From a virus (lineage: Duplodnaviria > Caudoviricetes): DNA of 56,298 nucleotides. Shown in pieces: positions 1 through 56,298 of this stretch (the stretch's first letter is position 1; every line of letters starts with the position of its first letter). Where the stretch lies: the IMG/VR virus record IMGVR_UViG_3300044674_000260, positions 1 to 56,298 of that record; one strand, given 5' to 3'. The notes beneath the pieces were generated by a model. The model worked only from the letters and a program-made list of their open reading frames with translations. It had not been told where the DNA came from and did not search any database. The position numbers were made by a program, and so were the translations under genes.

Positions 1-105
1 AACTAACGCAACAAAGCAAATTGCAATCGCTACATCCTGCCAGTCAATCCGCGCAAGGTCGCGCTCCATCTCCTCAAGCAACTCTGCCAAGCTCCGCAAA
101 ATCAT
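1..105 (-). CDS. small membrane protein, truncated at window edge (paralog of 55099-55242)
   Basis: ATG at 105 overlaps the GGCT stop (ATGA); MILRSLAELLEEMERDLARIDWQDVAIAICFVALV is near-identical to the right-end copy. Confidence 0.6.
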   Translation of the reverse strand, partial: MILRSLAELLEEMERDLARIDWQDVAIAICFVALV

Positions 106-503
106 GCCGCTAACTCCGAATCACGCAACGCAACGCGCAAATGCCAATCATCAAGACCAAAGTCCTTATAACCCTCTTCGATCATTTTATAATAACCACT
201 CGACGGCATGCCAAGATTCCCCTTCGGGCCGTTCATGTCGTAAATCATCCACTCGCCGTTGATCTTGCGCCGATCATACAAGGTCGGGTATCCTTCCAAC
301 CTGTCCAACGCTCGCAAGCAATCGTGCGTAATCTCCCACAAAACCACAGGCAAAATGTTGTCGTGATCCTGTCGGAAGTCCGCAACACCGCGAAAAATCA
401 AACGGTGGTCAGGCAGATAAAAGCCGCCCATCGGCTTGGCCTTCGGACATCGCGCAGCCATAGCTTCGCGGTTCGTGTTCATTCCATATGCTAGATAATA
501 CAT
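102..503 (-). CDS. gamma-glutamylcyclotransferase (GGCT/AIG2-like) family protein
   Basis: YLAYGMN N-terminal motif, LDRLEGYP motif, PSxxY near C-terminus. Confidence 0.85.
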   Translation of the reverse strand: MYYLAYGMNTNREAMAARCPKAKPMGGFYLPDHRLIFRGVADFRQDHDNILPVVLWEITHDCLRALDRLEGYPTLYDRRKINGEWMIYDMNGPKGNLGMPSSGYYKMIEEGYKDFGLDDWHLRVALRDSELAA

Positions 504-539
504 GGTAACTCCTATTTTGTTCGGGTTAAAACGCAGCCG

Positions 540-896
540 TTAAGCTGCGTTCAATTCATATTCGATTAGGTCAAGCGCATCATCGACAAGCTCAGTGTTC
601 AGCTTCTCCAACGTGTCGCGGTCAATCTCACCTACGATCACCTTTTGCGCATAAGATGGGCAACAGTCCGCATCGCATGCAGTGTAATTGCAGAACTGCG
701 CAATCACCCATGAACGCAACTTCTTCGGCTTGTCATGGTGCGCAAGCAAGAACTCCTTGTTAGCGCGATAGTGCTCCTCACCCAAATAAGAGCCGTCCAA
801 CCAACCGCGAAAAAAGCGGCGGGTCACATGGTTGCTGTCCAAAAGATCACCTGCAAGGTCGCGGATAATGCGGGTTTTTGCTGTCGTGTCAGTCAT
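540..896 (-). CDS. hypothetical early protein (paralog of 55874-56230)
   Basis: GAGGAGG RBS; conserved in second copy. Confidence 0.8.
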   Translation of the reverse strand: MTDTTAKTRIIRDLAGDLLDSNHVTRRFFRGWLDGSYLGEEHYRANKEFLLAHHDKPKKLRSWVIAQFCNYTACDADCCPSYAQKVIVGEIDRDTLEKLNTELVDDALDLIEYELNAA

Positions 897-904
897 GGCG
901 TGTG

Positions 905-958
905 CCTCCTCATTTACTAGACAATCCCAACTTATCCCATATTATATGCCACGTCAAC
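905..958 (-). promoter_or_regulatory. sigma70-like early promoter with TGGGA boxes
   Basis: TTGACG...ATGGGATAAGTTGGGATTGTCTAGTAAATGAGGAGG on - strand. Confidence 0.6.
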
Positions 959-983
959 AGGAAAATATAAAAAAAATTATGCA

Positions 984-1180
984 TTGATTTTAAACGATTT
1001 TTTACGTCAACTTTTTTCACGTCAAAAGTTGACGCGGTTGACGTTGACGTAGAATATTCAATAAAATCAACGATTTAGGCCATTTGCGTCAACTGCGTCA
1101 GAAATGGATTTTGACGTAAAAAACTTAATGAAATCAATGACTTATTTTACGTCAACTGCGTCACCCCCTATATAGGGGGG
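984..1180. repeat. iteron-like RCGTCAA/TTGACGY repeat cluster, candidate origin
   Basis: about 10 copies of CGTCA/TGACG in both orientations in AT-rich non-coding DNA, ending in palindrome CCCCCTATATAGGGGG. Confidence 0.6.
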
Positions 1181-1324
1181 AATATAATCCAATTCCCCCG
1201 ACGTAAGATTGTCCCGTCACCCGTCACGTCGTAACTTGGGAACCCGTGGGAAGTTTTGGGCTTGCGTCAGGCGAGCCAGCAGGCTAATCTTGTAACACGA
1301 TAAATTATTCGGGTAGCAGCACAA

Positions 1325-1846
1325 ATGCCAAAGGTCGGTGAGCAGATAGCAAAAGGGGTAAAGCGACTAACACCCCCGCAGCAGAAGTTTCTGGATAACT
1401 ACATTCACAAAGACATGACGCAAACCGCAGCAGCCAGAGCAGCGGGATACAAAAACCCGAACGTGTCAGCCGTGCAGCTTCTCAATCATCCACGCGTGAA
1501 AGAACGCATGGAAGAAATGCGCCAAGAACTCGAAAGCAAATACGGCGTAACAATCACCAAATCAGTCAGAGACATGCAACGCCTACGCGACGAGGCATGG
1601 GAAGCAGGTAACTTCGGAGCCGCTATAAAGGCCGAGGAGCTGCGCTTAAAGGTCACTGGCCTCATGGTAGCCAGAAGCCACGTTACACACGAGCATGTGG
1701 ACAATCTGAGCCGTGAGCAGATCGTTGAACAACTGCAAGAATTTATGGAACGTGCTAAAAATCGAATGATTGATGTGACACCTTCAGAAAATCCCATAGA
1801 ATCCGAACAAATCCCTATAACTGATTGTAGCGAGCAGGCCGAGTAA
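1325..1846 (+). CDS. terS: terminase small subunit
   Basis: LTPxQQKF...TxAARAAGY...AVQLLNHPRV HTH signature of Terminase_2 family. Confidence 0.85.
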   Translation: MPKVGEQIAKGVKRLTPPQQKFLDNYIHKDMTQTAAARAAGYKNPNVSAVQLLNHPRVKERMEEMRQELESKYGVTITKSVRDMQRLRDEAWEAGNFGAAIKAEELRLKVTGLMVARSHVTHEHVDNLSREQIVEQLQEFMERAKNRMIDVTPSENPIESEQIPITDCSEQAE

Positions 1847-2154
1847 TCGGGCTTCCGCACCGTGCGGGTCGGGAGGCGGGGACTTTCCGCCCCCTAATCG
1901 GGGCCATCGGGTCGGGTTGATCGGGGCATCGGGCTTCGGGGTGCCCGGATCGGGGTAACCCGAGGAATTGTTCGGGTTATGCTCCCCGGAGACTAGCATA
2001 CACGCCGGGTAACAACAACCGGGGCGCTGGCGTCCTGGCAACCGGGCGCTTCGATTTTGCCGGTTAAGACAACCCGAGCAATTGTTCGGCTTGCCGCGCC
2101 CGGTAGCGCCTGCCGGGTAGTGCCCGGTTGAGGATAATTTTTTTTATTTTTTGT

Positions 2155-2210
2155 GTTGACATATTATATGGCATGGGATAATGTGGGATTGTCTAATATG
2201 AGGAGACTGA
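2155..2210 (+). promoter_or_regulatory. sigma70-like promoter with TGGGA boxes
   Basis: TTGACA...ATGGGATAATGTGGGATTGTCTAATATGAGGAG, same architecture as 905-958. Confidence 0.6.
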
Positions 2211-2213
2211 AAA

Positions 2214-2402
2214 ATGAAACACTGGGAAGTAGAGCACAACGGCGAATATCTTCGTATCGAGTGGAACGAGTCAGCAACCTTTAACCTGCAAACACCGATC
2301 CAAGGCCAGTGGGTAGATTATCACTGTTTCACTTGCTACGGCATTGATAGCGATCAGGAAGCCTTGGAGCATGCAATGGAAGTATTAGAGGAGATGGAAT
2401 AA
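2214..2402 (+). CDS. hypothetical protein
   Basis: GAGGAG RBS, downstream of promoter. Confidence 0.7.
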   Translation: MKHWEVEHNGEYLRIEWNESATFNLQTPIQGQWVDYHCFTCYGIDSDQEALEHAMEVLEEME

Positions 2403-2611
2403 TGTATAAAGTCTTGGGTATGGATTGGAGCAATGGTGACGTTGAGAGCGTTGAGTTGCACGACGCGGATACAGCGGAAGAAGCTAACGGTTGGGTAGTC
2501 GGGTATATCCGTCACGGAGATATGGGCGGATACGATGCAATCAATGTGGTAGCAGAAAATGGCTACACAAAATCGGAGTTTACCAAAGACTTCGGATGGA
2601 CTCACTACTAA
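2402..2611 (+). CDS. hypothetical protein
   Basis: TAATG coupling, GGAG RBS. Confidence 0.65.
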   Translation: MYKVLGMDWSNGDVESVELHDADTAEEANGWVVGYIRHGDMGGYDAINVVAENGYTKSEFTKDFGWTHY

Positions 2612-2936
2612 ACAATCGGGCTTGACCCTTCGGGGTCGGGCCTATCGGGATCGGGGTATCGGGATCGGGATCGGGGTATATCATATGATATGCCCCTTTT
2701 TATATGTATATACACATACATACACACATACATGCATACATGTGTTCATATTCTTTGAAAAAAACGCTCATTCATCCGCGCCAAAACCACCAGCCGAACG
2801 CCAGCAAAAACGATAAGCCGAACAATTGTTCTAGATAATCCCACAAAATCCCTTGTTTTATGGGATAATATCAGTTAAAAGAGGTTATGGCAGGGCAATA
2901 CCGCACTGCCAATCTAGAAAAAAGCGAGTAAAAACA

Positions 2937-4010
2937 ATGACTTATACATTTGGTATCGAAATCGAAACAGCAGGTGTTTCAATCAACCGCGTCGAAAATG
3001 CATTAGATCGTGCGGGTGTTCGTGGGTGCAAGGTGGTTCCAGACGGTACGCCAAACGTTGACGCTGAAATCATATTGCCACCTTTGGCAGATTGTCAGGT
3101 GGCGTTTGAATACATTGAAAGCGTTTGCGATGTGTTGGAACGCGTCGGATGTGACGTCAACCGCAATTGTGGTTTGCATGTTCATATTGGCAATGCGCCA
3201 TTGTCTGATGACACAACACCCGCTGCATTCACAGGCGATAGCATTTCACACATGGCGCGTACTGGTTCATATTATTCAAACCATGGCGAAGCGTTTGACG
3301 CGGTTATCGTTAAAGACATCATGCAACGCTACGAACGCCAACAGGCAACGTTCAACACAATGTTTGCATCATCACGCACAAACAATCGCATGTGTCAGGC
3401 ATTGAATGCATCACAGCTTGAACACGCTACCACCATTCGCGAATTGAACCATGGCAAGTTTTTCGCAATCAATCTTGAAACATGGCAACGCGGTACAATG
3501 GAATTTCGTCAACACGGTGGCACAATCGACGCGGTTAAAATTTGGAATTGGGTGCAATTCCTAATCAACCTAGTTGACCACACCATTCAAAACCGCGTCG
3601 AAACAGGAACACGCACAATTGTTCAAGATACGCCAGTTGATCCATTCCGCCGCAATTCACGCGTGGGTGTTCAATATACAATGATGCGCAACGGCAATGG
3701 TGGCGTAACAACGCGTGACATTATGGACGCCACAGGATGCAGCGAGCAACGTGTTCGTGCGTCTGTTTCAGACATCCGCAATCGTGTTGGTGATGGTGCT
3801 GTCATCACCCACACACAACAGGCAAACGGTGGGTCATATGGCGATGGCACAGACCTAACACGCTACGAGGTTTTGACATCATTCCAAACCACAGATGGTG
3901 GCGTCCAATTGCGCAGCGATGACACAATAGGCATACCGTCGATATGGGCAGGAACATCAGATGACTTGTTCGAATGGTGGCAGGATCGCATCGAGGCATT
4001 GGCGCGATAA
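2937..4010 (+). CDS. putative amidoligase (COOH-NH2 ligase, Amidoligase_2-like) with C-terminal HTH-like extension
   Basis: TFGIEIE, CGLHVH and TMEFRQHGGT motifs. Confidence 0.85.
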   Translation: MTYTFGIEIETAGVSINRVENALDRAGVRGCKVVPDGTPNVDAEIILPPLADCQVAFEYIESVCDVLERVGCDVNRNCGLHVHIGNAPLSDDTTPAAFTGDSISHMARTGSYYSNHGEAFDAVIVKDIMQRYERQQATFNTMFASSRTNNRMCQALNASQLEHATTIRELNHGKFFAINLETWQRGTMEFRQHGGTIDAVKIWNWVQFLINLVDHTIQNRVETGTRTIVQDTPVDPFRRNSRVGVQYTMMRNGNGGVTTRDIMDATGCSEQRVRASVSDIRNRVGDGAVITHTQQANGGSYGDGTDLTRYEVLTSFQTTDGGVQLRSDDTIGIPSIWAGTSDDLFEWWQDRIEALAR

Positions 4011-4040
4011 GCGCCAACACCACCACAGACCCCGTAAAAA

Positions 4041-4066
4041 GCCCCGCTGAGTGCGGGGTTTTTTGT
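4041..4066 (+). terminator. rho-independent terminator
   Basis: CCCCGC-tgagt-GCGGGG followed by T-run. Confidence 0.8.
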
Positions 4067-4307
4067 TTTCCTTGGGTCCCTTGCCTAATCCGAACAATTG
4101 TCTGAAATCGGGGCATATGGGGCCTATGCACCCCCCGCAGTTTTCGCGCGGGTCAGGGCCACATCTACACTGTGTTTCCCACCAACATTCAGCACGAAAA
4201 ATGTTTTGCCCCTGTATGGGACCCATGGGGGGTCAAAAAAATTTTTCACAAAAATTCCGTTGACCAGTCCCATAAACTTCCATATCGTCTGGGCAAAGGA
4301 GACTAGG

Positions 4308-4547
4308 ATGCCGAAGTATAGATTGAGTTATGGCACGAATGATGAGTTTTATGCTCAGACGGCTGGGGAGGTTGTTCCGATATTGCAGGATCGTCATATG
4401 TTGGGCGGGGGTGATGACGAGTGGGCATTTTGTCGTCGATTGGCGATAGAGATGTGCGAGTGGAATGGTGGGAATTACTATTATCATAGCCGCGATGCGT
4501 TAGCAAAGAGCATGATTGAGAATGGATTGCTTGAGGTGATTGATTAA
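4308..4547 (+). CDS. hypothetical protein
   Basis: AAGGAG RBS before ATG 4308; TTGACC promoter-like element at 4260. Confidence 0.7.
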   Translation: MPKYRLSYGTNDEFYAQTAGEVVPILQDRHMLGGGDDEWAFCRRLAIEMCEWNGGNYYYHSRDALAKSMIENGLLEVID

Positions 4548-4595
4548 ATTATTGGAAATTGTTAGGATTGCGGCAACTGTTAGCGGAGATTTTAG

Positions 4596-7500
4596 ATGAA
4601 TGTACGCATGATGCCGCCCCAAGGCCCAATGGGACAACCACAGCCGATGGGTGGAGCACCAGCCCCGATGCCGCCGCAGGGTGGTCCGATGGGTGGTCCG
4701 ATGCCAGTACCACCGATGCAGGGCCAGCCGACTGCTGGACAGCAGAAGGGACAGGGATTGGGGAGTACGTTTGGCGGGAGTGCGAGTGGTCGTCAGGGGT
4801 TTAAGCAGTTTATGGCTGCGAAGAAGCAGACGAGTGCGATGGTTCCTCAGATTCCGCAGGCACAGATGCCGATGCCGCAGGCTCCGATGGGAGCGCAGCC
4901 TATGTTACCTGCGCCGAATCCACAGATGCTGGGAGCGATGAAGCCTATGGGTGCGCCTCAGATGGGGGGTCCTGTTCAGGCGGGTCGTCCGATGCGCGGG
5001 ACTCAGGGTGGATTGGGGAGTGCGCCAGTTCAGTTGAACCGTGGTGGCATGGTTGAAACGCGAGATGGTGCTGAGATTCCGCGTCGTACTGTGATTAGCG
5101 ATCAGCCGCATATGTTGGCGTATATCAATCCACAGGAAGCGAATTTGTTAAAGGGTCTTGGTGGTTCTGGATTGCCGGGTCCGGGCGGTGTTCCCGCTTA
5201 TGACTGGAGTTTTTCTGGATGGGTCAATGATACATTTGGCACCAGTATCAAGGACAGTTCTGGTAATGTAGCGTCGAATAAGAGTGACAATACGACTCCG
5301 ATGCCGACGAATACGTCTGTTGATTTTACGTTGCCGGGTTCTGATGATCCTGTAGCGACGATTGACTATGGCAATGACAATGATGGCATTACCAACGTCA
5401 CATATCATGATGACAATGACAACAAGCCAGCGACTACAGTTGTAACTGGATCGAGTGGTTATCCGAGTTTAGATGCGACTGCGAATAACGTTGTGAGCAC
5501 AGGAACGCTTGTTGATTTGAGCGGTGCTGCTTCGAGTGGCTATTATGAACCGCCCGGGTTTGATTTTGATGGCGATGGGATTAGCGGTGAGGGCAGCGAT
5601 GTTTTAGACAACAACGACAGTGATCCGTTTGTTGATTTGCCTGACTTTAGTGATGATAATGTAACGCCGATATATGACGACAGCGATTCTGGTTATGGTG
5701 GTGATTCTGACGAGACAGACTTTAGTCAGCCTGTATATACACCTGTTGTTGATACGACGCCTCCTCCACCTGTATATACGCCTCCCCCTCCTCCTCCGAA
5801 GTATTATGATATGTTTGGTGGTGAGCATTCGAGTCAGGCTGCGGCGGATGCTGCGGATCGTCAGTATGAGGCACAGGCTGTAGCTGCTGAGGCGGTTGAG
5901 ACTGTGACATCTACGCCGTCTGATACGACGTATTCGTACAGTGGTGCTGGTGCTGATACTGACGCGGGTGGTGATCTTGATCCTGCGTCGATGTATGAGT
6001 CGAGTGTTTTCCGTGAGGCGAATGTTCCGATTCCTGAGTCATACATGCCGACATCTGAGGATTTCATGCCCGGGATTACGGGTACTGGCACTGGGACTCC
6101 TGCTTCTGAGCGTACAGAGGCTGAGGAGAATGCGATACGTGCGCTATATGGTTTAGACCCGATTGGTGTTGATTCGGATGAAGAGGATGATTTAAAGACT
6201 GCTGTTGAGGACATTTACAACATTGGCCTTGAGGGTGAGTTTGGTGGGTTGGACTTGGATGTTCCTGAAGCTGAGGCTGATGTTGGTTTGCAGAAGGCGT
6301 CTGCTGAGTTCCCGACTGGTCCGTTTGTTGATTCAGAATTGACAGGTTTGGAAGAGTTTGAGGATGATCGTTACGCTGGTCAGTTCCCTGAGACTGTGGA
6401 TGATTTCACGATTAGCATGCCTGACATGGCTAAGGATGAAATGGAGCAGAATCTGGTGGATTATTACACCACTGGTGCTGGTTCTGATGGTGCGACTCAG
6501 GATGTTTACATGCCGACTGATGAGTCGTTTACGTCTGCATCTGAGGACATGAGTCCTCTTGATGAGATTGCTGAGGCGACGGCTGTGGAGTTTGAGGATT
6601 TGTATCCAGACTCTGATGACACGTTGAGCATTGAGGTTGATGACCCGAATATTATTGATTTTGATATTCGTGATCCTGAAGAGGACACTGGTCTGTTCCC
6701 AGAAGATGAGGGAGAAGACGAGGGAGAAGATGAGGCAGTTATTGGCGGCGAAGATGATCAGCAGAAAGATACAACGGCTTCTGAAGATTACTTGAGTGCG
6801 ATGAATAAGTTGGGCAAAGAGGATTACGATCCTAATAATCTAACTGAAGCGGAGCAACGTGCGTTGTATGGTGCTCGTGGTCAGGTTCCGAACGCGGCTG
6901 AGACAGCGTATTTGCAGAAATTGTTGAGCAACGCGAAGCATTCTGAAGATGTTCTAAATCCTGTAACTGGTGAGGTTATTGCTAAAGCAGGCGATTATGT
7001 CACTGAGCAGAGCTTAGGTAACATGTTTGAAGACCTGTTGATTTCAGGACTTGATATGTTTGTGAACCCACTGAGCATTTTGGGTGGGAAGTTTACGCTA
7101 GAAGGTCAGCAAGACGCTTATATTCAAGAGCAGCTTGACGCTTATAAGAATGGTGGCACGTTCGTTTACGGCGAGGATGGCAAGACTGTCGTTGGCGTTG
7201 CGAAAGCGAACTATGATGCTGACAACGATGGCGTGAATGACACGGTTGTTCTGAATAACGAGAATGGCGACTTCGTTGAAGATGGTGATGACATCATCAT
7301 TACTGGTGATGCGATTAGCACTGATGACGTTGAGATCAACGACAACGTTGACGGTGAAGATGAAGACGATGACATTGACATTGTGTTCAGTGATACAACG
7401 TTTGAAAACACTGAAGATGGCGTTGTTGAAGAACAAGTAGGCGGCACAGATACGACAACAACTGGTGGTGATGACCCATGTCCAGATGGGTATTCGTTGG

Positions 7501-8240
7501 TTGATGGTATGTGTCAGCCTGACGATGGCATTGGGACTGAAGAGGGTGATGAGGCTGCTGCGCGTGTGAATCTACGATTGCGTAAGATTGATCGCGGTGG
7601 TGGTGACTTGCCTGACGCGACGATTCCTGATCCAGTTGAGGGTGAGGCGTTGATTGTTCGCAAGCCTGCTCAGTTCTTTGAGGGCGGTGGCGTTTATGGC
7701 CCTGACGATGAAGATGATGACTATGATCGTTACTATGTGCGGGACAATGTTGTTTATACCGACTATGGCCCCGGGGTTTCGACGTATCAGATAGGTGAGG
7801 GTGAAGACCCTAGCGCAATCATTAACTTCCTTGATCAGCAGGGTTTCAGAGAGACTGCGCCTGCGGATAGCATGGACGATAGTTCTGCCTTCCTTGGTGG
7901 AATTGGTGGCAATCAGACTACACAGGGACAGCAAGGTCAGACATCATTGCCTGTCTATAATCCTGATATGCCAGACCCTACAGACCCAACTATCCCAGAT
8001 TATGAGACTCCAGTTGATCCTGATCCGATTGCTGATCCTATTCATGATCCGAGAAAGATGATCATTCGTGCACCTAAGCAGTTCAAAACAGCTTACGATG
8101 GTATAGTTTTCAATCCTGATAGTGGTCCACGAAATTTAGACCCGTATACTGGGCAAAGAATTAACAAACCTGCTCAGTTTGCACAGGGTGGCATGGTAAC
8201 GCCGAACATTGATAGGTTCTTGCAGTCTTTAGGAAGCTGA
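4596..8240 (+). CDS. large acidic low-complexity protein, putative internal virion/ejected protein
   Basis: 1214 aa; M/Q/P/G-rich N-terminus, D/E-rich body, three xxxGGxV motifs; directly upstream of terL. Confidence 0.7.
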   Translation: MNVRMMPPQGPMGQPQPMGGAPAPMPPQGGPMGGPMPVPPMQGQPTAGQQKGQGLGSTFGGSASGRQGFKQFMAAKKQTSAMVPQIPQAQMPMPQAPMGAQPMLPAPNPQMLGAMKPMGAPQMGGPVQAGRPMRGTQGGLGSAPVQLNRGGMVETRDGAEIPRRTVISDQPHMLAYINPQEANLLKGLGGSGLPGPGGVPAYDWSFSGWVNDTFGTSIKDSSGNVASNKSDNTTPMPTNTSVDFTLPGSDDPVATIDYGNDNDGITNVTYHDDNDNKPATTVVTGSSGYPSLDATANNVVSTGTLVDLSGAASSGYYEPPGFDFDGDGISGEGSDVLDNNDSDPFVDLPDFSDDNVTPIYDDSDSGYGGDSDETDFSQPVYTPVVDTTPPPPVYTPPPPPPKYYDMFGGEHSSQAAADAADRQYEAQAVAAEAVETVTSTPSDTTYSYSGAGADTDAGGDLDPASMYESSVFREANVPIPESYMPTSEDFMPGITGTGTGTPASERTEAEENAIRALYGLDPIGVDSDEEDDLKTAVEDIYNIGLEGEFGGLDLDVPEAEADVGLQKASAEFPTGPFVDSELTGLEEFEDDRYAGQFPETVDDFTISMPDMAKDEMEQNLVDYYTTGAGSDGATQDVYMPTDESFTSASEDMSPLDEIAEATAVEFEDLYPDSDDTLSIEVDDPNIIDFDIRDPEEDTGLFPEDEGEDEGEDEAVIGGEDDQQKDTTASEDYLSAMNKLGKEDYDPNNLTEAEQRALYGARGQVPNAAETAYLQKLLSNAKHSEDVLNPVTGEVIAKAGDYVTEQSLGNMFEDLLISGLDMFVNPLSILGGKFTLEGQQDAYIQEQLDAYKNGGTFVYGEDGKTVVGVAKANYDADNDGVNDTVVLNNENGDFVEDGDDIIITGDAISTDDVEINDNVDGEDEDDDIDIVFSDTTFENTEDGVVEEQVGGTDTTTTGGDDPCPDGYSLVDGMCQPDDGIGTEEGDEAAARVNLRLRKIDRGGGDLPDATIPDPVEGEALIVRKPAQFFEGGGVYGPDDEDDDYDRYYVRDNVVYTDYGPGVSTYQIGEGEDPSAIINFLDQQGFRETAPADSMDDSSAFLGGIGGNQTTQGQQGQTSLPVYNPDMPDPTDPTIPDYETPVDPDPIADPIHDPRKMIIRAPKQFKTAYDGIVFNPDSGPRNLDPYTGQRINKPAQFAQGGMVTPNIDRFLQSLGS

Positions 8241-8241
8241 T

Positions 8242-9723
8242 ATGAATGACCTTAGTGACTTTACGAAGTTTCTGACTGACGAGGAGTTAGCTAAGGTCGC
8301 TCCTATGCTTGAGCGTTTAAAGACGCTTGATGACAGGAGCAGCAAGCAAGACAGCTTTATGACCTTTGTAAAGCATGTTTGGCCTCAATTTATTGAGGGC
8401 AGGCACCACAAGATTTACGCTGAGAAGCTGCAAGCTGTTGCGGATGGTAAGATCAAGAGATTGATTGTGAACATGCCGCCTCGACATACGAAGTCGGAGT
8501 TTGCGAGTTATTTGTTTCCGACTTGGCTGATGGGCAGACGCCCTGATTTGAAGATTATTCAGGCGACTCACACGGCTGAGTTGGCTGTTGGCTTTGGTCG
8601 TAAAGTTAAGAACTTAATTGATAGCGAGGAGTTTCGAGATGTCTTCCCTAATGTCAGTCTTGCGTCAGACGCTAAAGCGAGTGGTCGATGGAGTACGAAC
8701 GGTGGCGGCGAGTATTATGCGGTGGGTGTCGGTGGTGCTCTCGCGGGGCGCGGAGCTGACCTCGCGATTATCGACGATCCTGTCTCCGAACAAGACGCGC
8801 TGAGTGTTACGGCGTTAGATAACATCTACGAGTGGTACACCTCTGGTCCACGGCAGCGTTTGCAGCCCGGGGGTTCGATCATCATTGTGATGACGCGTTG
8901 GTCTATTCGTGACTTGACTGCGAAGGTTTTGGCAAAGCAGAGCGAGAAGGGTGCGGATCAGTGGGAGATTGTTGAGTTTCCTGCGATTATGCCGAAGGGT
9001 GATCCGTTGTGGCCTGAGTTCTGGAGTTTGGATGAACTTGAGGGTGTTAAGGCGTCTATCCCTGTGGGCAAGTGGAATGCCCAGTATATGCAGAACCCTA
9101 CTGCTGAAGAGGGTGCGATTATTAAGCGCGAGTGGTGGAATATGTGGGAAAAAGACGATCCACCCCCTTGTAGTTATATTATTCAAAGTTATGACACGGC
9201 GTTTAGTAAATCAGATAGGGCGGACTACAGTGCGATTACGACTTGGGGAATTTTCCATCATGACGAAACGAGGGAAGATCACATTGTCTTATTGGATGCG
9301 GTACGAGGCCGCTGGGAGTTTCCTGAACTAAAGGCTCAGGCTCACGAACTTTACGACATGTATGAACCTGACATGGTGCTCGTGGAACAGAAGGCGAGTG
9401 GTATGCCGTTGACACAGGAGTTGCGGCGTATGGGTATTCCTGTGACGCCGTTTACGCCGAGCCGTGGTGCTGACAAGTTTACGAGGATGCATGCCTGTGC
9501 ACCTGTGTTTGAAAGTGGTATGGTATGGGCACCTGAAACGAATTTTGCTGATGAGGTTATGGAAGAATGCGCGGCATTTCCTAATGGGGAACATGATGAC
9601 TTGGCGGATTCGATGACTCAGGCTATACTACGTTTCAGACAAGGTGGGTTTATTACGACTCCCACTGACTATGATGATGAAGATGAACTGGCGTATGCCC
9701 GTCGCAGAAGAGAGTATTACTAA
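8242..9723 (+). CDS. terL: terminase large subunit
   Basis: NMPPRHTKS Walker A, IIDDP Walker B, SYDTA and HDDLADS RNase H-like nuclease motifs. Confidence 0.95.
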   Translation: MNDLSDFTKFLTDEELAKVAPMLERLKTLDDRSSKQDSFMTFVKHVWPQFIEGRHHKIYAEKLQAVADGKIKRLIVNMPPRHTKSEFASYLFPTWLMGRRPDLKIIQATHTAELAVGFGRKVKNLIDSEEFRDVFPNVSLASDAKASGRWSTNGGGEYYAVGVGGALAGRGADLAIIDDPVSEQDALSVTALDNIYEWYTSGPRQRLQPGGSIIIVMTRWSIRDLTAKVLAKQSEKGADQWEIVEFPAIMPKGDPLWPEFWSLDELEGVKASIPVGKWNAQYMQNPTAEEGAIIKREWWNMWEKDDPPPCSYIIQSYDTAFSKSDRADYSAITTWGIFHHDETREDHIVLLDAVRGRWEFPELKAQAHELYDMYEPDMVLVEQKASGMPLTQELRRMGIPVTPFTPSRGADKFTRMHACAPVFESGMVWAPETNFADEVMEECAAFPNGEHDDLADSMTQAILRFRQGGFITTPTDYDDEDELAYARRRREYY

Positions 9724-10307
9724 TGGCTAATGGAAAAAATCTAAGTCCAGAAATGATGGCTCAAGTGAAAGACTACTTGCGTCGTAAAACAGGAAGCTCA
9801 CCGCGACCAAAGCTGCGTCCCGGGACAACTTCACCTCGCCCTCGTTTACGTCCCCAAAACATTGGCGGGATGGAGGGTGGCAGTACCCGTGGAGTTAATC
9901 CTGCTGAAAACTACAGCCCAGAAGATTTGAAGCGATTGCTTCGTGGTTACAATCAGGGTGGTAGAGTTGAAAAGATTCTTCGTGGTTTAGGCGAAGGTTC
10001 TGACATGTCTGTAGCAGCTTTGTTGCGTATGATTGAAGGAGCAGGAATGAGTTCTGGGGCTGCACGAGCAGCAAGAAAAGCGGCAGGCATGGATACTCGT
10101 GGTAAGGGCGCTACTAGAACAGGTCGTCAGTTGAACCGAATGGGTGTTTCTGAAGATATTATTGAAATGTTAGAAGGGACTCGTCCCGGCAGAAAAGCTC
10201 CGCTTCAAGCTCTTGGATTTAAGAAGGGTGGCGCGGTTCGCAAGAAGAAACCCAAGAACGGCTGCACGATGAAGGGTCGTGGCGGCAAGTATAAGGGGAT
10301 GAAGTAA
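9723..10307 (+). CDS. small basic protein with GG motifs
   Basis: coupled to terL; YNQGGRV, FKKGGAV; SPRPKLRP repeats. Confidence 0.7.
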   Translation: MANGKNLSPEMMAQVKDYLRRKTGSSPRPKLRPGTTSPRPRLRPQNIGGMEGGSTRGVNPAENYSPEDLKRLLRGYNQGGRVEKILRGLGEGSDMSVAALLRMIEGAGMSSGAARAARKAAGMDTRGKGATRTGRQLNRMGVSEDIIEMLEGTRPGRKAPLQALGFKKGGAVRKKKPKNGCTMKGRGGKYKGMK

Positions 10308-10666
10308 TGGCTGACCGTAATAAAATTAAGCTAAAGAAGACTAGCGGCGGTGCGAACCAATACGGTTCTACTGAAGATTTTCAAAAACATTATGATCGTC
10401 TGTTTAATAAGTTTATCAATGATGGATCAGTTTCAGACCCTGACCTTTTGGAAAAAATGAACAGGTTAAAAGCGGGAAAGTACGCGACTAGAAGCTATGA
10501 TGAAGATGGTTCTTTTGAAAAGCAGCAAATGGAATTTGCCGAAGAAAAAGCGAAAAAAAGAAGAAATAGGCCAGTGAACAAAGCCAAAGGTGGCGAAGTT
10601 CGCGCTTATGCAAACGGTGGTGCGGTTATGAAAGGCCGTGGCCCAAAATTCAAAGGATCAAGCTAA
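10307..10666 (+). CDS. small basic protein with GG motifs
   Basis: TAATG coupling; KAKGGEV, YANGGAV. Confidence 0.7.
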   Translation: MADRNKIKLKKTSGGANQYGSTEDFQKHYDRLFNKFINDGSVSDPDLLEKMNRLKAGKYATRSYDEDGSFEKQQMEFAEEKAKKRRNRPVNKAKGGEVRAYANGGAVMKGRGPKFKGSS

Positions 10667-10974
10667 TGGATGATAGAACCAAAAGAATCCGCGCAAAAAG
10701 AGCGGCTGATACAATTGGGCGCAAAATGGACAAAGACAACATGCCTATGTCCAAAGCCATGCAGAAGAAAAAGAAAAAATCTTCTGATTTGCTTAACTCA
10801 CTAATGGGCGGAATTAAAAAGACAGACGCTGAAGATTCCATGAAATACATGGAAGGTGGCGCGGTTAAAAAATACATGGGCGGCGGCAAGGTTCGCGGCT
10901 ACAAAGATGGCGGTGGTGTTTGCCGTGGTGGTGGTGCTGCCATATCAGGTACAAAGTTTTCTGGGGTAAAGTAA
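10666..10974 (+). CDS. small basic protein with GG motifs
   Basis: TAATG coupling; YMEGGAV, YMGGGKV, YKDGGGV. Confidence 0.7.
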   Translation: MDDRTKRIRAKRAADTIGRKMDKDNMPMSKAMQKKKKKSSDLLNSLMGGIKKTDAEDSMKYMEGGAVKKYMGGGKVRGYKDGGGVCRGGGAAISGTKFSGVK

Positions 10975-11408
10975 TGGCTAAAATCGTTATCAACATTGAC
11001 ATGGATGAGCTTACATCTGGAATCAACCAAGTTGTTGATGACGATATGTATGAAATGGAAGAGGAGTTTGTTTGTCCTCTTTCAACCCAAGACCCAGAGA
11101 AGAATGCAGAGAACCGTGAGCATGCGATCCAAGAATATGCTTACGGTCATTCTGTAAAAAACTGGGAAAAAAAGAAGCAAATCTGCGGAAACTGTGAATA
11201 CTATAGCATACGTTCCAACATGCTTGATTGCATTGAGAATGGCATTGGAATGGAAGAGGGCGACGAGGTTGGGTATTGCACCAAGTTAGACTTTACTTGT
11301 GCAGCAGAGAATACCTGTAACGCATGGGAAAAAGGCGGTCCTATGACTGACTTTGATGACGTTGACGATCTTGAGCCAATTGAAGGTAATGAGAAGGACA
11401 TTTTCTAA
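10974..11408 (+). CDS. acidic Cys-rich hypothetical protein (metal/Fe-S binding candidate)
   Basis: start MAKIVINID coupled to upstream stop; CGNCEYY...GYC...C...TCNAW. Confidence 0.7.
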   Translation: MAKIVINIDMDELTSGINQVVDDDMYEMEEEFVCPLSTQDPEKNAENREHAIQEYAYGHSVKNWEKKKQICGNCEYYSIRSNMLDCIENGIGMEEGDEVGYCTKLDFTCAAENTCNAWEKGGPMTDFDDVDDLEPIEGNEKDIF

Positions 11409-13891
11409 TGGCTGTAGAACGTGGTCTAGGCGCGGGTGGTCTGCCTGAAACACCAATGATTCCTGAAGAGCCAATCATGGAGAATGTGATTGATTTGCCA
11501 ACGCAGCCCGGGGTTACCGAGTTTGACGATGGCAGCGCAGTGATTGGCGAGTTTGAAGAAGAAATGGAAGCCAAGCCACAGGTGCCGTTTGATGGTAACT
11601 TGGCAGAGGTTATTGATGAGGCCGAGCTAGGCCGCATTTCGTCTGATCTGGTTGGTTCGATTGAGGATGATTTGTCCTCTCGTGAAGACTGGGAAGACAC
11701 GTATAAGAAGGGACTTGAGTTTCTTGGCATGAAGACTGAAGAACGCAGCGAGCCGTTTGAGGGGTCTTCAGGTGTTATTCACCCATTGTTGGCTGAGTCT
11801 GTAACGCAGTTCCAAGCGCAAGCGTATCGTGAATTGCTGCCTGCCACTGGGCCTGTTCGTACATCTGTTATTGGTGCGCAGAACGAGATGCTTGTAAAGC
11901 AGTCTGAGCGCGTCAAAGATTACATGAACTACATGATTACCTACGAGATGGAAGAGTATGATCCTGAGCTAGATCAGATGCTGTTCTACCTTCCTGTCAT
12001 TGGGTCTACGTTCAAGAAGGTTTACTTCGATCCGCTGAAGGGTCGTGCTGTTAGTAAGTTTATCCACGCTGAAGATTTGGTTGTACCGTATGGCGCGACT
12101 GACTTAGCGTCTTCGCCTCGTATTACACACCGCATTTCTATGGATTCGAACGAAATCCGTAAGATGCAGCTTGTGGGTTTTTATCGTGACATCGACTTGC
12201 CTTCTGGTGGGTATGGTGAAGACGATATGGCTGACGAAGTTGAAGAGTCTATTGATGACATTCAAGGCGTACACCCAAGTGGCCCGTCTGAAGAATTGAC
12301 ACTGTATGAAGTCCACACAAGCCTAGATATTGATGGCTTTGAGGACATGGGCATGGATGGAGAGCCAACAGGCTTGAAGCTGCCATACATCATCACAATC
12401 GTTGCTGATACTGGTGATGTTTTGGCGATCCGCCGTAACTACATGGAACCTGATCCGATGAAACGCGCGAAACAATATTTCGTGCACTACAAGTTCTTGC
12501 CGGGTCTTGGATTCTATGGCCTTGGTCTGACCCACATGATTGGTGGTTTGGCTCAGGCATCTACGTCGATCCTGCGTCAGCTTATTGATGCGGGTACGCT
12601 CTCCAATCTGCCAGCAGGCTTCAAGGCTCGCGGTGCTCGTATTAGGGATGAGGATGCTCCACTCCAGCCCGGCGAGTTCCGCGACATTGATGTGGTTGGA
12701 GGCACCCTGCAAGGCTCTCTGATGCCTCTCCCTTTCAAAGAGCCTTCAGGGACGCTTTACAACCTTTTGGGCACTCTAGTGGACGCAGGACGCCGCTTTG
12801 CGTCTATGGCTGACCTCAAGGTTGGTGAGATGGGTGGTGAAACACCTGTTGGAACGACTATGGCGATTATGGAACGTGGCACGAAGGTGATGTCTGCGAT
12901 CCACAAGCGTTTGCACTATTCACAGAAAATCGAGTTCAAACTCCTTGCACGTATCTTCTCTGAGACAATCCAGACGTATCCGTATCAAGCGGACATGCAG
13001 ATGGGTCCAGAGGTGTTTGTGCAAGACTTTGATGCTCGTGTAGACGTTCTGCCTGTATCTGATCCAAACATTTTCTCTATGTCTCAGCGTATTGCTTTGG
13101 CACAAACAGAGTTGCAGTTGGTTCAGTCTAATCCACAGATTCATGGTGGGCCGCAGGGATTGTATGCAGCTTATCGCAAGATGTATGAGGCATTGGGCGT
13201 TACGAATATTGATGCCATCCTTCCTCCCCCCCCTCAACCTCAGCCGATGAATGCGGCTAAGGAAAATCAGATGGCATTGCAGGGAGCGCCATTACAGGCG
13301 TTCCCTGACCAAGACCACCAAGCACACATAGAGACTCACATGGCTGTGATGTCCACTCCTGCTATGGAATTGAACCCACAAGCGATTATGTCGTTGCAGG
13401 GTCACATTCAGGAGCACATTGGCTTGATGGCAGAGGCTCAGGCGCAGCAAGAGATCATGTCTCAGATTCCGCCAGAGCAAATGCAAATGATGCAGCAGCA
13501 AGCGCAGATGATGCCGCCACAGCCGGGTCAACCGCCTGCTGACCCTATGATGCAGTTCAAGCCACAGATCGACGCTCGTGCGGCAGAACTCATTGCAGAG
13601 ATGACAGAACAATTAGCGCAAGCGGTAGCACCGCCACCACAATCCGATCCACTTGTGGACATACGGAACCAAGAACTGCAACTCAAGGCAGCAGACATGC
13701 AGCGTAAGCAGCAAGAGTTTGATGCCAAGCAGGAAATGGAAAGCGAGAAAGAACGTAACGATATTCTGATCGCACAACAGCGCATTGATGCTCAGGAAAA
13801 GGCGATTGATGAGCGTTCACGAGTAGCAGAGGAACGCATTCAAACCCAGAGAGACATTGCCGCGCTGAACTCAGCAATGAAAGGACAGTAA
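11408..13891 (+). CDS. portal protein (P22-like, long C-terminal coiled coil)
   Basis: 827 aa after terL; [29 protein letters not shown] motifs; Q-rich helical tail. Confidence 0.9.
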
Positions 13892-13892
13892 G

Positions 13893-14228
13893 ATGGCATC
13901 GTCAATACGGGAGAAAATGGCTGAACAAGAGAAGGCCAAGAAGATCGCTCAGAGGGAGGCTGAACATGCCGCTGAAAAAGGGAAAAAGCCAGAAGACAAT
14001 AAGCAGCAACGTGCGCAAGCTAAAGTCGGAGGGACGTCCGCAAAAGCAAGCAGTAGCGATAGCCCTAAGTCAAGCGGGAAAGTCCGAGCGCGGACGGAAA
14101 AAGGCCACTTCGTCAAAGACGACCCGAACACCCCCGAAAACGAAGCGTGGGTCGAAGAAAAACCTAAGAAAAAAGCTGCCACAAAAGCCCCTGCGAAAAA
14201 ACGCGGGAGGCCACGTAAGCAGGTTTAG
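13893..14228 (+). CDS. hypothetical basic protein
   Basis: AAGGA RBS; [22 protein letters not shown] motif. Confidence 0.6.
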
Positions 14229-14268
14229 TCGAATAGCTAGGCCCCAGAGATTCCAAGGTATTTTCTGA
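13966..14268 (+). CDS. small basic protein overlapping 13893-14228 in another frame
   Basis: own GGAGG RBS; [15 protein letters not shown]...QKQAVAIAL motif familiar from phage proteins; KNAGGHV. Confidence 0.7.
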
Positions 14269-14320
14269 CTTTATGGTAATTATACTTGTGCTTTCCAAAT
14301 AATCGCATACTATATGCGGT

Positions 14321-14518
14321 ATGGACGCACTGAATCTTGCAGAATATCTGTTAAAAAACATACGTGAGCGCGATCTGCGTCTGAAAGACAAGCTCGCGGA
14401 TGGTTCGATACAAACTTTTGAAGAGTATCGGTATCTTGTAGGCGAAATACGCGGAATGTCCTACGTCGAAGATGAAATTAAAACCGCGATGAAAGGCATA
14501 GAGTACGCAGATGACTAA
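14321..14518 (+). CDS. hypothetical protein preceding GroES
   Basis: EEYRYLVGEIRG helix; TTGTGC-N17-TACTAT promoter-like element upstream. Confidence 0.75.
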   Translation: MDALNLAEYLLKNIRERDLRLKDKLADGSIQTFEEYRYLVGEIRGMSYVEDEIKTAMKGIEYADD

Positions 14519-14999
14519 TAAGTTATTTGTGCCAGATCACGTTGCGAAGGCAGCGCAGAAGGCAATCAAAGAGAATACGCCAATGCCTAAACCGATTGAA
14601 AATGCTTTCGGCAAAGGGGCGGATAAGACAAACGAAGACGATCCATCACAAATGGATTCTTCAGCACTGGAGAGACTGCCGCAGCCTACAGGCTACCGTG
14701 TTCTCATCATTCCTTATTATCCTAGCGAAAAAACTAAAGGCGGTTTGTACGTTCCTGATCAGGTTCGTGACCGTGAAGCGTTCGCTACAGTAGCAGCATA
14801 TGTCGTCAAGCTCGGTCCTGACGCATATAAAGACTCCCAAAAGTTCCCAAATGGTCCTTGGTGTAATGAAAAGGATTGGGTTCTTATAGGAAGATATGCT
14901 GGAAATAGGTTCAAAGTGGAAGGTCTTGAGGTAAGAATCATAAATGACGATAACATTATCGCCACAATTCTTGACCCAAAAGACATTTCGTATGTATAG
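14511..14999 (+). CDS. groES: co-chaperonin GroES (Cpn10)-like protein
   Basis: PTGYRVLI, KTKGGLYVPD, YAG...RIINDDNIIA Cpn10 motifs. Confidence 0.85.
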   Translation: MTNKLFVPDHVAKAAQKAIKENTPMPKPIENAFGKGADKTNEDDPSQMDSSALERLPQPTGYRVLIIPYYPSEKTKGGLYVPDQVRDREAFATVAAYVVKLGPDAYKDSQKFPNGPWCNEKDWVLIGRYAGNRFKVEGLEVRIINDDNIIATILDPKDISYV

Positions 15000-15019
15000 T
15001 GTGATGGAGAACAAGGAAA

Positions 15020-15967
15020 ATGGCTATGTCTGAAGACATTCGTGAAAAAGACGAATTTGAAGAAGGTACATCTGTCGAACTTGATGATGATCAAGACGAT
15101 GATGTAATCGAAGCCTCTTCCGATGACGATGACGAAGAAAGCCGAACAAATGTTCGGGATAAGTCATCAGGTGACGAAGAACTGGATACTTACAGCCAGT
15201 CCGTCCAAAAAAGAATTAGAGAGTTAACGGCAAAACGACACGCAGCGGCTGAAGAAGCAGCAGCGGCAGTTCAGTATGCGCAGCAGGTTCAACAGCAGAA
15301 CGAGCAAATGCGTCAGCAGTTGAGCAGATTGTCTGTTAGCCAAAACTCAGAAGCTGAAGGCCGCTTGAAGGCACAAGAAGCTCAAGCAAAACGTGCATAT
15401 TCTGAAGCGTTAGAGTCAGGCGACTACGACAAAGCAGCAAATGCTCAGGAAGCGATCTCTAAGATTGCGATTGCTAAAGAGCGTGTGCGTTTGCAAAAAG
15501 CAAAGATTGCGCGTCAGCAGCAAGCACAACAGGCGCAAGCTGAAGCAGCACAGCGTCAGCAGCAAGTGCCACAACAGGCACCACAGCAGCAGCAAGCACC
15601 TGATCCCAAATTGCAGAGTTGGTTGGGGAAGAATGAGTGGTTTGGACAAGACCGCTTGATGACTCGTGCAGCCCAAGCAATTCATGAACAGTTAGTTTTA
15701 GAAGAGGGTTTTGATCCTACAAGTGACGATTACTACAAAGAGATCGACACTCGTATGCGCAAAGAAATGCCTCAAAAGTTTTCGGATAAACGGTCCAACG
15801 CCCAGACTGTTGCTCCGGCGTCTGGCAAGAGTCGGACGGTCAAATCAGGGCGGAAAAAAGCGGTGGAACTTACACCGGGTCAAGTGGCTTTTGCCAAGAA
15901 AATGCGTATTCCGTTAGATCGGTACGCGAAAGAAGTGGCTCGCTTAGAGCAAAACAGGAGAGATTGA
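15020..15967 (+). CDS. putative capsid scaffolding protein
   Basis: acidic N-terminus, coiled coil, position before capsid genes. Confidence 0.65.
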   Translation: MAMSEDIREKDEFEEGTSVELDDDQDDDVIEASSDDDDEESRTNVRDKSSGDEELDTYSQSVQKRIRELTAKRHAAAEEAAAAVQYAQQVQQQNEQMRQQLSRLSVSQNSEAEGRLKAQEAQAKRAYSEALESGDYDKAANAQEAISKIAIAKERVRLQKAKIARQQQAQQAQAEAAQRQQQVPQQAPQQQQAPDPKLQSWLGKNEWFGQDRLMTRAAQAIHEQLVLEEGFDPTSDDYYKEIDTRMRKEMPQKFSDKRSNAQTVAPASGKSRTVKSGRKKAVELTPGQVAFAKKMRIPLDRYAKEVARLEQNRRD

Positions 15968-15968
15968 T

Positions 15969-16427
15969 ATGGCTAATCGGACATCACGCGAAGTAGAGTC
16001 GCGGGAGCGCACAGAGCGCAAAATGGAATGGCGTCCCGGTTCAGCTTTAGATGCTCCTGAACCTCCCATTGGATATGTCCATCGTTGGATTCGTGAATCT
16101 GTGATGGAGTTCGATGATAAAACTAACGTTCATAAGAAACGGCAAGAAGGCTGGGACCTCGTTCGCGCAGAGGATTACCCAGATTGGATTGGACCTGTAG
16201 TAGACGAAGGGCGTAACGCTGGTGTCATTGGCAACGGCGGTCTTGTTCTCGCACGTATGCCCGTCGAAATGGTTGAGCAGCGGAAACAACACTATAAAGG
16301 TGTTACTAAAAATCAAATGGATGCAGTGGATAATGATTGGATGCAAGAAAACAATCCAGCCATGCCGAAGCTCGCTCCGCAACGTAAATCTTCTGTCTCC
16401 TTCGGCTCAGGTCGAAAAGGCGGATAA
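15969..16427 (+). CDS. head morphogenesis hypothetical protein
   Basis: AGGAG RBS; position between scaffold and capsid genes. Confidence 0.7.
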   Translation: MANRTSREVESRERTERKMEWRPGSALDAPEPPIGYVHRWIRESVMEFDDKTNVHKKRQEGWDLVRAEDYPDWIGPVVDEGRNAGVIGNGGLVLARMPVEMVEQRKQHYKGVTKNQMDAVDNDWMQENNPAMPKLAPQRKSSVSFGSGRKGG

Positions 16428-16443
16428 TTGAAGGAAATAAGCT

Positions 16444-17022
16444 ATGTCTAACCAAGACGCTTCTTTTGGCCTTCGTCCAGTTCGTACAAGCATTAGCTCG
16501 CAGCAGCAGAATCGCTACCGCATTGCTTCAGGCTACGCAACTGCCATTTTCCAAGGTGACCTAGTTGCCATGGTAACTGGTGGCGGCATTGAGCGTGTTG
16601 CAGCAGGTGGATCAGGTTTGATCCTTGGCGTATTCAACGGTTGTTTCTATACTGATCCAACGACTGGCAAGCCAACCTATTCAAACAGCTACCCCGGTAG
16701 CGTTGCAGCATCTGACATCATGGCAAACGTCATCGACTCACCAGATGCAACATTCGAAGTACAAGCTGACGACACATTCCCTGTGGCTGACTTGGCAGGT
16801 AATTTCGACATTGTTGACCAATCACCAGTTGGCGATACTACATCAGGTATCTCTCGCGTGGAATTGGATGTCACAACTGGCGCGACAACAGCAACATTGC
16901 CGCTGAAAGCTATCGACATCTCTCAGGACCCTGAGAACAGCGATGTTTCATCAGCGAACACTAACGTGATCGTTAAAATCAACAACCACCTGTTCAGCGG
17001 TGGAACCGCTGGCTTGGCATAA
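16444..17022 (+). CDS. putative capsid decoration/minor capsid protein
   Basis: FGLRPV, IFQGDLV motifs; immediately upstream of MCP. Confidence 0.65.
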   Translation: MSNQDASFGLRPVRTSISSQQQNRYRIASGYATAIFQGDLVAMVTGGGIERVAAGGSGLILGVFNGCFYTDPTTGKPTYSNSYPGSVAASDIMANVIDSPDATFEVQADDTFPVADLAGNFDIVDQSPVGDTTSGISRVELDVTTGATTATLPLKAIDISQDPENSDVSSANTNVIVKINNHLFSGGTAGLA

Positions 17023-17034
17023 GGAGATTGAGTT

Positions 17035-17943
17035 ATGGCTATTTCACGCTCCCAACTCGTCAAAGAACTTGAGCCGGGCCTGAACGCTCTATTCGGTATG
17101 GAATATGACCGATATGAGAATCAACACGCAGAAATCTACGATACGGAAACATCAGACCGTGCATTCGAAGAGGAAGTTATGTTGGTCGGATTTGGGAATG
17201 CTCCCACAAAATCCGAAGGTTCTGGCGTAGAGTTCGACAATGCAAATGAAGCATACACTGCTCGTTATTCACACGAAACAGTGGCACTTGCATTCGCATT
17301 GACCGAAGAAGCAATCGAAGACAACCTGTATGATCGTCTTGGTGCGCGTTATACGAAGGCGCTTGCGCGTTCTATGGCACACACAAAGCAGGTCAAAGCG
17401 GCTGCAACGCTTAACAATGCGTTTGACAGCAGCTTTACAGGTGGCGACGGTAAAGAGCTTTGTGCGACTGACCACCCACTTGCAGGTGGTGGTACATTCC
17501 GCAACGAGCCGTCAACAGCAGCAGACTTGAACGAGACTTCGCTTGAGAATGCTTTGATTGACATCTCTACCTTCGTTGATGAACGCAACATGATCATTGC
17601 TCTACGCGGCACTAAGTTGATCATTCCACCACAACTGCAATTCGTTGCAGATCGCTTGTTGGAATCAACTCTACGTGTTGGCACAGCAGACAATGATGTG
17701 AACGCGATTCGCAACATGGGCATGCTTCCAGAGGGTTACACTGTTAACCACTTCTTGACAGACCCAGATGCGTTCTTCATCAAGACTGATGCTCCAAACG
17801 GCTTCAAACACTTTGAGCGTTCACCAATGCGCACAAACATGGAAGCTGATTTCGACACAGGCAACATGCGCTTCAAGGCTCGTGAGCGTTATAGCTTCGG
17901 CTATTCTGACCCACGCGCAGTGTTCGGTTCACCCGGCGCATAA
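17035..17943 (+). CDS. major capsid protein (HK97 fold)
   Basis: MAISRSQLVKELEPGLNALFG...KARERYSFG typical of marine podovirus MCPs; strong RBS; terminator downstream. Confidence 0.9.
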   Translation: MAISRSQLVKELEPGLNALFGMEYDRYENQHAEIYDTETSDRAFEEEVMLVGFGNAPTKSEGSGVEFDNANEAYTARYSHETVALAFALTEEAIEDNLYDRLGARYTKALARSMAHTKQVKAAATLNNAFDSSFTGGDGKELCATDHPLAGGGTFRNEPSTAADLNETSLENALIDISTFVDERNMIIALRGTKLIIPPQLQFVADRLLESTLRVGTADNDVNAIRNMGMLPEGYTVNHFLTDPDAFFIKTDAPNGFKHFERSPMRTNMEADFDTGNMRFKARERYSFGYSDPRAVFGSPGA

Positions 17944-17995
17944 TTTGTGCTACAATGAGGTTGTCCTTTTCATTTGGACACCTCCCTGTTGGACT

Positions 17996-18024
17996 GGGGC
18001 TACTACGGTAGCCCCTTTCTTTTT
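17996..18024 (+). terminator. rho-independent terminator after MCP
   Basis: GGGGCTAC-tacg-GTAGCCCC followed by TTTCTTTTT. Confidence 0.8.
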
Positions 18025-18101
18025 ATCTCATTTCCTGTATATTGAATGTATCCCTGACAGTCGCATGGTGCGGCTGACACTAGCCTCGACAGGAGATACA
18101 C

Positions 18102-18317
18102 ATGGCTAACACGACATTTAATGGTCCAGTTCGTTCTGAGAACGGATTCAAAGACGTAACAAAGAACGCGACAACTGGCGCGGTGACAGAAAACATTTCT
18201 ATCACACACGACGGCACAAACAGTGTTGTAATTATCAGCGACCTACCGACTTCTGATCCAACTGTCGCAGGGCAGCTATGGAGCAACTCAGGTGTTGTGA
18301 CTGTCTCCGCTGGATAA
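18102..18317 (+). CDS. small virion protein (putative)
   Basis: AGGAG RBS; MANTTFNGPVRSENGF start. Confidence 0.7.
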   Translation: MANTTFNGPVRSENGFKDVTKNATTGAVTENISITHDGTNSVVIISDLPTSDPTVAGQLWSNSGVVTVSAG

Positions 18318-18328
18318 GGAGATAGATC

Positions 18329-18610
18329 ATGGCAGGTCCAGTAAAGGCATATAACTTCACGCAAGGTGACTCTGCGGCTGTTGTTGGTGACTCACGTTCA
18401 CGCATCCGTCAGATTGTAATTTACGCGGCTGCGGCTGGCGCATTTACAATCAAGAACGGTAGCGCGTCTGGCGAAACTCTTATTGAGCAAACCTTTTCAA
18501 CAGGTATGCACCATCTGAACATTCCAGATGATGGTATCCTTGCGACAAGCGGTGCTTATGTAAGTGCATTCACAGGTGCAAGCAACGAACTGACAATCTT
18601 TTTGTCATAA
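18329..18610 (+). CDS. virion structural protein (putative)
   Basis: AAGGAG RBS; beta-rich. Confidence 0.7.
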   Translation: MAGPVKAYNFTQGDSAAVVGDSRSRIRQIVIYAAAAGAFTIKNGSASGETLIEQTFSTGMHHLNIPDDGILATSGAYVSAFTGASNELTIFLS

Positions 18611-18619
18611 GAGGTTTGG

Positions 18620-19375
18620 ATGGCTAACTTTCGTTCCATAACACAGATTGGAACATCTGAGCCATTTGAGCTACAGGTGGCCCGTGGTCAAATCCCGGGC
18701 CATTCTGCGTTACACAAGTTTGGCGCGGTCCCTGAAATGTCTGTCAACACAACTGGGACTGTGTGGGATATTGATGACACGCTGTATCCTTGGTCAGCAT
18801 TCTCTTCCGCAAGCGTTCTTACAGTAGATCGTGCGAGTGCAAGCGATGCAGGCAAGACCATCGTGATTCAAGGTCTTGATGAAAACTATCAAGAAATCAC
18901 AGAAAACGTAACACTGACAAATGCGACGGGTAATACAACAACCCGAACATTTATTCGTGTTTACCGCTCATATATGTATAACGGCTCTGCTGCGAATGTT
19001 GGGAATATCGACATTAAGGTTAGCACAACTGTTGTAGCACGTATTACAGCAGGTAATTCTCAGACTCTAATGGGCGTATATACAGTTCCTGCGGGATACA
19101 CTGCATATCTGACTCAAGGTGTGATGAGCGTTAAGTCTGGTGCTGATGCGACAGGTAACTTCTTTGTGCGCTATGGTGGCGAAACAGCGTTTCGTATAGC
19201 TCACACGTTTGAAGTGGCATCTGCTGAGTATTTCTATGCATTCCACGTACCATTTGCGCTTCCTGAAAAGTCAGACGTGGATATTCGAGCGACTGTGCGT
19301 AGCAATAACGCTCGTGTGACCGCAGCATTTGATGCATACTTGATTAAAAACGAGGATTGGACAAATGGCTCGTAA
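18620..19375 (+). CDS. virion structural protein (putative)
   Basis: FELQVARGQIPGH, VYTVPAGYTAY motifs. Confidence 0.7.
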   Translation: MANFRSITQIGTSEPFELQVARGQIPGHSALHKFGAVPEMSVNTTGTVWDIDDTLYPWSAFSSASVLTVDRASASDAGKTIVIQGLDENYQEITENVTLTNATGNTTTRTFIRVYRSYMYNGSAANVGNIDIKVSTTVVARITAGNSQTLMGVYTVPAGYTAYLTQGVMSVKSGADATGNFFVRYGGETAFRIAHTFEVASAEYFYAFHVPFALPEKSDVDIRATVRSNNARVTAAFDAYLIKNEDWTNGS

Positions 19376-19658
19376 GAAAGAAAACCCGATACGCAAAACC
19401 ACTGGCAAAGGCGGTAATTATCGTAAGACCAAATCTGGTGCAGGCATGACCAAAAAGGGTGTTGCAGCGTATCGTAAAGCGAATCCCGGTTCTAAGTTAA
19501 AAACCGCTGTAACAGGCAAGGTCAAGAAGGGCAGCAAAGACGCAAAACGTCGTAAGTCATACTGCGCACGTTCAGCAGGTCAGATGAAGAAGTTTCCTAA
19601 AGCAGCAAAAGACCCTAATTCACGCCTAAGACAAGCAAGGAAAAGATGGAAGTGCTAA
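19365..19658 (+). CDS. small basic protein
   Basis: RRKSYCARSAGQMK...SRLRQARKRWKC phage motif. Confidence 0.75.
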   Translation: MARKKENPIRKTTGKGGNYRKTKSGAGMTKKGVAAYRKANPGSKLKTAVTGKVKKGSKDAKRRKSYCARSAGQMKKFPKAAKDPNSRLRQARKRWKC

Positions 19659-19876
19659 TGGCTGAGAAAACTGTTCACGAAATTGAGCTAGAAATGGTCA
19701 AGTTTCAAGCCCAACAAGATCATCTTGTGACCAGCGTTGATAAACTGCAATCTGACATGAAAGAGATAAAGATTGCGGTTTTTCAGGCGAAGTGGATGAT
19801 TGTTGGTGCGATTGTTTTCGCTGGCCTAATGAACAGTGAGCTTTTCATGGAAGTGATCTTAGGGATTGGTAAATAA
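19658..19876 (+). CDS. coiled-coil protein with C-terminal TM helix
   Basis: TAATG coupling; hydrophobic C-terminus. Confidence 0.65.
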   Translation: MAEKTVHEIELEMVKFQAQQDHLVTSVDKLQSDMKEIKIAVFQAKWMIVGAIVFAGLMNSELFMEVILGIGK

Positions 19877-20043
19877 TGGCGATTGGTCGCTCACAAATGG
19901 CGCAGCAAGTAATGAAGCCGCCTATGAAGAGGAAGAAAAATGCCAAAAGACGCGTGTTATCGAAAGGTAAAAGCAAGGTACAAGGTATTCCCCAGCGCAT
20001 ACGCAAGCGGAGCAATCGCAAAGTGTCGAAAAGTCGGCGCTAA
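19876..20043 (+). CDS. 55-aa basic ORF (not in ORF track), N-terminus resembles MCP
   Basis: TAATG coupling; MAIGRSQMAQQVMKPP... Confidence 0.45.
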   Translation: MAIGRSQMAQQVMKPPMKRKKNAKRRVLSKGKSKVQGIPQRIRKRSNRKVSKSRR

Positions 20044-20218
20044 AAACTGGGGAAACAGTAAGAAAAAGCCTGTAAAGAAGGCTATGGGTGGCGTTATTGA
20101 GCCATCAAATGAGTATCGCAAACGCCCAGTGCGCCGTATGCTAAACGGCGGTGAGGTGATTGCGAATGGTTGTGGTAAGGTTCAATCGAACCGTCGTAAA
20201 GTGACGAAGATGAGCTAA
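19940..20218 (+). CDS. small basic protein
   Basis: DACYRKVKARYKVFPSAYASG motif; KAMGGVI, MLNGGEV. Confidence 0.75.
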   Translation: MPKDACYRKVKARYKVFPSAYASGAIAKCRKVGAKNWGNSKKKPVKKAMGGVIEPSNEYRKRPVRRMLNGGEVIANGCGKVQSNRRKVTKMS

Positions 20219-20496
20219 TGGCTGTACGGAAGACAAAAAAGGGTGCTGCACTCAAACGCTGGTTCAAAGAAGACTGGAAAGATGTCCGCACGGGCAAGGC
20301 TTGTGGTCGAAAAAAAGGCGAAAAACGTGGCACTCCATACTGTCGTCCGACAAAACGTGTAAGTTCGAAGACCCCTAAAACAGCATCAGAGATGACAGCG
20401 AGCGAAAAGCGTAGTAGAATATCTCAAAAGAAACGTCTTGGTCAGCCTGCGGGTAAGCCCAAGCGCGTTAAATCGCTCAAGAGGAAGAAGAAATGA
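20218..20496 (+). CDS. small basic protein
   Basis: LKRWFKEDWKDV...PYCRPTKRVSSKTPKT motif. Confidence 0.75.
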   Translation: MAVRKTKKGAALKRWFKEDWKDVRTGKACGRKKGEKRGTPYCRPTKRVSSKTPKTASEMTASEKRSRISQKKRLGQPAGKPKRVKSLKRKKK

Positions 20497-21161
20497 CCGT
20501 ATCAGGATCAACAGACTTTGAGCTAGATGTAGCTGATTACATCGAAGAAGCCTTTGAACGGTGCGGTTTAGAGGTTCGTACAGGGTATGATCTGAAGACT
20601 GCAAAACGGTCTATGAACCTGATGTTTGCTGATTGGGCCAACCGTGGCTTGAATCAATGGACGATTGAGCAACGCACAATCACAGTAACATCAAATGATG
20701 GAGATTATGACTTAGGAACAGATGTTATCGACATTTTGTCTTTAGTTGTACGTCGATCTGGCACAGATTACGCGCTAGATCGCATTAGTCGTGACGAATA
20801 TCTCAATATTCCGACCAAAACGACACAAGCTCGACCCACACAATACTTTGTGGATCGTCAAATCACGCCTGTATTGAAGCTATGGCCTTTGCCAGACAAC
20901 AATACAGATGTGATTATCTATGACGCACTAACAAGATTGGATGACGCGGATACATACACCAATACTCTTGGGGTTCCGTTCCGTTTCTACCCAGCATTAG
21001 CGGCAGGTTTGGCCTACTACATAAGCGTGAAACGCGCACCAGATCGCATGCAGATGCTCAAGGCACTGTATGAAGAAGAACTTAACCGAGCAATGGACGA
21101 AGACCGTGATCGCGCGTCTTTCCGTGTTGCCCCCGACTTGAGGAACTACCGATATGTCTAA
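20493..21161 (+). CDS. head-tail adaptor (P22 gp4/tail tubular A-like)
   Basis: IEEAFERCG, WANRGLN, PFRFYPAL motifs; position. Confidence 0.7.
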   Translation: MTVSGSTDFELDVADYIEEAFERCGLEVRTGYDLKTAKRSMNLMFADWANRGLNQWTIEQRTITVTSNDGDYDLGTDVIDILSLVVRRSGTDYALDRISRDEYLNIPTKTTQARPTQYFVDRQITPVLKLWPLPDNNTDVIIYDALTRLDDADTYTNTLGVPFRFYPALAAGLAYYISVKRAPDRMQMLKALYEEELNRAMDEDRDRASFRVAPDLRNYRYV

Positions 21162-21459
21162 ATATGCCACAGGTAAGTGGGCATACGGTATTTCTGACCG
21201 ATCAGGCTTTCGCTATCGGTTAAAAGACATGCGTAAAGAGTGGAATGGTCTGCTCGTTGGCAAAGATGAGTGGGAGCGCAAGCATCCACAGCTAGAGCCA
21301 CTACGAGCGGTTCCTGATCCACAGGCATTGCGCAATCCTCGCCCCGATCCAGACGCTGGTGCAGTGTCTGTGAGCGTTGGTGATAATATATATCCAACAC
21401 CGCAAAACAAGATGAATACCATCGGTTATGTGGGTAAAGTTACAGTGGTGATCTCATGA
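21154..21459 (+). CDS. hypothetical virion-associated protein
   Basis: SDRSGFRY...KHPQL...DPQALRNPRPD motif. Confidence 0.7.
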   Translation: MSKYATGKWAYGISDRSGFRYRLKDMRKEWNGLLVGKDEWERKHPQLEPLRAVPDPQALRNPRPDPDAGAVSVSVGDNIYPTPQNKMNTIGYVGKVTVVIS

Positions 21460-22103
21460 GTTTTACATATGACGAGCTAAAAAGTGCGATTCAAGATTAC
21501 ACTGAAAACACAGAGACAACCTTTGTGAACAGCCTTGATATATTTATCAAGAATGCTGAAGAGCGTATCTTGAAGATTGCGCAGCTAGAAGTGTTTCGTA
21601 AGAATCAAAGCGGTAATCTAACTGCAAGCAATCAATATCTTGCTCTTCCAACAGATTATCTTGCTCCATTTAGTCTTTCGATCACAAATGGCAGCAATAA
21701 AGAGTTTGTACTGTTTAAAGATGTAAACTTTATTCAGTCTTTTAACCCAAATGGCGCAACTACTGGTGCACCTCGCTATTACGCGCAGTTTGACATCAGT
21801 AACTTCATTTTGGGTCCAACACCTGATTCCAACTACGCAGTTGAGCTTCACTATTTCTATCGACCACTGTCTTTGACGGCTGGTGCGGGTGGAGACACAA
21901 CGTGGTTGAGCACAAACGCATCAGTGGCTTTGTTATACGGTAGTCTCATTGAGGCATATACGTTTATGAAAGGTGAAGGTGATCTAATACAGAACTATAC
22001 GCAACGCTTTACTGAGGCTCTGTCACGCGTCAAGAACTTTGGCGAGTCACAAGAAGTTACTGATGCGTACCGTACAGGTCTGATTCTAAGGGAGAAAACA
22101 TGA
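21456..22103 (+). CDS. second adaptor/tail protein
   Basis: TYDELKSAIQDYTEN, GPTPDSNY, LLYGSLIEA motifs. Confidence 0.7.
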   Translation: MSFTYDELKSAIQDYTENTETTFVNSLDIFIKNAEERILKIAQLEVFRKNQSGNLTASNQYLALPTDYLAPFSLSITNGSNKEFVLFKDVNFIQSFNPNGATTGAPRYYAQFDISNFILGPTPDSNYAVELHYFYRPLSLTAGAGGDTTWLSTNASVALLYGSLIEAYTFMKGEGDLIQNYTQRFTEALSRVKNFGESQEVTDAYRTGLILREKT

Positions 22104-22396
22104 TACCTGAGCTAAAAATAGCAACGGCTGAAGATTTTGGCATTGAAGTTCACACAACAAATAATCGTGGCTTTACTCCAGAAGAAGTTGCGCAGAGATG
22201 CGCTGATAAGATAGTTGCTGTAGCAGACACGGCTCCTCCCGCAATTCGTGATCAGGCACTTGCTTACAAGCGTAACATCACAAAAGTAATCGAGTTCTAC
22301 TTACGCGAAGCCGTAAAAAGTGATAGAACTACGGTATATAACGCAATCAATGACGCAGGACACCCTGAGCTTGCGGAACTTATAAGGAGACTATAA
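22100..22396 (+). CDS. hypothetical protein
   Basis: ATGA coupling, GGGAG RBS. Confidence 0.7.
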   Translation: MIPELKIATAEDFGIEVHTTNNRGFTPEEVAQRCADKIVAVADTAPPAIRDQALAYKRNITKVIEFYLREAVKSDRTTVYNAINDAGHPELAELIRRL

Positions 22397-22397
22397 C

Positions 22398-22850
22398 ATG
22401 GCGTTTACTGGTAACTACATGTGTACGTCGTTCAAAAACGAGCTTTTGTACGGTGTCCACGATTTTGATGCTTCTACAGGCGATACATTCAATATCGCTT
22501 TATACACTAGCTCTGCAACGCTAGATGCATCTACTACAGCTTATTCTGCAACTAACGAGGTAAGCGGAACTGGTTATTCGGCAGGTGGTCAGGCTTTGAC
22601 AAACGTCAATCCAACAACATCTGGAACGACTGCGTTCACGGACTTTGCGGATGAGACTTTTACGACAGCGACAATCACTGCTCGTGGCGCTTTGATTTAC
22701 AATACGACACCAAATACAACATCTATTTCGGTTTCAAACCCATCAGTTGTTGTTCTAGACTTTGGTGCAGACAAAACATCAACGGCTGGTGATTTTACTA
22801 TCGTATTCCCGACAGCGGATGCAAGTAACGCGATTATTCGGATAGCCTAA
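22398..22850 (+). CDS. tail structural protein (putative)
   Basis: CTSFKNELL, ALYTSSATL, VLDFGADKT motifs. Confidence 0.7.
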   Translation: MAFTGNYMCTSFKNELLYGVHDFDASTGDTFNIALYTSSATLDASTTAYSATNEVSGTGYSAGGQALTNVNPTTSGTTAFTDFADETFTTATITARGALIYNTTPNTTSISVSNPSVVVLDFGADKTSTAGDFTIVFPTADASNAIIRIA

Positions 22851-23758
22851 TGACTGATGTCATTGTCCCTTTTTCTGGCTGGGGCCGAGGGACATGGGGC
22901 CAACTCGCATGGGATGAAGGCTCCATTACCAATGCTGGGGCCGCAGGTGATGTTGGTTCAGTAACAGTTGTTGCTGAAGCCAATGTTCCTGTAACTGGTC
23001 TACAAGCAACGGCCTCTGTTGGGACAGTGACAGTTGTTGCGGAAGCGAATGCGTTCCCAACAGGTTTAGAGGCCACTGGTGAAGTTGGCACAATAGCCAA
23101 CGTCATAGGTAAGGCAAACATTTATCCGACTGGCGTTGAGGGCACAGGAACTGTTGGTGATGCAACAGTCAATGCCGACGCCAATGTTCCCGTTACTGGC
23201 CTTGAAGCTACGATAGCAGTTGGCTCAGTCACTGTCGTAGCAGAAGCAAATGTCTACCCAACTGGAATAGAAGCCACAGGTGACGTAGGCACTGCGACCA
23301 TTGAGGGCGATGCAAACGTCCCTGTTTCTGGGCTAGAAGCAACGACAGCAGTTGGTTCTGTGACAATCGCGGCTGGTGCTGTTGTGCCAACGACAATGGA
23401 TGCTCGCGGTAATGGCCTTGTTGGTGAAGTTGAGGCAACAGGTGGTTCTGATGTTCCAGTAACTGGTCTTGAAGCCACTGGCGAAGTTGGTACTGGAACT
23501 GTTATTACAGTTACAACACAAGTTTACGTCACTGGCGTTGCAGCAACTGGCGAAGTAGGTGATGTATCTATTGATGCACAAGCGACTGTCAATGTGACAG
23601 GCGTCGAAGGAACTGGCGAGGCAGGTCAAGTTCTTGTTTGGGGCAGGATTGTTCCAAATCAAAATCCGAGTTATAATCCCGTAACACCATCTTCTACCCC
23701 AGCATGGAGTGACGATACACCGTCCCAAACTCCGGGCTGGGATGACATAGCAGCATAG
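22850..23758 (+). CDS. repetitive tail/fibre protein
   Basis: about 11 repeats of ~22 aa (ANVPVTGLEATGEVGTVTV). Confidence 0.7.
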   Translation: MTDVIVPFSGWGRGTWGQLAWDEGSITNAGAAGDVGSVTVVAEANVPVTGLQATASVGTVTVVAEANAFPTGLEATGEVGTIANVIGKANIYPTGVEGTGTVGDATVNADANVPVTGLEATIAVGSVTVVAEANVYPTGIEATGDVGTATIEGDANVPVSGLEATTAVGSVTIAAGAVVPTTMDARGNGLVGEVEATGGSDVPVTGLEATGEVGTGTVITVTTQVYVTGVAATGEVGDVSIDAQATVNVTGVEGTGEAGQVLVWGRIVPNQNPSYNPVTPSSTPAWSDDTPSQTPGWDDIAA

Positions 23759-23767
23759 GAACGCAAA

Positions 23768-26700
23768 ATGGCAAGTACATATACGCTTAACAACGGCATC
23801 GAACTCATTGGAACAGGCGAACAGTCTGGCACATGGGGCGATACAACGAACACAAACTTGAGCTTGGTCGATACGGCTCTGGACGGTCAGGTCACGGTTA
23901 CACTGCCGAGTGCGGGGACTTCTGGTTCACCGAATACACTGGCGATTAGCGACGGTGCGGCGTCTGATGGTCGTAACCGCATGGTTATCTTTAACGACGG
24001 CGGCGATTTGGGTGCAACGGCCTACGTGCAGTTGACGCCGAATGACGCTGAAAAGATTATCTATGTGCGCAACGATCTGGCGGGATCGCGCAGCATTATC
24101 CTGTTCCAAGGGACGTATAACGCGAGTAATGACTACGAGCTTCCTGCGGGAACGACTGCGGTCATTTACTTTGACGGTGCGGGTTCTGGCGCGGTAGCGG
24201 CAAACGTCTTTAACAACGCGTACTTTGACAGCCTGCGCTTGGGTTCTGTTTCGGTCACTGCGATCCTAGACGAAGACGACATGTCTTCAGACAGCGCAAC
24301 AGCTTTGGCAACGCAACAGTCGATCAAGGCGTATGTGGACACACAAATCACGGCAGAAGATTTGGACTTTGCTGGCGACAGCGGCACGGGTGCCGTTGAT
24401 CTGGACAGTCAGACGTTTACGGTTGCGGGTACGACTAACGAGATTGAGACATCGGCCTCTGGTCAGACGCTTACGATTGGCCTGCCTGATAACGTAACGA
24501 TTGCTGGCGACTTAACCGTGGACACCGACACGCTGTACGTCGATAGCACGAATAATCGGGTGGGGGTTAACGTGAGTTCGCCTGTTTCGCCATTGCAGGT
24601 GACTTCAGGTGCTAACGGGAACATCATTCATGCAAATGGAGCATCAAACGCTTGGGACTTTATATTAAAAGGCACAAACGATGGCGATACTGAGTCTGTC
24701 CTGTACGAACTTGGTATGTATCGGGCTGACGGAACTACTAACCCAAATACAGTTTTAAATTTTGGTCGAGGATTGGGTGAACAAAACGGTTTCTTTACTA
24801 TTGACCAAAATGGCAGCGAAGTCATGCGCATCGACTCGTCGCAGCGGGTTTTGATTGGTTTAACCAGTGCTATTGAAGTTGGCTCTACCTCTTCGGCTGG
24901 ATTTGAAGTTGCTTCGACCGGCACTGATTCATGGATTTCTCAAACGCGCTTTAATGATTCTAATTCTGGGCCTCTGCATTTATTTGGAAAGTCAAGAAGC
25001 GCCACTGTTGGTACTTTTGGAACGGTTGTTGAAGATGGTGACGCACTTGGTACTTTATCATGGGCTGGGGATGACGGAACAGACGCAGCTTCTGTAGCTG
25101 CTCAAATTCAGGGTGCAGTAGATGGCACTCCGGGGTCTAACGACATGCCGGGTCGTCTTGTTTTCTCCACAACCGCCGACGGTGCTGCTGCGCCAACCCA
25201 GCGTATGTGGATTACGTCGGATGGGTATGTTGGAATCGCTACGAGTTCGCCATCTAGTCAACTTGAGGTTTCATCTAGTGGAGATACTTCTCTAACGATT
25301 AACGCAGCTAATAACAACGACTCAAAGCTGATATTTTCGGAGGCTGGTAACGCAGAATACTCTATCATTATGGATGGGTTGTCAGGCTCAACTCAGTCGT
25401 TGCAATTCTACAATAATAGAACCTCCACAGAAGTCATGCGCATCGACAGCAGTGCTCGGCTTTTGATTGGTGGAACTACTGCTAGAAATGTAGGAGGGTC
25501 TACCAGTGCACTGCAAATTGAGGGTGCTTCGGGTGTAGCTTCTAGTGCGTCTATTGTTAGAAACACTGACAATGCTTCTGCTGCGTTTTTAAGTTTTGCA
25601 AAATCCCGTGGAAGTTCTGTGGGGTCGGATGTAATCGTTCAAGACGAAGACGGTGTTGGGGAGTTTCGTTTCTCGGCGTCTGACGGTACAGACACCGTTA
25701 GTCAACTTGCTTCGATAGAGGCTCGCATCGACGGCACCCCCGGTGCCAACGATATGCCCGGACGTCTTGTCTTTTCAACAACGGCCGACGGTGGAAATTC
25801 AGCAACCGAGCGTATGCGGATTACGAATGGTGGCTTAGTGGGCGTGGGAGAAACGGACCCAGACGTTAGGTTGCACAGTTCCATCAACACAGCGACAGAA
25901 TACGATGATACCTACAATTTAAGTAACTCAAACAATTTACCAATTTATGCTTTACGGTTACAAAACAACGACACCTCTATTACTAATTCTGAGGTCAACT
26001 TACTTTTCAGCGCAGGAGCAAGCGGCTCTTGTCAACACAGTATAGGTGTTAAACGTACAGGCACGAACGATGGGGATTTGATTTTCCGTAGACGAACTAA
26101 CACCACTAGCACGGAGTCTATGCGGCTTACAAATGGTGGCGAGCTGTTGTTGAATAGGACCGATACAGGTGTTTCTGTGACAACAAGCGGCATAGAGCTT
26201 AATGACTCAGGTTACATATCCGCTTCACGCTCTTTGTCTAATGACAGTGGTGCAGTGGGTTATTTTAACCGTTTAGACAGCACAGCAGGTGATCTTATCC
26301 AGTTGCGTATCGACGGTGTTGAGCGTGGTGTCATAGGTATCACAGGTACTGACAATATGTACATGGCGTCATCAGACGGCCTTGGGTTAAAGTTTAACGC
26401 TGATGCCAGCCGCTTTGATATGTGTAATGCTTCTGGTACTTCGCTAGATGCCGCCGCAGATATTGGTGGTGACAGCAGTCGAATAAAAGATATAAAACTG
26501 TCTGGCGGTATCTACCTTGGCGGGGTTGCTGCGGCTAATAAGCTGGATGACTATGAGACGGGGACGTTCGATCCAGTAATGACAGGTGTTTCTGGATGGA
26601 GTTCAGACCCTCAAGGCTGGTACACTAAAATCGGAAACATGGTTTACTTTAGAATTTTATTTACCTCAAATACAGGAGCAAGCGGAACGCCATCTTACAT

Positions 26701-26926
26701 TATTACAGGGATGCCTTTTGCGAATGAGTTGGGTGAAAGAAACTCTGTTGTCAGTATTAGCCGTATGTTTGGGATAGATTTAGCTAATTCTAACTACATT
26801 GGAGGAGTTGCTACAAGCCAAATTCAGTTTAGTTATGTGAATGGTGATAATAACAATAATAGCTTTTCCTACAGCGGAAGTACTTTGCGGTTAACTATTT
26901 CGGGTTCATACCAAACTGCATCATAA
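23768..26926 (+). CDS. tail fibre/receptor-binding protein
   Basis: GEQSGTWGDTTNTN anchor; repeated E(R/V)MRI motifs; C-terminal LDDYETGTF...YTKIGN domain. Confidence 0.85.
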   Translation: MASTYTLNNGIELIGTGEQSGTWGDTTNTNLSLVDTALDGQVTVTLPSAGTSGSPNTLAISDGAASDGRNRMVIFNDGGDLGATAYVQLTPNDAEKIIYVRNDLAGSRSIILFQGTYNASNDYELPAGTTAVIYFDGAGSGAVAANVFNNAYFDSLRLGSVSVTAILDEDDMSSDSATALATQQSIKAYVDTQITAEDLDFAGDSGTGAVDLDSQTFTVAGTTNEIETSASGQTLTIGLPDNVTIAGDLTVDTDTLYVDSTNNRVGVNVSSPVSPLQVTSGANGNIIHANGASNAWDFILKGTNDGDTESVLYELGMYRADGTTNPNTVLNFGRGLGEQNGFFTIDQNGSEVMRIDSSQRVLIGLTSAIEVGSTSSAGFEVASTGTDSWISQTRFNDSNSGPLHLFGKSRSATVGTFGTVVEDGDALGTLSWAGDDGTDAASVAAQIQGAVDGTPGSNDMPGRLVFSTTADGAAAPTQRMWITSDGYVGIATSSPSSQLEVSSSGDTSLTINAANNNDSKLIFSEAGNAEYSIIMDGLSGSTQSLQFYNNRTSTEVMRIDSSARLLIGGTTARNVGGSTSALQIEGASGVASSASIVRNTDNASAAFLSFAKSRGSSVGSDVIVQDEDGVGEFRFSASDGTDTVSQLASIEARIDGTPGANDMPGRLVFSTTADGGNSATERMRITNGGLVGVGETDPDVRLHSSINTATEYDDTYNLSNSNNLPIYALRLQNNDTSITNSEVNLLFSAGASGSCQHSIGVKRTGTNDGDLIFRRRTNTTSTESMRLTNGGELLLNRTDTGVSVTTSGIELNDSGYISASRSLSNDSGAVGYFNRLDSTAGDLIQLRIDGVERGVIGITGTDNMYMASSDGLGLKFNADASRFDMCNASGTSLDAAADIGGDSSRIKDIKLSGGIYLGGVAAANKLDDYETGTFDPVMTGVSGWSSDPQGWYTKIGNMVYFRILFTSNTGASGTPSYIITGMPFANELGERNSVVSISRMFGIDLANSNYIGGVATSQIQFSYVNGDNNNNSFSYSGSTLRLTISGSYQTAS

Positions 26927-26977
26927 CCCACTGCATAGCTTTGGGTCGGACAGTCCAACCATCACAGGAGATAAAAG

Positions 26978-27241
26978 ATGGCTTTAACTAAAACAGTAAA
27001 GAACGACAAGATTGAGGTGCTGAACCAAGGCGACTGGTCTTGCGTTCAAGTACGCACAGCCACAATCGTGTCAGAAGATGGCGCAGAGTTAAGCAAGTCA
27101 TACCACCGCCATGTGGTCATGCCTGACGCTGACCTAACGGCAGAGGATGCAGACGTATCTGCGATCTGCACAACCGTATTCACACAAGCGGTTAAGGATG
27201 CTTATGCCGCACATCTAGCAGCGCAAAACGATAACCCGTAA
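26978..27241 (+). CDS. tail-fibre-associated small protein
   Basis: DKIEV...VQVRTAT...YHRHVV motif, follows fibre gene. Confidence 0.7.
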   Translation: MALTKTVKNDKIEVLNQGDWSCVQVRTATIVSEDGAELSKSYHRHVVMPDADLTAEDADVSAICTTVFTQAVKDAYAAHLAAQNDNP

Positions 27242-27259
27242 CAACAGGAGAAATAAACA

Positions 27260-27637
27260 ATGGCTGTTACACACACTTGGTCAGTAGACCCTAACTTAAA
27301 TACCAGAACACAGGACGGCCTTTCCGAAGTCGTATTCTCTGTCGTCTGGCGTTTATCATCAGAAGAAACTGTAGACGGAACAACCTACAGCATTTCATCT
27401 GCAAACCAAATCAGTTTGAACACTGATAACTTGGACCCTGCGACGTTCACTGCGTTTGCTGACCTGACAGAAGATCAGGTTGTAGGCTGGGCCAAGGCAA
27501 CTATTGACGCCAACGCCGCTGAAGGCGAAGGTGTGACATGCGCCGAGTGGGAAGCAGGGCATGATCGCAATATTGCGAAGCAAATCAACCCGCCCACCGC
27601 CGTAGAAACCGCCCCTTGGGCAACTGCAAACCCTTAA
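27260..27637 (+). CDS. tail-fibre-associated protein
   Basis: AGGAG RBS; FADLTEDQVVGW motif. Confidence 0.7.
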   Translation: MAVTHTWSVDPNLNTRTQDGLSEVVFSVVWRLSSEETVDGTTYSISSANQISLNTDNLDPATFTAFADLTEDQVVGWAKATIDANAAEGEGVTCAEWEAGHDRNIAKQINPPTAVETAPWATANP

Positions 27638-27653
27638 TCTAGGAGACTGACAA

Positions 27654-27887
27654 ATGGCTGAGAAAAAAACAACGCCTATCGTCATCGACGACAAAGAATA
27701 CACTTTTGAAGACATGACTGCCGAGCAGCAGGAAATGGTAAACCACGTTGCAGACTTGGATCGCAAGCTGTCATCCACACGGTTTAACATGACCCAGCTA
27801 GAAGGTGGTCGTAAGTTCTTCATTGATATGCTCAAAGAATCTTTGGAAAACACACCAGAGAACGCGCAAGAGGTAGCGGCTGAATAA
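27654..27887 (+). CDS. hypothetical protein
   Basis: AGGAG RBS; IDDKEY motif plus coiled coil. Confidence 0.7.
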   Translation: MAEKKTTPIVIDDKEYTFEDMTAEQQEMVNHVADLDRKLSSTRFNMTQLEGGRKFFIDMLKESLENTPENAQEVAAE

Positions 27888-28123
27888 TGGAAATGGATAT
27901 GTTGTGGTCAGCGGTACTTACCGTTGCGTTAGGACTCACAGGTTGGATTCTTCGTAGCGCGTATGCCGAGGTGCAGCGTATCCAAATCCTGCTCAATCGC
28001 ACTCGTGAAGAGATGGCGAAAGAGTATATCACAAAGGCAGAAGTGCATCACGACATAACTCGTGTGCTAGACAGGTTAGACAGACTAGACGAGAAACTTG
28101 ATCGTCTGGTGGAACGAAAATGA
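27887..28123 (+). CDS. membrane-anchored coiled-coil protein
   Basis: N-terminal TM; LNRTREEMAKEYITK. Confidence 0.7.
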   Translation: MEMDMLWSAVLTVALGLTGWILRSAYAEVQRIQILLNRTREEMAKEYITKAEVHHDITRVLDRLDRLDEKLDRLVERK

Positions 28124-28281
28124 TTTGTGCTCTGGTCCTGATAGCTTGGGGCCAGAGCTTTCAGCTAGGCTTTTACAAAGCCTGTTTTTACGACTGTGGG
28201 TCGAAACGCTTCGGGTATTATGATAGAGTATATCGTGTAAGTCCCGATTATCTCTGTCCTGCGAGGTTAACTTTGACCTAA
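28120..28281 (+). CDS. small Cys-containing protein (not in ORF track)
   Basis: ATGA and TAATG coupling on both sides; fills the gap exactly. Confidence 0.55.
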   Translation: MICALVLIAWGQSFQLGFYKACFYDCGSKRFGYYDRVYRVSPDYLCPARLTLT

Positions 28282-28748
28282 TGGCTATTCTGGAAACCAT
28301 TGCCGCAGCGAACGCGGCTTACTCCGTAATTCGTACATGCATTCAGAATGGACGTGAGACAGCCGATCTTATGTCCAATGTGGGCAAATTTCTCACAGCA
28401 GAAGAAGAATTAAAGGACGCTGTTCAGAAAAAGAAGAACAGCCCGATTACTGCTATTACTGGCGGTGCTGAAGGTGACTGGGAAGAGTTTCAGCAACTTG
28501 AAAAGATCAGAGAACAGCGCAAAGAATTAGAGTCTTACATCCGCTTGTACGGAAGGCCGGGGCAGTGGGACCGCTGGGTACAGTGGCAAGCTGAAGCACG
28601 TAAAGCGCGGCAGGAAGCCAAGAAAGCTGCGATGAAAAAGCGTGAGGAACAGATTGAGCTTATACAGACTATTACTGTTATTACTCTTGCTGCAACAGGT
28701 GTTATTCTGGGCATATATTATCTAGGCGTTTATTTGGATCGCTGGTAA
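28281..28748 (+). CDS. hypothetical protein with C-terminal TM
   Basis: coupled ORF; coiled coil plus TM. Confidence 0.7.
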   Translation: MAILETIAAANAAYSVIRTCIQNGRETADLMSNVGKFLTAEEELKDAVQKKKNSPITAITGGAEGDWEEFQQLEKIREQRKELESYIRLYGRPGQWDRWVQWQAEARKARQEAKKAAMKKREEQIELIQTITVITLAATGVILGIYYLGVYLDRW

Positions 28749-28912
28749 TGTGGGTTTTAGTCTGGATACACCTTTCAAACGGCACTTTGGAGCATTATCA
28801 ATTAGGTGTATTTCCTACTGAAGACGCGTGTTATGCCGAGAAAAGCCAAGCAAAAGTCCTCAAAAAACACCAATACAGCGGACTCTTTTGCCTCGACGTT
28901 AAGGTACAATAA
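28748..28912 (+). CDS. small hypothetical protein (not in ORF track)
   Basis: TAATG coupling; MWVLVWIHL...C...C. Confidence 0.5.
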   Translation: MWVLVWIHLSNGTLEHYQLGVFPTEDACYAEKSQAKVLKKHQYSGLFCLDVKVQ

Positions 28913-28989
28913 TTTGGGTCAATACGTGGTATATGACAAATCAGGAAAAGTGGTTATAATCACGCATCATAAGCGCATAGCTGAGAGGT

Positions 28990-29328
28990 ATGCTAATGAG
29001 TAAAGAAGAGTATGATTTTAACGGTAACGGCAAGATCGACCCTGATGAGCGGGAGATCATGCTAGAGGACCGTCGCCGTCGTATGGAAGACGCAGACGCG
29101 AAGAGGGACGCACAGAGGGGCATGACGTGGTTTGCCTTGTCAGGTATGGTTTTGTACCCTTTGGTGATTCTAGCAGCCTCTCTGATGGGCATGGAGCAGG
29201 CTGCATCGTTGATCGCTGATATTGCGGCAGTGTATGTTGTGTCAGTGTCTGGTGTAACAGCAGCTTACTTTGGATTTAACGCGATGGAGGCTAAGAATGC
29301 TACAAGCTCTAATCGGACCAATAACTGA
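28990..29328 (+). CDS. holin-like membrane protein
   Basis: DFNGNGKID EF-hand-like loop plus two TM helices; lysis region. Confidence 0.55.
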   Translation: MLMSKEEYDFNGNGKIDPDEREIMLEDRRRRMEDADAKRDAQRGMTWFALSGMVLYPLVILAASLMGMEQAASLIADIAAVYVVSVSGVTAAYFGFNAMEAKNATSSNRTNN

Positions 29329-29680
29329 ACTGGCGGGTGGTTGGCTCAAGGGGAAGGCTGACGCACAGGCTGCGTCTGCTAAACTAAAGCTAACTGAGGC
29401 TGAAGCCAAAGCTAAGATCATGCTTTCAAAAGAAACGTCCATAGCGGACTGGGAACGGATCATGGCAGAGGGTTCTACGTCGTCATGGAAGGACGAATGG
29501 TTCGTAATTATCCTGTCGATTCCATTGATTTTGTGCTGGATTCCGGGTGCAGAAGGTTGGGTAGACCGAGGCTTTGAACAGCTTAACAAGGCACCTGACT
29601 GGTATTTTTACAGCCTTGGAATTGCAATAAGTGCGTCTTTTGGAATCCGAGGGGCACAGGCGTTCTTTAAGAGGAAGTGA
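29297..29680 (+). CDS. holin (3TM/GTA-holin-like)
   Basis: GGAGG RBS; SSWKDEW...PDWY...SFGIR motif. Confidence 0.65.
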   Translation: MLQALIGPITELAGGWLKGKADAQAASAKLKLTEAEAKAKIMLSKETSIADWERIMAEGSTSSWKDEWFVIILSIPLILCWIPGAEGWVDRGFEQLNKAPDWYFYSLGIAISASFGIRGAQAFFKRK

Positions 29681-30045
29681 TGGAAAATCTAAAAGTACCT
29701 ATAGCTCTTGTAGCAGCGATGGCTGTGCAGCTTGCTGGCGGCGTCTGGTGGGTGTCTCAACAAGCTGCGACTATAGCAAACCTAGAAGAAACAGTTAGCC
29801 AACTTGGATCAAAGATGGCTATCGAAGATAACGTCAATCTCAAGCGCGACGTGCAAGATAACGCCATGGAGATAGACTATTTGTGGGACGAGCTAGACGA
29901 ATTGTGGGAAGACCATGACAATCTGGCCCGTACAATCGGTGCGATTACCGCATTGCAGCAGCGTGTAGCGTTGCTTGAAAACGAACTTAAATACATCAAC
30001 CGTGACCACGAGGGCATGCTTGATATGAAGGGAAGTATGAAATAA
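29677..30045 (+). CDS. membrane-anchored coiled-coil protein (spanin-like?)
   Basis: N-terminal TM plus long coiled coil between holin and endolysin. Confidence 0.5.
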   Translation: MMENLKVPIALVAAMAVQLAGGVWWVSQQAATIANLEETVSQLGSKMAIEDNVNLKRDVQDNAMEIDYLWDELDELWEDHDNLARTIGAITALQQRVALLENELKYINRDHEGMLDMKGSMK

Positions 30046-30668
30046 TGGCAAAGGGTGACGCATTAAAGATGCTGCAAGCCAAGTGTGGCGTAACACCAGA
30101 TGGTGCTTTTGGGCCTAACACAGCCCGTGCAATCGCAAAGCATTATGACTTGAACGCCAACCGTGGGGCGCACTTGTTAGGTCAGGCAGCGCACGAAAGC
30201 GGTAACTTTATGATCAGCGAAGAGAATCTAAACTACCGCGCATCTACTATGTGCCGTGTGTGGCCCTCACGCTTTGCATCAGAGGCCGAAGCCGCGCCAT
30301 ACGCAATGAACCCCCAGAAGCTGGCAAACAAGGTTTATAACGGACGTATGGGCAATGCAGCGGGGTCTAATGATGGCTGGCTGTACGCGGGAAAAGGTTT
30401 CATTCAGTTGACAGGCAAGGACAACGTGCGAGCGTTTGCCGAACATATTGGTCGTGATGGTCTTGTAGATGATCCATCCCCTATTGCCGATGAGCTTGCC
30501 ATGGACAGCGCAATCTTCTTTTTTGAGAAGAACGGACTGTTTGGGCTTGCCGATAAGGGTGTTAATGAAAGTATCATCAAGAGTATCACAAAGCGTGTGA
30601 ATGGTGGCTATCATGGCCTTGATGACCGCATTGAGAAGACCAAAAAGATTTATGGGTGGCTATCGTAA
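30045..30668 (+). CDS. endolysin, glycoside hydrolase family 19 with N-terminal PG-binding motif
   Basis: DGAFGPNT; AHESG; ENLNY; GFIQLTGKDN; ITKRVNGG. Confidence 0.9.
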   Translation: MAKGDALKMLQAKCGVTPDGAFGPNTARAIAKHYDLNANRGAHLLGQAAHESGNFMISEENLNYRASTMCRVWPSRFASEAEAAPYAMNPQKLANKVYNGRMGNAAGSNDGWLYAGKGFIQLTGKDNVRAFAEHIGRDGLVDDPSPIADELAMDSAIFFFEKNGLFGLADKGVNESIIKSITKRVNGGYHGLDDRIEKTKKIYGWLS

Positions 30669-30749
30669 CTTGTTCGGCTTATTTTTCAAAAAAGATAACT
30701 CGAACAATTGTTCAAAATATGTATAATCTGGGTATCAGGAGATCGTTGA

Positions 30750-33119
30750 ATGCCGTTCACAAAACTTCAGTTTCGACCCGGAATAAACCGTGAAACCACT
30801 TCATACACCAACGAGGGTGGGTGGTTTGACATGGACAAAGTACGTTTTCGCTTTGGGTATCCTGAAAAGATTGGTGGCTGGATTAAGCAGTCTAGCACCA
30901 ACTTTTTAGGCACATGCCGCGCTCTACACCCTTGGGTAGCTTTGGACGGCACAAGCTACATTGGCGTTGGTACGCACTTGAAGTATTACATAAACGAAGG
31001 TGGCGGATACTCTGACATCACACCTATTCGCGCAACAACAAGCGCAGGCGATGTAACATTCACAGCGAATGCAAACACGCTTGGTGCTGATGTTGCGATC
31101 ATTGACACTGACATTACCTTAACGTCAAGCACAGGATTTCCTGACTCTGGACGTATCAAGATTAACGATGAAATCATAACGTATGCATCAATATCAGGTA
31201 ATATCCTGACTGGCTGTACTCGTGGAGTCAATGATACTACGGCAGCAGCGCACACATCTGGTGATGCAGTTACATGTGCGACATTGATCGTTTCTGACAC
31301 AGATCATGGCGCGTTGGAGAATGACTTTGTTACGTTCTCAGGAGCAGCAACTCTTGGCGATGTGATAACCGCAGATGTTCTTAACCAAGAGTATCAGATC
31401 ACAGCGATTGTGGATAGTGATACCTATCAAATAGAAGCGCGTGAAGTTTCCACAATCAACAGCATAACGACATCAACTGGTCTAAACCCAACGTATGTTT
31501 TCGCAACGACTTCAGATAGTGGTAGTGGGGGTGCAAGCGTTGTTGGCACATATCAGATTAACACTGGCCTTGATACAACCATCGTGGGTAACGGTTGGGG
31601 CGCAGGGACTTGGAGCCGTGGGGCTTGGGGTTCAGCATCATCCCTAACAGCATCTGGTCAAACATTGCGTATTTGGTCACACGATAACTTTGGTGAAGAC
31701 CTTATTATTAACGTGCGTGACGCTGGCATTTACTATTGGGACAAGACAAACGGCACAACAAATCGTGCTGTTCTGCTAGGCTCAACTGGCACCATAGCTG
31801 CCATTTCATCGTCTGGTACATCCACAGGTTCTGCGACATACACACGCGTTACGCAGGACAGCACAAGCGGTTCTGGTGGTGGTGCAGAGTTCATTATCGA
31901 AGCAGTTAGCGGTGTTTACAACATCGTCAGCATCGTTGGTGGTGGTGTGAACTATCAGGTTTCTGATACAATAACTATTCTTGGCACTAGCTTGGGTGGA
32001 ACTTCTCCAGTAAACGATCTAACGATTACAGTAGATCAGATAGAAAACTACAATAACACACCAACTGTTGCGAAGCAGGTTCTTGTTTCTGACCGAGATC
32101 GCCATGTGATTGCATTTGGCTGTGACGCTGAGACAACCCCGGGCATCCAAGACCCCTTACTTATTCGCTTCTCCGACCAAGAAAACATTCTTAACTGGAA
32201 TGCAAATGTTGAAAACACAGCGGGTGATTTAAGGATTGGTTCTGGATCGCAGATTGTAACCGCTATCGAAACAAGGCAGCAGGTGCTTGTCTTTACTGAT
32301 GTGTCGCTACACGCCATGCAGTACCTTGGACCGCCATTCACCTTCGGCATCAACGCCATCTCTGAAAACATTACGATTGCGGGTCCGCTTGCGGCGATTA
32401 ACGTTGAGGACAATGTATTCTGGATGGGCGCAGAAGAGTTCTACGTCTACGGTGGTGCAGTGCAACGTTTGCCCTGTTCTGTGCGAGATTACGTCTTCAC
32501 TGACATCAACAATGATCAGCTTGAGAAGGTTACAGCGTCCACCAACACTGCATTCTCTGAGGTGACATGGTTCTATCCATCATCCTCAAGCAATGAGAAT
32601 GATCGCTACGTTACCTACAACTATCAGCAAAAAGTATGGTATTATGGTACTTTATCTCGCACGGTCTGGCTAGATCGTGGCGTAAATGCCGAGCCTATTG
32701 CTGCTGCTCCAGATCATTCCTTGTATTTGCATGAGATTGGCTTTGATGATGGCAGCACAAGCCCAGCGCAGGGCATTAGCGCCTACATTGAGTCCAGCCA
32801 AATGGACCTTGGAGAAGGCGAACAATTTGTATTCATGAAGCGTCTAATACCAGATATGACGTTCCGTGACTCGTCAAACCCTACACCTAGTGCCACAATG
32901 ACGCTGAAAGTGCGCAACTTCCCGGGTGCAAACTACTCTAACTCAAACAATGGTTCTGTTGCTAAAACAGCCAGTGTCCCGGTAGAGCAGTTCACAGACC
33001 AGATATTTGTTCGGCTTAGAGGTAGATCGTTCGCCTTCAGGATTGAAAGCGATGACACAGGCGTAGCGTGGAGACTTGGTTCACCGAGGGTTGAAGTAAG
33101 GCCAGACGGGAGAAGGTAA
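30750..33119 (+). CDS. tail nozzle/stabilisation protein (P22 gp10/tubular B-like)
   Basis: FRPGINRETT, LIRFSDQEN, EVTWFYPS motifs; 789 aa beta-rich. Confidence 0.75.
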   Translation: MPFTKLQFRPGINRETTSYTNEGGWFDMDKVRFRFGYPEKIGGWIKQSSTNFLGTCRALHPWVALDGTSYIGVGTHLKYYINEGGGYSDITPIRATTSAGDVTFTANANTLGADVAIIDTDITLTSSTGFPDSGRIKINDEIITYASISGNILTGCTRGVNDTTAAAHTSGDAVTCATLIVSDTDHGALENDFVTFSGAATLGDVITADVLNQEYQITAIVDSDTYQIEAREVSTINSITTSTGLNPTYVFATTSDSGSGGASVVGTYQINTGLDTTIVGNGWGAGTWSRGAWGSASSLTASGQTLRIWSHDNFGEDLIINVRDAGIYYWDKTNGTTNRAVLLGSTGTIAAISSSGTSTGSATYTRVTQDSTSGSGGGAEFIIEAVSGVYNIVSIVGGGVNYQVSDTITILGTSLGGTSPVNDLTITVDQIENYNNTPTVAKQVLVSDRDRHVIAFGCDAETTPGIQDPLLIRFSDQENILNWNANVENTAGDLRIGSGSQIVTAIETRQQVLVFTDVSLHAMQYLGPPFTFGINAISENITIAGPLAAINVEDNVFWMGAEEFYVYGGAVQRLPCSVRDYVFTDINNDQLEKVTASTNTAFSEVTWFYPSSSSNENDRYVTYNYQQKVWYYGTLSRTVWLDRGVNAEPIAAAPDHSLYLHEIGFDDGSTSPAQGISAYIESSQMDLGEGEQFVFMKRLIPDMTFRDSSNPTPSATMTLKVRNFPGANYSNSNNGSVAKTASVPVEQFTDQIFVRLRGRSFAFRIESDDTGVAWRLGSPRVEVRPDGRR

Positions 33120-33415
33120 TGTCCAGAAACCTTACCTTACCGTTCTTTCCAGTACCGCCTGAAGAGTACGATTATCAATATTTTGCAGAGTTAGTTCGAG
33201 CATACTCCACGTATCTTGAGCAAATACAAAACGCAGGTGAGGGTCGTAATACGTTTACGGTCTTTACTGCCTTGCAAACAGACGACAGTGGCCTAGAGTT
33301 AGGCGGCGTCTTTAACCATGGCGGCTATCTCAAGGTCGCTGAAATTAACACTCCACATGTTCGTGGCTCGCAAGGCACAGGACAAGTTGGATATGTAACG
33401 GTGACAACATCATGA
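33119..33415 (+). CDS. tail-associated protein
   Basis: TAATG coupling; PPEEYD motif. Confidence 0.65.
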   Translation: MSRNLTLPFFPVPPEEYDYQYFAELVRAYSTYLEQIQNAGEGRNTFTVFTALQTDDSGLELGGVFNHGGYLKVAEINTPHVRGSQGTGQVGYVTVTTS

Positions 33416-33642
33416 CAGATACAGTAATCACAATGTCAAATGGGTCGAAATGGCGACCTTCAACAAGCACAGACACAGTTCATTGTGCTAACTGTGACAA
33501 CGCGGTTGACACGCCAGAAGAGATTGCAAGCTACCCCGATGGCAATTGTCCACAATGCAATAATTCTTGGACTGGCGGTGAAAAACGCAGTACAAGTATT
33601 CAAGTAACAATGCCTGAGTCTCTTTCTGGGTCTACACTCTAG
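33412..33642 (+). CDS. small zinc-ribbon protein
   Basis: CANC...CPQC. Confidence 0.6.
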   Translation: MTDTVITMSNGSKWRPSTSTDTVHCANCDNAVDTPEEIASYPDGNCPQCNNSWTGGEKRSTSIQVTMPESLSGSTL

Positions 33643-33694
33643 TAATTTATGCCGACATTTGGTAACTTAATGGCAGTGATCACGAGGTTTTAAT

Positions 33695-34783
33695 ATGCAG
33701 GACATGGCAAGGTACGGTAGAAACGGCGATACCATGATGGCTCACGTAGCTCCGGGCGAGATGGTTGTGCCTCAAGATGTGTTGCAGGAAAACCCCGAAG
33801 TAGCCCAAGGATTAGGTGTAGCGTTTCGTGATTCTGGCATGGACCCACTGCGTTATACAGTCGGTTCTGGGTACAACAGCATCAACCCTGCAACTGGTGA
33901 ACCCGAGTTCTTTAGCATTAAAGATTTGTTTAAAAAAGGTTTAGACGTTGGCAAGAAGTTTCTTGGTAGTTCTGCGGGTCAGGCTGTAACAACTCAAGTT
34001 TTGGGCGATCTTCTTCAAGGTCGTAAGCCAAGCCTACGTGATGCGCTCGTAAGCGGTGCCATAGGTGGTGGACTTGGTGCGCTGTCAGGTGACACTTCAT
34101 TAGCTCAAGCCTTTGGCTTTGGTGATGTCGAAGGTGTACCTACTCGCCAGAAAGGTGCTGATCTATCTGCATTTGGCGGCAAAACAGGTGACGCTCTTAC
34201 GGAAAAGCTAATTGAAAGCAAAACAAAAGGCATTGACCCCATATCAGGTGGCTACAAAGAAGGCTTGCTTGGTATCGGTGAGTTCTTTGGCCTTGATCCA
34301 AAAGACGGCATTGGTCGTATGTTAAACACAGAAATAGGTGAAGCATTGGCAATGGGCCTTGGCTCTAAGCTGATGGACTCAATCTTCCCACCTGATGACA
34401 CACCCTCAGCGGCTGATCTTGCAGCGGCACGAGCAAATCGCTCGTATAGAGAGATCGTGTCTGACCCAGATCGTATTAAGTTAAGAACAGTGCGCCGACC
34501 AAGAGGGACCGCAGATCAAATCAAACAATACTTTGAAGACAATCCAAACCCGAACTCTAACTTTATTCAGTTGAACAAGGGTGGTCCAACATATTTCCCA
34601 CGCCGTGACGGTGGCATCATGCCGAGCGAAGGTTCTGGTACAAAAGATGATGTTCCTGCTATGCTAACGGCAGGCGAGTTCGTAATGACTCGTGATGCAG
34701 TAAAGGGCGCAGGCAACGGTGACGTTAACAGAGGCATCCAGAAAATGTATGGTATGATGGATAAACTGGAGGGCATGTCGTAA
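33695..34783 (+). CDS. putative internal virion/ejection protein
   Basis: GDTMMAHVAPGE N-terminal and GTKDDVPAMLTAGEFV C-terminal motifs; Gly-rich hydrophobic segment. Confidence 0.65.
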   Translation: MQDMARYGRNGDTMMAHVAPGEMVVPQDVLQENPEVAQGLGVAFRDSGMDPLRYTVGSGYNSINPATGEPEFFSIKDLFKKGLDVGKKFLGSSAGQAVTTQVLGDLLQGRKPSLRDALVSGAIGGGLGALSGDTSLAQAFGFGDVEGVPTRQKGADLSAFGGKTGDALTEKLIESKTKGIDPISGGYKEGLLGIGEFFGLDPKDGIGRMLNTEIGEALAMGLGSKLMDSIFPPDDTPSAADLAAARANRSYREIVSDPDRIKLRTVRRPRGTADQIKQYFEDNPNPNSNFIQLNKGGPTYFPRRDGGIMPSEGSGTKDDVPAMLTAGEFVMTRDAVKGAGNGDVNRGIQKMYGMMDKLEGMS

Positions 34784-36531
34784 TGGCTGATACAGTAACA
34801 GAATCCACGATAACGCAGGCGCGTCCGCAGTATATTCAGGATATAGATCAGGCACTTCTTGGTCGAATCTTTGGTGCTCCTCTTACAGAGGGCCAAGAGT
34901 TTATTTCTGGTTATGAAGAAGACGGAACGCCAATATATTCAACTGCTACGGCTGAAGATGTAGAACAGTATGGTGGTACGCTATTCGGCGGTATTATTGA
35001 TGACCCCGAACTGTTTAACATCCCAGATTACGTTCAGGCAGGTGCTGATCCACTTCAATCTGCTGTAACGGCTACACTTGGTGACGCAGAGCAACGCCAA
35101 GCGTTTATGGATCGTTATATTCCGTATTTCCAAACAGATGATGGCAAGCCGCGCTATTTGCCAGAAGCAGGCACTGCGTTAGAAACTGGCGCAACATCTA
35201 TTGAAAAAGCACTTACAGATTACTTCCCAGATGCGAAGACATATTTGCAAGAGGGTCGTGGCACTACAGGTGTAAAGAACATTTACGACACAGCATTGTC
35301 AGGTGTTCGTAGCGATATTCAGCAAGGCACAGATACTTTTGACGCTAAGAGCCGAGCAGAAAACCTATTAGGTGGTGCGCAAACAGCCATTCAAGGTGGT
35401 CTTGGTCAGTTTGCACCACAAAGCCTAGACTCAGGTGGTCAGTTTGGCGCAGAAGGTGCTTTTGATCGCAGAACTGGTCGTGCATTTGAGCTTGCCGAGC
35501 AAGGCTTAGGTGGGTTTGATCCTAACAAAGTCACAGAGTTTATGGACCCCTACAAAGAGCAGGTCATTGATGCTGCTATGAAGCGCATTGACCGTGAGGG
35601 CGCAAAGCGTCGTCAAGCAGGTGCAGCGCAAGCAATTGGCGCAGGGGCTTTTGGCGGTTCTCGTGCAGGTGTTCAGGCAGCAGAGACTGAACGCGCTATT
35701 GAAGAAACAAAGCAGCAAACCGTTGCGAACCTTATGTCTCAAGGCTACGACAAAGCTATGGCAAACGCTATGGCGACTGACGAAGCCGAACGCAAACGTG
35801 CGCTACAAGCCTCTGGACTGACTGGTGAGCTAGGTGCAAAGGGAACTATTCTTGAATCACAGGCGTTTGAAGATGCAGCTAAACGTGGTCTAGCAGCCGC
35901 AACTACCGAAGGCCAAATGAAGCAGAAAGCATATGAAGATGCCATGAAGCGTCAATTGGCTGGAGGTCAGGAGCTTGGTCGCTTGGGCACAACACAGTTG
36001 GGCGCAGAAGCACAGGCATTTGAGTCTGGCGAAGACCGCATGCTGAAAGCGGCTGACATGTATCGTAGCATGGGCCTTTCAAGCGCAGAGGCGCAAGCGA
36101 GAGCGGCTGAAGACGAGAAGAAGCGCAGCTTAGAATCAGGTCGTTTGATGGGTGGCCTTGGTCAAACATACGGTCAGATCGGCGGTGCGCAGGCAGACAT
36201 CGGTCAGGCATATGGTCAGTTAGCAGGAACAGCGGCAGACATTGGTCGTGTGTTCGCAGGTATGTCTCCTGCCGATATGCAGTTCATGTACGAAATGGGT
36301 GGCAAAGAGCGTCAATACGCTCAACAAGCCGAAGACTTCAAGCGTCAGAATGAGCTATCGAAAACACAGCAAGCCTTGGCACCATACAGCTACGGTCAGA
36401 CATTCGTGGCAGGATCGCCATCAGCATCTATGTATAGTCAATATACGCAGACACCGCAGACACAAGTAGACCCATTCATGCAGGGCGTTGGAACATATGC
36501 AACGATGCAGGGTCTAAACCAAATGGGATAA
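34783..36531 (+). CDS. putative ejection (pilot/DNA transfer) protein
   Basis: A/Q/G-rich helical; GAFGGSRAGV motif. Confidence 0.65.
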   Translation: MADTVTESTITQARPQYIQDIDQALLGRIFGAPLTEGQEFISGYEEDGTPIYSTATAEDVEQYGGTLFGGIIDDPELFNIPDYVQAGADPLQSAVTATLGDAEQRQAFMDRYIPYFQTDDGKPRYLPEAGTALETGATSIEKALTDYFPDAKTYLQEGRGTTGVKNIYDTALSGVRSDIQQGTDTFDAKSRAENLLGGAQTAIQGGLGQFAPQSLDSGGQFGAEGAFDRRTGRAFELAEQGLGGFDPNKVTEFMDPYKEQVIDAAMKRIDREGAKRRQAGAAQAIGAGAFGGSRAGVQAAETERAIEETKQQTVANLMSQGYDKAMANAMATDEAERKRALQASGLTGELGAKGTILESQAFEDAAKRGLAAATTEGQMKQKAYEDAMKRQLAGGQELGRLGTTQLGAEAQAFESGEDRMLKAADMYRSMGLSSAEAQARAAEDEKKRSLESGRLMGGLGQTYGQIGGAQADIGQAYGQLAGTAADIGRVFAGMSPADMQFMYEMGGKERQYAQQAEDFKRQNELSKTQQALAPYSYGQTFVAGSPSASMYSQYTQTPQTQVDPFMQGVGTYATMQGLNQMG

Positions 36532-36540
36532 GAGGTTTAT

Positions 36541-38457
36541 ATGGCTAGAAGACCTATGACGCCAGCACAGCGGTACGAAGAAGTAGCTCAACGCTATATG
36601 AATGACCCAAGCCGAACAAGTGTTCGTGGTGGGCTGGAGAGTTTGTTCGCTGCTGAAGGTCCAGAGTCTGTAGGGACTTTCGTTAACATTCCGTCTGCGA
36701 AAACAAGCGCGTCAGGAAGACTGGCTGCTTTCCAAGAAATGACAGATGCCTTAGCTCCCTTTTATGGCGATGACTTTGACCCTTCAGGTATATTAGGCCC
36801 ACTGATTGAACGCAGCGGTCAGATGGATCGAGGAGAATATTTGACTGCACCTATTGAGAACGTCACTCAGCAAGAGGGTGGCTTTTTTGGTGGTAAGGGA
36901 ATGCTGAGTTCGCCATCTGGAATGTCTTTTGGCGCAGGCTCTGAAGAGCTTTCTGAGCTAGAAAAAGCAAGCCGCATGATCAAAGATTCCGCAGTTCCGG
37001 GTCGCTTTGAGGGCGTAGGGAACTTGCGACAACGCGAGATACTCGCAGACGAAGCGGCTCGCATTGAGGCTATGGATGATGACGCAGATATATTTGCTGC
37101 GGACTCAGTTGATGAGATTGGTGCATTGCTTGCGCAACTGGACGCAAAGCCAAAGCCTACTGGTGATGAGCAGATGCCAACGCCTGAAGAAACTCTTCAA
37201 GCTGCCACTACAGGTGGACGCGGTACAACTGTTGAAAAGCCGGGCGAACGCGCAGCTTATATGAAGATGCAAGAGTCTTTGAAAAAAGGTTCAGAGAAAA
37301 CCAACGCGGCTGAAGAGGCATTCACAGCAGCTATGGCTGATGTATCCAAGCCCAAGAAGGGCGAGTCCAAAGCCGATGCAATTGCTCGGTATAAGAAAGA
37401 GTTCCAAGAAGCTACAGGCATTGACGCAAGCGGTAAGATTGACAAAAGCCGTGCGCTTATGGCGTTTGGTTTGGCATTGATGCGTAACAAATCAGGTGGC
37501 AAAGGGTTCTCTGGTGCGCTTGAAGCATTGAGTGGCGCAGGCGAAGCGGCAATGCCATATATCGACAAGGCAACTGCGGATGCGAAAGCTGCACAGCTTG
37601 CAGCAGGTCAATACGCATTGCAGCAACGTCGTGCAGATGTTGATGCTGCATTGGCAGCAGCAAAAGCCGAACAAGATTTTGCAAGAGAGAAGTATCTGAA
37701 ATGGTATGAATCTAACTTGAAAATGAAAGAGCAAGATGCCAAAGCTAGTTTGGATGCGCAATTAGAGGTCATTAAAGCTCAGGCAACTGGTGGTGACTAT
37801 AGCAAGACTAAGGATCGCAAGTTTGTGGATGGTCAAGGCTCATCAGAGTCATGGAAAGTTCCATATGTCTATGACGCGAAAGACCCGAATGGTGGCTTCT
37901 TCCTAAAGCCTGAAGCTGCAATTCGTAAGCACATTCAAGGTCGTGATGGTGTTGTTGATGCGCGTGAGACAATTGACGCGTTACGCACAGCGGCAACAGA
38001 GATTGCAGAGGGTGGCGGTACTATAGAAGTCGCCTACCAAAAGCTACACTCTATAATGAAGGCTATCGCTCCATCACAGTATTTGACGGGTGAGCCAACT
38101 AACGTCGAAGACTATAACTACGAAACGAAAAAACTACTCAACCAATACAAGCGTTTCCTTACACAAGAGACTGGTAACGGTATTTCAAACAAAGACGTTG
38201 AAATGTGGACGGACGATTTGATGGGTAACATTGGTTTCTTTACAAACCTTGATGCCTCATTGAACGCGCTTGATGGTCTTGATCAAATCTTTGCCGCAAA
38301 GCAAAATGACTTTGACAACGCTCTTGAAGAATTGCTTGATCCATCTAATCACCAAGCAGGAACTTATGATACGATTCTTGAAAAGTATGGTACTTATGAA
38401 GACCTGCAAGGATTAGGTTCACTTGTGTTTGTGGATGGTAAGCTAGTTAGGAAATAG
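36541..38457 (+). CDS. putative ejection protein
   Basis: helical 638 aa in core-protein position. Confidence 0.6.
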   Translation: MARRPMTPAQRYEEVAQRYMNDPSRTSVRGGLESLFAAEGPESVGTFVNIPSAKTSASGRLAAFQEMTDALAPFYGDDFDPSGILGPLIERSGQMDRGEYLTAPIENVTQQEGGFFGGKGMLSSPSGMSFGAGSEELSELEKASRMIKDSAVPGRFEGVGNLRQREILADEAARIEAMDDDADIFAADSVDEIGALLAQLDAKPKPTGDEQMPTPEETLQAATTGGRGTTVEKPGERAAYMKMQESLKKGSEKTNAAEEAFTAAMADVSKPKKGESKADAIARYKKEFQEATGIDASGKIDKSRALMAFGLALMRNKSGGKGFSGALEALSGAGEAAMPYIDKATADAKAAQLAAGQYALQQRRADVDAALAAAKAEQDFAREKYLKWYESNLKMKEQDAKASLDAQLEVIKAQATGGDYSKTKDRKFVDGQGSSESWKVPYVYDAKDPNGGFFLKPEAAIRKHIQGRDGVVDARETIDALRTAATEIAEGGGTIEVAYQKLHSIMKAIAPSQYLTGEPTNVEDYNYETKKLLNQYKRFLTQETGNGISNKDVEMWTDDLMGNIGFFTNLDASLNALDGLDQIFAAKQNDFDNALEELLDPSNHQAGTYDTILEKYGTYEDLQGLGSLVFVDGKLVRK

Positions 38458-38459
38458 TA

Positions 38460-41348
38460 ATGCCCGAGATTCAGCTTGAAATTAGACCCGGAGAGTTCAT
38501 TCCTTTTGAAATCAAAGGGGATAAACCAACGTATCCTGAGATGTTGCAAGCTGAACGTTTAATCAAGCAAATGGACAAGCCAGTTTCTCCACTTGCCACT
38601 AGAGATGAAACGCCAATCGACAGAGATACTGGCATTCAAGAATCAAAGCTGCGCCGTCAGTTGGCTCGTGCTGAAACGGGCGGTGAAGAAGAAGCTGTTC
38701 TTTCCAAGTATGGATTCCGCGAAGGCGATTATATCCGCGATAGCCGTGGTAATCTTGCTTTAACACCAAAAGGTGCTGCGTTAATCGGCGTAGATACTGA
38801 CAAGCCCATAGCAATTGATGAAAGCGGTTTCTCTCTTATGGACCTACAAGACTTTGTGGGGGCTGCGGGTGAAGAAATCGTCGGTGGTGTTGCAGGTGCG
38901 CTTGCAGGGCAAGCAGTAATCCCTGTGCCGATTTTAGGTGCGGTTATCGGTGCTGGACTTGGCACTGGTGCAGGTAAAGCTGTTGAGGAAACCACAGAGG
39001 CGTTACAGGGCGTACAGCGTCAAGAATTAGGTGACATCGGCGGTGACATCTTAACGGAAGCTGCCATTGGTGCTGCGGGTGAAGGTATCTTTGGTCTTGT
39101 TGCAAGAGGCTTTGGCGGGATAGCAGGTCGTGGTGGTGTTGGTGGCAAGTTGACACCGCAAGCGCAGCAAGAAGTCGCGGAAGCCATAGGCTCTAATTAT
39201 AAGCCATCTATCTCAGCCATGGGCGGTCCATCATTGATTGGTCGTCAGCAAGCAATGTCAGAAAAGGCATTAGGCACATCTAAGCGTCTTAGAGACAACC
39301 ACGATCAAATCATGGAAGACTTAGCAAAGCTGAGATCATATGGTGCTGAAGGCGGCATGGACATTGACCGCACAGCGGCGGTTTTGACAAACGCCGTTAA
39401 GTCAGGCGACACCGCACTGTTGCAAGCTGAAAAGAACATGACGAACAATCTCATCAAGCACATGGATGACATTGCGGTTCAAATGGGCAAGGCAGCGAAA
39501 AAAGACACTACACTTAACACAGACATTCAGAATGCGTTCGTAGGCGCATTTAAGGCATTCGATGAAGAAGTTCAAAAGAAATATGCTAATATTGAAAACC
39601 TTACCAATAGCGCAATTGGTGATGCTGCACTGTTCAATACACGAGGCTTGAAGCAAAATGCTCAAGTTGAGTTGGATCGACTAACAGCCGCAGGCAGTGG
39701 CAATCTGGGAAAGTCTAGGCAAGCTGTTGAAGAACTTATGAAGTTGCCAGATGATGCGTCATTCACTCAAATCTATAAAGCTCGCAAGGCTTTGAATGAT
39801 ACTTGGATGGGTAACTATGGATCGGACAGTGTTAAGCTAATGAAGGACAAGTTCCTTGATAAGTTGGACGCATTCATTTCTCCTCAAGCTGTTGAAAACG
39901 CATTCCGTCGCAAAACCTTCCGCGACATGATGGAATCTGGTGCAGCAACGGCTGAAGACAAAGCATTAATGAAGACGGTTTCAAAGGAAATACCTAAAGT
40001 TCGTGACTTCTTTAGCAGAGGCATGGATGCGTTCGAAAAAACATCTGGTGCGGCAAGCCTTAAAAGCCTGAATAATGCTGTTAAGGGCGGCAAAGAGCTA
40101 AACCCACAGGGTGCATACAACCGCTTGATCCGTGATGATAACCCAAAACTGTTGCAAGATGCGCAGTCAGTTATAGAAACTAATCTAGGCAAAGGCGCAT
40201 TTGATGACATTCGCAACCGTGCCGCAGGTGAATGGTTGCGTAAAGCGATGCGTGAATCTGGATCAACTTTGGACTCCACGAGAAAGTTTAGTGGCAGCAA
40301 GTTCAAGGAAAAGCTGGAGGCGCTGGGCACAACAACCGATGAATTGTTCGGGTCACAAGCAAAAGAAGTCAAAAAGCTGGCTGATCAGCTAGATTCTTTG
40401 TCATTAACTCGGATTGATCAAAGCGTCATTGATGACTTTATTGCATCCGGGGCTGATGAAGCTGGGGTTAATCTTCTTAGAAATGTTCGGGATATTATGA
40501 AGGAGAAGGCTGACTTTGATGCAGTTCAGGTCGCTCGCAAACTTCGTAGCGGCAACATTACATCAAGTGAAGCTGCCGATCTTCTCGCAAGTCCCTCTAT
40601 GCGTGGCGATGACATCACGCAGCTAGGCAAGTTCTTCAAGGACAAGCCTGCGGAACGCGCAGAGTTGCAGTCATACTATATGCAGAGCCTAATTGGTGAC
40701 TTCGAAGATACATTCCTAACAGACAAGAAAGCATTCAAGCTGCTATCTAAGCGGATCGAACAGGCCAAAAAGTCTGGTAAGATTGATGCGCTGTTTGATC
40801 CAGAAGATGCAAAAGCCATTGGCCTGTTTGGTCAAAACATGAAGGTTCTTGGTGTATCTGCTGAAGGTGGTGATCTGGTTGCTGCTAACATTGCAGCAAG
40901 TCCACTAGAGAATTTAGGAACACTTGCTCGGCTTAGTGTCGTAGGTCGTGTGTTATCCACAGGCCCGTTCTATACAACTTTCATGAAAAAGTATGGACCG
41001 CAGGCGGCAACACAAAAAACTAAAGCTGGGAAAATGAGAGTTTTTTTAGAAACGCTAAACGATGTTCTTGGTGCAGCGGCTCGTCAGCAGACTGCTCGTG
41101 GTATCGCAGGCGTTACGTCTTCATTAGGCTCAGAAGCAGAGCGCCTTGCAGAAGGATTAAGCGAGCAGATGGAGTCTCGTGTCCCGGCAGCGCCACAAAT
41201 AACCCGAACAACTATTCCAGTTCCTGAAGTTGCCCCAGTAGATACCCCCAGCCTACCGCAAAGCTCCAGTATTCGTGAGCAGGCAAAGCAAAACCCAGCA
41301 GTGGCAGCGACACTACTGGGCGGACTTGGCAATATGGGACTGCTCTAG
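38460..41348 (+). CDS. large putative ejection protein
   Basis: 962 aa, Gly-rich TM-like segment, last gene of virion block. Confidence 0.6.
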   Translation: MPEIQLEIRPGEFIPFEIKGDKPTYPEMLQAERLIKQMDKPVSPLATRDETPIDRDTGIQESKLRRQLARAETGGEEEAVLSKYGFREGDYIRDSRGNLALTPKGAALIGVDTDKPIAIDESGFSLMDLQDFVGAAGEEIVGGVAGALAGQAVIPVPILGAVIGAGLGTGAGKAVEETTEALQGVQRQELGDIGGDILTEAAIGAAGEGIFGLVARGFGGIAGRGGVGGKLTPQAQQEVAEAIGSNYKPSISAMGGPSLIGRQQAMSEKALGTSKRLRDNHDQIMEDLAKLRSYGAEGGMDIDRTAAVLTNAVKSGDTALLQAEKNMTNNLIKHMDDIAVQMGKAAKKDTTLNTDIQNAFVGAFKAFDEEVQKKYANIENLTNSAIGDAALFNTRGLKQNAQVELDRLTAAGSGNLGKSRQAVEELMKLPDDASFTQIYKARKALNDTWMGNYGSDSVKLMKDKFLDKLDAFISPQAVENAFRRKTFRDMMESGAATAEDKALMKTVSKEIPKVRDFFSRGMDAFEKTSGAASLKSLNNAVKGGKELNPQGAYNRLIRDDNPKLLQDAQSVIETNLGKGAFDDIRNRAAGEWLRKAMRESGSTLDSTRKFSGSKFKEKLEALGTTTDELFGSQAKEVKKLADQLDSLSLTRIDQSVIDDFIASGADEAGVNLLRNVRDIMKEKADFDAVQVARKLRSGNITSSEAADLLASPSMRGDDITQLGKFFKDKPAERAELQSYYMQSLIGDFEDTFLTDKKAFKLLSKRIEQAKKSGKIDALFDPEDAKAIGLFGQNMKVLGVSAEGGDLVAANIAASPLENLGTLARLSVVGRVLSTGPFYTTFMKKYGPQAATQKTKAGKMRVFLETLNDVLGAAARQQTARGIAGVTSSLGSEAERLAEGLSEQMESRVPAAPQITRTTIPVPEVAPVDTPSLPQSSSIREQAKQNPAVAATLLGGLGNMGLL

Positions 41349-41578
41349 TCTTCGATAACTGATGCGATACCGCCAATGCCAACTGCGGCAGGGCGGTATG
41401 ACTGCCTTGCATTCTCACGCGCTTGAATCTCATCGTGTGCTTCGTCAATCATACGCGATAGCTGTCGTCCGATAGCGCGATCTTCTTTTTCTGCGATATA
41501 AACTAATTTGTCGTAAGCCTCTATTGAAACACCGACTGATTTGTATTTTACTGGATTTGGCATGGAGGGCTTTCCCAT
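41345..41578 (-). CDS. ribbon-helix-helix (Arc/CopG-like) regulator (alternative start 41563)
   Basis: YKSVGV strand then AYDKLVYIAEKEDRAIGRQLSRMI helices; divergent from replication genes. Confidence 0.65.
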   Translation of the reverse strand: MGKPSMPNPVKYKSVGVSIEAYDKLVYIAEKEDRAIGRQLSRMIDEAHDEIQARENARQSYRPAAVGIGGIASVIED

Positions 41579-41580
41579 AA

Positions 41581-41955
41581 ATGACGTTTCCTACTGTATA
41601 TAATCCCAAGCGGCGTGGGTCAAGACCCAAGTACGGCAACAAGAAAGTAACTGTGGACGGTATCAAGTTTGATTCCAAGTGGGAGTCAGAGCGTTACCTG
41701 TATCTCAAATCTCTCGAACGCGCAGAGCGTGTCAAAGACCTTGAGCTACAAGTGCGATACAACATAGCAGTCAACGGTGAAAAGATTTGCGCATACATTG
41801 CAGACTTCCGCTATCAGAAGCAGGACAAGAACGGTGACTGGTACGAAGTTGTCGAAGATGCCAAGGGCGTCGAAACCCCTGAATTTAAACTGAAAAAGAA
41901 ATTAATGAAGGCCGTCCACGGCATAGAAATATTTTTATCTAAAAAAAGTCGTTGA
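41581..41955 (+). CDS. DUF1064-like PD-(D/E)XK endonuclease
   Basis: KYGNKK, FDSKWE, YIADFRY, VEDAKG motifs. Confidence 0.85.
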   Translation: MTFPTVYNPKRRGSRPKYGNKKVTVDGIKFDSKWESERYLYLKSLERAERVKDLELQVRYNIAVNGEKICAYIADFRYQKQDKNGDWYEVVEDAKGVETPEFKLKKKLMKAVHGIEIFLSKKSR

Positions 41956-42010
41956 CATATCCCAAGCCATATGGGACAAGGGGGTTCTAGTAATTTAAAG
42001 CGGAAAGGAA
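41952..42010 (+). promoter_or_regulatory. promoter with TCCCA/TGGGA boxes
   Basis: TTGACATATCCCAAGCCATATGGGAC...TCTAGTAA...AAAGGA. Confidence 0.55.
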
Positions 42011-42015
42011 TCGAC

Positions 42016-42414
42016 ATGAATAGTCGTGAACTGTTCGAACGTCGAGAAGAACTCAAGTACGTGATTGCGGACTTGAAGGTCGAACTCAAAGATGTCGAAC
42101 AACAAATCTCAGATATGTTCTTAGACCAAGCCCGTGACGCGTTACGCGCAGACGGTAAAGACTTTGGCACCACATATATTGTTGCGGGTAATCGTAAGCT
42201 CAAAGCTACGGTGCGCAAGAAAGTTGTGTGGGACCAAGACGAGCTTGGTAACGTGTTGCAGTCCATGCCAGAGCAGGACGCACGTCACTATGGAAAACTT
42301 ACGCTTGCAGTAGACGAGCGTAAATACACAGCCGCACCACCTGCCATTCGAGACATTCTCGAACCATGCCGTATCGTGGAAGTTGGTGGTTTCTCAATTG
42401 AAGAGGTAGACTAA
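42016..42414 (+). CDS. hypothetical replication-module protein
   Basis: AAAGGA RBS; KKVVWDQ motif. Confidence 0.7.
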   Translation: MNSRELFERREELKYVIADLKVELKDVEQQISDMFLDQARDALRADGKDFGTTYIVAGNRKLKATVRKKVVWDQDELGNVLQSMPEQDARHYGKLTLAVDERKYTAAPPAIRDILEPCRIVEVGGFSIEEVD

Positions 42415-43286
42415 TGGCCCTACAAATTATCACAGCCGATCAACGCCTAGCTGAAAAGAAAGGCCACAAGATCGTAGTATGCGGTGCAAGCGGTGTGGGC
42501 AAAACCACATTGGCTCGTACCCTAAATCCTAGCACCACTCTGTTCTTGGACTTGGAAGCAGGCGATGCCGCTATCGAAGGGTTCCCTGTTGACGTATTGC
42601 GTCCAAGAACATGGCAAGAGTGTCGTGACCTCGCATGTTTCATTGGGGGTCCAAATCCCGCGTTGAGCGAAGATCAACCATACAGTCAAGCACACTACGA
42701 TTACGTCGTGTCGATGTTTGGCGACAGCGTGGAGATCATGCAGAAGTATGATACGCTCTTTGTAGACTCTATCACAGTTGCAGGACGTTTATGCTTTCAG
42801 TGGTGCTTACAGCAACCAGACTCACGCTCAGAGCGTTCTGGTAAGCTAGACACCCGTGCAGCCTATGGCATGCATGGTCGTGAGATGATGTCTTGGCTAA
42901 CTCATTTGCAGCACATCCGCGAGAAAAATGTGATTTTCGTTGGCATCCTTGACGAAATCACAGATGATTATGGGCGTAAGCAATACGCTCTACAGATCGA
43001 AGGCAGCAAGACAGGGCGTGAATTGCCCGGGATTGTTGACGAAGTGATCACAATGGCTGTTCTTACAGGTGACCACGGTCAGTATCGTGCGTTTATCTGT
43101 CAGCCTCTGAACGAATGGGGTTACCCTGCGAAAGATCGCTCAGGTCGCCTCGACGTATTGGAAGAGCCAAACCTTGGGAAACTGATGGACAAAATGTCCA
43201 GTGGCTCTCCAGACCAACCAAAGGATTTAACATTCGTTGATCCTGCAACTCAAAACTCTAGCGAAGAGGAGCAAGTAAATGCTTAA
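42414..43286 (+). CDS. AAA_24/Sak4-like ssDNA-annealing ATPase
   Basis: GASGVGKT Walker A, LFVDSIT Walker B, AKDRSG. Confidence 0.85.
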   Translation: MALQIITADQRLAEKKGHKIVVCGASGVGKTTLARTLNPSTTLFLDLEAGDAAIEGFPVDVLRPRTWQECRDLACFIGGPNPALSEDQPYSQAHYDYVVSMFGDSVEIMQKYDTLFVDSITVAGRLCFQWCLQQPDSRSERSGKLDTRAAYGMHGREMMSWLTHLQHIREKNVIFVGILDEITDDYGRKQYALQIEGSKTGRELPGIVDEVITMAVLTGDHGQYRAFICQPLNEWGYPAKDRSGRLDVLEEPNLGKLMDKMSSGSPDQPKDLTFVDPATQNSSEEEQVNA

Positions 43287-43899
43287 TCTAAACAATGTAC
43301 CCGCAGACGATAACCCACAAGAGCGTGAGTTCTCGCTAATCCCTAACGGCACAATCTGCCGCGCAGTCATGGTCGTCAAGCAAGGCGACATGGAAATCCC
43401 TGAGTTCGGTCAAGGCGCATGGTTCAAGAAGTCCATGTCCACAGCGGCAAAGTGGATGGAACTTGAGTTCACAATCGTGGGCGGTGAGTATGATCGTCGC
43501 AAGTTCTGGGACCGTGTGTTTGTCGATGGCGACAAGATGGGTCAGAGCGGTATTCCACAAGCCAAAGAGATTGGTTTGCGTACACTGAAGTCTTTGATCG
43601 AAAGTGCGCGTAACATTGATCCTGCGGATATGTCACCAGAAGCGCAGCAAGCTCGTAACATTTCTGGCGTTTTTGACTTAAACGCATTAGAAATCTGTGC
43701 TAAGGTCGGAATCAAGAGGGGCACAAACGGTTACTCTGATAGTAATCGTCTAGTCGCTGCCCTGACACCTAATTCGCGGGAGTTCGTTCCAAGTGGACAA
43801 GCTCCAGTAATGCAGACCCCTGCGGCTGCTCAGACAATGCAAGCTGCCCCCGCGCAGCCTCAAGCGTCTGGTGCTGTTCCGTCATGGGCGCAACGCTAA
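43279..43899 (+). CDS. putative ssDNA-binding protein (DUF669-like)
   Basis: LEFTIVGGEYDRRKFW; flexible tail ending PSWAQR; follows Sak4. Confidence 0.7.
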   Translation: MLNLNNVPADDNPQEREFSLIPNGTICRAVMVVKQGDMEIPEFGQGAWFKKSMSTAAKWMELEFTIVGGEYDRRKFWDRVFVDGDKMGQSGIPQAKEIGLRTLKSLIESARNIDPADMSPEAQQARNISGVFDLNALEICAKVGIKRGTNGYSDSNRLVAALTPNSREFVPSGQAPVMQTPAAAQTMQAAPAQPQASGAVPSWAQR

Positions 43900-43993
43900 T
43901 CTAGCGGCAAGGCCAATCCGCGCCTGCTAGACCACGGGTAGGGGGGCCGTGGGCCGCAATCCCCCCTCACTTTTCTAGCGAATAGGTGTTCCA

Positions 43994-45688
43994 ATGTTAT
44001 TACGTCCCTACCAAGAGGTAGCCGTCAACGACGCACTCAGTGCCCTCGACAAGCACGGCAATACCCTAGTTGTCGCACCAACAGGTGCAGGCAAAACCAT
44101 CATGCTCTCTGCGCTCGTAGGCAAGCGTCACAAGAAGGGCAAAAAGATTCTTGTCGTCCAACACCGCGACGAACTTGTTGAGCAAAACGAATCCAAGTTC
44201 AAAAAGGTAAATCCCCTGATGACCACCAGTATCGTCAACGGTACGGTCAAGCATTGGGAAGGAGATGCAGTGTTCTCAATGGTGCAAACCATTTCGCGTG
44301 AACGCAATCTCGCACAACGTCCCAAGTTCGATATGGTCGTCATTGACGAAGGCCACCATGCAGCGGCTCCCACGTATCGTCGTGTGATTGACGCGATCCT
44401 TGAAGACAACGACACAGCAGAAATCGTGGGCTTCACAGCTACACCTAACCGTGGCGATGGCAAAGGCTTACGATCAGTTTTCAATAACTGCGCACACCAG
44501 ATCGAACTAGCAACGCTTATCCACGAAGGTTACCTCGTGCGCCCCAAGACGTTTGTCGTTGATCTTGGCGTAAACGATGACCTGAACAAAGTCACCAAGC
44601 GGGGCAAAGAGTATGACATGGAAGAGGTCGCCGCGATCATGGACCGCCAAGTCATTAACGATAGAATTGTTCGGGAATGGCAAGAGAAGGCAGGTGATCG
44701 TAAGACCGTTGTGTTCTGCTCCACAGTCAAACATGCCGAACATCTTTGTGAAGCATTCCTGCTCGCAGGCGTTAAAGCTGATTACGTCACAGGAGAGACA
44801 GACAAAGCCGAGCGTGAGCAAATGCTGCATGACCTAGAGCATGGCGAAACGCAGGTGATTGTGAACGTAGCGGTGCTTACAGAGGGTTTTGATGCCCCGC
44901 CAGTCTCTTGCGTCGTCCTGACGCGCCCATGCTCCCAGAAGGGCACTATGGTGCAGATGATTGGTCGTGGGCTGCGCATCGTTGATCCAGAGCTATATCC
45001 GAACACAGTTAAGACAGACTGCATCGTTATGGACTTTGGGACGTCCGTTATTACGCACGGTTCACTTGATGACACAGCCAACCTAGATGGCGCAGTCAAG
45101 CGAGAGGGTGGCGAAGCCCCAGTAAAGGTATGCCCAGAGTGTGAAGCTGAAGTAGCACCAACCACACGCGAATGCCCATTCTGCGGTCATATCTTCCAGA
45201 AATCTGAAAAGGATGTACTCGAAAACTTTGTGATGACCGAGTACGATCTAATGAAGATGTCGCCATTCTTGTGGATCGAACCGTTCCCAGAAAGCGACAT
45301 TATGATGGCTCTAGGATTCAAAGGTGTTGTCTGTATCGCTCCGCTATATGTCAATGACTTTTGGGTTGCTATGGTCAAGCCCCAGTCCATGCCAGTGCGC
45401 ACAGTCGCCATTGGTGATAAGATCAACGCAATGCGAGCAGCAGATGACTTCCTGCGTGAGATCGAAGATGACAACGCAGCAAACAAAACCAAGCGTTGGC
45501 TGAACCAGAAAGCATCGGCAAAGCAAATCCAATTGCTGAGAGATGCAGGCGTCGAAGTAAACGTCATGGACTTTTCATGGACCAAGTATCGCGCAAGCTG
45601 CGCTCTTGGATTCCTATGGACCGAGCATCGTTACAAGGCGCATTACAATCAAGCACAACAAAAAATCATGCAACAGGCGGCAGAATGA
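43994..45688 (+). CDS. superfamily 2 DEAD/DEAH helicase with zinc ribbon
   Basis: LRPYQ, APTGAGKT, DEGHH, TATP, LTEGFD, QMIGRGLR, CPEC...CPFC. Confidence 0.92.
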   Translation: MLLRPYQEVAVNDALSALDKHGNTLVVAPTGAGKTIMLSALVGKRHKKGKKILVVQHRDELVEQNESKFKKVNPLMTTSIVNGTVKHWEGDAVFSMVQTISRERNLAQRPKFDMVVIDEGHHAAAPTYRRVIDAILEDNDTAEIVGFTATPNRGDGKGLRSVFNNCAHQIELATLIHEGYLVRPKTFVVDLGVNDDLNKVTKRGKEYDMEEVAAIMDRQVINDRIVREWQEKAGDRKTVVFCSTVKHAEHLCEAFLLAGVKADYVTGETDKAEREQMLHDLEHGETQVIVNVAVLTEGFDAPPVSCVVLTRPCSQKGTMVQMIGRGLRIVDPELYPNTVKTDCIVMDFGTSVITHGSLDDTANLDGAVKREGGEAPVKVCPECEAEVAPTTRECPFCGHIFQKSEKDVLENFVMTEYDLMKMSPFLWIEPFPESDIMMALGFKGVVCIAPLYVNDFWVAMVKPQSMPVRTVAIGDKINAMRAADDFLREIEDDNAANKTKRWLNQKASAKQIQLLRDAGVEVNVMDFSWTKYRASCALGFLWTEHRYKAHYNQAQQKIMQQAAE

Positions 45689-45849
45689 TAAAGCTAATTA
45701 CGGTACGAGATGGAGAGACTGGACCCGTCGTTTACATGTGGGTAGACGGCAAAGAGGTCGGTCATGTAGAGTTAACCACAAGGGTCACGGCTAATTTAAT
45801 CTCTGATTTAGCCAAACGCATTGTGGAGAAACCAAATGCCGAGATTTGA
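45685..45849 (+). CDS. small hypothetical protein
   Basis: ATGA coupling with helicase stop. Confidence 0.5.
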   Translation: MIKLITVRDGETGPVVYMWVDGKEVGHVELTTRVTANLISDLAKRIVEKPNAEI

Positions 45850-46141
45850 AATGTACCTCATGATTGCAGAAAAGAGTGAGGAGAATATCGAAACATCTGA
45901 AATTGAGATGGTGTGTTGGGTCAATGATCCAGAAGATTTAAGCGAAGTCCAAGAGGTGGCGAACGAAGTTATCGAAGAGCACATCTATGATGCAGAGCAC
46001 ACGGTTCTGTTTGGCACAGCCACAGTCATCATCAAAGGATCAGAAGTATTAAACATTGGCTTCAGAAATAAAGATGCAGACCCAGAAGAAGTAAATGAAG
46101 TCATAGAATTGTTCGGGTCACGAGAGGAGACAGTACATTGA
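45836..46141 (+). CDS. acidic hypothetical protein
   Basis: GGAG RBS before MPRFEMY. Confidence 0.6.
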   Translation: MPRFEMYLMIAEKSEENIETSEIEMVCWVNDPEDLSEVQEVANEVIEEHIYDAEHTVLFGTATVIIKGSEVLNIGFRNKDADPEEVNEVIELFGSREETVH

Positions 46142-46362
46142 CAGTGCCATCAGCACCAAAGCCAATCGAAGAATTGGCGCATATACTAGGAAAGTTTGGG
46201 TGGGACACACGGTTTTCTGACTTAACAGAAGATCAAGTCCACACACTAATCTTTGGATTACAGGAAGCAGAACGTCTAGCAGCGGAGATCAACATTGGAA
46301 AGCTCGAAGAAACCTACTTTAAGTCAACAGGCACTTGGCCTTCTACATCAATCCCCTTCTAA
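46138..46362 (+). CDS. hypothetical protein
   Basis: GAGGAG RBS, TTG start, ends IPF. Confidence 0.6.
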   Translation: MTVPSAPKPIEELAHILGKFGWDTRFSDLTEDQVHTLIFGLQEAERLAAEINIGKLEETYFKSTGTWPSTSIPF

Positions 46363-47077
46363 AGAAGACCCAGTTGTTGATCACATCAAGGCAGCGATAG
46401 ACAATGCCATCGTCGCAGGCGAAAAGAAACGCGAACGACGCAAGTACATTGGCGCATCTAGTATCGGTGATGAATGTCAGCGCAAGATACAGTATCGCTA
46501 CCTCAACTATCCTGTAGACCCAGACAAAGAGTTCAGCGCACAAACGCTGCGCATCTTTCAGTTCGGTCACGAGATCGAAGATTACGCGGCTAAGTGGATC
46601 AAGGATGCAGGGTTCGATCTGCGCACAGAAGATACACAAGGCGAACAATTTGGGTTCTCAATCGCTGATGATCAAATCAGAGGCCACATCGACGGTGTAG
46701 TCTGTGACGGTCCTGTTGCCATGGGCTATCCATGTTTGTGGGAAAACAAGTCAGCAAACGAAAAGAAGTTTCAAGCATTCGTGCGTCATGGTGTTGCAAA
46801 AGCCAACCCCGTGTATGCAACGCAGATTGCTTTGTACCAGACGTATATGGAGCTAACGGAAAACCCTGCGCTCTTCACAGTGGTCAATAAAAATACGTCT
46901 GAAATATACTATGAGCTAGTGCCGTACAATCCTGTTCTGGCACAAGAAGCGAGTGATCGCGCAGTGAATATCTTGACGGCTGCGAAAGCGGGTGACATTC
47001 TACCCCGCATAGCGCAAAGTAAAGACTTTTTTCTGTGCAAATTCTGCGAGTTTCGTGAGACTTGTTGGAATGAATAA
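46295..47077 (+). CDS. Cas4-like/PD-(D/E)XK exonuclease
   Basis: YIGASSIGDEC, GHIDG, WENKS, Q...Y, CKFCEFRETC. Confidence 0.85.
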   Translation: MESSKKPTLSQQALGLLHQSPSKEDPVVDHIKAAIDNAIVAGEKKRERRKYIGASSIGDECQRKIQYRYLNYPVDPDKEFSAQTLRIFQFGHEIEDYAAKWIKDAGFDLRTEDTQGEQFGFSIADDQIRGHIDGVVCDGPVAMGYPCLWENKSANEKKFQAFVRHGVAKANPVYATQIALYQTYMELTENPALFTVVNKNTSEIYYELVPYNPVLAQEASDRAVNILTAAKAGDILPRIAQSKDFFLCKFCEFRETCWNE

Positions 47078-47144
47078 AAAAAATGGGGTGCGCTACTAAC
47101 GCAACCCCATATGTAGTGGTTTGTTTGGGTATGGAAACAAGATA

Positions 47145-49373
47145 ATGAATATTTTACAGTTTGGCAAGACATCGAAAGAAGTGGCTGAACGTATTTCTCG
47201 GGAGGTTCCTCGCACAGTTCAGTTGCAAGTTCTGTTCGATACTTTCCCTGAAGGGATTCGTCGCGGCAACGATTTTATGCTCGGTAACCTTAGTGGTGAT
47301 CGTGGGCAATCGCTTAGAATTAACATCGACATCAACAGTCCATGGTTCTTGAACGGCAAAGATTTTGAATCTGGTGATGGCGTCGGGGGCATCTGCAAAA
47401 TCCTAAAAGAAGGCAAGGGATGGTCTATCGCAGAGACAGCAGAATACTTCTCTGACTACCTGCCCACAGCATTCGCACCTGTGCCTGAGAACATCGTTAA
47501 GCCGAACAACTCCAATAACTTTCAGGTGACCAACACCACAACAACGAACGGTTTCAAACCGCCAGAGGCCAAGCCTGTTAAAATGCAGATTGGTCCGCAG
47601 ACACCATTCGAAGACGAGTACACCTATACTGACGAACACGGAGAAGTGATCGTTACGGTGCGCAAATACTTTGATAGAGATGAGACTGGCGAAATTGTTC
47701 GAGATAGTGCTGGGAAGCCTAAGAAACAATTCCGCCAGTTTATGGATGGACGCCAAGGTTTACCCGAACCCAGACCCCTGTATAACATACCCGATGTTCT
47801 TGCAGCGGACAAGGTGATTTGGGTTGAGGGGGAGAAGTGTGCCGATGCACTCACGGAACTCGGATACGCTGCCACATGCACTATCGGTGGTGCAGGCATG
47901 CTGTCCGAAAACACGGCCTCAAAATTTGACTTCTCTCCCTTCAGAAACAAAGAAGTAATCCTCTGGCCTGACAATGACGAGGCAGGCAAAAAGCTCGCTC
48001 GCATTGTCGAAGCGCAGGCAAAAGCCGCAGGCGCAAAGTCCACAGTGACACTGCACATTCCATCGACAAAGCCAGAAAAGTGGGACGCAGCGGATGCTAT
48101 CGAAGAAGAATTTGACATCAACAAGTTCTTGCAAACCCATGAAAGTAAAGTAAAAAAGCCAATCTCGCTTTTGGACGAAAGCCTGCTTATAAACAAGTAT
48201 TTCGTCGGGTCTGCACCACAGCAAAAGTTCCTGATCAGCGATACAATTCCGCTCGGGGTGCCAGTGGTATTCGCAGCAGCGGGTGACTCAGGTAAAGGTA
48301 TGATGACGCTCGACTTAGCCATGAAGGTCGCCTCGGGCGCATCTATGCAGAACGCATTCGGTGGTCTAGTCGCAGAGCATGGTGATGTTATTCTCATCAC
48401 AGCAGAAGACGACAAAGACGAGATGCACCGCAGAATTGCTCGGCTTGATCCCATGGGATACCGCGAACACTATGATCACAATCTGCGTGTTCTACCGCTA
48501 CCTAACTTGGGCGGCGTGTTTCCAATCATGCATAAGTTCGACAACACCTATCTCATGGGCGAGGAGTTTTCTCGTATCTACGATCAAATGCTCGAACTTG
48601 AAAACCTCAAGCTGATCATCATTGACCCTATGGCATCGTTTGTACACGCAGATGTGAACGCTGACCCCGCAGCGGGTGCTGCATTCATGGGTCTTCTTGC
48701 GCAGATGGCAACAGAAACAGCGGCAACTGTGATCGTTAACCACCACATGGCGAAGATCAGAGACAGTGATCCAGTGACAACGCCAGAGCAAGCGCGGAAT
48801 CTTATTCGCGGTACATCAGCTATCGTTGACGGTGTTCGTTCGGCATTCGCTGTCTGGCAAGTTGACGAAGGCACAGCCAAGCAACGCTGCCGTGATTTGC
48901 AGATCGCATATACACGCAACGCCGTATTCGATGGCGCAGTCGTTAAATCCAACGGTCCTGCTAATCGTGACATCCGACACTTCATCCGTAATCCAGACAC
49001 AGGATTGCTTGAAGATCGCAGCGTGGACATCGCATCGCTCATCCTATCACAGACGCAGCGTGATCGCCTCGCCCATCTTGTCGATCTAATCCGTATGCGT
49101 GAAAACGATGGTCGTGCGCTTACCCACGATGGTAAGAACGATGGCGTTTACAATGTCGTGCAGGAATCAGAGCCTACAGAACCATGCATCATTGCCCTCA
49201 AAAATGCAGGCAAGCGCACCACGGTTAAAGAACTGGTGACCAAAGCCATGGAGCAAGGCATGATTCGTAAGTACGCACTGACAACAAGCGGCGAAGAAAA
49301 GTGGCTCGGCACCATGGACGGACCTCTGGCTCGCGGCGAATACGAACGTCAAACCGGGCGCGATAACATCTAA
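47145..49373 (+). CDS. primase-helicase (TOPRIM plus RepA/AAA_25-like helicase)
   Basis: VEGEKCAD and WPDND TOPRIM motifs; GDSGKG Walker A; IIIDP Walker B; HHMAK; RGTSA. Confidence 0.88.
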   Translation: MNILQFGKTSKEVAERISREVPRTVQLQVLFDTFPEGIRRGNDFMLGNLSGDRGQSLRINIDINSPWFLNGKDFESGDGVGGICKILKEGKGWSIAETAEYFSDYLPTAFAPVPENIVKPNNSNNFQVTNTTTTNGFKPPEAKPVKMQIGPQTPFEDEYTYTDEHGEVIVTVRKYFDRDETGEIVRDSAGKPKKQFRQFMDGRQGLPEPRPLYNIPDVLAADKVIWVEGEKCADALTELGYAATCTIGGAGMLSENTASKFDFSPFRNKEVILWPDNDEAGKKLARIVEAQAKAAGAKSTVTLHIPSTKPEKWDAADAIEEEFDINKFLQTHESKVKKPISLLDESLLINKYFVGSAPQQKFLISDTIPLGVPVVFAAAGDSGKGMMTLDLAMKVASGASMQNAFGGLVAEHGDVILITAEDDKDEMHRRIARLDPMGYREHYDHNLRVLPLPNLGGVFPIMHKFDNTYLMGEEFSRIYDQMLELENLKLIIIDPMASFVHADVNADPAAGAAFMGLLAQMATETAATVIVNHHMAKIRDSDPVTTPEQARNLIRGTSAIVDGVRSAFAVWQVDEGTAKQRCRDLQIAYTRNAVFDGAVVKSNGPANRDIRHFIRNPDTGLLEDRSVDIASLILSQTQRDRLAHLVDLIRMRENDGRALTHDGKNDGVYNVVQESEPTEPCIIALKNAGKRTTVKELVTKAMEQGMIRKYALTTSGEEKWLGTMDGPLARGEYERQTGRDNI

Positions 49374-49433
49374 CACGATAAATTGTTCGGGTTATTTAGG
49401 TTAACTGCCGGGCGCTCCCGGTTAACTTTTTAC

Positions 49434-49485
49434 TTGCATGTTATGGGAATACTTGGTATAAATCCCAATCTACAAAGAAGGAGAA
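49434..49485 (+). promoter_or_regulatory. promoter with TGGGA/TCCCA boxes
   Basis: TTGCAT-N17-TATAAA flanked by ATGGGA and ATCCCA; AAGGAG RBS. Confidence 0.55.
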
Positions 49486-49489
49486 GTAA

Positions 49490-49717
49490 ATGATTCATGT
49501 ATTTGAAGATCAAAAGCCGAGTCTCGAAGAGGCTCAAGGATTGGTCGGAGGCTTGGTCGAAATGGTTCGATCACCTACGCATCAAGACTGGCAAATCCTA
49601 GTCAACGAAGAAGGTTTGCTAGAAGGTTTGCCATTTAACGAAGAAGCTACTAAAATCTGCGGGACAGGTATTGTTGGCCCTGCTATCGTTTTAAAAGGAA
49701 ACGCTAGATGGGATTAG
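49490..49717 (+). CDS. DUF3846-like protein
   Basis: LEEAQGLVGGLVE, VNEEG, IVGPAI. Confidence 0.75.
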   Translation: MIHVFEDQKPSLEEAQGLVGGLVEMVRSPTHQDWQILVNEEGLLEGLPFNEEATKICGTGIVGPAIVLKGNARWD

Positions 49718-49720
49718 GCA

Positions 49721-49936
49721 ATGACCGAGCAGTACACGCAGATTAAAATACTATTGACGCGCCGATTGCAGTCCATGAAAGACGAAGCAACGGCGCGTCG
49801 TCGTTTTACACTAAAGCAACAAGTCGAAGAACTTGAACACCTTATAAAAATGATGGAGAGGGAACTTGGAATCGAAGACAGAATTAACACCAATGCAAAC
49901 TCTGAAAGCTCTAGTCAAAATGGGGCTTCCGTTTGA
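49721..49936 (+). CDS. hypothetical protein
   Basis: ORF in operon, coiled coil. Confidence 0.5.
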   Translation: MTEQYTQIKILLTRRLQSMKDEATARRRFTLKQQVEELEHLIKMMERELGIEDRINTNANSESSSQNGASV

Positions 49937-50222
49937 ACAGGCATACGCACAATGTTGGCAAGATCAAGTAGACAAAGAAGGTCGTAAGAATCCATCGCCT
50001 AACTACATGTCCGACAATCACCTACAGGCAAAGATGAATGGCTCAAAAGGTGGTCGCCCAAAGACCAAAAAGATCAAAGCAAGCGACTTGCCGAAACAGG
50101 CATCAATCATTAACAGAATGCTTATTCGTGGCTTTCGTGTCGGGGAAATCGCTGACATGATCGGAACATCGCAACAAAGCGTAAGCCAAGCAAAAGCGAA
50201 GTATAAACTACCAATAGAGTGA
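49866..50222 (+). CDS. HTH DNA-binding protein
   Basis: NGSKGGRPK motif; GEIADMIGTSQQSVS HTH; exact start uncertain. Confidence 0.6.
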   Translation: MESKTELTPMQTLKALVKMGLPFEQAYAQCWQDQVDKEGRKNPSPNYMSDNHLQAKMNGSKGGRPKTKKIKASDLPKQASIINRMLIRGFRVGEIADMIGTSQQSVSQAKAKYKLPIE

Positions 50223-50346
50223 TCGTGAGGCGGCGGTTAAAATGTGAGAATAGCGCATTCGGTAGCTTAACCCAACCAACAAAAACGATGGTATGCCGCC
50301 TCAACACTTTCTATCAAAAATCAAACAATCTGCTCAAGGGGTTTTT

Positions 50347-51225
50347 TTAAAAAACGCCCTGACTTTGTGCTTGCATTCCGCCGTAACCTTGGAACTGATT
50401 TTGCGCTGGCTGGGCGTAATTCGAATAGTTGTTCGTGTTATAGCCCATCTGCTGCGGCTGGTACGGGTTCGGCATCTGACCATAACTTCCGTATCCGCCC
50501 ATCTGCTGACCCATTCCGTAACCACCAAACTGCTGTGGCTGCGGACGCATCTGCTGATATGGATTCATATACTGCTGTTGCGGCTGATTATATCCCATCG
50601 CGCCGAACTGTCGTGGCTGATTCATTTGGTTATACTGAGCATACCCACCACGCGGCGTTACCATAGGCCGCTGCATCGGCTGCTGCATCATCGGGGGTCG
50701 TCCAAAGCCTTGATACGGCTGCATTCCCATCGGGCGCATGCCACCTAAGCCCATGCCCATTCTCGGGTTGAACTGTCTCTGCTGCAACTGGTTCTGCAAC
50801 TGATTAATGCGGTAATCCTTAAACGCTCCCGTGCCCTCAAACGCTGACTGCAACTCTTGCAAGCGAGTCTGCTGCTCTTGGTTCGGAGCCAAACTCTTTT
50901 GAAAGTCCATCAACGCCTGATACTGCTCGTTGCCCTCAAATGGATTCGCGGGTTCCTGTCGAACATCTGCTGTTTTTAGTCTCGGGTCCATCGGACGAGA
51001 AATCTCTGGAACTCTCGGAGCAGGTCTGAAGTTTGAATTGTCTATGGTAGCAACAGGTCTTTGTGTGAAAAGATTGCCCATGCCCATTTGTCGAAACAAA
51101 TCACCAAGTCCACCGACTTGCTGTGGCATCATCGTTGCTGCCTGTGCAGCACGTCTAGGCAATTGAGGGTTTCTTCTAAGTGAATCGGCATATGGTGACA
51201 TCATTACCATCGGGACAATCTCCAA
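50347..51225 (-). CDS. Q/M/G/P/Y-rich low-complexity protein
   Basis: long ORF with coherent composition; start probably one of the Met codons near 51204-51210. Confidence 0.65.
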   Translation of the reverse strand: MEIVPMVMMSPYADSLRRNPQLPRRAAQAATMMPQQVGGLGDLFRQMGMGNLFTQRPVATIDNSNFRPAPRVPEISRPMDPRLKTADVRQEPANPFEGNEQYQALMDFQKSLAPNQEQQTRLQELQSAFEGTGAFKDYRINQLQNQLQQRQFNPRMGMGLGGMRPMGMQPYQGFGRPPMMQQPMQRPMVTPRGGYAQYNQMNQPRQFGAMGYNQPQQQYMNPYQQMRPQPQQFGGYGMGQQMGGYGSYGQMPNPYQPQQMGYNTNNYSNYAQPAQNQFQGYGGMQAQSQGVF

Positions 51226-51242
51226 AAGTTATTCGGAGTCTA

Positions 51243-51452
51243 TCACTTTCGATTCATCATATCAACTCTGCGTTCACCCATATACGCATCGACAACCATC
51301 AGCAGAAAGATCGGCAAGTCGTCTGGGTGCAATCCTAACCCGAACAATAATTCGCAAACCAAATTACGCGTGTCCGAAATCGACATCTGCTCAGGTAATT
51401 CTTGGAGAAGATCATCAACAATCTTCTCCACTTTTTCAGAACTTAGGCTCAT
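51243..51452 (-). CDS. hypothetical protein
   Basis: GAGG RBS, early operon. Confidence 0.6.
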   Translation of the reverse strand: MSLSSEKVEKIVDDLLQELPEQMSISDTRNLVCELLFGLGLHPDDLPIFLLMVVDAYMGERRVDMMNRK

Positions 51453-51600
51453 AAACCTCGCCTTCGTCCTCTAACTTCTTATAATGCGCCAATTGCTGCG
51501 CCAACTGCGCAAGCCTCGGGTCGCCTTCCCACTCAGCGTCATCCACCTTGCGCTGTAGCTGCTTCACTTGTTCGCCCACAATCGCCAGTCTATCATCCAT
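51436..51600 (-). CDS. small hypothetical protein (not in ORF track)
   Basis: GGGAG RBS; MDDRLAIVGEQ...GEVYEPKF. Confidence 0.55.
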   Translation of the reverse strand: MDDRLAIVGEQVKQLQRKVDDAEWEGDPRLAQLAQQLAHYKKLEDEGEVYEPKF

Positions 51601-51829
51601 CTTTGCTCTCCCTTAACTTCGGCCTTAACACAAACGATACCTTATCAGATACAACGCACTGCATACTCGTGTCCTCATACAACTCATAAATCTGGCTGTA
51701 GATAGGATCAGCAAGCCCCTGCAATGCCTCTTGGCAATGACGCTCCCTATCGTACCAAATGTATGAAGTCGTCACACTCTCTGCGTCCATACTGTAAGTA
51801 ATCACCAAAGCAGTAAAGTAATAAATCAT
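51593..51829 (-). CDS. hypothetical protein
   Basis: ATGA coupling; MIYYFTALVITY...C...C...LRPKLR. Confidence 0.6.
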   Translation of the reverse strand: MIYYFTALVITYSMDAESVTTSYIWYDRERHCQEALQGLADPIYSQIYELYEDTSMQCVVSDKVSFVLRPKLRESKDG

Positions 51830-52053
51830 GGTGCTTCCTTCCAAATGTCACCAACGAACAACTCATCACGATCAGTCCCGCCGAACTCAATAATGAACTC
51901 ACTCCGCGCCAGTCTCGACGCCATAGCACTGTTCGCAGCCTCAACTCGAAACACACGCTTCACAACACCCTCAACCTCAACACTGTACGTTTTCTTCTTC
52001 TGCGGGTCCAAACCAATCACAGTTTCAAAGCCATCATCCTCAATCATAATCAA
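51826..52053 (-). CDS. hypothetical protein
   Basis: coupled early ORF; VEAANS motif. Confidence 0.6.
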   Translation of the reverse strand: MIMIEDDGFETVIGLDPQKKKTYSVEVEGVVKRVFRVEAANSAMASRLARSEFIIEFGGTDRDELFVGDIWKEAP

Positions 52054-52381
52054 CTCCCAACTTGTCCATCCAATTCTGCAACGTCTGATAGTTCTTTAAC
52101 CCTAACAACTTCGCAGCCTCAGTCACGTTCTTTGATCGGGCCATTGCCCTCTCAATGTAATTACGCTTCACATTGTCAATCGCGCCCTGCACATCAAAGT
52201 CGTCAGGGTCAATCGCATCGTGCTCGTCAGAAATGTTCGGGTTAGCCTGTCGCCAATCCTCGTTAACCTTCAAGTCGTGGTCAATCTCGTCAATAAACCG
52301 CAGCATGTCGCTCTCGGTTACAATGCCGTTCAGCCTATCCCGAACATAATGCATGCACATCGTGTCTTCTACAACGCTCAT
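52040..52381 (-). CDS. Fis-like HTH protein
   Basis: YIERAMARSKNVTEAAKLLGL...TLQNWMDKLG (HTH_8-like). Confidence 0.75.
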   Translation of the reverse strand: MSVVEDTMCMHYVRDRLNGIVTESDMLRFIDEIDHDLKVNEDWRQANPNISDEHDAIDPDDFDVQGAIDNVKRNYIERAMARSKNVTEAAKLLGLKNYQTLQNWMDKLGVDYD

Positions 52382-52755
52382 GGCAAATCCTCAAAACTGT
52401 GTCGCTTTAACTCTGGAAAGTCTTGTGGTCCCAACTCTGGCAAATTCTTTGCAAGTTGCAACTCACTTGGCATTGCCCTCAAACGAAAAAACCCATCATG
52501 TTCGGGATAAGTATCCATAAACCACCTAGCAAAGAATGCGCTGTAGTTGTTGTTAAGTTTGAATGTGGACTTGCCGTCCACATCCGCTTCGTCAGTCTCC
52601 CACCGAATACGCTCAAACACACCCTTCGCAGAGTAATTTCGAAAGCCTCGATGGATAACCTCAAACGTAAACCGAACAAAACACTCCCACACCTTGGGAT
52701 TCTCCCTGTGGAACTTAACAGCAGCTTCTTCGATCTCTTCGTAACGCGTCTTCAT
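52378..52755 (-). CDS. hypothetical protein
   Basis: FHRENPKVW, ERIRWE, FKLNNNY, FFRLR phage motif set. Confidence 0.75.
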   Translation of the reverse strand: MKTRYEEIEEAAVKFHRENPKVWECFVRFTFEVIHRGFRNYSAKGVFERIRWETDEADVDGKSTFKLNNNYSAFFARWFMDTYPEHDGFFRLRAMPSELQLAKNLPELGPQDFPELKRHSFEDLP

Positions 52756-53276
52756 GCCGCTGCCTCTTCATCGCCGCGTAGCTGTGTCGCAATATCTTCA
52801 ATCGGTTGCACACTCACACCATGCGCCTCAACGCATCCGCGATAACGATTCAACCAACGCGCCAAATCAGATGCAGCCTGCCTACGCAACTCAGCTCTCG
52901 AATCTTCACTGTCTGGATCATATGGCACATAACCGCCACCATTGCGCCGACTCGATTGGGGGCTAAGAAATGCGGGTGCCTCATAGCTGATAGCCTTTGC
53001 CAAATCACTGACATCAACTTTCTTGACTGGTGGAATATGAACCTGAATCCGTAAGCCGCTAATCAACTGACGCGCTAATGACATTCGATGCTGACGCGCA
53101 GCCTCTTTATCACCAGAACCAAAGAACCGCTCATAACATGGATGATCTGGCCTGTCCTCAAGCCAATCTGTGAACTCATCCACTTTATACATGTTGCGAC
53201 GAGTCTCTTTCAAATAATCATCAACGATTTTCTGACGCTCGTCTTTGTTCCAAATGGAGTCAACTCTATCTTCCAT
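52752..53276 (-). CDS. putative partner protein of the Cas7-like/pentamer-array locus
   Basis: AGGAG RBS right after the array 3' hairpin; PDHPCYERFF...AARQHRMSLARQLI. Confidence 0.75.
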   Translation of the reverse strand: MEDRVDSIWNKDERQKIVDDYLKETRRNMYKVDEFTDWLEDRPDHPCYERFFGSGDKEAARQHRMSLARQLISGLRIQVHIPPVKKVDVSDLAKAISYEAPAFLSPQSSRRNGGGYVPYDPDSEDSRAELRRQAASDLARWLNRYRGCVEAHGVSVQPIEDIATQLRGDEEAAA

Positions 53277-53304
53277 TTTCTTCTCCTATTTAATGTTAAA
53301 AGTT

Positions 53305-53652
53305 GGTGGGGAATCTGCGTGATCCCCCACCTTGGTTTATGGTCTATGCCGAACCAGACCGCACCGCACCGCAACATACCGCGCCATGCCTCGCCTGAAC
53401 CGCCTAACCTTGTCGGACCGAGCCGAACCAGACCAAATCGCACCATACCGAATCGTGCCATTCCATGACCGCCATAACATACCGTGTATCACCACAACAT
53501 ACCTTACCGCGCCACGCCTCGCCGGAACTAACCTTGACCGCCTTGCCATAACCACATCTTACCAGAACTCGCCTGAACGCACCGTAACATTCCGCGCCAT
53601 GACCGCCTTGCCTTGCCGTGTCGTTCAGATGGGCATAGGCAATGCCCACCTG
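53305..53652 (-). ncRNA. candidate guide-RNA array of GGY-NN pentamers (4 units) bounded by hairpins
   Basis: 5-nt periodicity over 53346-53618; GGCGGTY delimiters at 53601, 53536, 53467, 53398; hairpins at 53626-53652 and 53305-53331. Confidence 0.75.
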
Positions 53653-53675
53653 TAATGCTTGCCAACGCACCCCCT

Positions 53676-54446
53676 TTATGCCGCTACCATGCGACGAGCG
53701 CGTTCTTCATTAAGATAACCCATCAACTCTTCAGTCATTTCATCTGCACACTCGGGGTTTGCCATCGCAAGTTTTTGCGCTTCCATTCCCTCTTTCGTAA
53801 TGCGATTCCAATCGGCTTTGTAATCTTTCCAGTTCGGTAAATCCTCGCCAGTCACAGTGAAGCACCCATACGCGCCTCGCCCCTTCTCCTGTCGAAAATC
53901 ACCCAAGCCAACAATCGAACCTGCGTTCTGCAACAACGTAAACACATCTGTTGCGGATAACGTGGGTTGTACAAACGAAACATTAATCTCCGCACACCAC
54001 TCGGGCAAATATGCTCGGGTTCTCATATCGGGCGTTTTGTTAATATTCGCCATGCGAACTGTGTCGATCTTCAAATATGGTCTGCCGTAGATTTCAGTCT
54101 CCAATTGAGGAAAGAAAAGCAAACGCTGAACATTGGTTCTTGCAACACCCTTCGTTTCAATCGCAGCAGTCGCCATAGCTTGCTTAATTGCAGCAGGGGG
54201 GAAATACAAATGCGTCTTTCCATAGCTCTTTTTATAAACCGAATCACGAAACTCTTGTTCGGGATTGTGCTTGATCTCACGCTTTTCAGCCGTGGTCTTC
54301 GGGGCACTCCCAATTAATAGATCACGCTTCGCCTTTACGCTCATCGAATTATAATAGAACGGTGTTGTTCCAATTAATCGCAATGTAATGTTAGCATGCT
54401 CCAAAGCAGTAACCATTGCACCTTCTGTAGTTTTCTTAACAGCCAT
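53676..54446 (-). CDS. Cas7/RAMP-like RNA-binding protein
   Basis: N-terminal LRLIGTTP strand, YFPPAAIKQAM helix, C-terminal Gly-rich loop VGLGDFRQEKGRGAYGCF. Confidence 0.7.
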   Translation of the reverse strand: MAVKKTTEGAMVTALEHANITLRLIGTTPFYYNSMSVKAKRDLLIGSAPKTTAEKREIKHNPEQEFRDSVYKKSYGKTHLYFPPAAIKQAMATAAIETKGVARTNVQRLLFFPQLETEIYGRPYLKIDTVRMANINKTPDMRTRAYLPEWCAEINVSFVQPTLSATDVFTLLQNAGSIVGLGDFRQEKGRGAYGCFTVTGEDLPNWKDYKADWNRITKEGMEAQKLAMANPECADEMTEELMGYLNEERARRMVAA

Positions 54447-54463
54447 TTTTTGCTCCTTTTGGC

Positions 54464-54736
54464 TTACGCGCTAGTAGCGCATTCTTCACACTTCTCGGCA
54501 TCGTATCCCATGCCAACCGTCACAACCTCGCCACAATCGCAAAGCCGCTCCATCTCTCCGTCACCCGAACAAGTCTCGCAAAGCTCACGAACCTCTTCCA
54601 GATAACCAACGTCACGCCCAAAATCCTGTGGGCGCGGTCTGTCAAACGTGATGTAACCATCACCCCAACAATCGGGGCACGGTGCCATAATCGGTGTCTC
54701 CATGGCCTGAATAGCCAGATCACTCATACGTCCCAT
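54464..54736 (-). CDS. DnaJ-type zinc-finger small protein
   Basis: CPDCWGDG...CETCSGDG plus CDC...CEEC. Confidence 0.7.
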   Translation of the reverse strand: MGRMSDLAIQAMETPIMAPCPDCWGDGYITFDRPRPQDFGRDVGYLEEVRELCETCSGDGEMERLCDCGEVVTVGMGYDAEKCEECATSA

Positions 54737-54741
54737 GATGT

Positions 54742-54795
54742 TTCCTTTTTACTAGATATAACCCATATAATCCCAAGTCATATGGTATGTCAATA
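54742..54795 (-). promoter_or_regulatory. early promoter driving the ZnF-Cas7-like-array operon
   Basis: TTGACA...TTGGGATTATATGGGTTATATCTAGTAAAAAGGA on - strand. Confidence 0.65.
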
Positions 54796-54816
54796 AAAAA
54801 ATTTATCATCGGGAAT

Positions 54817-54848
54817 AAAAAAAGCCCCAACCGCATCGGGTCGGGGCA
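54817..54848 (-). terminator. rho-independent terminator
   Basis: GCCCCGACC...GGTTGGGGC followed by T-run on - strand. Confidence 0.6.
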
Positions 54849-55035
54849 AGTCTAATATTGAGGCAGCTTAGGAAACAATGAGCAGAACCTAAGCCGTGTC
54901 CCTACTTAGCATGGGAATTTGTGGGATGCAAGAAGAAAATACCACTGGAACTCACAACACTGCTGTAGGTCAAATTGTTCGGGTTATAAGCGCCAAAAAA
55001 ATACAACTGGTACACACAACACTGCTGTAGGTTAC

Positions 55036-55067
55036 AAAAAAACCCCCGCTCGAATACAGGCGGGGGT
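55036..55067 (-). terminator. rho-independent terminator
   Basis: ACCCCCGC...GCGGGGGT followed by T-run on - strand. Confidence 0.7.
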
Positions 55068-55098
55068 CGTCAAATTGTTCGGGTTATGTCGCAGTCTA

Positions 55099-55242
55099 TC
55101 ACCACCATCCGACGACAATCCCAATGATACCAAGGCCAACTAACGCAACAAAGCAAATTGCAATCGCTACATCCTGCCAGTCGATACGCGCAAGGTCGCG
55201 CTCCATCTCCTCAAGCAATTCTGCCAAACTCTGTAAAATCAT
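55099..55242 (-). CDS. small membrane protein (47 aa, not in ORF track)
   Basis: GGAG RBS; MILQSLAELLEEMERDL...IIGIVVGWW; paralog at window start. Confidence 0.6.
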   Translation of the reverse strand: MILQSLAELLEEMERDLARIDWQDVAIAICFVALVGLGIIGIVVGWW

Positions 55243-55254
55243 GCCGCTAACTCC

Positions 55255-55440
55255 TCACACAAATGAATAACCAAAGAAAATTGCAATGCCGTGGACTAAC
55301 GCAATCGGGGGAAACAATGCACCCGCAATTAAAAAGCCCCAAGCACCCGCCGCAAAGCAAACCAAAACATGCGTTAACCAAATCGCAATACCTGCAATAA
55401 TTGACGCAATCCCAATCGCTGTTCCAAAAAACTCACTCAT
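55255..55440 (-). CDS. small two-TM membrane protein, inserted cassette
   Basis: MSEFFGTAIG... starts in ATGA overlap with GGCT stop; absent from left copy. Confidence 0.65.
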   Translation of the reverse strand: MSEFFGTAIGIASIIAGIAIWLTHVLVCFAAGAWGFLIAGALFPPIALVHGIAIFFGYSFV

Positions 55441-55838
55441 GCCGCCAACTCCGCATCTTTCGCCGCAGCGCGTAAATACCAATCATCAAGCCCAAAGTCT
55501 TTATAACCCTGCTCAATCATATCATAATAGCCGCTCGACGGTGTGCCCAACGCGCCCTTGTTGCCGTTCATGTCATAAATAAGCCAGTCGCCGTTGATCT
55601 TGCGGCGGTCGTACAAAGTCGGGTAGCCTTCAAGACGGTCTAACGCTCTCAAGCAATCGTGCGTAATCTCCCACAAAACGACAGGCAAAACCATGTCGGA
55701 ATCGTAGCGAAAGTCAGCAACACCGCGAAACGTCAAGCGGTGGTCAGGTAAATAAAAGCCGCCCAACGGCTTGGCCTTCGGGCATCGCGCAGCCATAGCA
55801 TCGCGGTTCGTGTTCATTCCATATGCTAGATAATACAT
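55437..55838 (-). CDS. gamma-glutamylcyclotransferase family protein (second copy)
   Basis: YLAYGMN, LDRLEGYP; highly similar to 102-503. Confidence 0.85.
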   Translation of the reverse strand: MYYLAYGMNTNRDAMAARCPKAKPLGGFYLPDHRLTFRGVADFRYDSDMVLPVVLWEITHDCLRALDRLEGYPTLYDRRKINGDWLIYDMNGNKGALGTPSSGYYDMIEQGYKDFGLDDWYLRAAAKDAELAA

Positions 55839-55873
55839 ATCTTCTCCTTTGCTAGAATGGGGGAAAGCGCAGC

Positions 55874-56230
55874 CTAAGCCGCGCTCAATTCATATTCGAT
55901 CAAGTCAAGCGCATCATCGACAAGCTCAGTGTTCAGCTTCTCCAGTGTCTCGCTGTCGATAGTCTCAACGATCACCTTCTGCGCATATGATGGGCAACAG
56001 TCCGCATCGCATGCTGTATAATTACAAAACTGTGCAATCACCCAAGAACGCAACTTCTTCGGCTTGTCATGGTGCGCAAGCAAAAACTCTTTGTTCGCAA
56101 CATAGTGTTCATAGCCCAAATAAGAGCCGTCCAACCAACAGCGGAAAAAGCGACGAGTCGCATGGTTGCTGTCCAATAGGTCGCCTTGCAAATCGCGGAT
56201 AATGCGGGTTTTGGCGGTCGTGTTGTCCAT
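55874..56230 (-). CDS. hypothetical early protein (second copy)
   Basis: GAGGAG RBS before ATG 56230; 118 aa like 540-896. Confidence 0.8.
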   Translation of the reverse strand: MDNTTAKTRIIRDLQGDLLDSNHATRRFFRCWLDGSYLGYEHYVANKEFLLAHHDKPKKLRSWVIAQFCNYTACDADCCPSYAQKVIVETIDSETLEKLNTELVDDALDLIEYELSAA

Positions 56231-56239
56231 TGTTTCTGT

Positions 56240-56295
56240 CTCCTCGTTTACTAGAACTGTCACTTTTATATATGGGATAGTTTGGGACTGTCAAC
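56240..56295 (-). promoter_or_regulatory. early promoter with TCCCA boxes
   Basis: TTGACAGTCCCAAACTATCCCATATATAAAA...TCTAGTAAACGAGGAG. Confidence 0.6.
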
Positions 56296-56298
56296 AAC

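What the first reader, a model, noticed from the sequence alone, without database searches (positions are those of the whole stretch)
53346..53618. Array grammar: constant triplet/variable dinucleotide, four units split by GGCGGTY
On the - strand the leader is AC GGC AA GGC AA [GGCGGTC]. Unit 1 NN = AT GC AT AC GC CA GA CT AA GT TAT AA. Unit 2 NN = AA TA CC GA GT GC AA AT GT GA AC AT AT. Unit 3 NN = AT AT AC TC AT GC TT CT TC TC CC AA TA. Unit 4 NN = CA GA AT GC AT GC GC GC CT TC AT. Triplets are mostly GGC/GGT, with GTT, GAT, GGA, GAC and one TAC as variants. Delimiters lie 65, 69 and 69 nt apart (69 = 7 + 13 NN + 12 triplets). Constant scaffold with a different NN string per unit is not what slippage microsatellites produce; it looks like stored information.
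Basis: partly seen in the sequence, partly recalled or inferred. Interest (0 to 1): 0.9.

Follow-up and report, generated by a model that had tools for sequence, protein, structure and literature searches.

The report
VIPR guide-RNA array in marine phage
The odd five-base repeat is a guide-RNA array of a recently described phage system (VIPR), in which the two variable bases of each repeat spell out codons of genes in rival phages; it is a new example of a known kind.

Summary
On the - strand, 53346-53618 is a (NN-GGY)n array split by GGCGGTY at 65, 69 and 69 nt. Its five-base periodicity is unique in the window.

It lies between a 256-aa gene and a 174-aa gene. The 256-aa protein folds as a Cas7/RAMP protein. 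It aligns with the Vipr protein of phage SUSP1 over the thumb and G-loop, including the published GGY-reading residues.

This is a VIPR system, described in three 2026 bioRxiv preprints. Its array has no structured tails and fits the published 'staggered' architecture.

I wrote the first ten NN of each unit as NNx and searched IMG/VR:
- Unit 1 hits the start codon of a tape-measure gene (3 hits).
- Unit 2 hits a gene upstream of the major head gene (at least 120 hits).
- Unit 3 hits a primase-helicase on the antisense strand (5 hits).
- Unit 4 hits motif A of a family-A DNA polymerase (2 hits).

In all 130 hits the skipped base is the codon wobble position. Shuffled guides and 0-nt or 2-nt gaps show no enrichment. 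No guide matches the window itself.

Verdict: a new member of a known kind.

The parts
53676..54446 (-). vipr gene: 256-aa RAMP (Cas7-like) protein, phrog_4652
   Evidence: AF2 model has pLDDT 66.7 and pTM 0.67. The top Foldseek pdb rows are Csm3/Cmr/Cas7 chains, 13 with E<=0.001. hhalign against SUSP1 Vipr gives Prob 93.4, E 2.5e-7. The G-loop GLGDFRQEKGRG is invariant at G180, G182, D183, R185.
53626..53652 (-). 11-bp hairpin between the vipr stop codon and the array
   Evidence: RNA fold -23.5 kcal/mol, z -1.98. A hairpin of different sequence sits at the same place in relatives.
53608..53619 (-). short leading run of repeats (AC GGC AA GGC AA) before the first junction
53543..53607 (-). 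unit 1 (junction GGCGGTC plus 12 repeats, one with a 3-nt spacer). The first 10 NN match the start codon region of a tape-measure gene.
   Evidence: 3 exact hits in viral contigs (L094-L096), all at codon offset 0 on MAITAQELNV. Target is phrog_2854, tape measure, E 3e-73.
53474..53542 (-). unit 2 (junction plus 13 repeats). The first 10 NN match KYP(D/E)VA(K/N)IV(D/E) in a phrog_13678 gene next to the major head gene.
   Evidence: All are at codon offset 0, with 75 distinct 30-mers. NN 11-12 also match in 87 of 120 and NN 13 in 0 of 120. Gene context.
53405..53473 (-). unit 3 (junction plus 13 repeats). The first 10 NN match the antisense strand of a primase-helicase gene.
   Evidence: 5 hits (L217-L221), with the skip base at codon position 3 of a 541-596-aa ORF on the other strand; in L220 the contig end cuts the ORF to 206 aa. 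Target is phrog_239, E 9.7e-184. NN 11-13 match in 0 of 5.
53346..53404 (-). unit 4 (junction GGCGGTT plus 10 repeats plus AT). The 10 NN match QEIAIAAALS in a family-A DNA polymerase.
   Evidence: 2 hits (L092, L093) at codon offset 0 with different wobble bases. Target is phrog_17, DNA polymerase, E 4.2e-40.
53305..53331 (-). 11-bp G+C-rich hairpin after the array, followed by a short U run: likely terminator or 3' cap
   Evidence: -21.8 kcal/mol, z -4.98, 0 of 200 shuffles fold as well. Conserved in the closest relatives.
52752..53276 (-). 174-aa accessory gene (vap candidate), phrog_15946, with invariant R..GGGY motif
   Evidence: Found beside the array in 72 loci by tblastn. hhalign against Brocalys gp46 gives Prob 92.9. 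AF2 pLDDT 79, helical. No fold match.

Best explanation
The array is the guide-RNA locus of a VIPR system (Viral Interference Programmable Repeat) carried by an uncultivated marine phage.

Inferred from the published work on SUSP1: the - strand is transcribed. The RAMP protein encoded just upstream (Vipr) polymerises on the RNA, one protomer per pentamer. It holds each GGY and presents the two variable bases.

Shown here by sequence matches: the NN string of each unit matches double-stranded DNA targets of the form NNx NNx, where x is the codon wobble base. The four units point at a tape-measure gene start, a gene next to the major head gene, a primase-helicase and a DNA polymerase. All four belong to other phages, not to this one.

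Inferred: binding silences those genes and so hampers co-infecting or resident rival phages.

The units are joined head to tail by GGCGGTY. This shifts the pentamer register by -1 and fits the published 'staggered arrays with 1-nt overlapping vrRNAs'. The NN next to the junction is probably part of the junction, not of the guide.
For: Protein:
- RAMP fold.
- hhalign against SUSP1 Vipr gives Prob 93.4. It places window D183-F184-R185 on D177-W178-R179 and R144 on R138. The cryo-EM preprint gives those residues as the readers of G1, G2 and Y3.
- D183, R185 and R144 are invariant in 30 of 30 aligned relatives.

RNA grammar:
- Pentamer profile NNG(G/T)(T/C).
- 295 of 362 spacings equal 5k+4.
- The array has no secondary structure of its own, z -0.34.

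Co-occurrence:
- Array beside the gene in 75 of 80 viral loci.
- Array beside the gene in 12 of 17 bacterial-genome loci.
- Array beside the gene in 3 of 3 actinophages at 27-31% identity.

Targets:
- 130 of 130 exact hits of the four 10-NN patterns have the skip base at wobble.
- Relatives' guides are enriched only with a 1-nt gap: 17 against 2 shuffled.
- 11 of 14 non-orthologous guides have skip at wobble.

Target-free evidence:
- NN composition correlates with codon positions 1-2 of the window's ORFs, r 0.79. The antisense wobble register gives r 0.39 and the other four registers give -0.49 to 0.09.
- In 61 near-identical unit pairs, NN change less (0.056 and 0.065 per site) than K4 and Y5 (0.091 and 0.100).

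No self-target: the best self-match is 17 of 22.

Mechanism and name come from bioRxiv 10.64898/2026.04.26.720920 and 10.64898/2026.04.26.720927.
Against: - Nothing here shows the RNA, its ends, the RNP or repression. RNA-library contigs cover the array, but such libraries can hold DNA.
- The full 13-NN patterns of units 2 and 3 gave 0 hits.
- Unit 3 matches only 10 of 13 NN, or 77%. That is below the preprint's 80% threshold unless the junction-proximal NN are left out.
The chance expectation there, about 0.1 hit per 20-base pattern, is my own estimate.
- The control used a 1.1-Mb set chosen because it holds hits of the window's guides.
- A first local scan against the VIPR neighbourhoods showed no enrichment.
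- The accessory protein is unrelated to SUSP1 vap1, Prob 0.1.
- The VIPR type cannot be assigned because the supplements are closed.
Confidence: 0.9

Rival explanations
1. The array is a decoy or competitor set of vrRNAs. Its main role is to load and misdirect the Vipr proteins of other phages, as published for satellite-borne solo vrRNAs, rather than to arm the phage's own Vipr.
For: The abstract of bioRxiv 10.64898/2026.10.15.759431 reports standalone vrRNAs that redirect a phage's VIPR. The GGY scaffold is shared across distant Vipr clades.
Against: The array sits next to its own vipr gene in 75 of 80 loci. Its guides match essential genes of other phages in frame, which are not decoy sites.
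Confidence: 0.04
2. The array is a cis-acting element of the phage's own DNA or mRNA. It could be a replication origin or R-loop region with a G-rich non-template strand, or a binding platform through which the RAMP protein regulates the downstream 174-aa gene.
For: It is G-rich on the sense strand and lies between two co-oriented genes. It ends 69 nt before the start codon of the next gene, whose ribosome-binding site lies in that gap. This was my working guess before the fold search.
Against: This does not explain hypervariable NN with codon-like composition. It does not explain the in-frame matches to foreign genes. It does not explain the loci where the array lies upstream of vipr (Brocalys) or after the accessory gene (L035).
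Confidence: 0.03
3. It is a slippage microsatellite, a chance periodicity or a protein-coding repeat.
For: Tandem Repeats Finder reports short period-5 and period-15 fragments. Several ORFs of 72-107 aa overlap the region. In Gordonia phage UmaThurman the array is annotated as a CDS.
Against: A period of 5 keeps no reading frame. Unit lengths vary as 5k+4. NN are near-random while position 3 is G in 95%. The grammar is conserved from marine phages to actinophages.
Confidence: 0.01

Closest known systems
VIPR type II of Escherichia phage SUSP1 (bioRxiv 10.64898/2026.04.26.720920 and .720927)
   Same: - A RAMP protein sits next to GGY/NN pentamer repeats (one search shows the SUSP1 arrays).
- The G-loop D-aromatic-R and the thumb Arg align.
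- The 1-nt skip rule applies, with wobble-aligned targets in other mobile elements.
- There is no self-targeting.
   Different: - SUSP1 vrRNAs each have a leader and a roughly 40-nt 3' tail with a pseudoknot, and are spaced apart. Here the units abut through a 7-nt GGCGGTY and no tail is present.
- Vipr is 256 aa here against 195 aa.
- Sequence similarity is detectable only by profile over 55 columns.
- The accessory protein is unrelated to vap1.
- The likely hosts are marine Alphaproteobacteria, not Enterobacteria.
'Staggered vrRNA arrays' of VIPR (legend of fig. S18 of the discovery preprint)
   Same: The legend says individual vrRNAs derive from 1-nt overlapping positions, so that the end of one marks the start of the next. 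A spacing of 5k+4, that is whole pentamers minus one base, is what this predicts.
   Different: I could read only the legend. The figure, the type it belongs to and any junction motif are in material I could not see. Identity with that architecture is therefore inferred.
Class 1 CRISPR-Cas backbone (Cas7/Csm3 filament on crRNA)
   Same: Same protein fold. One protomer binds per RNA period and a thumb flips bases out at fixed intervals (paper).
   Different: - The period is 5 nt, not 6.
- Three guide bases are sequestered per period and one target base is skipped.
- There are no long repeats, no cas1/cas2, no Cas5/Cas6 and no large subunit in the window.
- The system is phage-borne.
TRAP-trp leader RNA of Bacillus (11 (G/U)AG triplets spaced by 2-3 nt), recalled from memory
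   Same: Constant triplets with 2-nt variable spacers are bound by an oligomeric protein.
   Different: The protein fold is different. Here the spacers carry codon-like information and match foreign genes. I considered this early and dropped it.

Membership tests
VIPR system | A Vipr protein with RAMP fold (RRM core, G-loop, thumb) encoded at the locus | tested here: met
   AF2 model. Foldseek's top rows are all Cas7-type chains, with 13 at E<=0.001. hhalign against SUSP1 Vipr gives Prob 93.4, E 2.5e-7.
VIPR system | GGY-reading residues: G-loop Asp, aromatic and Arg, plus thumb Arg (SUSP1 D177, W178, R179, R138) | tested here: met
   These align with window D183, F184, R185 and R144. D183, R185 and R144 are invariant and F184 is conserved in 90% or more of 30 relatives. 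The roles of the residues come from the preprint. H17 and K33 could not be aligned.
VIPR system | vrRNA made of tandem YNNGG repeats (9-16 per guide) with conserved GGY and hypervariable NN | tested here: met
   The window units have 10-13 repeats. Relatives mostly have 7-15 pentamers between junctions, with a mode of 10. Profile.
VIPR system | NN strings match natural DNA targets under the 1-nt skip rule, with the skip at codon wobble | tested here: met
   130 of 130 exact hits have the skip at wobble. Enrichment over shuffles appears only with a 1-nt gap. Unit 3 reaches only 10 of 13 NN.
VIPR system | No self-targeting at 80% or more NN match | tested here: met
   Best self-matches are 17/22, 17/24, 16/24 and 14/20.
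VIPR system | A vipr-accessory (vap) gene at the locus | tested here: inconclusive
   A conserved 174-aa gene flanks the array in 72 loci and in Brocalys. It is unrelated to SUSP1 vap1 and has no fold match. The vap2-6 families are defined in supplements I could not see.
VIPR system | vrRNAs are expressed, processed and co-purify with Vipr, and the RNP binds DNA and represses transcription | not testable with these tools
   The only evidence is contigs of three RNA-library studies that cover the array. This does not show transcription.
VIPR type II (SUSP1-like) | An invariable structured 3' tail (pseudoknot) after each repeat tract | tested here: not met
   Units are joined directly by GGCGGTY. 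There is only one hairpin after the whole array.
CRISPR array | Direct repeats of about 23-50 nt separating unique spacers, with cas genes | tested here: not met
   The only repeated element is 7 nt. No Cas family appeared in the Pfam or PHROG scans of 28 proteins, apart from a Cas4-domain exonuclease at 46295-47077, which lies about 6 kb from the array.

The most novel reading that the evidence does not exclude
The 7-nt junction GGCGGTY, which is two GGY triplets with no NN between them, is the only punctuation of this array type. The -1 register shift would itself end one Vipr filament and seed the next. The array could then work as one unprocessed multi-guide RNA, or be cut without any ribozyme, tail or Cas6-like enzyme. 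One transcript would carry four filaments aimed at replication genes (DNA polymerase, primase-helicase) and virion genes (tape measure, head-assembly neighbour) of different rival phages of marine Alphaproteobacteria. This would be the most compact guide array known. It would also be a natural multiplex design.
Probability: 0.25. Interest if true: 0.6.

Novelty: new member of a known kind. Interest (0 to 1): 0.42.

Why it matters
VIPR was described only in 2026, and experimentally only in one clade (SUSP1 and P. fulva).

This locus shows the same code at work in an abundant, uncultivated marine phage lineage. There are 151 relatives in IMG/VR, and 2,841 protein clusters match the profile. I verified the code independently from sequence alone.

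It gives concrete guide-target pairs for a tail-less array type with a 7-nt junction. It points to replication and virion genes of rival marine phages as targets.

It also shows that actinophage genomes already in GenBank carry such arrays, unannotated or annotated as a CDS. That matters for annotation pipelines and for choosing compact programmable systems.

Tried and rejected
- DNA similarity of the region to 50,697 phage records: no match.
- Rfam: nothing at the array at the gathering threshold or at E<=10. No tRNA.
- Promoter scan of 52700-54900: 0 sigma-70-like sites.
- Early ideas dropped after the fold search: a TRAP-like ring binder, Chi-like or primase-site arrays, G-quadruplex runs, a telomerase-like product, and an origin or R-loop.
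- Full-length 13-NN patterns of units 2 and 3 in viral contigs: 0 hits. This is explained by the last NN never matching.
- Local scan of 249 guides against the window and the VIPR neighbourhood loci: real equals shuffled for gaps of 0-2 nt. The 3-nt gap only finds the arrays themselves.
- Fold of the 174-aa protein: Foldseek pdb found no match at E<=0.001. VIA wide gave a best Z of 4.6 on a helical hairpin, which is uninformative.
- hhalign of the 174-aa family against UmaThurman gp41: Prob 1.4.
- RNA-library contigs show presence only. Contigs of X15 and X16 both stop at 53666 and 53663, just after the vipr stop codon. This is at most a weak hint of an RNA end, and I laid no DNA run beside them.
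- Supplements of the preprints (type table, fig. S16-S18, data S3/S4) were not available, so I could not assign a VIPR type or vap family.

Full report
**1. Observation**

On the - strand, 53346-53618 reads as pentamers of two variable bases plus a G-rich triplet. The run is interrupted by GGCGGTC/T at 53607, 53542, 53473 and 53404, with spacings of 65, 69 and 69 nt.

Identity at lag 5 is 0.49 in 200-nt windows, with 0.47 at lag 10 and 0.46 at lag 15. Other lags give 0.20-0.30. The 14 best windows of the whole 56,298-base record all lie here. Tandem Repeats Finder reports only two short fragments.

**2. Setting**

The window is a complete IMG/VR virus record. It encodes:
- large and small terminase, portal, and a major head protein followed by a Mu-gpT-DE RNA;
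- tail fibre proteins;
- a Sak4-like annealing protein, a Cas4-domain exonuclease, a helicase and a primase-helicase;
- an amidoligase and two gamma-glutamyl cyclotransferase genes.

The array lies in a - strand block between a 256-aa gene (53676-54446, phrog_4652, no Pfam) and a 174-aa gene (52752-53276, phrog_15946, no Pfam). An 11-bp hairpin follows the stop codon of the 256-aa gene. A stronger 11-bp hairpin (z -4.98) follows the array. The array itself folds no better than shuffles (z -0.34). Rfam has nothing there.

**3. Conservation**

The 256-aa protein has 151 relatives in IMG/VR, of which 80 loci were kept.
- A G-rich lag-5 array follows the gene in 75 of the 80. The other five contigs end 2-127 nt after the gene.
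- Arrays run from about 130 to 850 nt, with 2-15 junctions.
- Of 362 junction spacings, 295 are 5k+4, mostly 39-79 with a mode of 54.
- Over 2720 pentamers of 266 distinct units the profile is N, N, G 95%, G 70%/T 23%, T 56%/C 38%.
- The 174-aa gene is found next to the array in 72 loci. In L035 the order is gene, 174-aa gene, array.

At 27-31% identity the protein recurs in 25 Mycobacterium and 5 Gordonia phage records. All three that I inspected have an (NNGGC)n array beside it:
- In UmaThurman the array is annotated as CDS gp40.
- In Ecliptus it lies in an unannotated gap.
- In Brocalys it lies upstream of the gene.

In bacterial genomes, 17 loci encode relatives at 42-60% identity. Most are in Rhodobacteraceae, Hyphomonadaceae and Sphingobium, and 12 of the 17 show an array. 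A profile search of 1.84 billion representatives finds 2,841 proteins at E<=0.001.

**4. The protein**

AlphaFold2 with 30 relatives gives pLDDT 66.7 and pTM 0.67. The top Foldseek rows against the PDB are all Cas7-type subunits of type III and VII CRISPR complexes. Thirteen have E<=0.001, with TM about 0.4. The invariant stretch GLGDFRQEKGRG is a RAMP G-loop.

**5. Literature**

A full-text search led to bioRxiv 10.64898/2026.04.26.720920. I read its Results, Discussion and methods sections 20, 26 and 27, plus passages of the figure legends. It describes VIPR:
- a phage-borne RAMP protein, Vipr;
- vrRNAs of 9-16 YNNGG repeats;
- NN dinucleotides that pair with DNA of the form NNx (the '1-nt skip rule'), where x is usually the codon wobble base;
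- targets in rival phages and satellites;
- seven types, some with 'staggered arrays' of vrRNAs that overlap by 1 nt.

The cryo-EM preprint 10.64898/2026.04.26.720927 (sections 5 and 6 read) shows one protomer per repeat. G1 is read by H17 and D177, G2 by R138 and W178, and Y3 by R179 and neighbouring residues. For a third preprint, 10.64898/2026.10.15.759431, I saw the outline and abstract only.

I fetched SUSP1. Its 195-aa gene is flanked by pentamer arrays with long tails. hhalign of my alignment against that protein gives Prob 93.4, E 2.5e-7 over 55 columns. Window R144 falls on R138, and D183-F184-R185 fall on D177-W178-R179. Brocalys gp45 gives Prob 96.5 over 181 columns.

**6. Testing the code on this window**

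Full 13-NN patterns of units 2 and 3 found nothing in IMG/VR. The first ten NN of each unit, written NNx, found the following:
- Unit 1: 3 hits at the ATG of a 549-aa tape-measure gene, reading MAITAQELNV.
All read KYP(D/E)VA(K/N)IV(D/E) in frame, with 75 distinct 30-mers. The gene is a phrog_13678 gene lying between the portal and major head genes.
- Unit 3: 5 hits on the antisense strand of a primase-helicase, with the skip base at codon position 3.
- Unit 4: 2 hits reading QEIAIAAALS in a family-A DNA polymerase, with different wobble bases.

In all 130 of 130 hits the skip base is the wobble base of the gene hit, which is the longest open frame across the site except for three unit 2 hits where an opposite-strand frame is longer.

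How far each match extends:
- The NN next to the following junction never matches: 0 of 120 for unit 2.
- Unit 2 reaches 12 of 13 NN in 87 of 120 hits.
- Unit 3 stops at 10 of 13.
- In unit 1, the AT of the odd TAT spacer fits the next codon in 3 of 3 hits.

The last NN is AA or AT in 117 of 261 units. It therefore looks like part of the junction.

The window has no homologue of any target protein, and no self-match reaches 80%.

**7. Controls**

I scanned 200 guides from relatives against the 1.11 Mb of loci fetched by the four patterns. This set is biased towards target phages. Counts of best hits with at most 1 mismatch:

| Gap | Real guides | Shuffled guides |
|---|---|---|
| 0 nt | 1 | 1 |
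| 1 nt | 17 | 2 |
| 2 nt | 2 | 2 |

With a 1-nt gap, 6 real guides and 0 shuffled guides match perfectly. Three of the 17 are orthologues of window guides. Of the other 14, 11 have the skip at wobble, and several converge on the same polymerase gene.

Evidence that needs no targets:
- NN composition correlates with codon positions 1-2 of the window's 24 long ORFs (r 0.79). The antisense wobble register gives r 0.39. The other four registers give -0.49 to 0.09.
- In 61 near-identical unit pairs, NN change less than the K and Y positions.

I could not run shuffled patterns on IMG/VR itself.

**8. Expression**

Contigs of three RNA-library studies cover the array. This does not prove transcription.

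**9. Verdict**

The locus is a VIPR system with a tail-less, junction-only array that fits the published staggered architecture.

The kind is already in print, so this is a new member. Its own points of interest are:
- the 7-nt junction;
- a larger Vipr protein;
- an accessory protein shared with mycobacteriophages but unrelated to vap1;
- named targets in rival marine phages.

Noticed in passing
L089 3619-3942 (Gordonia phage UmaThurman gp40); L091 3583-3843; L090 2591-2826: GenBank actinophage records carry pentamer arrays beside a Vipr homologue. One is annotated as a hypothetical protein CDS (UmaThurman gp40). The others lie in unannotated gaps. In Brocalys the array is upstream of the gene.
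   Followed up: partly
window 1-921 and 55138-56255: The two ends of the record share a diverged direct repeat. 102-921 matches 55437-56255 at 84% over 827 nt, and 1-117 matches 55138-55254 at 95%. It includes the two gamma-glutamyl cyclotransferase paralogues, so it is not an exact terminal redundancy.
   Followed up: partly
window 18052-18104 (+): A Mu-gpT-DE RNA (Rfam RF03012, 73.1 bits) lies right after the major head gene.
   Followed up: no
window 2853-4010, 102-503, 55437-55838: An amidoligase-like gene and two GGACT-type cyclotransferase genes. This may be a small-molecule or modification module. It is unexplained.
   Followed up: no
L035 3747-4600: In one relative the order is vipr, accessory gene, then a short array with T-rich triplets (GTT common). 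The array can therefore move within the module.
   Followed up: no
L092 11134-11650: At least five guides from five different VIPR phages fall within about 500 nt of the same DNA polymerase gene: window unit 4, with its orthologue in L003, plus guides of L063, L065, L074 and L078. This suggests convergent targeting.
   Followed up: partly
runs X2 and X5: Two runs labelled with an organism, not a metagenome, hold 0.98-1.00 of the sampled words of 52700-54500. The phage or a lysogen may be in culture.
   Followed up: no
L225, L227: Short contigs binned as Candidatus Nealsonbacteria and Flavobacteriales carry Vipr at 58-59% identity to the window. They are probably phage contigs mis-binned into those MAGs.
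   Followed up: no
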